Source of the DNA: Candidatus Kaiserbacteria bacterium RIFOXYB1_FULL_46_14
Lineage (GTDB): Bacteria > Patescibacteriota > Minisyncoccia > Phycocordibacterales > UBA918
Direction of reading: 5' to 3'
Assembly (NCBI GenBank): GCA_001783525.1
Contig: MFMS01000002.1
Coordinates: 208,135 to 244,959, forward strand
DNA length: 36,825 nucleotides
The notes below the pieces were generated by a model. It made no database searches. It had not been told where the DNA came from and saw only the letters and a program-made list of their open reading frames with translations. Shown in pieces: positions 1-36,825 of the stretch (position 1 is its first letter; each line of letters begins with the position of its first letter). The translations under genes were made by a program, and so were the position numbers.

Positions 1-44
1 CGACCAAAAACGCCAGGCGGCGGCATGAGTCCGCCACCCAAATT

Positions 45-80
45 CCCCTGGCCCGTGCATTGCGCGCGGACCAGGGGTTT
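45..80 (+). terminator. GC-rich hairpin followed by a short T run, about 30 nt upstream of the SulP gene
   Basis: CCCCTGG (45-51) pairs with CCAGGGG (71-77), with an inner stem, then TTTATT. Confidence 0.4.
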
Positions 81-108
81 ATTCATAATTAAATTCCTTA
101 CTAAACAT

Positions 109-1788
109 ATGCCATCTTTCACTTCGATCCGTACGCTAGTTGCCCAAAATTGGCAGGCTGGTTTGACCGTCGCTCTTATCTCAGTACCACTTTCAATCGC
201 ACTTTCGATCGCTTCTGGTGCCGGCCCACTACCAGGCTTGGTGACCGGTGTGGTCGCCACCTTAATCGCCGGCTTCTTTGGCGGTAGTCATTTCAACATC
301 ATCGGTGCGGCTGGAGCACTCGCCACTGTACTTTTTGCCGCCACCTTGGCCGCACCGGCGGGTCTCGGTGCCGCTGTACTACCTTTTATCGCCATCACCA
401 CCGGTCTCATTATTCTTTTGGTGTGGTTTTTTGAATTTGATCGCTATCTTTATTACATCCCTTCTTCGGTGATGTACGGTTTTGCCGCCGGCGTAGCTAT
501 ACTGATCGCCGCTTCACAACTATTTGACGCTTCTGGTCTTTCGGCACTATCTCGCACAGGCCACCTAACTGGAGACCTAGAGAAATTTGTGGAGCATTGG
601 GGTGATGTGCACTTGCCTTCTTTGGCTGTCTTCTCCGCTTTCTTGGTTGGTATCTTGGTCTTCAAGCGTTTTGTTAAGCGCGTACCGGCCGTAATTCCTG
701 CTGCTGTGATCGGCATTTTGGTTGGTTACTTCGCAGATTCTGCACTCGGACTCACCACGCTAGCTGATAAGTTTGGTGACTTTGAAGCAACACTCATCTT
801 GCCAGTTTCTTGGGCAGCATTAGACATCTTTCGAGAGTCAGCCGCCCTTATGTGGATCCTAAAAGTGTCGGGTATAGTGGCACTGATCGCCATTCTCGAA
901 ACCCTTATCACTGCCAAACTTGGCGACAAGCTCACCCGTACTGAGTCATCTTCAAGCCGTGAATTGCTTGGTTTGGCTCTTGCCAATATCGGCTCTGGTG
1001 CCGCCGGCGGCTTACCTGCAACCGGTGTATTCATCCGCACTGGTGCCAATATCAAAGCCGGTGCTACCCATCGCACTAGTGGAATCTTGACCGCCCTCTT
1101 TTCCGCATTGATCGCACTCCTAGTATTACCTTTCTTCTCTTACCTACCAATGCCAGTGATCGCCGCCGTCCTCACTAACACTGCCCTTGGACTACTTGAA
1201 CTTCATAAGTTTAAGGAATTTTATCAGCGTGAAATGGAGAGCTTCGGCATTGCCATACTGGTTGCTCTTATCACTATCTTCCACGATGCTGGACTAGGCG
1301 TAACAATTGGTGCGGTAACCGCTCTAGTTCTCTTTGCTCGCAAGATTGCTCGTGGCCGCTTCGATGTGGTCTGGAATTATAGCGATGGCACCAAAGAAGA
1401 TGTACGCAGTGAACGTCACATCTTGCTACCAAAAAACGATAAGTCAGTCAGAGCGGCCACTTATTCGATTGCTGGTAACCTCGGCTACATTGATGCTGAA
1501 CGACACCGACTCAATTTCAAGCGTTTGGCAGAAGCGAGCAACATCGACAACATTATCATCCGCTTGCGTGACCTCTTTTCTATCGACATCGAAGGCGTTG
1601 ATGCATTATCTGAGAGCGTAAGTGAACTACAACGACGCGGCAAAGGCGTGTACTTTGCTTCCGTATCTCCGACCATTCTCGATGAGTTGTTGGTAATACC
1701 TGCCTTTGCAGAACTAAGTAAGACTCATCACTTCAACCGCAAAACTTCAGACATCCTAAAGGAACTCGGTGTCGCCAACGATCATTAA
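109..1788 (+). CDS. SulP/SLC26 family inorganic anion transporter with C-terminal STAS domain
   Basis: AGLTVALISVPLSIALSIASG N-terminal motif, many TM helices, STAS-like C-terminus (IDIEGVDAL). Start moved to ATG 109 because the upstream extension runs through hairpins. Confidence 0.9.
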   Translation: MPSFTSIRTLVAQNWQAGLTVALISVPLSIALSIASGAGPLPGLVTGVVATLIAGFFGGSHFNIIGAAGALATVLFAATLAAPAGLGAAVLPFIAITTGLIILLVWFFEFDRYLYYIPSSVMYGFAAGVAILIAASQLFDASGLSALSRTGHLTGDLEKFVEHWGDVHLPSLAVFSAFLVGILVFKRFVKRVPAVIPAAVIGILVGYFADSALGLTTLADKFGDFEATLILPVSWAALDIFRESAALMWILKVSGIVALIAILETLITAKLGDKLTRTESSSSRELLGLALANIGSGAAGGLPATGVFIRTGANIKAGATHRTSGILTALFSALIALLVLPFFSYLPMPVIAAVLTNTALGLLELHKFKEFYQREMESFGIAILVALITIFHDAGLGVTIGAVTALVLFARKIARGRFDVVWNYSDGTKEDVRSERHILLPKNDKSVRAATYSIAGNLGYIDAERHRLNFKRLAEASNIDNIIIRLRDLFSIDIEGVDALSESVSELQRRGKGVYFASVSPTILDELLVIPAFAELSKTHHFNRKTSDILKELGVANDH

Positions 1789-2093
1789 TAAAACCGTCGT
1801 ACTAAACCGACGACCACACCCCACAATGACACCTCTTCTGAAGAGGTGTTTTTTGTAGAAAAATTCTCTACCTTCATCTGACCGTCTTCAATCAAAACAA
1901 CAACGTCGCCACCTTTTGCATTCACGGCCTTATCAACCACCAAAACATCCCCTTCCTCTATACCACTACCCTCTGGCCCACTCCCTTCCATTGTCATAAA
2001 AAATGTGGACGCTGGGTGTTTTACCAAATAGTCATGTATATCAAGCGGTCTGTCTTCCGTCCGCTCTTTCATCACATCAAAAACTTTTCCCAT
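1785..2093 (-). CDS. UmuD-like S24 peptidase-fold protein, apparently catalytically inactive
   Basis: LDIHDYLVKHPASTFF...GIEEGDVLVVDK...LWGVV aligns by eye to UmuD; likely start MGKVFD. Confidence 0.8.
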   Translation of the reverse strand: MGKVFDVMKERTEDRPLDIHDYLVKHPASTFFMTMEGSGPEGSGIEEGDVLVVDKAVNAKGGDVVVLIEDGQMKVENFSTKNTSSEEVSLWGVVVGLVRRFY

Positions 2094-2146
2094 ATAAATA
2101 AGGTTGATATTTGGACAAAATTCCATGTAGTCTAACTACGTGAAAC

Positions 2147-3127
2147 TTAGGCGATTACGACTGAACCAGAGAGTACCAAATGTATCTGGAAAAGCATTAT
2201 CATCACCGCGAGCAAAGCCGCACTGTATGCAATCTGAACTGGGTGGTGACGGCGCCATTCGAGAAGCATCGCTATGAGTAGCGCACCCATCACAAACAGA
2301 CCGATCATTGAATAAATAATCTGCAGCACTAGCCGTGGCGATGTCGCCAGCTTCATAACGCCGGATGGTGTGACCACGGCGGCGACGGCCATTTCGTTTG
2401 AGGTCGTCGCAAAGCTTTCGATCACTACCGTGCCAGACTCGGTCATATCTATGTTTTCTACACCTGCAACTGTCGGTGAGCCGGCGGCGGCCACGTCGTC
2501 CGAACTCGAAGCTTCTGCCGTAAAGCCTAGGATATCGACTGGCTCCTCGACCGGTATGGCCACCGCTGGCGCACCGAACAATTGCACTACAAACACTGTG
2601 TCGTAACCTTCAAATTTTCCTGCTGCTGTACCAATTCCCATTTCCGTATAATGTTCATTCAAGATATTCGCGCGGTGAGAAGGTGAATTGAGCCAAGCCT
2701 CCACAACGGCCGTTGAATCAGTGAAGTGCACGGCGAGGTTTTCTCCCGCATGGGTGTAATTGTAGCCAACTTCCTCAAACCAGTGCCAAGGCGACACTCC
2801 TTCTGGACTCCAGTGCGAGAAATACCCTTCTGCCGCCATATTCTCTGCCTTCAGGCGCGCCGCTTCATCAAGCTCGGCACTTCTGCCAAGTGTCGGGAGT
2901 TGCTCGCGGGCGCGCGAGGCGTTAGTTTCTTCTATTACTACCGCCGGCAATACTGCTGCGACTAGATATTCTGAGGCAAGCCACAGAATCGACTGCAAAT
3001 TGACTAGCGAGAAGGTAATTAGCGTCAAAATCAACATTCCAACCATTGCTGCTTTCTGCAGACTATGAGGCTGGAAGTCGTTTTCCTGATCCGGCACTAA
3101 ATATTTTTTCCAAGTTGTTTTGATCAT
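2147..3127 (-). CDS. CAP/SCP domain membrane protein
   Basis: GYFSH, AGENLA, WLNSPSHRANIL, EMGIG motifs; N-terminal TM and two C-terminal TM helices. Confidence 0.9.
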   Translation of the reverse strand: MIKTTWKKYLVPDQENDFQPHSLQKAAMVGMLILTLITFSLVNLQSILWLASEYLVAAVLPAVVIEETNASRAREQLPTLGRSAELDEAARLKAENMAAEGYFSHWSPEGVSPWHWFEEVGYNYTHAGENLAVHFTDSTAVVEAWLNSPSHRANILNEHYTEMGIGTAAGKFEGYDTVFVVQLFGAPAVAIPVEEPVDILGFTAEASSSDDVAAAGSPTVAGVENIDMTESGTVVIESFATTSNEMAVAAVVTPSGVMKLATSPRLVLQIIYSMIGLFVMGALLIAMLLEWRRHHPVQIAYSAALLAVMIMLFQIHLVLSGSVVIA

Positions 3128-3153
3128 GTGTTATAAAAATCATAACATGCGGC

Positions 3154-3780
3154 CTAGCCCTGATCGCTCTCCTTCTGGTCCCAGTGGAGAAACTTCGCAT
3201 AAACCACTAGATTGTGACTATAACTCCGATCACTATGGTCGAAGACGCCACCACAGGTGATTAAGCGAAGTTCTGAGCCGTCAACGTCTCCAAAGACCTT
3301 CTCAAATGGAAAACGCTTTTTTGAGTGGTAGCTCAGCCGATAGACCTCAAATACAGCGGTACTTCCATCTTCGCGACCTATCTCTATTAAGTCTCCATCC
3401 TTAATGTCTTTAAGTGGCTGAAAGACCTCTGGTCCTGTCTCCGAATCGACATGCCCAACAATCACTGACGGTCCAATCTCACCAGGTGTCGGACTATGTT
3501 TGTACCAAGCGACGGTATCAAAACCCTTTGGGACCTCCATTAAGCCTGTCGAGTCCAAATCAAGTGGTGTCTCAAATTCGGCCTCAATGCCGACCGCCAA
3601 GACTCGGATAAACACCGGCAAAGATGGCTCGACTGATCGAGATGTTTCTTCTGGATAATCGGTGCGACCAAACGCAAGACCTACCTGATCCAACCAGAAG
3701 TACGTACTCGAACCACCCATCAATACACCAAGTAGTAAAACAGCGATTGGTTTTCTGATCGGTCGCAGAAAACTGAACAT
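3154..3780 (-). CDS. Class F sortase
   Basis: N-terminal TM; PGEIGPSVIVGHVD (catalytic His); LRLITCGG (catalytic Cys); YSHNLVVYA. The ATG overlaps the upstream stop (TAATG). Confidence 0.9.
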   Translation of the reverse strand: MFSFLRPIRKPIAVLLLGVLMGGSSTYFWLDQVGLAFGRTDYPEETSRSVEPSLPVFIRVLAVGIEAEFETPLDLDSTGLMEVPKGFDTVAWYKHSPTPGEIGPSVIVGHVDSETGPEVFQPLKDIKDGDLIEIGREDGSTAVFEVYRLSYHSKKRFPFEKVFGDVDGSELRLITCGGVFDHSDRSYSHNLVVYAKFLHWDQKESDQG

Positions 3781-5162
3781 TAGAAGCCTAACCAGGCGAA
3801 GATTGGCCATAACCATGACAGAGCGCTAGATAACCGTGGTGCAGCCCCTCCTCTACCAGCCTCGAGTGCTCCGGTAGGAACCGCAGTTATTTGCTCTCCC
3901 AAGATCTTAGGAGTACCACCACCATTACTACTTCCACCGCTACCACCTCCACTACTTCCACCTCCACTACCACCACCATCTCCGTTACCCCCGTTACCTC
4001 CACCATTCCCACCGCCGCCGAAGAAATTACCGAAATTGAACCCTGAATATGTTTCTACAATGGCTGCGTACGCGGTCGGTATGAACCAATTTTTGAGATT
4101 GCCGAGCCAAGTAACTGTTTCGTTACCTTCTTCATTCCTTGGTACAGTGACGGTATAGCTCTGCGGTGAGCTCGGAAAAGATTGTAACCAGTTGCTCCAG
4201 ACACTCTCTGACAAGACCCAAGTTCCCGCTTCTACGACGAACGAGTAATATCCGGTAGCATCGGTCGAAGTGGTGGCAGTCGTAACACCATCAGTAATCG
4301 TCACTATCCATCCTTCTAGTGGATCTTCGCCCTCTGGCCATAAACCGTCTTGATTAGCATCGTGCCATACGTAACCTTCGATGCGGTACTCTCTGGTACT
4401 GGTGCCGTTTCCGCCACCATTACCATCATTGAATGTGTTGGTTATGGTACAAGTTTCAGTTTCATCCTTGATTAGGACAATGTCAGTGCAGTTATCATAA
4501 CTGACGGCAAAGTCGCTCGGTACACTATCCTCTACGACGTTATATGTTCCAACTTCCACCGTCATGTCGTTGGTTCCATCCGATTCGAACGCCGTTGTGC
4601 TGGCACCATTTACATTAAAGGAGAACGAATCTGGAGCTGTGCTAGTACCAACAACAAGCTTCACGACCTTGAGAGTCGCCATATCTACACCACCGCCGCC
4701 TCCTGCTTCGGGACGATATTGATTATCTGCTTCACATGGGAGCGGGGAGTTAAATTGGCCAAGATCGCTTTCTTGGATCTCGATCATGGCTAGGTATTCA
4801 TTATTAGGATCAGGATTACAACCAGAACCATACCAACCTACTCGCCAATCCGATTTCACGAGTCCGTCTGGAACTATCTCCTCGACAGTATAAGTACCTG
4901 GCTCGAGCGCTACGACACTGTCGTGAGGCACGGTCTCGTTAAAATTAACGCCAATGATCTTAAAACTAAAATCGCTTTCTGTGTAACCTTGACTGTCGCC
5001 GCTGAATTTTTTATAGACATGAACATCGACAGTGGTCGGCGTATCTCCAATCGTCTGAGCTGATACCGTAGGCAATGGGATCGGAAGTAAAAATACGCAA
5101 ATTGCTAACGTTAGCAATAAAGTGGTCGGCCAAAAGATACTTGGGCGAAATAGTGCTTTCAT
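3780..5162 (-). CDS. Secreted surface protein with prealbumin-like and SdrD B-like domains; probable class F sortase substrate
   Basis: Signal peptide; GYVWHDANQDG...TDATGYYSF SdrD-B motif; Gly-rich linker; C-terminal VPTGALEAGRGG plus hydrophobic tail. Confidence 0.8.
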   Translation of the reverse strand: MKALFRPSIFWPTTLLLTLAICVFLLPIPLPTVSAQTIGDTPTTVDVHVYKKFSGDSQGYTESDFSFKIIGVNFNETVPHDSVVALEPGTYTVEEIVPDGLVKSDWRVGWYGSGCNPDPNNEYLAMIEIQESDLGQFNSPLPCEADNQYRPEAGGGGGVDMATLKVVKLVVGTSTAPDSFSFNVNGASTTAFESDGTNDMTVEVGTYNVVEDSVPSDFAVSYDNCTDIVLIKDETETCTITNTFNDGNGGGNGTSTREYRIEGYVWHDANQDGLWPEGEDPLEGWIVTITDGVTTATTSTDATGYYSFVVEAGTWVLSESVWSNWLQSFPSSPQSYTVTVPRNEEGNETVTWLGNLKNWFIPTAYAAIVETYSGFNFGNFFGGGGNGGGNGGNGDGGGSGGGSSGGGSGGSSNGGGTPKILGEQITAVPTGALEAGRGGAAPRLSSALSWLWPIFAWLGF

Positions 5163-5252
5163 AGCTTGGTGGATTATCGTTGCAATAACAAACTCGTTCG
5201 GATTTATCCCACTGACTTTACGTTGATTCTAAAGTCTTATGCTTCTACCTGA

Positions 5253-5281
5253 ATTTTACCTCTCGACCTAACAGATTTCAA
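5253..5281 (-). promoter_or_regulatory. sigma70-type promoter for the substrate-sortase unit
   Basis: Minus strand TTGAAA-N17-TAAAAT. Confidence 0.55.
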
Positions 5282-5297
5282 CAAACCCGTTTCTGAC

Positions 5298-8200
5298 CTA
5301 ATGGAACCATCCAAATACTTTTTTTACAACGGAACCAACACCACTCTGGGCTGCTGGGGCTGGCTGTTGAGCGGTCTCGGTCTTCGGCTCCGATACCGGA
5401 GTCGGTGTAGGAGCCACCGGCTGCTTCGGTACAGGCGGAGCAATAGACTTCACGACGACTGGTGTGGTTGGAGTGATCGGCTTGGCGACGATTGGCGTAG
5501 CGACGACGGATGCACTAGCTTTCGAGACAAAACCCGGAGTAGCAAAAGTATAATCACCACCCGTAGAAGTATTGCCCGAACCTGAGGAACGAATCCTGTA
5601 AGTGTACTCTGTCGCTGGCTTGAGATCGAGCAGGAACATATAGTGTTTGGTCTTCAAAAATGGCATATGAGCACTGGCTCGGTCGTAACCCAAGTTTTTT
5701 GCTAGTTGATCGTAAGGAGAAACTCCATTGTTTTCACTGAAGAAGATCTGGCCATCGGTCGGCTTGCTTGTCTCCCAAGTCAATACGGCAACATATAGAC
5801 CGTTCGTATGTTGATAAGTACCCAAGAGACCAACGTTCCGTATTCCTATATCCACTCCCTTTATTTCCAAGGTGTGCTTTGCAACCGGTATACGAAGTTC
5901 TTTGGTTTTCTTCCCAACAGTTGAACTCGCTGCGTTGTATGCGATCACCTTTGCTTGATTGGTGTAAGAACCAGTCGGAGTATCGGCCTTGTAATTGATC
6001 GTATAAGTAAGTGTAATGACCTCGCCAGGCAAAACATTGCCCAAATTCCAGCTTTGTTCACTCACGACCGTACCTATCGGATTAAGCAGGGTATCTATTA
6101 CTTGAGCATCGTAGGCAGTACCGCCGCGATTCTTAACAGTAAGAACATAATCGACAGAGTCACCGGCATTTACCGTCTTACTGATCGGTAGCACAGTGTT
6201 TTTGTAGATTCGAATGTCCGGTGCAGCATCTGCTTTAACTTTACTCGTCTCTCGCTCGATACTGGCGCCAAGCACTTTGCCAGCATTTTTGTTATTACTC
6301 GAAGAACTTCCCCCACCGCCCCCACCTCCACCCCCACCTCCACCTCCACCGCCAGTATTAGTACCACCATTGTCAGTGCCGTTTCCTTGCTCATCTCCGG
6401 AACCACTATTGCCACCATTACCAGTACCGGAATCAGTACCACCATTGTCGGTTGGAGCCGCGCGATAAATCGAAATACTTAAACGCTCGGTATTATCAGC
6501 TCGATTGCCATCCGACTGCGTACTGCGCACGTTAGCCCTAGCAGTTATCGTCGTCGTACCAATCGGCACAATCTCCTCTACGATACCCTCAAAGACGATT
6601 GTCTTACTTCCTCCAGCTGGAATATCGCCAATTGAAGCGGTTTCCAAATTATTTGCGGCCAATCCACCGACAAGGTGATACATATATTCCGAGTCGAACT
6701 CATGATCAAATTGAACATTGCGCGCCTCTAGATCGCCGTTGTTCTTGATCGTGTAAGTATAGATGACCTTACTACCAGGACTGATCGTATCGCTATCAGC
6801 CTGCAACTGACCACCAACCCAAAGATCAGGTGCTCCAAAAGAAATGTCACCATTAAAATCACCGAAGATATTCAGTACTGCCATCACCCAGTTGCGTCCA
6901 ACCACGTTCGTGTTGGCGATATTCATGACGTTTGCGCCAGCATAAGCATCGCCTGTCTCGATCACACCAAGCTCGGCGTCGATCAAGTTTTCACCAGTGA
7001 GTGAGACAATATCGACTTTGTTATTGATCGTACTGGTTGACTGATTATTGAAATTGGCCTCGTAGGAATCGACATCACAATATCTACTACCGCACATCAA
7101 AAGCTCTGATGGCGTCACTTCAGCATCACTATTGTAGATAACCACCCCTTCTGGAGTGACTTCCCACGATAGTCCCTGAGGTAGTCCATAGACGTTTCCG
7201 TTCCAGTTGCCGTGTACTTTTATTAACATGTACATCGAATCGCCGCCGAAGAAATTTTGATTGACCTTATTGAGAACATTTGAGGCGGCTTCCGCGATAC
7301 CAGTGGAAGTGTAGGACTCCACTATATCGGTGAAAGCTTCATTGTTTCCAGACTCGGCGACAGTATCTAGTTCGTTGTTAATATCCGCATAGTTGACGTT
7401 ATTGTCGACCAATGAAGCGTCTTCAATATCTTCAAGTTGAACTAGAGCGTTTGGTTTGCCGAAGAAGGCGTACCAAAGATCTGCCGTAGGCAAGACAAGG
7501 TCTCCGTTTAGGGTACCCATACCGTTCACCGCCATGAGAATATAGTTTGAATCAATGATATTGGTATTGGCGACATTGATTATATTGGCCGCGCCGTAAG
7601 CATTACCGGTTTCGATGGCAGCAATCTCTCCTTCCGCTGAGTTGCCGCCGGTGATAGCGTATATATCGACATCATTGTCGATCACAGCCTCGTTCTGTTG
7701 CAAAAGATTGTAGATGACATCCTCTGCTGCACACGACAACAGAGAACACTGATTAGAAGCACTGACTAATGCATCTGGATTATTGAAAAAAAGTTCCCGT
7801 AGATCAAAGATACCTTCGTCTCCCAACATCTGATTGAGCAGTCTCATAAAACCGCTGGAGTTGATAACATTGGTATTCAACACGTTGGCGATATTGAGGA
7901 CTGACACTGCGTCGCCGGTCTCGATCGTGGCAGTATCGCTAGAAGATGCCAAGTTATCGCCAGTAATGGCGGTTGTAGTCCCCATATTGGTGATGATGCC
8001 GCTGTTGGTACCAGTAGCGTTGAGTTCGTAGGTGTCGAGATCATTCAAAGACGAAGTGGCAGTACTTTGAATATTATTCGAGTTAGCAGTAGTTGAGATG
8101 TCACCGGTCGCAGTAGCGTCGCCAGTCTTAATCGCGGTCGTAGTGCCGGATTCCACTTGTTGCCCGGTCACGTCTTCACCTTCGCTCTCACCACCCTCTT

Positions 8201-8435
8201 CGCCAGGAGTACCTGAAACACCCCCTTCTCCTCCTGTGCCTGGGTCGCCTTCGGTCGGCACGTTGTTTTCACTAATGACCTCTATGGCCTCGACTGGCGC
8301 TTCCGTTCCCTCGCCCTCTACTGGTTCTTCTGCATAGGTAAATAATGGGACTAAACTAAACAAGAGTGCCACGAGAGTCAACGCCGCGGCCAAATTTCGT
8401 GTCTTTTTGAGATCGTTAGAAAATAGCGAGAACAT
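5298..8435 (-). CDS. Large secreted protein: Asn-rich TGxN/TGDA repeats, two DUF11-like Ig domains, FN3-like domain, Pro/Thr-rich tail
   Basis: Signal peptide; four full repeats plus a half repeat; PGSKVIYTYTIKNNG and AGDSVDYVLTVKNRG (DUF11-like); LTWETSKP...LKPATEYTYRI (FN3-like). Confidence 0.75.
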   Translation of the reverse strand: MFSLFSNDLKKTRNLAAALTLVALLFSLVPLFTYAEEPVEGEGTEAPVEAIEVISENNVPTEGDPGTGGEGGVSGTPGEEGGESEGEDVTGQQVESGTTTAIKTGDATATGDISTTANSNNIQSTATSSLNDLDTYELNATGTNSGIITNMGTTTAITGDNLASSSDTATIETGDAVSVLNIANVLNTNVINSSGFMRLLNQMLGDEGIFDLRELFFNNPDALVSASNQCSLLSCAAEDVIYNLLQQNEAVIDNDVDIYAITGGNSAEGEIAAIETGNAYGAANIINVANTNIIDSNYILMAVNGMGTLNGDLVLPTADLWYAFFGKPNALVQLEDIEDASLVDNNVNYADINNELDTVAESGNNEAFTDIVESYTSTGIAEAASNVLNKVNQNFFGGDSMYMLIKVHGNWNGNVYGLPQGLSWEVTPEGVVIYNSDAEVTPSELLMCGSRYCDVDSYEANFNNQSTSTINNKVDIVSLTGENLIDAELGVIETGDAYAGANVMNIANTNVVGRNWVMAVLNIFGDFNGDISFGAPDLWVGGQLQADSDTISPGSKVIYTYTIKNNGDLEARNVQFDHEFDSEYMYHLVGGLAANNLETASIGDIPAGGSKTIVFEGIVEEIVPIGTTTITARANVRSTQSDGNRADNTERLSISIYRAAPTDNGGTDSGTGNGGNSGSGDEQGNGTDNGGTNTGGGGGGGGGGGGGGGSSSSNNKNAGKVLGASIERETSKVKADAAPDIRIYKNTVLPISKTVNAGDSVDYVLTVKNRGGTAYDAQVIDTLLNPIGTVVSEQSWNLGNVLPGEVITLTYTINYKADTPTGSYTNQAKVIAYNAASSTVGKKTKELRIPVAKHTLEIKGVDIGIRNVGLLGTYQHTNGLYVAVLTWETSKPTDGQIFFSENNGVSPYDQLAKNLGYDRASAHMPFLKTKHYMFLLDLKPATEYTYRIRSSGSGNTSTGGDYTFATPGFVSKASASVVATPIVAKPITPTTPVVVKSIAPPVPKQPVAPTPTPVSEPKTETAQQPAPAAQSGVGSVVKKVFGWFH

Positions 8436-8880
8436 AATTTAGGAAAATTAAACGTATCTTATCCAACAACGCTACTAATGTTTGTTGATCATCGAACGGA
8501 AGAGATGTACTCCCTACTTCCATTTTCGATTCGACCCAAGTGTCAGACTCGCTAGTGCCTGAAGCATGCCTGACAATATCCACCACAGTCTTACCGTCGA
8601 CACTGGCCTCTATCTTGACCGTCGAATCACTGTCTCCAGAAATATAAGACCTTCCATCTGCCCCATTCTTGCCAGACAAGCCATCTTGGCCGTCTTGGCC
8701 AGGTAGACCATCCTGACCGTCCTGGCCATCTTGACCACTAGACATAACACCCCCAGTGCTCGAGTGGGCGCTGACATAGTTTTCGATCCGCACCGTTTCG
8801 GCCCTTGCTTGGGTCAAAAGACCAAAAGATGCGACGAATACAATTGCGACGAAAAATAATATATGTTGAAAGCGTGACAT
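8416..8880 (-). CDS. Small secreted protein with collagen-like (GQD)n segment
   Basis: Signal peptide ending ARA; GQDGQDGQDGLPGQDGQDGLSGKNGADG; likely start MSRFQ; overlaps the next gene by 20 nt. Confidence 0.75.
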   Translation of the reverse strand: MSRFQHILFFVAIVFVASFGLLTQARAETVRIENYVSAHSSTGGVMSSGQDGQDGQDGLPGQDGQDGLSGKNGADGRSYISGDSDSTVKIEASVDGKTVVDIVRHASGTSESDTWVESKMEVGSTSLPFDDQQTLVALLDKIRLIFLNYVLAIF

Positions 8881-8958
8881 AGATTTCCCTCCATAAAGCC
8901 AGGAGAATCCCGGCCTTAAGGGAGGGGTTCTCCGAGGAGAACTCCCAACCCTCAACCT

Positions 8959-10056
8959 TTATCGACGAACGACTCGGGTCATATTGCGATTCACTACATT
9001 AGTGATCTCGCTCCAAGAATCTGAACGTCCAGTAGAGACCGTACCACCATTGCCGCCGTCGCCAGCGTCACCGCCGTGCCCGCCAGCGCCAGTGGTGCCG
9101 CCAGTGCCGCCGTGTCCGGAGGCACCTCCGTCGCCACCAGGACCAGTGGTGCCGCCAGTGCCACCAGTACCGCCGGTGCCACCAGACTGACTACCATCTA
9201 CTTCGTCTCCTCCAAGGGAGTTAGCGTCGCCGCCAGCGCCGCCATTGCCGCCGTCGCCAGCACCCTGAGTGTCACCACCAGGAGCGATATCTAAGCTAGT
9301 ACCGCCGTTGCCAGCGCCATTGCCGCCGTCGCCAGCGTTACCGCCTCTACCGCCATCCTCTCCATCTGAAGAGTTATTGCCGGTATCGGAAGCAGAGATA
9401 GCTGCATTTCCGAGTTCAACTTCATTCTCGTTTACAACCACAGCTGCGGTCTCATCAAGATCCGCATTACTGTTAGCATCACGGACGACATCAGTATCGT
9501 TATTGTTGATGTCATTATTGATTTCGGAGGTTGACACAGCTTCACCAGTGGTGATATTGCCACCAGCACCACCGTTACCACCCTCGCCACCGGAACCACC
9601 AGCGCCAGTAGAGCCGCCATTGCCGCCATTGCCAGAGTCGCCACCGTCGCCGCCAGCGCCAGTGTTGCCACCAACTCCAGCTGCGCCGCCATTGCCGCCG
9701 GTCTGAGTGCCATTATTACCGTCAACGTCGCCGGTAGCGTCGCCGCCAGCGCCGCCGTTGCCGCCGTCGCCAGCACCCTGAGTGTCACCACCAGGAGCGA
9801 TGTTGATACTGCTTCCGCCATCGCCGGCATTACTGCCGCCATCACCGGCATTACCACCGCGACCGCCACGACCTCCACGAGAAGCGTTGCCACCAGTCGA
9901 AGCGGAAGATACGGCCACATTCATAATACTGGCCGAATTACTGTTAGCTACTACCACCGTGTCGTTCTCATAAGCATTAGCTGGCATAGCAAACATGCCA
10001 AAGGCCAAAGCTGGAAGAACGAGTACAGCGGCTGTCCTGTTGATTATTGCTGTCAT
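8959..10056 (-). CDS. Secreted glycine-rich protein with two Asn-rich repeat units, each carrying a (GGx)n insert
   Basis: Start MTAIINR; signal peptide ending ANA; internal duplication with a 171-codon period. Confidence 0.85.
   Translation of the reverse strand: MTAIINRTAAVLVLPALAFGMFAMPANAYENDTVVVANSNSASIMNVAVSSASTGGNASRGGRGGRGGNAGDGGSNAGDGGSSINIAPGGDTQGAGDGGNGGAGGDATGDVDGNNGTQTGGNGGAAGVGGNTGAGGDGGDSGNGGNGGSTGAGGSGGEGGNGGAGGNITTGEAVSTSEINNDINNNDTDVVRDANSNADLDETAAVVVNENEVELGNAAISASDTGNNSSDGEDGGRGGNAGDGGNGAGNGGTSLDIAPGGDTQGAGDGGNGGAGGDANSLGGDEVDGSQSGGTGGTGGTGGTTGPGGDGGASGHGGTGGTTGAGGHGGDAGDGGNGGTVSTGRSDSWSEITNVVNRNMTRVVRR
9222..9801. repeat. 67-bp direct repeat (9222-9288 and 9735-9801, 1 mismatch) inside the glycine-rich gene
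   Basis: Both copies encode IAPGGDTQGAGDGGNGGAGGDA; offset 513 bp. Confidence 0.9.
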
Positions 10057-10260
10057 AATGTTTGTTTTAGTTTTATTAAAACTTTTAACTCTGATAATAA
10101 TGCGGCGAACTGACTTGCAGTTTCCGCCGGTGAACCCGGAGTCTTCACCTGAATGCCAAACGGCGCGCAAATGAAGCTGAAGGAGCTCACGGAATTAAAT
10201 TCAACGTCGTTGAACTCAAGTCTGCGACTTCCTTCCTGTCTCTTAAGATTGTAAAATTAC

Positions 10261-10298
10261 AAAAAAAACTGCTTTCGTGCGAATACGCACGAAAGCAG
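10261..10298 (-). terminator. Intrinsic terminator/attenuator in the leader of the glycine-rich gene
   Basis: Perfect 13-bp stem CTGCTTTCGTGCG/CGCACGAAAGCAG followed by T8 on the minus strand. Confidence 0.8.
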
Positions 10299-10384
10299 CT
10301 CTCACCCAAAACAAATATTCAAAACTGATGCGAGTAACATTCATAATACAAATGTCCTTCACTCGCTGGCCTCCAATTTATTTA

Positions 10385-10412
10385 ATAATACACCCCACCA
10401 AAAAGGGTGCAA
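10385..10412 (-). promoter_or_regulatory. Putative sigma70 promoter upstream of the attenuated leader
   Basis: Minus strand TTGCAC-N16-TATTAT. Confidence 0.45.
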
Positions 10413-10578
10413 TGAAAAATACGAAAAAATCTCACTGCGATACAAGAAGATCACCTGTCAATATATCAACTGGGGACATCGGCTTATTGTCCTTTGTCGA
10501 TAAACTGCTATACACTGTATTGATAAGCTCTTTAGCTCAAACCTCGATAGACCCTGTTAAAACCCGCCGTACCAAAAC

Positions 10579-10649
10579 TATTTTATTTGGTCGCGGAACG
10601 TCCAGTGTAAAAGCTGGTCTCCAATTTATTTCCGCGACCAAATAAAATA
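10579..10649. repeat. Perfect 20-bp inverted repeat with 31-bp spacer
   Basis: TATTTTATTTGGTCGCGGAA (10579-10598) and TTCCGCGACCAAATAAAATA (10630-10649). Confidence 0.9.
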
Positions 10650-10989
10650 ATTTTGAGTTCATGAACATGGTTGGTAGATAGATGATGACACTGTCTAATT
10701 TCATCTAGTAGCAAGTGTGACTAAAAACCAACGAAAGCAACACACATCAACAACCCCTCGCCGTCGCTAGTGTCAGCGGCAAGAATTCATACTTTGTAAT
10801 CACTTTCTGTAACTCTTGTTCTCGTCTGTAGATCTCGCCCATTTCAAGTGAGCAATGTTTTAAATGTCTAACAAGCGCCGCGTCATGTAGCCCTCGAATT
10901 TTTGCAGCGGTACTAGATCCTAATTTGCGTATGACGTTCGGTCAAGATATTCACACGACAAAAAGATGAATCAAGCTAAGTCTATACGA

Positions 10990-11017
10990 CGATCGCCGGC
11001 CATAAAGCCGGCGATCG
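10990..11017 (-). terminator. Hairpin downstream of the 1634-aa gene, possible terminator
   Basis: 11-bp stem CGATCGCCGGC/GCCGGCGATCG; no strong U tract. Confidence 0.45.
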
Positions 11018-11090
11018 GATATTCTTGAGGTAAGACACGGGGACAAATGCCGAGAATAATCCTCAACAATGGAAGCTGAAATTTCCCAAA

Positions 11091-14000
11091 TTACAGTACC
11101 GGCTTGGTTGGAGGAACCTCAAGACTATTGATGTAGTAGAGCAGGGCGGCACCGATGGTAGTGATCAGTGATGGCCAAAGTGCACACTCTGTACCTAGTA
11201 CGAAGTAGAAGATCAACCCGAGCAATCCTAGAATGCCGAAGATAAACGACACACTCATTACAGATACTGCTTCAGTGCTCCAACCCTTCCAGTAGTAAAC
11301 AGCGCCGCTTGCAATGATCCAAGTCAAGACCATAAGCCACCAGTACCAACACTCATCAATCCAATCTACCAGTGCAGCTACTGCTTTGGACGAAGAAGCG
11401 GTTTCTTCGGTCGAATCATCAACATCATTATCAGTCGAGGTGCTTTCACCTAATACCTTGCCGTCTGGACCAGTATCACCATCACCTTCTCCCGATCCAA
11501 AGTTGCCAGTTGATGCGCCAGCGACCTGTGGAGTAGCGCCAGTGCCGTCGATAGTTGTATCTCCGCCACCTACACCATCACCTCCTCCGTCACCACCGTT
11601 GTTGCCGTCACCGCCATTACCATCGCCATCTCCTCCGTTGTTGTCATTAGTGTTTCTTGAAGAAGAATTGTCTTCAGCAGTACCGAAGTCATAAGGGCCA
11701 GTATCGGATGATACAACACTTACGCTGTGGGAATGACCGATGTTGTCAGGATAAGTATAGTCCCAGTCGCTACCGATGTCGGCAATAACAGTCCAGCTAC
11801 CAGCTTCTACCTCGAAGGAGTAACGTCCGCTGGCGTCGGTAGTCGTAGCTACCGTTGTGGTTCCATTAGTAATCGAGATACTTACTCCAGCCCGATAATT
11901 TTCATCCTCATTTTTTACAGTGTCCTCATTTTCATCGCGCCAGACGAAGCCAAATACTTCGTAAGTCTCAGCATCAGGAATGTCCTCTTCACACATTACT
12001 CCATCACGAAGTGTTAGGGTTGCTCCATCATTACCAGTATCTGCACGCATATCAAACACTAGGCTTGAGGTGCTTGTGGTCTGGAAGACATCAACGAATC
12101 CTTGACCTGGGTTTTCCAACTTGAATCCAGTACCGTTGATCTCGCGTACAACATCGTCGTTTACAATGCTATCAAAACCCTGGAATGCGAGGTTGCCCTT
12201 TATGTAGTCAATCTGACCACTAGGATTTTCTCCCCTCCAGGCAAATTTCATCTTTGCGCCGTCGAAGTCGAGGGCTAGACCCTTGAAGCCAGCAGAAGCT
12301 AGGCTAACGGCTGAAGCCTCACCGATTTCATCGACACTGAACCAGTAACCATTCGGAGCGATCTTGTTGGAGTCTCCCAAGTAAACCTTGCCATTCCAAC
12401 TACCAGAAGCCTCGATGGTGTCATCAAGTGTAATCTTGACGAGCTTGTCTTCGTGACACTGGTTGGCAAGCTGACAAGAGGTGTTACAACCTTCGTCGCC
12501 AAGTTCACACTGTTCGTAACCATTTACCTCTTCGTCACCACAGTAGTTGATTGTTCCAGTATCAGGGTTACAGGTCAGAGATACGTTGTCGAGAAGAGCG
12601 CCGTAGCCATCAGAAGGAGTGGCGTCAGCAAACGTCACCTCTACATCATTTCCATCTCCAACGAAGCTGTATGTATGAGTCTCCCAATCAGTGTTGGTGT
12701 TGGCAGTACCATCTGCTTGATTTGAGGCCACTTCATCACCGTCAATGAAGACCTCCATCTGGTTGTTTCCTGTACTTAAACCTGGTCGTGGTGAGAAAGC
12801 CCAACTCAAAGTGTATTCTTTGTCTTCAATAGTAGGAATGGTCTGGATGAGACGAGTTGATTCATCACTATCGAGTTCTGCAAACTGTTCGCCATCAGCC
12901 GCAAGCCATCCGGAGTAACCTCGGATGATTTCCATCAACGCAGTGCCAGTATCGCCTGCTTTTTTAACTACCCAGTCAACCGGGTCAGAGATGTGTTCCC
13001 ACTGACCATCAATTGCTGGTTCTTCGAAGCTAGCGTTCGCAAGGAGGTTTGTCTCAGCGATACAAGATACGACAACTGGATTTTCTAGAGTGAACCAGCG
13101 AGACTCACGGAAATTTTCACCACCATCTTCAGTCGGATTGACCACTAAACAGTAGTCGCCGTCGCTCCAAGCACTCATGTCAATCGTTGTCGAGAAGTCA
13201 GCTCCATTCCAAGAGAAAGGAGTACTGAAGCCATCGACGTTACCTGCCACAGTATTGGTGTTGGCGCTACAAGTACCCGCGCGGATCGCCCATTGAACAG
13301 GGTCTAGGCTTACATCTGCATCAATATACTCAGCCAAGAAGGTATGTGATTCAGACAAGACTTCATAATCGGTGGCTGGATTGGTGATTACAAGACCAGG
13401 ATCTACTGGTTCTTCATCGGTATTGAAGATAGAGAAGTTCTCATTTTCTTCATTAACACTCACAACACCTTGTCCGTCTAGATGCCACCAACCGGCCTGC
13501 ATTACTTCGTCAGCCTCGTATTCACCATAAGGCACTCCTTCAAAAGTGACACAACCTTCTCCTGTTACTCCAGCATAACCTTCGTAAATAGAAACGTTGA
13601 GTGAACCAGAGTTGTCGTTGTACCAGCTAGGGATTGGGTCTGTGCCTGTACCGTCAAAGATTCTGAAGTTTACTGTGCCGTCAGCATCCGGAGTGAATGA
13701 AGTGGCATAAGTATGGTTGCTATTGTAAGAGCCCCATTCTACAAAGTCTTCAGCCACTTGAAGATCAAGAATATCTTCTCCGTAGCCAGTGAAGCCATCC
13801 ATCTGTGTAAGCCAATTGTCCTCAGTGGAGTACTCGGCATCTACATGATTATCAGGATTGCGATCGTTTAGCCAAACACCTGTCGCTACCGCGATATATG
13901 ATTTACCAGCTTCTAGTGAAGTCACTGTTGTAGTGCCCATTGCAGTATTTGCAGGGACAACCAGGTCTTCCACGTGCTCACCCTTCAACATCAAAGTCCA

Positions 14001-15995
14001 ACCGCCCATGGCAACTTCACTTTGATCGTACTTACACATTGTCACGTTCGAAGTAGGTTCAGGCTCGAAGTCGTAAGTGGTTGTGTGAATGTTGGAACCC
14101 TGATCGATACCAATTACAAATTTGTCCACACTACCATCAAAGCCAGCCCAAGAACCACCAGCCTTAAATATCATTGCCCCTTGAGTATCGACATCTTCCA
14201 AAGATTTTGCGCTGATACGCAAATCTGGATAATTATCATTTAATTCTTCCCATGTACACGGGTCTGACATGGTACACATTGATCCACCATTAGGACCTGC
14301 TATCCACCAGTTGCCTGTTCCTGATCCGGCGGAATCATTTAGTGCATCCCATTCCTGCCAAGTATCATCTTGAGTGGTCTGAGTGTAGTATGGTTCATAA
14401 ACAATACGTCCGTCAGCTTTTGCTGGATTAACGGGCGTGCCGTCCATATCTACATCGAACTGAAGCGCCAAAGCAAGCACTCCACCAGTAGGTTCCGTTC
14501 TGTATGTAGAATATTTGAGTTCAACTATATCACTTATGTTGAGTCCAGCTTCCAAATAGTGTCGAAGTTTTGTTCTTTCGTTTGAGGTCGGAGTGGTAAT
14601 GCGGGCGCTACCTTTGCCTAGCGGAGGAGTTGCCGGTCCAGCGACAATCTCACCTACTCCAGTCGTCCAAGTAGTGCGATCACTATTAAACTCCCAACCT
14701 TGCATAACACCAGGTGTTACTACAACTGTCTCCGAAGTCTCAGGATCTGATACATTCGACACAGATAGCGACATGTTGTCAAATAAGAAGCCCTTGTTGT
14801 CATTTGCTGGAACAGCTGAGCCACCGGCACGGAAAATAAGAGTATCTACTGGGAACAAAGCATTTCCATTACCACTCTGTTCTGCGTCATAGCGGTAATA
14901 ATCCTCCCAACTGGTGCCTGTGTGTGCAAGGGAGCCATCAATGTAAATCTTTACAATATCGTTGGCCGGACCATCTACAAAGTCCATTACAAACTTTATC
15001 GTGTGTGATTCATCACGATCGAGGGTGGCTATTTCTTGATCATTCCAAGAGGTTGTACCTGGTAGAGGACCAGCATTGGTCACGTCGTAAAAGACTACGT
15101 CGATACCATCTGAAGTGTCCGTAAAGCTTAAATAGCTCATTCGTGAACCATTGCCGTCATCGGGAGATACGGAAAGCGCAAGCCCTGACTGCAAGCCAGG
15201 CATAGTTGAGGCAATATCAAACTGCGCCTCAAAATGATTATTGGCGGCAACACTCGATTCGCCGGCTGTCGTCACAGTTGGAGCAGCGAATGTTTGATCT
15301 CCAAAAGCACCATTCGTAACGGCATTCGAGATGCGGAGTGACTTACAACCGAACTCAGTAAAACCATAGGTGTTCGGAACAACTTCCTGATCATAAGGGC
15401 CGGTTGCACTCCATGAGTTTTGGGCATTCACTGTACCGGTAGCGAAAGTGTCGAAGGTGGTCAACGACACATCATCTGTAGAGCTACACTCTGGTACCGA
15501 ACCATCTTCATACTGAAATGTATTGGTGAATATTTGTTCATCCGCAGGATTCACATAAGAGAATGAAGTAACCTCTGCGGATGAAGCGTCTGACAGAATA
15601 AATGTGTCGCCGCCAGCGCCATTGTTCCAGCCACCGGCGCCCCATTCATCGTCACAGTCCACCCCACCATTTAAGGTAGTGCTAGCGTTCGCGCATACCA
15701 CATAGGATTCACTGGGTGACAGCGTCGTAGATCCAAAAATATAAGAAAGGGATTGTCCATCATTTACTTCCCAACCCGTCAGATCAAGATTACCGACGCC
15801 AGTGTTTTGAATTTTGAACCACTCACCATTTCCGTCCCCAACGCCATTATCAGGATTTGGCATCAAACTGATCTCTCCAGTAAAAGTAGCGGCGTTGGCG
15901 ATTTGTGGCCAGACCGGAACCATGACCAAAACCAGAGCGATTATGGTCATAAATGAAAGAACACGGTTGAAGAAGTGAGCAGTGTGGGAATTCAT
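11091..15995 (-). CDS. Giant multidomain membrane-anchored adhesin-like protein (lamin-tail, lectin-like, DUF642-like, Cys-rich, SdrD B-like domains)
   Basis: Signal peptide; MPNP..GEWFKIQNTG..LDLTGW (lamin tail); NLLANASFEEP..AADGEQFAELDS (DUF642-like); CGDEEVNGYEQCE; GFVWRDENED..TDASGRYSF (SdrD-B); three C-terminal TM helices. Confidence 0.8.
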   Translation of the reverse strand: MNSHTAHFFNRVLSFMTIIALVLVMVPVWPQIANAATFTGEISLMPNPDNGVGDGNGEWFKIQNTGVGNLDLTGWEVNDGQSLSYIFGSTTLSPSESYVVCANASTTLNGGVDCDDEWGAGGWNNGAGGDTFILSDASSAEVTSFSYVNPADEQIFTNTFQYEDGSVPECSSTDDVSLTTFDTFATGTVNAQNSWSATGPYDQEVVPNTYGFTEFGCKSLRISNAVTNGAFGDQTFAAPTVTTAGESSVAANNHFEAQFDIASTMPGLQSGLALSVSPDDGNGSRMSYLSFTDTSDGIDVVFYDVTNAGPLPGTTSWNDQEIATLDRDESHTIKFVMDFVDGPANDIVKIYIDGSLAHTGTSWEDYYRYDAEQSGNGNALFPVDTLIFRAGGSAVPANDNKGFLFDNMSLSVSNVSDPETSETVVVTPGVMQGWEFNSDRTTWTTGVGEIVAGPATPPLGKGSARITTPTSNERTKLRHYLEAGLNISDIVELKYSTYRTEPTGGVLALALQFDVDMDGTPVNPAKADGRIVYEPYYTQTTQDDTWQEWDALNDSAGSGTGNWWIAGPNGGSMCTMSDPCTWEELNDNYPDLRISAKSLEDVDTQGAMIFKAGGSWAGFDGSVDKFVIGIDQGSNIHTTTYDFEPEPTSNVTMCKYDQSEVAMGGWTLMLKGEHVEDLVVPANTAMGTTTVTSLEAGKSYIAVATGVWLNDRNPDNHVDAEYSTEDNWLTQMDGFTGYGEDILDLQVAEDFVEWGSYNSNHTYATSFTPDADGTVNFRIFDGTGTDPIPSWYNDNSGSLNVSIYEGYAGVTGEGCVTFEGVPYGEYEADEVMQAGWWHLDGQGVVSVNEENENFSIFNTDEEPVDPGLVITNPATDYEVLSESHTFLAEYIDADVSLDPVQWAIRAGTCSANTNTVAGNVDGFSTPFSWNGADFSTTIDMSAWSDGDYCLVVNPTEDGGENFRESRWFTLENPVVVSCIAETNLLANASFEEPAIDGQWEHISDPVDWVVKKAGDTGTALMEIIRGYSGWLAADGEQFAELDSDESTRLIQTIPTIEDKEYTLSWAFSPRPGLSTGNNQMEVFIDGDEVASNQADGTANTNTDWETHTYSFVGDGNDVEVTFADATPSDGYGALLDNVSLTCNPDTGTINYCGDEEVNGYEQCELGDEGCNTSCQLANQCHEDKLVKITLDDTIEASGSWNGKVYLGDSNKIAPNGYWFSVDEIGEASAVSLASAGFKGLALDFDGAKMKFAWRGENPSGQIDYIKGNLAFQGFDSIVNDDVVREINGTGFKLENPGQGFVDVFQTTSTSSLVFDMRADTGNDGATLTLRDGVMCEEDIPDAETYEVFGFVWRDENEDTVKNEDENYRAGVSISITNGTTTVATTTDASGRYSFEVEAGSWTVIADIGSDWDYTYPDNIGHSHSVSVVSSDTGPYDFGTAEDNSSSRNTNDNNGGDGDGNGGDGNNGGDGGGDGVGGGDTTIDGTGATPQVAGASTGNFGSGEGDGDTGPDGKVLGESTSTDNDVDDSTEETASSSKAVAALVDWIDECWYWWLMVLTWIIASGAVYYWKGWSTEAVSVMSVSFIFGILGLLGLIFYFVLGTECALWPSLITTIGAALLYYINSLEVPPTKPVL

Positions 15996-16028
15996 AAATA
16001 TAAATTTTTAATTTGAATACTAAAACGC

Positions 16029-16061
16029 AAAAAGCATCTGGCACATAAAATGCCTAGATGC
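16029..16061 (-). terminator. Intrinsic terminator/attenuator just upstream of the giant adhesin
   Basis: Minus strand GCATCTAGGCA-loop-TGCCAGATGC-TTTTT. Confidence 0.65.
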
Positions 16062-16104
16062 TCTCGTCAAACAGACCCATGGATGGGACTATGTCTGCGT
16101 TCAT
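16054..16104 (-). CDS. Putative 16-aa leader peptide MNADIVPSMGLFDESI
   Basis: ATG lies 9 nt after a TGcTAGAAT extended -10 (16114-16122); the TAG stop lies in the 5' arm of the terminator. Confidence 0.4.
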   Translation of the reverse strand: MNADIVPSMGLFDESI

Positions 16105-16187
16105 AATGTTTTCATTCTAGCAAGCCCCCACTCCTTGGTAAGCTTGACAGCGGTCGATAACAGAGTCGTGGCTAAGTTTGAACTTCG

Positions 16188-17141
16188 CTACTCCTCTACA
16201 TCCGGTCTGGCTTTTTTGAAAACTGATAAGTTGTAGCAGACAGAAGATGTTTTTGAATTCTCGGTTGCTATCGCAATAGGTGGCAAAGCACGGTCTTGTT
16301 CATCGTCCTCCCTCTCTAGACGAGCTTCTCGAAACCTCTCCCTAGGCATTTTGACGTTTTCTATAAACTCGGCTCGGTCTTCACGCCATTCGCGGAGCCC
16401 TGGTGCATGGTCGAGGATCCATGGAAAGACAGCGCAGACGTAAAGTGCGTCTTCAGACAATTCGCTTGAAGTGGCGGCCAAAATGCGTACTTTTTCGCCG
16501 CTTTTTAGCAGTTTAATGTCGTGTTCACGCAGTTCTTCTGTATTGAGATGCCAAGACTCTCCGTCGGCGTCGATGAAGTCTAGAAAATCTTCTTTTTCAT
16601 TTATCTCCTCTACTACCTGCCCGACCAACCTTCCGGCAAGTGGCTTTTGCCACATTTCCTCTTCGAATTTTGCCCGTGACTGATAAGCCGGAACTGCTTT
16701 CCCTAACATTTGGTCCAAATACCAACCCGCACCGAGCCAGTGCAGTAAACCGCCTCCCAAAACGCTAAAACCAATACTACTACCGACCACCAACACTATT
16801 GGATAGCGATAACCGCGCTTAGTATGTCGTAAATTGAAGTAGGCGGCCGCTACCAGCAAGAAAAAGGTTACCAGCCAGAGGTATGGCAAGGCATCAAACA
16901 AGAAGGTTAGGAAATTGTCGTGCGCGGCTTCATATAGAGCGTATCCGATATGCAAAGATGCAAAAGAAGCCACTGAAAGAGCTAAAGCACCGCACAAAAC
17001 AGTAGCCCCCCAAGCTCCCCAAAGGGCATATTCGTGAGAAAGCCAATATAGGCGTGAGCGTGGCTCGATACCCTCCTTCTCCAGACGTGAAAGAATGGAC
17101 TCCTTCAGGTCATTATGTGGTTGTTTTTGTGTATCACTCAT
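16188..17141 (-). CDS. Membrane protein, putative anti-sigma factor
   Basis: Overlaps the ECF sigma gene by 8 nt; short basic N-terminus, 3 TM helices, extracytoplasmic domain. Confidence 0.6.
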   Translation of the reverse strand: MSDTQKQPHNDLKESILSRLEKEGIEPRSRLYWLSHEYALWGAWGATVLCGALALSVASFASLHIGYALYEAAHDNFLTFLFDALPYLWLVTFFLLVAAAYFNLRHTKRGYRYPIVLVVGSSIGFSVLGGGLLHWLGAGWYLDQMLGKAVPAYQSRAKFEEEMWQKPLAGRLVGQVVEEINEKEDFLDFIDADGESWHLNTEELREHDIKLLKSGEKVRILAATSSELSEDALYVCAVFPWILDHAPGLREWREDRAEFIENVKMPRERFREARLEREDDEQDRALPPIAIATENSKTSSVCYNLSVFKKARPDVEE

Positions 17142-17706
17142 ATTTTTTTAAAAGTTCACGGAGCTGTTTCTTAGCACGGTGAATAAAAGTCCCGACTGTT
17201 CCTAGCGGCAATTTAAGAACGTCGGAAATCTCTTCGTATTCTAAATGCTCAAAGTATCGAAGGATCAAGATGTCTCGGTATTTAGGATCAAGTTCTGCCA
17301 TTGCCCTTTGCAGATATTCAGCATTTATCTTTTGATCTAGACGTACCGAAGCATCTTCTTCGTCATTATTTAAAAAAGCCAACACCTCCTCACTATCTGC
17401 CACCAGATTGCCCTCTGGTCTTACTTTTTTCTTACGATACCAAGAAATCGCTTCGTTGTGCGCAATGCGATAAATCCAAGCTGAGAAGGAATAACTATCG
17501 TCGTAATCGTTTAGATTGCGATAGACCTTGATAAAAACCTCCTGTAACACATCATCGCGATCATCAGGGTCTCTGACCCCAAGACGAGTGACGTAGCGAG
17601 ACAACTTGCTTTGATAACGCTCGACGATATGGCCAAATAGCGCCCGCTCTTTGAGCGCTAGTTTTACCACCTCCTTATCCCCTAGCGATGTTATCTCTGC
17701 GACCAT
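17134..17706 (-). CDS. ECF-subfamily RNA polymerase sigma factor (SigW-like)
   Basis: DDVLQEVFIKVYRNL, FSAWIYRIAHN (region 2); LEYEEISDVLKLPLGTVGTFIHRAK (region 4). Confidence 0.93.
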   Translation of the reverse strand: MVAEITSLGDKEVVKLALKERALFGHIVERYQSKLSRYVTRLGVRDPDDRDDVLQEVFIKVYRNLNDYDDSYSFSAWIYRIAHNEAISWYRKKKVRPEGNLVADSEEVLAFLNNDEEDASVRLDQKINAEYLQRAMAELDPKYRDILILRYFEHLEYEEISDVLKLPLGTVGTFIHRAKKQLRELLKKYE

Positions 17707-17716
17707 CTTAGAATTA

Positions 17717-17742
17717 TACGCTCTATGCGGTCAAATATTTCA
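17717..17742 (-). promoter_or_regulatory. ECF autoregulatory promoter overlapping a sigma70 -10
   Basis: Minus strand TGAAAT-N16-CGTA, running into TATAAT 6 nt before the ATG. Confidence 0.7.
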
Positions 17743-17766
17743 GACCATTAATGGTAGAATGGTGAG

Positions 17767-18468
17767 ATGAGCGTTCGTTTGAACAAATATCTAGCCGATA
17801 AAAAGCTTGCTTCTAGGCGCGAGGCAGACCGACTGATCTCCGAAGGTAAGGTGCTGGTTAATGGCAAAAAGGCCGTCCTTGGACAACAAATTACCGAGGA
17901 TGACATCGTCCGCCTCGCGCCAGATGCTACTAAGCCCCGCACCTATCTCGCCTACTACAAAGGTGTTGGTATTATTACTCACTCTCCAAGCAGTGGCGAA
18001 ACCGACATTGTGACGCGTCTAAAGAAGGATTATGGCCTTACAGGGCTCTTTCCGGTCGGTCGGTTGGACAAGGCCTCTGAAGGCCTTCTGATCATCACTG
18101 ACGACGGTCTGATCACTGGCCCACTCCTCGATACAGGCAACGACAACGAAAAGGAGTACGAGGTAACAGTAGATAAGCCGGTGACCATCGGTCTTTTGAA
18201 GCAACTAGCGCGCGGTGTAAATATCGAAGGCTACAAGACCAAACCAGCCCTCGCTGTGCCAAAGGGCAGAAATGTCTTTCGACTCGTCCTCACTGAGGGT
18301 AAGAAGCACCAAATCAGACGTATGTGTGCCGCTCTCGGCTGGCAGGTAGAAAACTTGAAGCGTGTGCGTATTGTAAACATCGAACTTGGCAAATTGAAAC
18401 CAAATCAATATCGCAAAATCGCCGGAAAAGAGCTTAAAGACTTTTTGAAAGCTCTGGGGATGGTTTAA
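17767..18468 (+). CDS. rRNA pseudouridine synthase, RsuA/RluB/RluF family
   Basis: S4 domain RLNKYLA..SRREAD; catalytic VGRLDKASEGL; EGKKHQIRRM. Confidence 0.93.
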   Translation: MSVRLNKYLADKKLASRREADRLISEGKVLVNGKKAVLGQQITEDDIVRLAPDATKPRTYLAYYKGVGIITHSPSSGETDIVTRLKKDYGLTGLFPVGRLDKASEGLLIITDDGLITGPLLDTGNDNEKEYEVTVDKPVTIGLLKQLARGVNIEGYKTKPALAVPKGRNVFRLVLTEGKKHQIRRMCAALGWQVENLKRVRIVNIELGKLKPNQYRKIAGKELKDFLKALGMV

Positions 18469-18470
18469 AC

Positions 18471-18515
18471 AATAATAAAACAGCCGCCGGCTTCGCCGGC
18501 GGCTGTTTTATTATT
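18471..18515. terminator. Bidirectional terminator between convergent genes
   Basis: Perfect 21-bp inverted repeat around TTC. Confidence 0.85.
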
Positions 18516-20292
18516 ATTTACCCTTCTTACGCTCACTCTCTTTCAAAAGAGCCTTTCGCAAACGCACGCTTTGCGGAGTCACCTCCAAAAATTCATCGTC
18601 TGCCATTGTTTCCAAGCCGATTTCAATACTAAGGATTCGCGGTGGAGTAAGGTTGATTGCCTCATCCGCTCCAGAAGAGCGCATGTTGGTAAGTTGCTTA
18701 CCCTTGGTCGGGTTAACCATCATCTCCTCACCCTTAGAAGTGTTACCAATAACCATACCCTCATATACCTCTGTGGCAGGGCTAATGTAAAGCTGACCAC
18801 GATCCTGCAAGTTCCACAAAGAAAATCCAAGTGCTTTACCTGCCGCCATCGAGATCATACTACCAGCCTGACGCTTCTTAATCTCGCCAGCGTATGGTCG
18901 GAAGCCAACGAACTGAGAAGCCAAAATGCCTTCTCCTCTAGTATCAATAATAAACTGGCCCTTATACCCAAGAAGGCCACGAGTTGGGCCAACAAAAATC
19001 AAACGAACCTGATTTTCGTGAGTAATCATATTCTGCATCACGAAACCGCGGTTGGACAACTTCTCAATTACTGAGCCTTGGAATTCAGACGGAATATCAG
19101 CTACCACTTCCTCAAACGGCTCAGTCTTATGGCCATTTTCTTCTTTGATGATTACTTGTGGTTGTGACACGGCCATTTCGTAACCTTCACGTCGCATGTT
19201 CTCAAGCAAGATCGAAATGTGCATTTCACCACGTCCATACACCTCAAAGAAATCTCCCTTTGAAAAGTCCACCTTTAGACCGACGTTAATTTCCAATTCT
19301 TTTTCAAGACGCTCTCTAATCTGGCGACCAGTAACAAACTTACCTTCTCTACCAGCGAAAGGAGAAGCGTTTGGCATAAAGCGGAGGCCGATAGTTGGTT
19401 CATCAACGTGGATGGCAGTGAGAGGTTCAGTCGCCTCATTGTCAACGAGTGTTTCGCCGATATCGATCTTAGAAAAACCAGCGATCAGTGCAATATCACC
19501 AGCATAAACAGTCTCAGCCTCTACCTGGCTAGTGCCTTTGAAGGTAGAAATTTTTACCACTTTGCTACTCCATTTCTCCTTTCCGTCCGCTGTCACAAAT
19601 AGGTTCTGACCTTTGCTTAACTTTCCGCTATATACACGCGCTACGGCTAAGCGACCGAGGAAGTTGTCATAACCAAGATTGAAAACCTGCGCTGTTAGAG
19701 GTTCACCCTCCGTATAACCCTTAGCGGCTGGCACTTGCTCCAAGATCACATCAAGAAGCGGGGAAAGATCCTTTGAATCATCCTCTAGTGCACGCTTGGC
19801 AATACCTTCACGGCCGATCGCAAAAACAGTAGTGAAATTGGATTGTTCATCGTTGGCACCAAGCTCTAGGAAAAGTTCCAACACCTGCTCTTCAGCATGG
19901 TGTGGATTAGCGGCCGGCTTGTCGATCTTGTTGATGACCACAATCGGCTTAAGGCCGAGTTCAAGTGACTTCTTCAGTACGAAGCGTGTCTGAGGCATCG
20001 GACCCTCCTGTGCGTCAACTACGAGCAGAACGGAGTCGATAGAACGCAAAACACGCTCCACTTCACTACCGAAGTCGGCGTGGCCTGGAGTGTCAACGAT
20101 GTTGATCTTGGTGCCCTTATATTCGATCGAGGTGTTTTTGGCATAAATAGTAATGCCACGCTCCTTTTCGAGAGCGTTTGAGTCCATAGACTGACCCTCG
20201 AGTTTGGAACCAGTCTGCTCCATCAGGGCATCAGTAAGGGTTGTCTTACCATGGTCCACGTGAGCGATAATTGCGATATTTCGTATTTCCAT
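18514..20292 (-). CDS. typA: Translational GTPase TypA/BipA
   Basis: [42 protein letters not shown]. Confidence 0.97.
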
Positions 20293-20378
20293 AATCAAAA
20301 AAGAAAAAGTGCCCTTGGGGGCGGCTATAAGTGCACGAAATCCTACATCAAAATCGACAGATTGTCCAATAGAATTGG

Positions 20379-20442
20379 AAAAAGCCGGCGGCTTGCGGGG
20401 TAGATTCGCAGAAGTCTCTACCTCGCAAGTCGCCGGCTTTTT
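20379..20442. terminator. Long hairpin terminator downstream of the ECF-target gene
   Basis: AAAAAGCCGGCGGCTTGCGGGGTAGA / TCTACCTCGCAAGTCGCCGGCTTTTT. Confidence 0.8.
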
Positions 20443-20460
20443 GCCGAAGACTATAGACTA

Positions 20461-21123
20461 TTAATCCTGATCGTCGTCTTCCCTATCCATTCCTCGACCA
20501 AAACCAAAGCCACGACCCTCTGCCTTCTCTGGCAATTCAATGCCGTAAGAGGTGAGTAATTCCTTTACTTTGTCATGATTGCGCGCTTCAAAAGCGGCTT
20601 TTATCTCTGTCTTTTGGGCATCGGTTAGTTGCGACAAGAATGGCGGTTCCTTACCGTCACCCATCCTGCCACCATGTTCGCCATCACGAGGGCCCTTGAT
20701 ACCAAGTTCATCAAAAATCTCCTTGGCGGCTTCACGATCACCATTCTTCATCAGATTGTGCGCCTCAACGAAGCTAGCGAATTCCTCTTTAGTATTAATG
20801 ATGTCAGCAAGTGGTGAACCTTCGATTGCTTTCAGAAAAGCATCGTAATCGTTATTCTCCACTGCCGTCTTTACTGCCTCATGTTCGCCATGCATCGTAT
20901 CGCGAAGGCGCTCCATTACGTCTCCATCAATACCGGCTTCTTCGAGTACATCACGGGCGGCATCACTATCGCCTGCTTCACGGAGTTTTTTAGCTTCTTC
21001 AAAAGCGCTGATTTGCTCGTCTTTAAGACCAGCCTTCTGAAGTAGGTCACTATTAAAGGCACTGGCGCCGGTCACAGTCACAGCAAACGCAGCTACTGGT
21101 ATTAACACTGATCTTAAATTCAT
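20461..21123 (-). CDS. Secreted helical protein with LTxxQ-like motifs (Spy/CpxP-like character)
   Basis: Start MNLRSV; signal peptide ending ASA; GLKDEQ and QLTDAQK; G/R-rich linkers. Confidence 0.65.
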   Translation of the reverse strand: MNLRSVLIPVAAFAVTVTGASAFNSDLLQKAGLKDEQISAFEEAKKLREAGDSDAARDVLEEAGIDGDVMERLRDTMHGEHEAVKTAVENNDYDAFLKAIEGSPLADIINTKEEFASFVEAHNLMKNGDREAAKEIFDELGIKGPRDGEHGGRMGDGKEPPFLSQLTDAQKTEIKAAFEARNHDKVKELLTSYGIELPEKAEGRGFGFGRGMDREDDDQD

Positions 21124-21196
21124 AGATGAAAAATAATTAGCTCTGCGTTGTTTAATAGCGACTAATCTGCATTTGTCTGATCGCTTCACTTATTGC

Positions 21197-21222
21197 TACG
21201 CAGAAAAGTAGTTTGTATTTCA
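21197..21222 (-). promoter_or_regulatory. ECF promoter for the secreted helical protein
   Basis: Minus strand TGAAAT-N16-CGTA, identical boxes to 17717-17742. Confidence 0.7.
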
Positions 21223-21254
21223 AACGGCCGGACAGCTACGCTGTCCGGCCGTTT
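21222..21254. terminator. Hairpin terminator downstream of 21268..21837
   Basis: 15-bp perfect stem AAACGGCCGGACAGC/GCTGTCCGGCCGTTT. Confidence 0.75.
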
Positions 21255-21267
21255 TAAACCCTCCTCC

Positions 21268-21837
21268 TTAATCCTTATTCTCTACCCCTATATTTTCATT
21301 GAGCCATTTTTGGAGCCATTTGGATGGAGTCATACTTTCGCTACCATCTCCTTCATCAATACTTTGCCACACCTTCTGAAGTGAAATAGCCAACTCGGTG
21401 TCATGTCCGAGCTCGGTCTCGCAAGTATCAAGCAGATAGGTATAGCCATCGACAGTGAAGCGATATTCATATTCGACATCTTCTGATATTTCACATTCCT
21501 TATCCTCTTTGTATGGAAGAATCTCGTCTTCTGTAAGCATCAACTTTTTAACCAAAGAACCGCTGACTGACCCCTTTTTACTGACCACTGATTCACCCGT
21601 CTCTTCGTCAATAGTCATAAGAGTGTAAGTGCCGTCTGACAATAGTCGAAAAGAAGCATCATTTATATAACCCTGTCGTCTTTCGCCAACAATGCTCCAA
21701 TCAGAAGCGGCGGCCTCTTCACTTCCTAGATCTTCCGGTAAATACACCGGTTTCCATACAGCAACATACATATACATCCCGAGCGCCGCACCGGTAAAAA
21801 AAGTCAGCGTGAAGAGCATCCAATCGTCGCGTTTCAT
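21268..21837 (-). CDS. Hypothetical membrane-anchored protein
   Basis: N-terminal TM, acidic extracytoplasmic domain with 2 Cys; TATAAT 7 nt upstream of the ATG. Confidence 0.75.
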   Translation of the reverse strand: MKRDDWMLFTLTFFTGAALGMYMYVAVWKPVYLPEDLGSEEAAASDWSIVGERRQGYINDASFRLLSDGTYTLMTIDEETGESVVSKKGSVSGSLVKKLMLTEDEILPYKEDKECEISEDVEYEYRFTVDGYTYLLDTCETELGHDTELAISLQKVWQSIDEGDGSESMTPSKWLQKWLNENIGVENKD

Positions 21838-21929
21838 TGTCTAAATTATACACGGTGGCGCGGCGAAGCCGCACCACCGTCGGTTGGTAAACCGACACAC
21901 TTTAGGCTATGATAACCCCGCAATATTTT

Positions 21930-22016
21930 GGAGGGTTCGCATAGTGGTCTAGTGCGCCGCCTTGGAAAGGCGGTAAGGGGGAAACTCCTTCGAGGGTTCA
22001 AATCCCTCACCCTCCG
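21930..22016 (+). tRNA. tRNA-Ser(GGA)
   Basis: Acceptor GGAGGGT/ACCCTCC, anticodon arm CCGCC-TTGGAAA-GGCGG, long variable arm, T arm GAGGG-TTCAAAT-CCCTC, discriminator G. Confidence 0.97.
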
Positions 22017-22178
22017 CAAAATAATGAACGCAAAACGAACACTTGGAGTTTTGTGTGATTATATTTTGAGAGAGGTGGGAGGGATTTGAAAATCCTTTTG
22101 AGCTGAAATTAATTTAAAGAAAATTTTAGCCAAAAGGTATACTGCTCTGTAAGAGAAAAACTCCCTCACCCTCCGCCA
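22003..22178 (+). mobile_element. 159-bp tRNA-associated element bounded by a 15-bp duplication of the tRNA 3' end
   Basis: TCCCTCACCCTCCGC at 22003-22017 and 22162-22176; only the second copy continues as CCA; internal hairpins. Confidence 0.6.
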
Positions 22179-22201
22179 AGATTCATAATCAAAGATGGTA
22201 C

Positions 22202-22232
22202 AAAAAAACAGCGACTCAGGTCGCTGTTTTTT
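22202..22232. terminator. Bidirectional terminator
   Basis: A7-CAGCGAC-TCAG-GTCGCTG-T6. Confidence 0.85.
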
Positions 22233-22250
22233 GTTAGATAGTCTGCGGAG

Positions 22251-22619
22251 TTATTGATTGAACCACTCCTTACGCCAATCTCTCATCATCTGTATCTCCC
22301 CTGTCTGAGCAGAGATGATGTCATTACCAAGCTTGGTCAGTTCTGGGCGGTTGGTACCTCGGATAAGTGTTTGTGCCATCTGTACCGCACCCTCGTGATG
22401 AATAATCATTTCATCAAGGAATGCTCGATCAAGGGCGTCGCCTGTTTTCCCCTCAAGACCCATCATCATGCCGCCCATTGCTCCATGCATGCCTGATGAG
22501 GTAAAGGTTGGTGTGGGATTAATTACTGGACGATTCGTGCCAACAAAATAACCGACGACTAAACCAAGGATGAGGGTTAATAGACCAACGACGAGGACAT
22601 TGTTCTTTGCATTTTCCAT
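22251..22619 (-). CDS. DUF305 domain (CopM-like ferritin-fold) protein
   Basis: DRAFLDEMIIHHEGAVQMA...IISAQTGEIQMMRDW; Met/His-rich linker; start MENAK. Confidence 0.88.
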   Translation of the reverse strand: MENAKNNVLVVGLLTLILGLVVGYFVGTNRPVINPTPTFTSSGMHGAMGGMMMGLEGKTGDALDRAFLDEMIIHHEGAVQMAQTLIRGTNRPELTKLGNDIISAQTGEIQMMRDWRKEWFNQ

Positions 22620-22785
22620 ATAATTTAATTGTACCAAATTCTTCATAAGAAGCTTGTTTTCCCTAAGCACCCATATTTCTCTATGAATGGTGAGTTATAC
22701 ACAATCTGCGTCTTGATCGGTCAAACGGACTCTGCATAGGAGTAAAATGTATGTAAGGGCTTTAAAAGCTAAATTTTTATCACGT

Positions 22786-23172
22786 ATGGAAATGACGATG
22801 TTCCTGGCAGGTCTATGGGGTCCAGCGATGTTGGCTATCGGCATAGGGATGTTTATCAATCGTGGCCACTACATAAAGATCTACCGCGATCTCGCACGCG
22901 AACCATTCGCCGTAATGATTTTCGGGATGGCTGCAGTCGTTGTAGGTATGGCGCAGGTCAATGCACACAATATATGGGAGACATTGCCAGAGATGTTGGT
23001 GAGCCTACTTGGTTGGCTCCTTCTTCTTAAAGGTCTTGCCTGTGTGATTATGCCAAACTGGGTCGAGCGCTCGGGTCACTGGATGGATAATAATTTACAA
23101 ATGCTCACAACAAGTAGCGCGGTGCTGGTAATAATCGGCGTCTATCTTACTTGGAGCGTGTACTTTACTTAA
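22786..23172 (+). CDS. Hypothetical 4-TM membrane protein
   Basis: Four hydrophobic helices; HNIW...SLLGW motif; likely start MEMTM. Confidence 0.75.
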   Translation: MEMTMFLAGLWGPAMLAIGIGMFINRGHYIKIYRDLAREPFAVMIFGMAAVVVGMAQVNAHNIWETLPEMLVSLLGWLLLLKGLACVIMPNWVERSGHWMDNNLQMLTTSSAVLVIIGVYLTWSVYFT

Positions 23173-23180
23173 TCGGTGTT

Positions 23181-23219
23181 ACAAAAAGGCCGCCGCGTCA
23201 GACGCGGCGGCCTTTTTGT
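23181..23219. terminator. Bidirectional terminator
   Basis: ACAAAAAGGCCGCCGCGTC-A-GACGCGGCGGCCTTTTTGT. Confidence 0.85.
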
Positions 23220-23224
23220 TTATC

Positions 23225-23581
23225 TCAATGCTTACAATTTCCTCGTACAGTGATCTCAATCGATTTTGTTTCGAAGTCCGGCAGCTTAAGTAACTCTTTA
23301 AGCATATCGGTTGGCACGGAGAAATGTAGCACTCGGTTGCAGTCATCGCAGATAGCGTGATGATGTGGCTCACTTGCGTATTCATACTGTGCCTCATCAC
23401 CACCGAGGTTTAATTTCTTGATTGTCCCCTCCTTTACAAATAGCTCAAGATTTCGATAAACGGTAGTAATATCCATATCTCGTAACTTGAGATGGATTTC
23501 AGCCGCCGAAAGGGCGCCGTGATGTCGTTGTAAAACATCTAAAACTTTCTCTCTTTTTTTGCTATGACGACGAGTTGCCAT
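23225..23581 (-). CDS. Fur family transcriptional regulator
   Basis: LSAAEIH, TTVYRNLELF, HHHAICDDC, GNCKH. Confidence 0.92.
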   Translation of the reverse strand: MATRRHSKKREKVLDVLQRHHGALSAAEIHLKLRDMDITTVYRNLELFVKEGTIKKLNLGGDEAQYEYASEPHHHAICDDCNRVLHFSVPTDMLKELLKLPDFETKSIEITVRGNCKH

Positions 23582-23588
23582 GTTGATA

Positions 23589-24494
23589 TCAATGATTCAT
23601 TTCACGCAAAATACGAATGCGTTCGCCGGCCGGTGGATGAGTTTGAAAAAGGTTGGAAATCTTTTGTCCAAAAGTGTTTTTTTCTGGACCAAATGGGTCG
23701 GCGATAAAAAGATGGGCAGTGGCGTTGTTGGCACGAGCCATCGGTCGTCCATAGGCACTGATCTTTTCCAAAGCAGAAGCCAAGCCCTCCGGATAACGTG
23801 TAAGGAGTGCGCCTGTGGCATCGGCCAGATATTCACGCTTTCGTGAAATTGCCATCTGAATGAGTTGAGCGGCGATAGGCGCGAGGATGATACCGACGAT
23901 GCCAAGTACGAGCATAATCGCTCCGGCTTTGCTGTCACGATCACCCTTATCTCCACCCCACATCATCGATCTCATCAACATATCAGCTACAATCGCCACA
24001 AAACCAGCCAACACCACTGCCACTGTGGAGACCAACATATCGCGGTTGCCAACATGTGAAAGCTCGTGCGCCATCACCCCCTCCAACTCTGTACGGTCGA
24101 GGATGGTGAGCAAACCAGTGGTAGTGGCCACTACTGCGTGTTTAGGATCGCGACCGGTAGCGAAGGCATTAGGTGCAGGATCTTCTACCACATACACCTT
24201 AGGCATTGGCAGGCCAGCAGTGATAGAAAGATTTTCTACCACCTTGATGAGATCATAATGTGCTCGTGGATCAGCCTCTTTTGCACCTGTCATCGCTATG
24301 ACAAGTTTGTCACTCCACCAATAACTCGCGACGTTCATAAAAAGTGCAAAGCCAATCGCCACATACATTATGGCCGGATTGCCGTAGTACCAGTTGAGGA
24401 AATAGCCGATTGCTATCACAATCGCAAAAAACATCGCCATCAAGAACCATGTCTTGCGAACGTTTGCTGATTGATGAGTATAAAGAGTTGCCAT
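23589..24494 (-). CDS. htpX: M48 family zinc metalloprotease HtpX
   Basis: PNAFATG, AHELSH, SRKREYLAD, THPP. Confidence 0.93.
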   Translation of the reverse strand: MATLYTHQSANVRKTWFLMAMFFAIVIAIGYFLNWYYGNPAIMYVAIGFALFMNVASYWWSDKLVIAMTGAKEADPRAHYDLIKVVENLSITAGLPMPKVYVVEDPAPNAFATGRDPKHAVVATTTGLLTILDRTELEGVMAHELSHVGNRDMLVSTVAVVLAGFVAIVADMLMRSMMWGGDKGDRDSKAGAIMLVLGIVGIILAPIAAQLIQMAISRKREYLADATGALLTRYPEGLASALEKISAYGRPMARANNATAHLFIADPFGPEKNTFGQKISNLFQTHPPAGERIRILREMNH

Positions 24495-24496
24495 AG

Positions 24497-24835
24497 TTAA
24501 TTTTTACTTTCAGCCCAGACAAGGAAGTGCTTTGAATTATAAACTCCTTTCTTTGTGAGATTTTCTTCAATCGCCACTTTTATATCAGCTTCAGTTAGCT
24601 CCATCATTTTGGTAAGAGCGTCTAGCACTACCATCAGATCAGCATATTCAGAAAGAAAGTCTTCACGTCCTTCTGCAGAAGCTAATTCGCCAGCCTCCTC
24701 AACGATTTTTTTGCGCAGTTCCTCTGCTAATTCTAACGGGTCAGTAACGATTCTCACTTCACACGTGTCGCCGGCACCTTCGATCTTTTCCTTCACTCGG
24801 TCACGGATTAGTTTGTTGTATTCTATGCGAGCCAT
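24497..24835 (-). CDS. MazG-like nucleoside triphosphate pyrophosphohydrolase
   Basis: YNKLIRD, KKIVEEAGE, EYADLMVV. Confidence 0.85.
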   Translation of the reverse strand: MARIEYNKLIRDRVKEKIEGAGDTCEVRIVTDPLELAEELRKKIVEEAGELASAEGREDFLSEYADLMVVLDALTKMMELTEADIKVAIEENLTKKGVYNSKHFLVWAESKN

Positions 24836-24860
24836 AGATTTATACTAGTCTGACTAGTAT

Positions 24861-25448
24861 TTAGAAACTGACCTTCACTGGTTCACGAGCCGCTTCTTCG
24901 TTTTCACCTAGTTCGAAGTATTCTCGGCTCTTGAAGTTGAACATATTGCCGATGATGTTGCTTGGGAAAGACTGGAGTGCAATGCCAAGATCGCGTACGT
25001 TGCCGTTGTAGAAGCGACGAGCGGCTTGAATCTTGTTTTCAGTATCGGTGAGTTCGCGTTGCAACTCAACGAAATTCTGACTAGCTTTGAGATCAGGATA
25101 ATTTTCGGCAATTGCCAATAATTTTCCGAGAGAATCAGAAAGTGCCCCCTCTGCGGCGGCCATGGCCTTTATTTGCTCTGGAGTAATATTGCTCGGGTCA
25201 ACGTGTACTTGAGTAGCCTTGGCACGAGCCTCGGTAACAGCCTCTAAAGTACCGCGTTCGTGTGACACATACCCTTTTACTGATTCGATCAAGTTCGGGA
25301 TAAGGTCGTAACGACGCTTGAGCTGTACATCAATATCAGCCCACGCTTCGCTAGTATGCTGAACTAGGCGAACGAAACGGTTGTAGGTGAACATCACAAA
25401 AACACCAACGACAGCGACGACAACTAGAGTAATAATTATTGGATCCAT
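24861..25448 (-). CDS. lemA: LemA family protein
   Basis: AWADIDVQLKRRYDLIPNL, ENYPDLKASQNF, ARRFYN. Confidence 0.95.
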   Translation of the reverse strand: MDPIIITLVVVAVVGVFVMFTYNRFVRLVQHTSEAWADIDVQLKRRYDLIPNLIESVKGYVSHERGTLEAVTEARAKATQVHVDPSNITPEQIKAMAAAEGALSDSLGKLLAIAENYPDLKASQNFVELQRELTDTENKIQAARRFYNGNVRDLGIALQSFPSNIIGNMFNFKSREYFELGENEEAAREPVKVSF

Positions 25449-25557
25449 AGAGAATGGTTATGAAATTATTCTAATATCCTTATTTTAGCATATTTGACAC
25501 AAATGCAAGTTATTGTACGATACGGCCGATTCGTTAACGAGCAAAGGAGGCGAAGTC

Positions 25558-25935
25558 GTGTTGAAAGTATTATGCATCGGTGAATCGATTGAGGCTACCC
25601 GAGAAGTGCTGAAATTACGGGATATCGGATGTAGCATTATTATTAGCCCTTCCAGTGAAGTGGTTAGCGAACTGCTTGGGGTTAACGAATTCAAGCAGTT
25701 CAACGATTTCAAGCTGATCATCGTAGTTGATGGCGTCGGCGACCGAGAAGTCGGCATGAGAGACATCCAGCACATCCGCCAATCGAGATGGCAAGATGGA
25801 CCGATAATCTTCCTGTCGCCAGAAGATCGCGAGTCATTCAACTTTAACTTCAACGAAGGGAGGGTTGAATTTATAAAGACTCCGATCAGCGTCAGGGATA
25901 TGGCCGAAGTAATCGCAAGAATTGCCGACGAATGA
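25558..25935 (+). CDS. Atypical response-regulator receiver-like protein
   Basis: AGGAGG 7 nt before GTG 25558; TTGACA-N16-TACGAT upstream; KVLCIGE, LIIVVD, PIIFLS, FIKTP follow the REC strand order. Confidence 0.55.
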   Translation: MLKVLCIGESIEATREVLKLRDIGCSIIISPSSEVVSELLGVNEFKQFNDFKLIIVVDGVGDREVGMRDIQHIRQSRWQDGPIIFLSPEDRESFNFNFNEGRVEFIKTPISVRDMAEVIARIADE

Positions 25936-25939
25936 ACAC

Positions 25940-25974
25940 AAACGGGGCGAAACTCACTTGAGTCCGCCCCGTTT
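25940..25974. terminator. Bidirectional terminator downstream of groEL
   Basis: AAACGGGGCG...CGCCCCGTTT. Confidence 0.7.
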
Positions 25975-25993
25975 AAATTTTTATACTCTAACT

Positions 25994-27649
<1,656 letters not shown>

Positions 27650-27658
27650 TCAAATCCA

Positions 27659-27970
27659 CTAACTAATAATAATTGCGAGCATGTCGCTTTCTGCGAGTAT
27701 CCAATATTCACTGTCGCCAATTTTTGTTGGCTCACCCCAAGTTCTAAACACCACACGATCGCCAACCTTTACTTCCAAAGGCAATCGCTTCTCACCATCC
27801 TCATCCCATTTGCCAGCTCCTATCGCAACCACAATTCCTTGTTCCGGCTTTTCTTGCTTGGCAGTATCAGGAATGATGATTCCAGAGGCTGATACTTTCC
27901 CCGCTTCTTCATTGGTCAGTGGACGTACCACGACGCGATCGGCGAGGGGCTTGATGTTTATTTCTGACAT
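27659..27970 (-). CDS. groS: Co-chaperonin GroES
   Basis: IKPLADRVVV, SGIIIPDTAK, EVKVGDRV; start MSEIN. Confidence 0.96.
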   Translation of the reverse strand: MSEINIKPLADRVVVRPLTNEEAGKVSASGIIIPDTAKQEKPEQGIVVAIGAGKWDEDGEKRLPLEVKVGDRVVFRTWGEPTKIGDSEYWILAESDMLAIIIS

Positions 27971-28255
27971 AGATAAAAAAGCTTTATAAATTAATGGGTG
28001 CTCGGGTTTGGGGTTTGGTATGGGCGGCACATTCCTTTAAAAAGCCTTGCACAGCCAGAGTGGCGAGCAGAGCGAATTTTTTCCTCAGAAAAAATTACGC
28101 GTGCTTTTCAAAGGATTGTGCCGCCCATTAATACCTCCATACCTTTGCGCCTTGATTATAGTTGAAACCGTCCAAACTCTCAACGCAACCAACTTTTGCG
28201 CTAGCAATTTCACAGTTTGCCGTTTTTAAGTCGCTATGATATTCTTGTCAACGTC

Positions 28256-28498
28256 ATGGAATTCGTCCGTACAGTCGTACTTCCGATACTACCTCACATC
28301 CAGATCGCTCTATCCGTCTTGCTGGTTGCAGCTATTCTATTGCAACAGCGCGGATCGAGCTTGGGCGGAGCCTTCGGAGGTGACAATTTTTCAGCGGCCT
28401 TTCACAAGCGTCGCGGTAGTGAACTCTTTCTTTTCCGTCTTACCATTGTCTTGGCGGTCTTGTTTGTGCTTTCTGCACTTGTCGCTATTGCTGCCTAG
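28256..28498 (+). CDS. secG: Preprotein translocase subunit SecG
   Basis: ILLQQRGSSLGGAFGG...RRGSELFL between two TM helices. Confidence 0.9.
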   Translation: MEFVRTVVLPILPHIQIALSVLLVAAILLQQRGSSLGGAFGGDNFSAAFHKRRGSELFLFRLTIVLAVLFVLSALVAIAA

Positions 28499-28590
28499 GT
28501 CTCATTAGACTATTACGATAGACGCTCGGATTTCCTTGGAATGTATTACGCTGACCCAAAAGGGTCTCTTTAACAACTTCGCTTACTTAA

Positions 28591-30342
28591 ATGAGCCTGT
28601 CCTTACCCCCACATTCAAGCTGGTTGGACCGCTGGTTCTCCTACCTTGACCAACTTCGTCCCTTCGACCGACTAGTCTTCGGTGTATTATTCTTGGTCTT
28701 TGTTTTTTCGTTGATTGTAAATTCAATCATTCTCAATCAATCTTTCTTAGTTAGCGTGCCTGAAGGCGGCGGCAAACTTATCGAAGGCGCTATCGGTAGC
28801 CCACGCTTCATCAATCCAGTACTCGCAATCACACGGGCAGATCATGACTTAGTGGCCCTCACATACAGTGGTATTTTACGACTTTCACCATCAGGTGAAT
28901 TTGAAAACGACTTAGCCGAGTCAGTGACTATTTCTGACGACGGCCGAGTCTATAACGTCATCCTGCGACAGGATCGCAAGTGGCACGACGGTACACCAGT
29001 CACAGCAGAAGATATTGCTTACACGATAGCCTTAATCCAAAACCCCGACCTTAAGTCACCACTCCGCGGCAACTGGAGCGGCGTCACTGTCGAATTGATT
29101 GGCCGGTACGAAATAAACTTTGTATTGGAAAATCCATATGCACCTTTCGTAGAAAATATGACCGTCGGTATTTTACCAAAACATATTTGGGAGACTCTCT
29201 CTGATGAAGAGTTGCCTTTTAGCCAACATAATATCGAACCAATCGGTAGCGGCCCATACGAAGTAGCGGAGATTAAGCGCAACCCTGCCGGCTTAGTGTC
29301 TGAATATCACCTGCGTGTATCTCCACACTACAATGAACAAACCAATCTCAATCAGATAACCATTCGCTTTTATCAAAACGAAGAAGCTATTTTAAACGCT
29401 CTTAAGGAAGGTAAGATAAATGCCACCGGCGCTTTGAGTGAACGCTGGCTTAATGACATCTCTCGCGACGATTTCAACTTCATTAGCGAGCCCTTGCCTC
29501 GTGTCTTCTCTGTTTTTTATAACCAAAATAAAAATCCTGCTTTGCGAGACAAGGCCGTGCGTGAAGCACTGTCTGTTGTTGTGGACCGTGATGAATTACT
29601 TAAACTAGCCGTCAACGGCTACGGACGTGCTGCCTACTCACCACTTCCACCAGGTTTTACTGACGTCCCAGAAACCACCTCTAATTATGGAACCAAAGAA
29701 GAGCGGCTGAAGGCCGCCCGACAAATTCTCGAAGCAGGCGGTTGGGCAATCGGTGCAAACGGCCGTTATGAGAAAAAAATCGACGGCATCGACTCCCCTC
29801 TAACAATCACGATGCGCTCAGGCAACAGCCTACTCTTCGAAACCATCAGCAGCTATCTGACCGGTATCTGGCAAGAAATGGGTGCCGACGTATCAGTAGA
29901 ACTTTACGAACAAAGCGACTTAGTACAGACGATCATTCGCCCACGTGATTATCAGATCTTGATCTTCGGAGCCGACATCGGCCGTTCACTCGATCTTTAT
30001 CCATTTTGGCACTCTTCACAACGTGAAGATCCAGGGCTAAACGTTTCTCTTTACGCCAACATTGCTGTCGATCAGCTAGTGTCCGAACTTCGCACCGCGA
30101 CATCGAGTGAGCTACGCACCGACCTACTACGCCAATTTTCAAATGAAATAGCCAACGAACAACCGGCCACATTCCTATTTGCTCCGTCCTTCGAATACGT
30201 CATAGATTCACACATCAGCACAGCCGAGATGAAACGTATCCAAAGACCGAGTGAACGATTTTCCAACGTAACAGACTGGTACATGAACGAGAGCGGAGTC
30301 TGGTCATTCTTTGCTGACAGGAACTGGGATATTTGGAACTGA
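28591..30342 (+). CDS. Peptide ABC transporter substrate-binding protein (family 5)
   Basis: KWHDGTPVTAEDI, PIGSGPY, D.AVREALS motifs; N-terminal TM. Confidence 0.9.
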   Translation: MSLSLPPHSSWLDRWFSYLDQLRPFDRLVFGVLFLVFVFSLIVNSIILNQSFLVSVPEGGGKLIEGAIGSPRFINPVLAITRADHDLVALTYSGILRLSPSGEFENDLAESVTISDDGRVYNVILRQDRKWHDGTPVTAEDIAYTIALIQNPDLKSPLRGNWSGVTVELIGRYEINFVLENPYAPFVENMTVGILPKHIWETLSDEELPFSQHNIEPIGSGPYEVAEIKRNPAGLVSEYHLRVSPHYNEQTNLNQITIRFYQNEEAILNALKEGKINATGALSERWLNDISRDDFNFISEPLPRVFSVFYNQNKNPALRDKAVREALSVVVDRDELLKLAVNGYGRAAYSPLPPGFTDVPETTSNYGTKEERLKAARQILEAGGWAIGANGRYEKKIDGIDSPLTITMRSGNSLLFETISSYLTGIWQEMGADVSVELYEQSDLVQTIIRPRDYQILIFGADIGRSLDLYPFWHSSQREDPGLNVSLYANIAVDQLVSELRTATSSELRTDLLRQFSNEIANEQPATFLFAPSFEYVIDSHISTAEMKRIQRPSERFSNVTDWYMNESGVWSFFADRNWDIWN

Positions 30343-30369
30343 TTTAACTAAAAACTTAATTAACTAACT

Positions 30370-32391
30370 ATGGACAATCAAAACAATCAACAAAAGCCTA
30401 GCACTGGCGGCCCTCGACGTTCCTTTGGACAAGGTGGTTCAAACCGCCCTCGCTTTGGTGCTCGCGCCAACTACCGCGGAGCCCCTGCGCGTAGCAAGGA
30501 AGCACCGGCCGCTGGTGCAACCCCAGCTGGACCACGATCTGCTACACCATCTGCACCAAAACGCGCGAATGGAGGTGGTCGTGCTCCCGAAGGAGAACGC
30601 CGCGGTTCACGCCGCCCTTCACGCTTCAACAATAAGCGTCGCTCCAACAAAGCACCGGCGCTTCAGCACCGTATCTCTATCACTGACGAAAAGAATCCAC
30701 GTCTGCCAGAGGTTCTCGATGACGACACTGTGCGCGTTATACCAATGAGTGGTGTGGAAGAGATCGGACGAAACATGACAATCGTAGAGACCAAAGACGA
30801 TATCATCATTTTTGATATTGGTTTTCAGTTTGTCACCGAAGAGTCCAACGCCCCAGGTATCAACTACATCTTGCCAAATACGCAGTACGTTGAAGAACGG
30901 AAGCACAAAATCCGAGCACTCGTCGTGACCCACGGCCACCTCGACCACATCGGCGGTATTCCTTTTGTAATGGAGCGAATCGGTAATCCTCCTGTTTATA
31001 CTCAATACCTCACTTCATTGATGATCAAGAAGCGCCAAGAAGAATTCCCTCATCTTGATCCAATCGATATGCACGTTATCAAAGAAGGTGATTCTTTCAC
31101 TGTCGGTAAAGTCAAAATCAAAACCTTCCCTGTTACTCACTCTATTCCAGACGCGATGGGTGTATCGGTAGAGACCCCTCAAGGCGACATCGTTATCACA
31201 GGCGACATCCGCCTTTCTCACGAAGACGGAGAAGTTGTTCTCGATGAACGGGAGAGCTGGGAGAAAGTTGGAAAGAACAACAACCTCGTTTTAATCTGCG
31301 ATTCGACCAACGCCGACCGCGAAGGCTTTTCTGCACCAGAAGGACAGGTGCTGGCCAACCTCGATACCATCATCAAAAACGCCACTGGCCGTATGATTAT
31401 TGGTACCTTCGCTTCTCAGTTTGAACGACTAACAGCGATCATTAAGTCCTGCGAAAAGTACGGCAAGAAAGTCGTGCTCGAAGGACGCAGCATCAAGACC
31501 AACATCGACATTGCTCGCACAGCCAAGCTGCTAGAAGTTGAAGACAAAATCTTCATCAACGCTGGCGACATGAGTGACTACCCGTCAGATCGAATCGTTA
31601 TTCTCTCAACCGGTGCACAAGGAGAGGAATTTGCCGCCTTGATGCGTATCGCGACCGATAAGCACAAGTCCATCACCCTAAACGAACGTGACACTATCGT
31701 GTTGTCATCTTCGGTGATTCCTGGCAATGAAATTGCCGTACAGAAGTTGAAAGACAATATTTACCGCAAAAACGTAAAGGTCATCAACTACCGCAGTGCC
31801 GCAGTGCACTCCTCTGGTCACGGCAACGCTGGCGAGCTCAACTGGGTACGCCAAGCGGTACGACCTAAGTTTTTGATTCCAGTACACGGACATCACTTCC
31901 ACTTGAAGAGTCATATGTACACGGCGATTGAAAACGGTTTCCCTCGCGACAATATCGTCGTGCCAGACAACGGATTTTTGATTGATTTCAAAAATGGCGA
32001 GATGATCGTGCGAAAGGAAAAGGCACCAACAGAGCTTGTTATGGTTGACGGCTTCACTGTCGGTACCAAGCAAGAAGTGGTACTGCGTGATCGTCAGACA
32101 TTGGCAGAGGACGGCATGTTCGTCATCATTGCCACCGTCAACACCAAGAACGGCAAATTGCGCAAATCACCCGACATCATTTCTCGTGGTTTCGTATATC
32201 TAAGAGAAAACCAGCAACTGCTTGGCGAAGCTCGCACGCTTATTAAGAAGACGGTCGAGAAGCATACTGAAAATATGCATCCTTTGGATCTTGATTACGT
32301 TAAGGATGAGCTTACCAACACCGTCTCTGGATTCTTGATGCAAAAAACCAACAAGACACCGATGGTGATACCGGTATTGATTGGAATCTAA
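30370..32391 (+). CDS. rnj: Ribonuclease J with long disordered N-terminal extension
   Basis: THGHLDHIGG, HSIPD, TGAQGE, HSSGH, PVHG. Confidence 0.95.
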   Translation: MDNQNNQQKPSTGGPRRSFGQGGSNRPRFGARANYRGAPARSKEAPAAGATPAGPRSATPSAPKRANGGGRAPEGERRGSRRPSRFNNKRRSNKAPALQHRISITDEKNPRLPEVLDDDTVRVIPMSGVEEIGRNMTIVETKDDIIIFDIGFQFVTEESNAPGINYILPNTQYVEERKHKIRALVVTHGHLDHIGGIPFVMERIGNPPVYTQYLTSLMIKKRQEEFPHLDPIDMHVIKEGDSFTVGKVKIKTFPVTHSIPDAMGVSVETPQGDIVITGDIRLSHEDGEVVLDERESWEKVGKNNNLVLICDSTNADREGFSAPEGQVLANLDTIIKNATGRMIIGTFASQFERLTAIIKSCEKYGKKVVLEGRSIKTNIDIARTAKLLEVEDKIFINAGDMSDYPSDRIVILSTGAQGEEFAALMRIATDKHKSITLNERDTIVLSSSVIPGNEIAVQKLKDNIYRKNVKVINYRSAAVHSSGHGNAGELNWVRQAVRPKFLIPVHGHHFHLKSHMYTAIENGFPRDNIVVPDNGFLIDFKNGEMIVRKEKAPTELVMVDGFTVGTKQEVVLRDRQTLAEDGMFVIIATVNTKNGKLRKSPDIISRGFVYLRENQQLLGEARTLIKKTVEKHTENMHPLDLDYVKDELTNTVSGFLMQKTNKTPMVIPVLIGI

Positions 32392-32413
32392 TCAACGTTA
32401 TACCTAGGATATT

Positions 32414-32445
32414 AAAACGGCCGGAGCTTCGCTCCGGCCGTTTTT
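32414..32445. terminator. Bidirectional terminator
   Basis: AAAACGGCCGGAGC-TTC-GCTCCGGCCGTTTT. Confidence 0.85.
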
Positions 32446-32464
32446 GTACGCCATACATTTTCCA

Positions 32465-33094
32465 CTACTTTCTAAAATATCCTCTAATCAAAATCGGCAA
32501 AACACTACCAAAGACCATAAACAATCCACCGAGCATCAATACCTCATCGTAGCCAAACTCTTCACCAACAAAGCCACCGATGACCATAAACAAACCTATC
32601 CCAAGCGAGTAAAGTGTTTGGTACATCCCTACGGTTTGTCCGAACTGCTCGCTGTTGATATTGCTGTAAAAAAGAATGCGCCAAGAAGCCAGATTGATTA
32701 CGGAAAAAATTCCCATAAAAAACATCGCTACATAGAGCTGCCAGATAGCCGTAGAAAAACTGAGCAGAATATAAGTAAAACCACCCAGCATACAAGCAAT
32801 AGAAAGACCCCAAACCTCATCCAGATACCCCTTATTCTTATCAAACCAGCGTCCAATTGGAATAGCCGCAAATGCTCCGACGACTCTATGTATCATTAGT
32901 GCCACTCCGACATTAAGTACGCTCGCACCGTCAATGTAAGTCACCACAAACAGCGCCAGGGCCACAGATACGAAAGCATCAGCTCCCCAAAAGGTAACGT
33001 CGTTAGCAGTCAGTGTTCTGATGATGTAAGTACGCGCAGAAACTGATTTTACACCAGCCTTAGAACTATGTTTTTGATGACGATCAATTTCCAT
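32465..33094 (-). CDS. Half-size (6-TM) MFS-fold membrane protein
   Basis: GRWFDKNKG motif-A-like loop, IWQLY, GGFVGEEFGY. Confidence 0.75.
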   Translation of the reverse strand: MEIDRHQKHSSKAGVKSVSARTYIIRTLTANDVTFWGADAFVSVALALFVVTYIDGASVLNVGVALMIHRVVGAFAAIPIGRWFDKNKGYLDEVWGLSIACMLGGFTYILLSFSTAIWQLYVAMFFMGIFSVINLASWRILFYSNINSEQFGQTVGMYQTLYSLGIGLFMVIGGFVGEEFGYDEVLMLGGLFMVFGSVLPILIRGYFRK

Positions 33095-33114
33095 ACGATC
33101 AATTGTAATACTAC

Positions 33115-33798
33115 TTATTCGTAAATAACATCCTTTCTTTCCACCACCACTTTCCAGCGGCGACGTTTGGCGTGTGTTAGGAGTGCCTGATTAGGATTGA
33201 AACAAATCGGATGCTCTACCGCTTCAAGAAGTGAGATGTCGCCTTCAGTGTCACCGACACCGATAGAGCCTTTGTCAGTAAGACCTTCTTCCTTTAAAAC
33301 ACGAGCCACGATGTTGGCTTTGTTTCCGATCAGATGCTCTCCTTCGACAACGCCAGTGAAACGGTCTTGTGAGCCTATCTCGTAGATACGCCCATAGACT
33401 TTATCAAAGCCATACTGACGACAAAATTCATCCAACACTGTCTTTGGTGATTGTGAGATGGCGACTAGGTAATAACCTTCTTTCTTAAGTGAGGCTATTA
33501 AGTCGCGAGTGTATCGATAAACGCGTTTACTATGAAGCGACACCACCTCGCGGCCAATGTCGGCCAGATCGCCATAAAAAACGCCCTTGATGTGATGGCG
33601 AAAAGAATCCACCACGGCGTCTATATATTCTTCGTAGTTACCCTCACGATCAATCCATTTCTGTTTGGCTTCCAAATAATATTCCTCTGCCTCGGCAGGA
33701 AAAATCTTACGCTCAACCAATTTCTCTACCAACTCAATCAACAAACTTGAGCGAAATACCGTCCCGTCAATATCAAAAAAAGCCACCGGTTTCTGCAT
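33115..33798 (-). CDS. HAD-IB family hydrolase (SerB-like)
   Basis: FFDIDGT, AISQS, K, GDTEGDISLL. Confidence 0.9.
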   Translation of the reverse strand: MQKPVAFFDIDGTVFRSSLLIELVEKLVERKIFPAEAEEYYLEAKQKWIDREGNYEEYIDAVVDSFRHHIKGVFYGDLADIGREVVSLHSKRVYRYTRDLIASLKKEGYYLVAISQSPKTVLDEFCRQYGFDKVYGRIYEIGSQDRFTGVVEGEHLIGNKANIVARVLKEEGLTDKGSIGVGDTEGDISLLEAVEHPICFNPNQALLTHAKRRRWKVVVERKDVIYE

Positions 33799-33827
33799 AC
33801 AATAATTGTAGCAGAAACCGGTGGCTT
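33775..33827 (-). terminator. Terminator hairpin overlapping the HAD start codon and promoter
   Basis: 17-bp perfect inverted repeat, 33780-33796 and 33811-33827, T7 on the minus strand. Confidence 0.75.
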
Positions 33828-33848
33828 GTACGTAAAGGATCGGTAGTA

Positions 33849-34031
33849 TCAGCGCGGCGTGTTGTTGACGACTTCTGACTCCTGTCTGGAAAGGGTACGC
33901 GGGTTGCCGATCTTGCGGCCGGACTTGTCCACAACGTATCCGGTGTAATCACCGGAGCTGCCGAGGCCGTTGACATAAAGCCCGCCCTTGGAATGTGGAA
34001 TTGTGATGCCAACCTTACTCATATCCGCCAT
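33849..34031 (-). CDS. Small hypothetical protein (60 aa)
   Basis: AAGGAG 7 nt before the ATG; fills the intergenic space. Confidence 0.55.
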   Translation of the reverse strand: MADMSKVGITIPHSKGGLYVNGLGSSGDYTGYVVDKSGRKIGNPRTLSRQESEVVNNTPR

Positions 34032-34099
34032 CGGGATTCTCCTTTTTTCTCTCACCGGAATTAGTGAGAGATACATTGTACCTTATTATTTGTTAAATG

Positions 34100-35227
34100 T
34101 CAAACAAGATTCCTTACGCTCAAATAAACACTATATGCAATGGCGCCTACCGTCATTACTAAAGCAATGAAGATAAACAGGCCGCCAAACCACGGAAGTG
34201 AACAAAGAAGAGTAGTCGCAACAAATCCTACCAACACTGTGACAAAATTCATCTTGTCCCATTTCGGGAAGAATGAAACAACTAATCGCCCGATAATGAT
34301 CGGTAGCAAAAGCATACTGGTTAGTACAAGCAAGACTGAAGTCAGAAGAGTCAAGAAGCCGATCCAAACTCCGAGCACAGTGACCAACAAGATAAAGGAG
34401 AGAACCGGACCAGCAATAATCGCTGTCAGTCCAAAGAGACCACTCTTGGCAGGCTCACGGCGTAGCAAGTGCCAAAGATGCTCGATCCGTCCACGAAATA
34501 GGAAAAACAAACAGAGTGTAGTGAAGAACCATGCCACCATCGCAAATAAACTGAAGTTCCCTTCTTTACTATCAGAGATAGCGACATCCGCGCGAGCAAC
34601 ATCGCCGGCGACAGTCGCGCCTTGTGAGCGAGTAACATCCTGCTCACTTTGATACCGAACATCACCCTTGACCACAGCACTGTCTTGCAACTCCAAAGTG
34701 CCGATCACATCAACACCACCAACTGCCGAGTTGACAGTAAAGCGATCGGCCTGACCCATCACAGTACCCAATACATTACCTTCGATCACCGCTTCACCGC
34801 CGTAGAAATAGACATTACCGCCGATCTTGGCAGTAGATAAAATGTGCAATTGTCCACCTAGGACAAACACATCATCTTTCACCTCTCCCGCTATCACTAC
34901 CTCACCACCAATGACACGCAAGTCATCACCTACCGTATTGTGGACATTAGTAGTACCGCCCATCACTGTAAGATCCTCGCCAATCTGTCCATTTACCGTG
35001 ACCGAGCCAGCAATCACATACATGTCACCCCGCACTTCGCCGGAATGAGTCACACCACCGGCAGCCGCATAAAAATCATTTTCTACAATCTGACTAGCAC
35101 TTACCGAAACATTACTACCAGTACGCACGACTGTTTCCGCAGAAGCAAAGAGTGGGAAGATCGCCAAGACGAGGATAGCAAACAAGCCACTACTTGCTGT
35201 TATGGACTTTAAGTTTAGGTTTTTCAT
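34100..35227 (-). CDS. Bactofilin-like (polymer-forming) beta-helix protein with C-terminal TM domain
   Basis: Signal peptide; repeated V-x-G-D-x-x-V-x-G-G motifs; about 5 TM helices. Confidence 0.8.
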   Translation of the reverse strand: MKNLNLKSITASSGLFAILVLAIFPLFASAETVVRTGSNVSVSASQIVENDFYAAAGGVTHSGEVRGDMYVIAGSVTVNGQIGEDLTVMGGTTNVHNTVGDDLRVIGGEVVIAGEVKDDVFVLGGQLHILSTAKIGGNVYFYGGEAVIEGNVLGTVMGQADRFTVNSAVGGVDVIGTLELQDSAVVKGDVRYQSEQDVTRSQGATVAGDVARADVAISDSKEGNFSLFAMVAWFFTTLCLFFLFRGRIEHLWHLLRREPAKSGLFGLTAIIAGPVLSFILLVTVLGVWIGFLTLLTSVLLVLTSMLLLPIIIGRLVVSFFPKWDKMNFVTVLVGFVATTLLCSLPWFGGLFIFIALVMTVGAIAYSVYLSVRNLV

Positions 35228-35244
35228 TTTAATGATTTAGATTT

Positions 35245-36264
35245 TCAATTTTTGAAAAGTTCTCTTCCTCTGTCCCAGATCTCATTGTGTCCTTGTTTTT
35301 TGAGCCAGTACCACCACTCGGCTCCCCATAGGTATTGCTTATCGTAACGGGTTTCGACCGCATAATCAATAATTTCGTTGATCTTCTGAAGATCCATTCG
35401 TTCATATTGTGTCTTCAAATCAACGGAGGTGACCGGTTCTACCAACCACGGTTCAGCAGATAACTCGATCAAGAAAGTCGGTTTATTACCATAAAACAAC
35501 TTAATAAAATTTTCTTTCGCTCGATAAAACCACGGTGGCAAAATTGTCCTAAACTGCCCTAGCTCTGGATTCCAAAAATAAACATATACACTCGTACCAA
35601 AAGCATCACCGTGCTTGTATGCATGTGCCCACAGACCTAGATTGCCGCTGTCTGTTACCAAAATCGGCCTGGTTGGATCAAGTGAACGAACCAGCTCTAT
35701 TTCCTCTATCAAAAATTCTTCATCTAACTCATTACAATAATCCTTGGCAAACACCTCCAGATAAGGTTCGTTTTCAACTTGCCAATATATGATGGCGGGA
35801 TTGTTTTTGTAGCGCTCCACCACAACGCGCAGATATTCTCGTATTTCCTCTTTTTGTTTTTCCCACGGCAAACTAGCGCCCCATTCTGGAACATGACACT
35901 CAGGCCATCTTGGCAAACGCCGGCCAACCGCAAAGATCACATCGGCATTCACTTCTTCCGCGCGCTCCATCTGATAATCTAACTCTGTCCAGTTGTACAC
36001 GCCCTTTTCTGGCTCAACCATCGGCCAATGAGCCGCCAATCGCAAGTGACGTACACCGAGGTCGTCGAGAATGGCATCGTAAACTTCTTTCCAATCAAGA
36101 CCGAGTTCATTTGCATACAACGTATTAAAAGACATCCCGTAAACTATCTTCGAAGGAACGGGCTTTTCAGTCAGCCACCATGCAAAAGCCGCGACAATGC
36201 CAATGAGCAACAGCGCCACTAGTAGCCAGCGTGACCATTTGTTAGTTTTTTTGTTTTTCTTCAT
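35245..36264 (-). CDS. Membrane-anchored clan GH-A glycoside hydrolase (GH5/GH42-like)
   Basis: WQVENEP (acid/base), LIELSAEPW (nucleophile), HWPMVEP..G.YNW. Confidence 0.8.
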   Translation of the reverse strand: MKKNKKTNKWSRWLLVALLLIGIVAAFAWWLTEKPVPSKIVYGMSFNTLYANELGLDWKEVYDAILDDLGVRHLRLAAHWPMVEPEKGVYNWTELDYQMERAEEVNADVIFAVGRRLPRWPECHVPEWGASLPWEKQKEEIREYLRVVVERYKNNPAIIYWQVENEPYLEVFAKDYCNELDEEFLIEEIELVRSLDPTRPILVTDSGNLGLWAHAYKHGDAFGTSVYVYFWNPELGQFRTILPPWFYRAKENFIKLFYGNKPTFLIELSAEPWLVEPVTSVDLKTQYERMDLQKINEIIDYAVETRYDKQYLWGAEWWYWLKKQGHNEIWDRGRELFKN

Positions 36265-36267
36265 CGC

Positions 36268-36825
36268 TTATAAGAATAGGAGAGTAAAGCCGAGACAGAT
36301 AATAGTGATATAAACAAACTTTTGCACCAACGTCTTTGAATCACCGTCGTGTTCACGAACAGACTCTGGTAGCCACCGGCCAAGAAATAGTGTGACCAAA
36401 AGTATGAATACGAATTTCACTCCGTCGAGCGCTTGTACCACTGCCACGTCGCCCCAATCGGTTGCCTTTAGAATCATAAAAGCGGCAACACCGGCTAAGA
36501 TCTTATTACCAAACACCAACAACCCAGTACGTCGGCTGGTCTTTTTGCTTTGCTCTCTGATAAGCTCCAAGTAATTAGGTACCAGGAGCCATGAGAGCGC
36601 AAAAAGTATTAGCGCGATGCGAGACCAAAAGAAACCATCATCAAAGTTGGTCATCTGAAACAACCCTTTCATCGCGAGGTAATGAAGCGCAAAGAATAAG
36701 CCACTGTGTATGGCGGCTAATGCGATATTGGTAGAAAATCGCATGCTAGATACCGCAAAAGTACCAGTTGCTAATAGCAATATGCCCCAAATAAAGTTGT
36801 GCGAATAACTAATATCCCAGAAGAA
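36268..36825 (-). CDS. EamA/DMT-like membrane protein, 5' part probably outside the window
   Basis: GDVAVVQALDGVKFVFILL motif; multiple TM helices. Confidence 0.65.
   Translation of the reverse strand, partial: FFWDISYSHNFIWGILLLATGTFAVSSMRFSTNIALAAIHSGLFFALHYLAMKGLFQMTNFDDGFFWSRIALILFALSWLLVPNYLELIREQSKKTSRRTGLLVFGNKILAGVAAFMILKATDWGDVAVVQALDGVKFVFILLVTLFLGRWLPESVREHDGDSKTLVQKFVYITIICLGFTLLFL

Follow-up and report, generated by a model that had tools for sequence, protein, structure and literature searches.

Three neighbouring genes of Patescibacteria encode secreted proteins with a common Asn-rich β-strand unit and probably form one cell-surface assembly

A conserved three-gene cassette

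Three neighbouring minus-strand open reading frames, named C, B and A, in a 36,825-nucleotide stretch of DNA from a tiny groundwater bacterium (the window, whose positions are used throughout) form a conserved operon-like cassette of Patescibacteria, in Paceibacteria/Kaiserbacteria-type genomes. The three products share one undescribed Asn-rich β-strand unit and begin with signal peptides, and the trio is kept in many related bacteria. The proteins probably form one cell-surface assembly, which is perhaps a fibre.

The coordinates in the initial annotation held for all three genes (Table 1). The stop of B and the start of A overlap by 20 nt, and a hairpin upstream of C, found by consensus scan, would separate C-B-A from the preceding gene. 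The initial annotation had staked its proposal on the co-occurrence of the genes in relatives, and this was observed: a C-like gene is present at 74 of 80 loci and a B-position gene at 50 of 78. The order C-B-A is fixed even where the A proteins are only 34–40% identical, and some loci (L014, L030, L054 and L077) carry two or three tandem C-like genes. The cassette is single copy per genome. The host genome measures 632 kb, a size that, for a member of the Patescibacteria, suggests an epibiotic lifestyle.

Among representative protein clusters, about 3,000 contain the domain at the head of A (1,222 at E≤1e-30); neither Pfam nor NCBIfam has a model of it, and the PDB holds no convincing neighbour. 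Matches in the ESM Atlas were confined to unnamed CPR clusters, one of them auto-named 'PE-PGRS', and searches of the literature on Patescibacteria/CPR surface proteins, amyloids and pili, supplements aside, turned up no description of the family.

Table 1. Features of the cassette in the window.
Feature	Positions	Strand	Description or basis
Gene A	5298..8435	(-)	1045 aa: signal peptide, acidic Gly/Glu linker, unit domain, Ig-like domains, Pro-rich spacer, short hydrophobic tail
A head domain, residues 95-545	6801..8153	(-)	Half unit + four tandem units of ~105 aa each; AF2 pLDDT 89.4, pTM 0.87
A leading half unit (h2 only), residues ~99-122	8070..8141	(-)	HMM, profile comparison, AF2
A unit 1, residues ~133-203	7827..8039	(-)	HMM, self-comparison, AF2
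A unit 2, residues ~237-315	7491..7727	(-)	HMM, self-comparison, AF2
A unit 3, residues ~340-435	7131..7418	(-)	HMM, self-comparison, AF2
A unit 4, residues ~457-533	6837..7067	(-)	HMM, self-comparison, AF2
A DUF11 domain (PF01345), residues 545-652	6480..6803	(-)	52.1 bits, cut-off 24.6
A DUF7507-like Ig-type domain, residues 738-840	5916..6224	(-)	25.1 bits, below cut-off 27
A Pro-rich spacer and C-terminal hydrophobic tail, residues ~985-1045	5301..5483	(-)	Sequence; relatives
Gene B	8416..8880	(-)	154 aa: signal peptide, one degenerate unit split by collagen-like insert, variable region, C-terminal amphipathic/hydrophobic helix
B unit first half, residues 30-44	8749..8793	(-)	B-family profile; not significant alone
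B collagen-like insert, residues 49-78	8647..8736	(-)	10 GXY triplets; Pfam/NCBIfam scan and alignment
B unit second half, residues 79-97	8590..8646	(-)	B-family profile
B C-terminal hydrophobic/amphipathic tail, residues 135-154	8419..8478	(-)	Conserved in kind across B family
Gene C	8959..10056	(-)	365 aa: signal peptide, two units each with Gly-rich insert of ~107 aa, basic C-terminus right after last strand
C unit 1 first half (h1), residues 36-59	9880..9951	(-)	Ends TGGN; i-E 2.2e-7
C insert 1, residues 60-166	9559..9879	(-)	47-49% Gly, 3-residue Gly period; Gly composition/periodicity
C unit 1 second half (h2), residues 167-190	9487..9558	(-)	Acidic tail; i-E 7.4e-8
C unit 2 first half (h1), residues 207-231	9364..9438	(-)	i-E 3.7e-4
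C insert 2, residues 232-338	9043..9363	(-)	Homologous to insert 1; Gly composition/periodicity
C unit 2 second half (h2), residues 339-362	8971..9042	(-)	Basic tail, 3 residues before stop; i-E 6.4e-11
Terminator-like hairpin upstream of C	10264..10303	(-)	18-bp stem + T run; consensus scan only

The shared unit

The unit consists of a long strand of alternating Asn, Ala and Val residues that ends in TGxN, an insertion site, and a second half that reads IxTGDA...NxVNxN. C-family proteins alone supplied two half-unit HMMs: h1 models the half ending in TGxN and h2 the other. In a scan of the whole genome, taken as 4,878 stop-to-stop frames, they are significant in C and A only, with two h1 and two h2 matches in C and five h2 matches in A (i-E 6e-7 to 0.02; residues ~102–121, 170–191, 274–295, 377–394 and 491–512). 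The search, which the initial annotation had proposed, thus recovers A and C and leaves B alone below significance (i-E 6.7 and 2.1).

A profile-profile comparison of the C and A families gives a probability of 98.6% (E 1.3e-15) and aligns the Gly-rich stretch as a single insertion between the two halves. An alignment of 51 B-position proteins, which includes the signal peptide, matches the C family with a probability of 97.2% (E 4e-11), and unit 3 of A with 83% (E 8e-6); the split falls at the same position. The unit ascribed to all three genes is present in A and C by HMM matches and in B by its family profile, not singly. Compared with itself, the alignment of the A head resolves into four tandem units, shifts by one, two and three units giving E-values of 4e-48, 2e-33 and 6e-15.

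Architecture of A

The four units and a half unit, followed by Ig-like domains, that had been read from the sequence of A are borne out by the five h2 matches, the self-comparison and a DUF11 domain above its cut-off. PF01345 matches in two stretches, scores above the gathering threshold and covers the stalk only, not the unit domain; Pur_ac_phosph_N scores below its Pfam cut-off. With a signal peptide, a distal unit domain, Ig-like domains, a Pro-rich spacer and a C-terminal hydrophobic tail that in many relatives is a transmembrane anchor, A has the base-like build that was expected of it.

The fold of the A head is predicted with confidence. Its resemblances in the PDB are all weak, the best rows being FapC and CsgA fibrils. 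Closed monomeric structures had been named in advance as evidence against a polymer, and this objection applies in part, to A only, since a self-contained domain is what the model of its head shows. A complex prediction of the A head with mature B, both with alignments, stayed below the mark of 0.32 (scores 0.10 and 0.01) and speaks neither for nor against their association.

B, C and their Gly-rich inserts

The insert of B occupies the same site of the unit as those of C. It scores 23.3 bits against Pfam Collagen, under the cut-off of 27.2, and B scores 27.5 against NCBIfam SclB, whose cut-off is 325; B thus falls short of an Scl-type collagen-like protein, which has a long GXY run above the Pfam Collagen threshold. 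The collagen-like insert is confined to the closest relatives and is missing from most members of the B family. Of the earlier description of B as a degenerate unit with a collagen insert at the shared site, the unit and the site stand through the 51-sequence profile, but B taken singly is not significant and the collagen match stays below cut-off.

Two h2 matches were found in 58 of 82 C-like ORFs and one in the remaining 24. The chain stops 1–2 residues past its last strand, with a free edge left, in 77 C-like proteins that have an h2 match. The strand tails in C are acidic internally and basic at the terminus; the sole relative with three units has acidic, acidic and basic tails, and the charge therefore follows the C-terminus rather than a strict alternation.

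Both inserts of C are about 107–112 aa long and 47–49% Gly. In a sample of these two and 100 inserts of relatives, the conditional frequency of Gly is 0.58–0.67 at lags 3, 6 and 9, compared with 0.36–0.46 at other lags and 0.45–0.49 in shuffled sequences. Gly recurs at every third residue over several consecutive segments, as in polyproline II (PPII) bundles, and this strict period suggests a folded PPII-type element. Insert length varies from 18 to 114 aa across distant lineages, whereas inserts in close relatives have no indels and are conserved to the same degree as the strands, which corrects the 'interchangeable loops' of the initial annotation. Models of C have low confidence, with a pLDDT of 48 in AF2 from a 27-sequence alignment (37–62 over the inserts), too low for use, and 0.42 in the ESM Atlas, and PDB sequence searches with A and the C-family profile returned only artificial GGS/Gly linkers and scFv noise. 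Four DNA contig sets gave fragmentary cover, with contigs breaking at the Gly-rich repeats, and are uninformative on insert variation.

Comparison with known systems

For the likeness to curli and Fap drawn in the initial annotation, no membership of the curli, Fap or TasA families was found. Curlin repeats (PF07012, Curlin_rpt) were detected neither in the three cassette proteins at E≤0.1 nor in the whole genome at E≤0.01, with a positive E. coli control; Peptidase_M73 (PF12389; TasA/camelysin) was likewise not found in the genome, with a positive B. subtilis control, and, as regards Fap, an hmmscan of the three proteins against the whole of Pfam-A gave only DUF11-type, collagen and Ig-like matches. 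Curli comprise a major subunit (CsgA), a nucleator (CsgB) and a channel (CsgG), whereas the cassette lacks Curlin_rpt and the CsgG-like gene lies on another contig. From Fap, with FapC as major and FapB as minor subunit or nucleator, the cassette differs in showing no sequence-family match, in its much longer units (~105 aa in A) with large inserts inside them, and in a 'base' that is a 1045-aa anchored multidomain protein. The envelope of Patescibacteria is presumably monoderm, so an outer-membrane channel of the FapF type is not expected.

HET-s, a fungal cytoplasmic prion domain of ~70 aa, has two pseudo-repeats per subunit joined by a linker, with Asn ladders and opposite charges that pair between rungs. 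C is similar in its two repeats, in its putative Asn ladders and in the opposite charges on the repeat tails; the cassette proteins, however, are secreted and non-homologous, with far longer strands and an apparently folded Gly-rich insert in each repeat. The C inserts share (GGX)n and a 3-residue Gly period with the PPII bundles of snow flea antifreeze protein, the Obg N-domain and the tip of phage S16 gp38, a likeness of composition and periodicity only, and the collagen-type GXY insert of B is a related triple-helix motif. The bundle of S16 gp38 is described as the outward binding tip of a fibre (10.1101/2023.11.25.568672). Pam pili (PamA/PamB), a previously unannotated CPR-specific extracellular filament with its own conserved operon, are described as built from Ig-like pilins by donor-strand exchange, mainly in Saccharimonadia and Microgenomatia (PMC13278184); by that published description the cassette is set apart through its Asn-rich, putatively stacked units and its Paceibacteria-type genomes.

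Proposed assembly and alternatives

We give a probability of about 45% to a reading in which C, B and A are three Sec-exported paralogues, A is an anchored base, and B and C add to it by unit stacking. A would be held in the cell envelope by its C-terminal tail, while the wall-spanning Pro-rich spacer and the Ig-like domains would hold out the distal 4.5-unit head, whose units may pack in register through ladders of invariant Asn, Thr and Gly. With one and two units, B and C would be too short for a stable stack alone, and might add unit-on-unit to the A head and, for C, perhaps to itself. Such stacking would place the triplet-periodic Gly-rich elements on the outside, collagen-like in B and (GGX)n in C, probably as PPII-type helices with a possible role in surface contact or adhesion.

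A functional-amyloid fibre, which we regard as possible but doubtful, would have C as major subunit in a head-to-tail two-unit β-solenoid as in HET-s, the A head as wall-anchored template, B as one-unit adaptor or cap, and PPII-type decoration. It draws on all the evidence for the anchored assembly and, in addition, on the predominance of the two-unit subunit, on acidic and basic tails that could alternate along a polymer, on the free edge at the C-terminus, on the tandem C-like genes and on the FapC and CsgA fibrils as top PDB rows. Polymerisation is here a sequence-based proposal, however, with a C model of low pLDDT; curlin repeats and TasA-type families are missing, the tails of the three-unit relative do not alternate strictly, and an insert of ~107 aa per unit would crowd a 4.8-Å stack unless splayed out. 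It is unlikely that the proteins instead act independently, as paralogues that arose by tandem duplication and are co-regulated without co-assembly, the unit being a stable β-rich block in an adhesin head (A) and in small binders (B and C). The A head is predicted as a complete domain, small unit-bearing proteins occur where an A head was not detected (G005, G028, G054, G061, G063 and G106), G253 has a multi-unit form of 377 aa, and Gly-rich PPII bundles can be binding modules, as the account of S16 gp38 indicates (10.1101/2023.11.25.568672). But the fixed gene order at low A identity and the B/A overlap exceed duplication debris, and folding of the one-unit B by itself is improbable if units act as rungs of a stack.

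Archaeal SH sheath proteins, present in up to 40 copies, are described as combining a signal peptide with an amyloid-like core of two sheets and with cap domains that vary (PMC11576556), and a comparable two-dimensional layer or sheath would suit secreted, β-rich, edge-exposed proteins with an outward 'cap' insert; the single copy per genome and the lack of a sequence or fold match to sheath proteins in the PDB comparisons make it very improbable. Least credible is a sortase-assembled pilus. A sortase of class F, scoring 164.4 bits against an NCBIfam cut-off of 166, is encoded four genes downstream and a SpaA/SdrD-B-type protein of 460 aa directly downstream of the cassette, but A, B and C contain no LPxTG and their C-termini, read directly, show no sorting signal, homologues of the two genes occur at 8 and 10 of 80 loci, respectively (flanks of up to 10 kb each side), and a promoter-like site separates A from the 460-aa gene.

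Patescibacteria account for a large share of bacterial diversity, and for most members outside Saccharibacteria surface construction and host contact are, to our knowledge, poorly understood. The cassette is retained in a genome where little is dispensable. Units that co-assemble would make it a simple genetically encoded template-plus-subunit system of a monoderm, working without outer-membrane machinery. It is conceivable, with considerable doubt, that the trio represents a new CPR/Patescibacteria-specific class of surface fibre in which C stacks into an Asn-ladder cross-β filament, templated by A with B as adaptor, and presents a PPII-type contact surface to host or substrate. If so, ultra-small monoderm bacteria would have their first functional-amyloid-like system, and a β-solenoid core would for the first time be combined with PPII-bundle decorations. 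The 365-aa C is a tractable target for asking whether these bacteria make amyloid-like fibres, the 450-aa A head is possibly a new β-stack fold, and a Gly-rich insert would lengthen the short list of natural PPII-bundle domains.

Flanking genes

The genes for the sortase, the 460-aa SpaA-like protein, a 1634-aa LTD protein, a CAP protein and an S24 peptidase recur at only 3–12 of 80 loci and are therefore not core parts of the cassette; the S24-like protein (1785–2126) is UmuD/LexA-like, not a signal peptidase of the SipW type. A CsgG/HfaB-like lipoprotein gene was rejected as a secretion partner because it lies on a different contig (C3) and CsgG occurs in 3 of 301 genomes of the phylum, compared with about 23 that have the A head among the matches listed. 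A gene of ~390 aa is found upstream of C at 12 loci, with a homologue on contig C4 of the host genome; by its N-terminal motif we take it to be TsaD, a housekeeping gene, and it was dropped as a cassette part.

The repeat unit of C, B and A

The genes C, B and A lie next to each other, and each encodes a protein built on an Asn-rich β-strand unit that is split by an insertion site. Two half-unit HMMs of 25 residues each, h1 (ending in TGxN) and h2 (from IxTGDA to NxVNxN), were made solely from 27 C-family proteins, with A left out of the building. A gave five h2 matches (i-E 6e-7 to 0.02) and one clear h1 match, and C gave two matches to each half, in agreement with the two units initially assigned to it. 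When all 4,878 stop-to-stop frames of the genome (632,575 bp, 98% complete) with 50 aa or more were searched, significant matches were found in C and A only, the next best frame having an E of 0.24. Profile-profile comparison of the C-family and A-family alignments gave a probability of 98.6% (E 1.3e-15), with the Gly-rich stretch falling as one whole insertion between TGxNxA and IxTGDA. When 63 aligned A heads (the unit-bearing residues 95–545 of A) were compared with themselves, off-diagonal matches appeared at shifts of one, two and three units (E 4e-48, 2e-33 and 6e-15). The head is thus composed of four tandem ~105-aa units after a half unit that contains h2 only, in keeping with the four units plus a half unit of the initial annotation.

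B alone is not significant against the half-unit HMMs (i-E 6.7 and 2.1), which was the weak point of the earlier observation. Related loci encode a small signal-peptide protein between the C-like and A-like genes, with the plan IxNxVSVSAxxGG, a variable insert, xAxVxIxTxVNGxxVED, a variable region and a C-terminal amphipathic helix. The match of this family to the C family has a probability of 97.2% (E 4e-11), a value inflated by the signal peptide within the alignment, and that to unit 3 of A one of 83% (E 8e-6), with the same split site. The B of the window has a collagen-like GXY insert exactly at that site. The proposal that B carries a degenerate unit is supported at the level of the family; the collagen-like insert is confined to the closest relatives. 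With the family alignment for B, and the HMMs and profile comparison for A and C, the unit common to the three proteins is confirmed.

The unit is covered by no Pfam or NCBIfam model in scans of A, B and C, and for 120 relatives the precomputed Pfam lists contain stalk domains only. The phylum sample also includes a 377-aa ORF (G253:C1:170802–171926) with four to five tandem unit matches; as a small multi-unit form that lacks an A-type stalk, it indicates a unit family more varied than the trio.

Conservation of the cassette

A search with the A alignment, one genome per species, returned 237 relatives, all Patescibacteria MAGs (labelled Kaiserbacteria, Paceibacterota, Parcubacteria and similar), and 80 loci were kept. 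A C-like small ORF (128–529 aa, median 261) with significant half-unit matches is located just upstream of the A-like gene, on the same strand, in 74 of the 80 loci; most loci that lack it are truncated near the A gene (L031, L033, L073, L079). Of the 78 loci whose A ORF has 500 aa or more, 52 have an ORF of 100–300 aa that ends at most 130 nt from the A start, two of these being reverse-frame artefacts that were removed. The expected co-occurrence of the three genes is thus borne out. Neighbouring genes recur rarely across the 80 loci (sortase 8, 460-aa protein 10, 1634-aa protein 12, CAP protein 11, S24 peptidase 3), which marks C-B-A as the core.

Across 301 genomes sampled evenly from the phylum, A-head matches occur in ~23 among the matches listed, with 48 matches beyond those. 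C-type matches occur in 20, the source genome included, and 13 of these also have an A-head match, on the same contig wherever both places are listed (six checked). The sample includes 16 genomes from the class to which the window belongs, and neither type was found in them. Of 1.84 billion representative clusters, a head-only profile matched 3,024 at E ≤ 1e-3, of which 1,222 reached E ≤ 1e-30. The family is not described in the literature searched on Patescibacteria/CPR surface proteins, amyloid and pili. C, B and A make up a cassette of three genes on a single repeat unit; it is real and specific, conserved widely, and undescribed.

Predicted structure, inserts and termini

The predicted model of the A head (43-sequence alignment; pLDDT 89.4, pTM 0.87) is nearly all β, each unit presenting a strand of ~25 residues and then strands of ~10, 11, 3 and 10 residues. 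The Gly and Asn in TGxN, Gly in TGDA and Asn in NTN form columns that are invariant among 43–63 homologues and occupy matching places in every one of the four units. Units stacked in register, with ladders of Asn, Thr and Gly, would give such a pattern. Resemblances in the PDB are led by FapC and CsgA fibrils, with scores under the tool's meaningful level; the head has no convincing structural neighbour, and stacking of its units like the layers of these fibrils is a lead, not proof. The model of C, at a pLDDT of 48, had too low a confidence for use.

The inserts of C-like proteins (n=100) have a median of 41 aa (range 18–114) and 45% Gly, with Gly at every third residue: the probability of G at i+3 given G at i is 0.66–0.67, versus 0.36–0.42 at lags 1, 2, 4 and 5 and 0.45–0.49 in shuffled sequences. 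As judged from sequence, this is a PPII-type periodicity, and since the B insert is a GXY run, the inserts of B and C both follow the triplet code of PPII-type helices. In four relatives whose A proteins are 49–75% identical, the C proteins (364–365 aa) can be aligned with one gap of one residue, which falls in the inter-unit linker; no indel occurs in the inserts, whose conservation equals that of the strands. This makes it probable that the inserts are folded elements and not the variable display loops that had been suggested. Natural Gly-rich PPII bundles include snow flea antifreeze protein, Obg and gp38 of phage S16, where the bundle is the receptor-binding tip of the tail fibre (10.1101/2023.11.25.568672).

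In C-like proteins (n=91–92), the internal unit has an acidic tail (net −1.1) and the last unit a basic one (+2.7), in which one position is Arg in 94%; 77 of these proteins end one or two residues past the last strand. HET-s is a two-rung solenoid with inter-unit salt bridges between opposite charges, and by analogy such bridges would also fit C-like proteins, where equivalent positions in consecutive units are oppositely charged. Close relatives of A end in a short Gly-Phe-rich hydrophobic tail, and more distant ones in a TM segment followed by basic residues, some with PG_binding_1. B-family proteins have at the C-terminus a helix, amphipathic or hydrophobic, that is similar in character to the A tails.

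Proposed assembly and alternatives

In the assembly that we favour, A would act as a wall-spanning stalk that holds a stack of 4.5 β units off the cell. B (one unit) and C (two units), made from a shared transcript, would have too few rungs for stability alone and would join the A head through unit-on-unit stacking, thereby displaying PPII-type elements. We assign this reading a probability of about 0.45. Further polymerisation of C into a fibre, as in the initial annotation, is a separate and less likely reading; a fibre or amyloid is plausible rather than proven. The template-plus-subunit functional amyloids, curli (CsgB/CsgA) and Fap (FapB/FapC), are the closest working likeness of the cassette, which is not a member of either: no Curlin repeat (E. 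coli control positive) or TasA-type domain was found in the genome, and A, B and C have no amyloid-family Pfam match.

A common unit could likewise be carried by A, B and C as independent paralogues, which we consider unlikely, and their arrangement as a two-dimensional surface layer is improbable. A sortase pilus is the most improbable reading, as no LPxTG signal is present in A, B or C and a sortase accompanies so few loci. The Pam pili of CPR, described recently (PMC13278184), are Ig-like and assembled by donor-strand exchange, unlike the C-B-A cassette.

Genomic surroundings

The genes of the region are all on the minus strand.

Features of the window, in transcription order from the 1634-aa gene to the S24 peptidase, followed by additional features
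Feature	Position	Strand	Length	Remarks
LTD/choice-of-anchor-C surface protein	11091–15995	−	1634 aa	first in order
Gap before C			~900 bp	closes with terminator-like hairpin 10303–10264
C	8959–10056	−	365 aa	
B	8416–8880	−	154 aa	stop overlaps A start by 20 nt
A	5298–8435	−	1045 aa	
Promoter-like site	5281–5253	−		between A and 460-aa gene
SpaA/SdrD-B protein	3154–5162 (with sortase)	−	460 aa	next after promoter-like site
Class F sortase		−		after 460-aa gene
CAP-domain protein		−		after sortase
S24 peptidase, UmuD/LexA-like		−		last in order
Intergenic stretch	10304–11090		~790 bp	~20-nt direct repeat, twice (near 10385 and 10630)
ECF-type sigma factor and 317-aa protein	16188–17706			overlapping
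375-aa protein	34100–35227		375 aa	
[VI][LA]G[AE][ST] sites	6210–6260; 3900–3960; ~11330–11400			A residues ~727–733; 460-aa protein; 1634-aa protein

The 460-aa protein ends in AVPTGA and a hydrophobic tail that lacks basic residues, and its gene overlaps that of the class F sortase directly downstream (164.4 bits, just under the cut-off of 166). The two resemble a sortase and its substrate, with xPTG as a non-canonical signal. Directly upstream of the 1634-aa gene are the sigma factor (Sigma70_r2 and r4_2) and the 317-aa protein of no family, a possible anti-sigma; their position suggests envelope-stress control of the surface-protein block. The intergenic stretch has no long minus-strand ORF, ends at the strong hairpin and could code for a small RNA or a small protein. 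The 375-aa protein, with a sub-threshold bactofilin match (23.4 bits, cut-off 27.9), is a further candidate of the β-helical polymer type, unrelated to the cassette.

A CsgG/HfaB-like lipoprotein (289 aa, with lipobox) was rejected as a cassette-linked gene, being on another contig (within C3:8097–9961, equal to L085:1598–3462, minus strand) and CsgG being present in 3 of the 301 phylum genomes. It matches Pfam CsgG above the cut-off (32.6 bits) and NCBIfam HfaB below it (E 3.5e-17). Two small secreted Asn/Gln/Thr-rich repeat proteins of no family (127 and 185 aa) flank it, an order that we take to resemble Caulobacter hfaA-hfaB-hfaD, and its neighbours, from reading of their translations, look like SecD, SecF and FolD. 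Given the rarity of CsgG, the locus is either a horizontal acquisition or on a mis-binned contig.

Three large surface proteins of the window have the short motif [VI][LA]G[AE][ST] after Gly-rich linkers (KVLGAS, KILGEQ, QVAGAS). It is present in 30 of 120 A-family proteins (P0001–P0120) versus 7 of 120 shuffled controls, usually just ahead of the Pro-rich C-terminal part, and may mark a site where the protein is processed or sorted in some way.

Follow-up and report, generated by a model that had tools for sequence, protein, structure and literature searches.

A 159-nt insert behind tRNA-Ser(GGA) belongs to a family of structured, tRNA-linked palindromic elements that may be mobile in groundwater bacteria with tiny genomes

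A tRNA-Ser(GGA) gene raised the question of what kind of sequence may directly follow a tRNA, carry an antisense copy of part of that tRNA and terminate in a second copy of its 3' end. The host organisms are groundwater bacteria with tiny genomes, from one Parcubacteria-type order (whose records are titled Parcubacteria or Paceibacterota). These genomes are among the smallest and most streamlined known, yet in the source genome one tRNA gene in five carries a structured appendage of ~150 nt, and relatives carry dozens of such units. In the window (the whole 36,825-nt stretch of DNA that was analysed), ARAGORN detected a sole tRNA, tRNA-Ser(GGA), on the + strand at 21930-22017 (Rfam tRNA model: 57.5 bits at 21930-22016). 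A promoter-like site on the same strand (TTGGTA-18-TATGAT; 21884-21913), found by a consensus scan with agreement at 9/12 positions, was a pattern match only. All features of the locus described below also lie on the + strand.

The insert 3' of this gene was 159 nt in length, and its last 15 nt repeated the tRNA 3' end exactly: the 15-mer TCCCTCACCCTCCGC occurred exactly twice in the window, at 22003-22017 (copy 1) and 22162-22176 (copy 2), a pair not found in any of 100 shuffles. Copy 1, comprising the end of the T loop, the 3' strands of the T stem and acceptor, the discriminator and one further base, is by its sequence the functional tRNA end, being located inside the tRNA called by both ARAGORN and Rfam. 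Furthermore, TTCAAATCCCTC (21997-22008; T loop and T stem) had an exact reverse complement at 22079-22090 (inverted repeat I4, 12/12; 0/100 shuffles), and imperfect pairing continued inward between 22008-22023 and 22062-22077 (I5; 16 nt, 75%). The two repeats of the original prediction were, therefore, both exact. Together these inverted repeats defined an antisense arm (22062-22090), complementary to the T loop, to the 3' strands of the T stem and acceptor (imperfectly) and to the trailer. An A+T-rich hairpin with the apical loop GAACACTTGGAG (hp1; 22018-22068), corresponding to a "type 2" 5' part, was found in the RNA and DNA folds. The RNA fold of 21930-22240 had an energy of -122.8 kcal/mol (z = -8.3; 0/100 shuffles as low), and the DNA fold of 21990-22180 gave z = -7.2 (0/200 shuffles). 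When the window transcript was folded, its MFE structure used the distal copy to close the acceptor and the T stem.

The two copies ended differently, as originally read: copy 1 was followed by AA (GCAA) and copy 2 by CA, giving GCCA in the source genome. This CCA was not conserved: in two related strains (contigs of runs X5 and X8), position 22177 was changed from C to A, indicating that CCA after copy 2 is strain-specific. A terminator proposed downstream of the insert was recognizable as a hairpin with a 13-bp perfect stem, a 4-nt loop and a T run (22203-22232; inverted repeat I2), but was not called by a simple consensus terminator scan, probably because the T run sits within the extended stem.

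The 3' half of the insert was a conserved module (22083-22168; 70.5 bits with covariance model R1), equivalent to positions 230217-230302 of contig C2 of the source genome (G000). It consisted of a long hairpin with one bulged A (P4; 22094-22137), an unpaired conserved junction (GGTRTACTG in the family; GGTATACTG at 22136-22144), and a short hairpin whose loop, TGTAA, is conserved (P5; 22145-22155). The second hairpin of the original prediction corresponded to P4, which proved to covary in the family. In a MAFFT alignment of 20 seed sequences, in which TACTG of the junction was invariant, RNAalifold revealed compensatory changes in 16/19 pairs; among 90 distinct sequences, all 19 pairs changed on both sides (P4, 15/15; P5, 4/4), whereas none of 500 shuffles did so. 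Paired cells accounted for 95.1% in the 90 distinct matches and for 37-50% in slid controls. G-U pairs outnumbered A-C in the module (56 vs 26), suggesting that the tRNA-sense strand is favoured. No Rfam family was found for the module, and the long hairpins gave only sub-threshold matches to miRNA precursors. Longer module variants ("CGAGTCGCGAC..." type) were observed at L022, L031 and L047, and a second nested repeat family was also present.

Matches to R1, at least ~1,770 at E ≤ 0.001, were found in 125/128 genomes of the genus, and matches were also present in 93/151 genomes (82/131 genera) of the order and, elsewhere in the phylum sample, in 1/150 genomes; since the compared genomes are related species representatives, these counts are not independent. 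In the source genome (0.63 Mb), each of the 11 matches (E < 0.01) immediately followed a tRNA on its own strand, and units were present at 9/41 tRNAs; 8-36 module matches per genome were counted in a set of five genomes. Among the fetched loci, 66 of 91 unique units were preceded within 700 nt by a tRNA on their own strand, and 20 isoacceptors were represented. The units, about 135-175 nt in size, shared one order: tRNA 3' end (copy 1), hp1, antisense copy, conserved module, copy 2 and native flank. This layout recurred at many other tRNAs of the source genome and its relatives, and the arm changed together with the host tRNA, in support of the non-autonomous tRNA-targeting element originally suggested. 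No full island was found between the repeats, and the hairpins accounted for all of the 144 nt between the two copies at the window locus. Many copies were situated at contig ends. The family is apparently undescribed and previously uncatalogued: in the full-text literature, with subscription journals outside its scope, no such elements were found described for Patescibacteria or Parcubacteria.

The repeated parts of the units were specific to their own tRNAs. The direct copy matched the host tRNA at 13/15 positions or more in 41/66 units, vs 34/3,960 non-host pairings; the antisense of the acceptor matched completely (10/10) in 17/66 units vs 4/3,960, and that of the T arm (9/9) in 33/66 units vs 117/3,960. 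Therefore, the inverted arms are host-derived and not constant. At positions where the two copies differed, the antisense arm agreed with copy 1 at 27, with copy 2 at 3 and with neither at 4. The arms were exact Watson-Crick complements of copy 1, trailer included, and in the Ala(TGC) unit GGACC was found opposite a G-U position of the tRNA. Copy 1 was always intact and copy 2 was degenerate in many units. In type-1 units, the antisense arm retained perfect complementarity to copy 1 as copy 2 decayed, which requires selection or palindrome correction; a function would fit too. The flank of tRNA-Ser was informative as to the origin of copy 2: AGAGCTAGCACGAG stood directly after the tRNA in an empty locus (L027) and after copy 2 in two filled loci (L034 and L018), so that copy 2 is read, from this flank comparison, as the original tRNA 3' end, displaced. 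The direct duplication measured 15-21 nt at tRNAs and was not evident at ORF or nested sites. On the other side of the unit, the window hp1 was, along 35 nt, 91% identical to the hairpin that follows tRNA-Arg(CCT) in G016, a different species, and its loop motif GAACACTTGGAG was found in 4 units of the source genome.

Several comparative patterns pointed to movement. Units formed tandem arrays at four loci (L040, L041, L043 and L050), and in L008 one unit was nested in the P2 loop of another. Copies inside ORFs, found in an IleRS-like ORF (84 nt) and in a Tag-like gene, were in frame and stop-free in both cases (2/2), adding peptide segments to essential enzymes. At orthologous tRNA-Ser(GGA) genes of relatives, both the presence and the subtype of the unit were patchy. 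In a module tree, which was poorly resolved (70 columns; 31/54 inner branches open), the supported clades joined units of different tRNAs and genomes, not grouped by host. At the window locus itself, the contigs of four runs, in which two related strains carried the insert, contained no join across it and no empty allele, and scans of metagenome contigs by exact matching, which misses diverged strains, gave 0 empty sites and 0 circle or tandem junctions; we infer mobility, accordingly, from the comparative patterns only.

On balance, and with somewhat more belief than doubt, we interpret the insert as a member of a large composite palindromic family of non-autonomous, selfish and probably mobile elements residing at tRNA 3' ends, as judged from sequence comparison. 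Such an element would insert at the 3' end of a tRNA gene and leave the tRNA intact: copy 1 would serve the tRNA, with hp1 (terminator-like in most units) as the new terminator, and the original end would be displaced downstream as copy 2 and later decay. The arms would be derived from the host tRNA or maintained in agreement with it, and, together with hp1, would form one long palindrome taking in the functional tRNA end. Hairpins formed by one strand, as single-stranded DNA or RNA, would be the likely recognition structure for a putative trans-acting factor. Candidate routes of arm generation are recombination at a folded att-like hairpin and template switching around hp1; how the arm would be re-matched to a new host is unexplained by the mobile-element reading. 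Three other origins were discarded: P nucleotides or fold-back as the source of the antisense arm, since the end-points do not vary and hp1 is carried by the element; priming of a retro-element on the tRNA 3' end, because the source genome lacks RT; and a casposon-like 15-bp duplication, because it lacks Cas1. More tentatively, the element may be of a new, self-targeting kind, its folded-hairpin recombination site reproducing the 3' end of whatever gene precedes it, usually a tRNA, and being rebuilt from each target. Its movement would then depend on a housekeeping function, either the replication machinery or the lone Xer-type recombinase, or on a new enzyme family; this is a possibility to which we give clearly limited credence. 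If it holds, one small module could colonise any tRNA without damaging it, and would bring along a replacement 3' end and terminator. Mobility in general would mean that selfish DNA lands on the most conserved genes without breaking them, and would point to a recombination activity missed by standard transposase searches.

The same data bear on several other readings. It is rather unlikely, although worth serious consideration, that the units are functional structured RNAs derived from the tRNA 3' trailer, or mimics of the tRNA "top half", transcribed together with the tRNA; a minihelix in which the P4/P5 module replaces the T loop would be closed by the antisense arm and a 3'-end copy, and the product would either be set free by the enzymes of tRNA processing or influence how its tRNA is processed. 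The very strong covariation and the bias for G-U over A-C on the tRNA-sense strand, which are weak points of the mobile-element reading, fit a functional RNA equally well, and the conservation of the unpaired GGTRTACTG and TGTAA, the closure of the T stem and acceptor by the distal copy in the MFE fold, and the retention of the module in nearly all genomes of the genus also agree with it. In the window, the consensus scan found no strong terminator between the tRNA and the element, so that this copy may be transcribed, and it may have a processing or RNA role. On the other hand, in 37/68 first units a perfect-stem hairpin with a T-rich tail was located between the tRNA and the module; this terminator-like hairpin ahead of the arm and module implies that transcription from the tRNA promoter would not extend through most units. 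Neither the tracking of copy 1 by the arm (27 vs 3) during the decay of copy 2, nor the patchy presence per tRNA with varying subtype, nor the in-frame and nested copies are expected from such an RNA. If the units were functional RNAs, a large and strongly covarying class would be missing from Rfam. The same terminator-like hairpin after copy 1 weighs against a T-loop intron or an alternative 3' end, in which the distal CCA-bearing copy would complete the tRNA after removal of the insert. This reading agrees with the MFE fold and with the GCCA of the distal copy here; nevertheless, we regard it as very improbable, because 22177 is A in the two related strains, the CCA after the last copy was inconsistent across units, copy 1 completes a standard tRNA while many distal copies have degenerated, Rfam returned no intron or ribozyme match (E ≤ 1, E ≤ 0.1), and the relatives inside ORFs remain open and in frame. 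The functional distal end and the intron-like insert of the original prediction were, therefore, not borne out. A group II intron remnant was also rejected, since no domain V-like hairpin was present.

Two further explanations dispense with a mobile element of this kind. In the one, which is improbable, the units would be local, non-mobile structures, namely terminator hairpins behind tRNA genes, extended into the tRNA end by quasi-palindrome template switching plus small duplications, with modules then passing from locus to locus by gene conversion only. Arms that are exact complements of copy 1 with its trailer, the failure to find a transposase, and partial clustering of module variants by genome (G016: 12 label changes in the module tree vs a shuffled mean of 20.2; 0/500 shuffles) are in keeping with it, but the units of the source genome did not cluster by genome (7 changes vs 6.7), and neither the constant end-points in the T loop, nor the near-identical hp1 on different tRNAs and species, nor the first arrival of a 90-nt module at 20 isoacceptors, in ORFs and in the loop of a unit is accounted for. 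In the other, the insert would be an ordinary att scar, the remnant of a deleted, integrase-borne island or prophage integrated at the 3' end of tRNA-Ser. Integration into tRNA genes classically leaves the tRNA 3' end as a direct duplication, with crossover by the integrase often taking place in the T loop; at the tRNA att sites of phages and ICEs, as here, the 3' end from the T loop is duplicated, the proximal copy restores the gene, and the original end comes to lie on the far side, next to the native flank. A 50-nt duplication around a foreign tRNA 3' fragment in L018 also resembles an att scar. In spite of these similarities, this explanation is hardly tenable, since the insert is conserved, structured and multi-copy with a constant architecture, and its 159 nt contain no integrase or cargo. 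The only tyrosine recombinase of the source genome is of the Xer type and lies ~205 kb from the window element (at about 24-25 kb of contig C2). Furthermore, attP is specific to one tRNA, whereas the same module was found here on 20 isoacceptors, and one module lineage on many different tRNAs, with supported clades that mix hosts; the internal antisense copy of the target is absent from such sites and present here; and the module occurred at one locus only in IMG/VR viral contigs, a normal unit behind tRNA-Ser(GCT), which gives no hint of carriage by phages.

The enzyme that would move the units was sought in the source genome (98% complete), in which no Y1_Tnp, RVT_1, TnpB zinc ribbon, IS110 DEDD, resolvase, rve or Cas1 was detected. 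Y1 transposases are common in the order (90/151 genomes), and Y1 (PF01797) was not associated with the module: 56/93 genomes with and 34/58 without it, respectively (odds ratio 1.07). An all-vs-all BLAST of the 883 ORFs of the fetched loci revealed no recurrent partner ORF; the groups obtained were spurious ORFs over repeats, syntenic neighbours and a secreted pilin-like family.

Several known systems share part of this organization. Rickettsia palindromic elements (RPEs) are likewise hairpin-forming repeats, 100-150 bp long and dispersed over reduced genomes, for which, to our knowledge, no transposase is known, and have both intergenic and in-frame genic copies, including copies in an aminoacyl-tRNA synthetase, comparable to the IleRS-like ORF here. 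An RPE-7-like insert of 63-84 bp is located in PheT, and the accessible part of the same report mentions neither a tie of RPEs to tRNA 3' ends nor sense and antisense target copies, in which the present units differ (PMC1779305). The likeness concerns the way of working only, as the taxa are unrelated. Small, multi-copy, non-coding units without a linked ORF also resemble a MITE; however, no related autonomous element or transposase was found (seven families absent from the source genome). REP/REPIN-RAYT systems and IS200/IS605-derived PATEs are short strand-specific hairpin repeats, often just after genes, mobilised in trans. They differ in that their Y1 (HUH) transposase is absent from the source genome and unassociated with the module across the 151 genomes, and in that they lack the long target duplication and target-matched arms present here. 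Folded single-strand recombination sites are known from integron attC and from the attP(+) hairpin of CTX phage, which is used by XerCD. Common to these sites and the present units are a long imperfect hairpin of one strand, strand-specific conservation (here the G-T/G-U bias) and a hairpin that contains, as a duplex, the junction sequence between element and chromosome; an Xer-type enzyme was also the only classical recombinase found in the source genome. The target here is a tRNA end and not attI or dif, and the likeness is one of fold, not of recombinase-site similarity.

Whichever of these readings applies, the units will confuse tRNA and att annotation, island prediction and assembly. A comparable overlap with tRNAs was encountered in Rfam: family RF02223 (sX4) matched the locus with 24.8 bits (E = 0.0076), far below its gathering threshold of 70 and mostly over the tRNA part. 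In the parts of the literature available to us, sX4 matches fall on tRNAs (PMC11124144), and sX4 is treated as an orphan 156-nt sRNA of Xanthomonas (PMC3300014). The sX4 model differs in having no P4/P5 module, and is a weak lead. Its consensus also contains a tRNA followed by a downstream G-rich arm that pairs with the 3' strand of the T stem, a point in favour of the functional-RNA reading. This arm ends in GGUGAGA, resembling the GTGAGA with which tRNA-independent "type 3" units begin here.

The tRNA-Ser(GGA) gene at 21930-22017 (57.5 bits with the Rfam tRNA model) was the sole tRNA gene found by ARAGORN in the window. The 15-mer TCCCTCACCCTCCGC, comprising the T-loop end, the 3' strands of the T and acceptor stems, the discriminator and one extra base, occurred exactly twice in the 36,825 nt, at 22003-22017 and 22162-22176 (0/100 shuffles), and the exact reverse complement of TTCAAATCCCTC (21997-22008) was located at 22079-22090 (0/100 shuffles), with pairing of 75% inward of this arm between 22008-22023 and 22062-22077. 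The fold z of the insert region was -8.3 as RNA and -7.2 as DNA, and no equally low value was obtained in 100 and 200 shuffles, respectively. The features described in the original prediction, such as the repeat, antisense arm and hairpins, were all present in the window. The second, CCA-bearing 3' end, which had also been proposed, was an accident of the window's strain, because 22177 was changed from C to A in two related strains otherwise carrying the whole insert (contigs X5 record 20 and X8 record 27). Downstream of the insert, a hairpin with a perfect 13-bp stem and a T run was found (22203-22232), which a simple terminator scan did not list. The window's copy is probably co-transcribed with its tRNA. 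Just ahead of a promoter-like site of the tRNA, the upstream minus-strand gene ends in a strong terminator-like hairpin (21852-21880, minus strand; 13 pairs, 10 of them G-C).

A DNA search of 41 related genomes revealed pieces of the insert, beyond the tRNA itself, at several places per genome, adjoining other tRNA genes (Arg, Gly, Trp, Tyr, Lys, Leu, Ile, Met and Ser by ARAGORN). Side-by-side reading of the loci gave a common plan for one element copy (unit): copy 1, which is the tRNA end itself; hairpin hp1; the tRNA 3' end in antisense, up to the T-loop complement (...GGATTCGAA); the long P4 hairpin (AAGCTTTTGAG...CCAAAAGG); GTATACTG as the junction; the short P5 hairpin, whose loop is TGTAA; and copy 2, in which the tRNA end is directly repeated. 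The 5' part came in two variants: type 1 with a G+C-rich terminator-like hp1, acceptor antisense, hairpin P2 (loop CTGGGAG) and T antisense, in that order, and type 2 with an A+T-rich hp1 (loop GAAnACTTGGAG) and an uninterrupted antisense arm. Type 2 includes the window's insert, a somewhat worn copy whose acceptor antisense is just 75% matched. Since a perfect-stem hairpin with a T-rich tail stood between the tRNA and the module (P4, junction and P5) in 37/68 first units, the element usually supplies the tRNA terminator; the window's type-2 hp1 is not of this terminator-like kind. Arrays of two or three units were found at five loci (L040, L041, L043, L048 and L050).

Association with tRNA genes was close. 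With R1, a covariance model of the module, all 11 matches at E<0.01 in the window's own genome (632,575 bp, 8 contigs, 98% complete) were directly downstream of a same-strand tRNA gene, involving 9 of its 41 tRNA genes: Ala(TGC, two weak matches), Ser(GGA), Glu(TTC), Leu(TAG), Leu(CAA), Gln(CTG), Gly(TCC), Lys(TTT, two) and Val(TAC). Among 91 unique units in fetched loci, 66 had a tRNA on the same strand no more than 700 nt upstream; the other 25 mostly stood at the end of a contig, adjoined tRNA-like fragments or belonged to a tRNA-independent kind. When these 66 units (20 isoacceptors) were compared with their hosts, using pairings with non-host tRNAs as the control, a direct copy of at least 13/15 was found in 41 units (non-host, 34/3,960), acceptor antisense of 10/10 in 17 (4/3,960), and T antisense of 9/9 in 33 (117/3,960). 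The arms were true complements of the tRNA 3' strand and not copies of the 5' strand: non-palindromic T loops were inverted (TTCAAAT to ATTTGAA), and the arm carried A opposite a G-U pair of tRNA-Ala. ARAGORN also called a "tRNA-Ser(ACT)" adjoining tRNA-Ser(GCT) outside the window (G000:C4:60042-60242, in the same genome) and in L036, L052, L057 and L140; a serine tRNA with A34 is unusual in bacteria, and either the call may be wrong or the gene may be only tRNA-like. In L094 (related genome G169), the T loop of a truncated tRNA-Lys copy was interrupted by a unit lacking the proximal 3' end copy, and an intact tRNA-Lys with a normal unit was found downstream.

The module was supported by covariation. 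Compensatory changes were found in 16/19 pairs of the RNAalifold consensus of 20 module sequences aligned with MAFFT, which is the independent result, the R1 alignment being model-fitted. In the latter (99 matches from fetched loci, 90 distinct), 95.1% of cells held standard pairs, against 37-50% when partners were slid by 1-3 columns, and 19/19 pairs changed on both sides among the 90 distinct sequences (reached by 0/500 shuffles). Read on the tRNA-sense strand, G-U pairs outnumbered A-C (56 vs 26, 13 of the latter at a single pair), which points to selection on this strand, as RNA or single-stranded DNA. Rfam 15 contained no family for the module.

R1 matches were obtained in 125/128 genomes of the genus (at least about 1,770 matches at E<=0.001, with 34 candidates scored per genome), 93/151 genomes and 82/131 genera of the order, and 1/150 genomes in a sample of the rest of the phylum; full searches of five genomes gave 23, 28, 36, 8 and 9 matches. 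In a motif scan of species-representative genomes, the titles among the matches listed were nearly all Patescibacteria or Parcubacteria-group (Paceibacterota, Nomura-, Kaiser-, Taylor-, Zambryskii- and Lloydbacteria, Minisyncoccia, and numerous generic "uncultured Saccharibacteria" labels), together with one Bacteroidota MAG contig. IMG/VR held a single locus with the module, and DNA runs containing the window's locus were labelled groundwater and soil, with no RNA run among the 20 listed. A longer module variant (…TCGAAC(C/T)GAGTCGCG(A/G)CGAAG…CCGCGACGA…GGAGTGAG-hairpin-CCACGAGnGTGACCGA) with an identical sense/antisense arm plan was observed in L022 (+176..+340), L031 (tRNA-Arg-GCG), L047, L009, L115 and L116; since R1 matches it partly or not at all, the true number of tRNA-end elements exceeds that counted.

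The native 3' flank of tRNA-Ser in the genus, (T)AGAGCTAGCACGAG, directly followed the tRNA in the empty locus L027 and followed copy 2 in the filled loci L034 and L018 (similarly in L014, L037 and L061), indicating that copy 2 and the sequence after it are the original end. The extra DNA runs from just past the last shared base of copy 1 through the end of copy 2. In 66 first units, considering only positions differing between the copies, the antisense arm followed copy 1 in 27 cases, copy 2 in 3 and neither copy in 4, and copy 2 was perfect in just 23/66. Because the arm tracks copy 1, the arm, hp1 and functional tRNA end form a single long palindrome that stays matched as copy 2 drifts.

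Several observations suggested mobility. Occupancy of orthologous tRNA-Ser(GGA) loci was patchy, with the subtype varying between species, and the window's hp1 was 91% identical over 35 nt to that behind tRNA-Arg(CCT) of the related genome G016. In a poorly resolved module tree (60 cores, three genomes; 10 branches starred), supported clades joined units of different tRNAs within genomes (Ser-GCT and Ser-GGA in G016; Cys, Glu and Trp in G004) and across them (G000 Leu-TAG with G004 Met-CAT; the window's unit with G000 Lys-TTT and a G004 unit), and the Val(TAC) units of three genomes did not group. Taken together, the signs of mobility place a single module lineage on different hosts, its arms being re-matched each time. 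TRNA-independent members (type 3: (GG)GTGAGA, P2, TCGCAAG, P4, GWACAG, P5), whose GTGAGA looks like a frozen T antisense arm (cf. GTGAGATTCGAAG in L013), included a unit nested in the P2 loop of another behind G004 tRNA-Ser(GGA) (L008). Among 16 tRNA-independent units examined, two were located inside long ORFs (IleRS-like and Tag-like genes), and both ORFs (2/2) continued through the unit in frame and stop-free, as expected from selection on translated insertions and as an intron would not need. In L108, tandem units behind a protein gene carried sense and antisense copies of its last 12 nt, including a compensatory variant. As a side observation, an RNase HII-like gene in L117 (G016:C1:32500-33450) carried a tRNA-independent unit at its 5' end (…GIDEVGRGPLAGP…), and this unit was tandemly duplicated along with the gene start and upstream region.

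No ORF travelling with the units was found when ORFs of the fetched loci were compared, and the window's genome gave no matches to Y1_Tnp, RVT_1, TnpB zinc ribbon, IS110 DEDD, resolvase, rve or Cas1; its single tyrosine recombinase was of Xer type (188 and 180 bits with the XerC and XerD models, below equivalog cut-offs). Y1 transposase-like genes were common in the order (90/151 genomes) and unrelated to module presence (56/93 with vs 34/58 without; odds ratio, 1.07); partial Y1_Tnp (HUH) ORFs of about 220-260 aa numbered up to 13 per genome. Neither related-strain contigs nor metagenome contig scans yielded an empty allele or junction form of the window's locus. Pilin-like secreted proteins of up to 408 aa with a conserved N-terminal hydrophobic segment (L071, L075 and L082) recur near unit-bearing tRNA loci, probably as unrelated cargo of other integrated DNA.

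We slightly favor a family of non-autonomous, mobile or selfish composite palindromic elements specialized for tRNA 3' ends, each of which keeps its tRNA intact, in most cases brings a terminator and pushes the old end downstream. Rickettsia palindromic elements (RPE) are closest in behavior. The tRNA-end duplication is like that at the att sites of integrative elements, and attC, CTX and REP elements have similar strand-specific hairpins. None of these is known to unite a conserved structured module with both a sense and an antisense copy of the individual target. L018 (tRNA-Ser-GGA of G006) differed from the family: a 143-nt insert holding the 3' fragment of a different tRNA lay between copies of a 50-nt stretch duplicated from the tRNA 3' half, a classical att-scar-like layout. 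No published account of such elements in these bacteria was found by full-text literature searches, which covered few subscription journals, and we do not claim the family as unpublished. A functional RNA appears unlikely, and this reading retains most force for the window's copy, given its probable co-transcription with the tRNA.

As to how an element of this kind might move, two mechanisms fit the anatomy. Integron attC sites and the CTX phage attP(+) hairpin, used by XerCD, are folded hairpin sites, and recombination could proceed via a similar att-like hairpin, with a double-stranded version of the target formed by copy 1, hp1 and the antisense arm; the order expected from this, of element-borne end, element and original end, is exactly that observed. 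Alternatively, hp1 and the module may insert first, followed by template switching at the hairpin, which would generate the antisense arm from the neighboring tRNA end, keep the palindrome corrected, and return at the near-palindromic T-loop sequence TTCGAA, also the start of the module. Because module lineages change hosts in the tree, arms must be rebuilt from the target, and this is explained by switching but not by plain recombination; on the other hand, switching leaves the constant P2 hairpin between two antisense segments unexplained. A new hairpin-att mechanism that copies its target would be a stronger claim and is doubtful.

A second small repeat family (…TCAATTGAGTGAGT-hairpin-CGAACGAAAGCAGAnAGAAAGCTnTGCTTAC), also found elsewhere, with the flanks in L130 and L131 among its sites, was inserted inside the P4 3' strand at an identical position in units of two genomes (the Ala-TGC unit at G000:C2:191977-192135, outside the window, and the second unit of L043). 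The P4 loop of the Leu-CAA unit (G000:C5:47076-47144 region) contained an 8-base N run (masked or unresolved).
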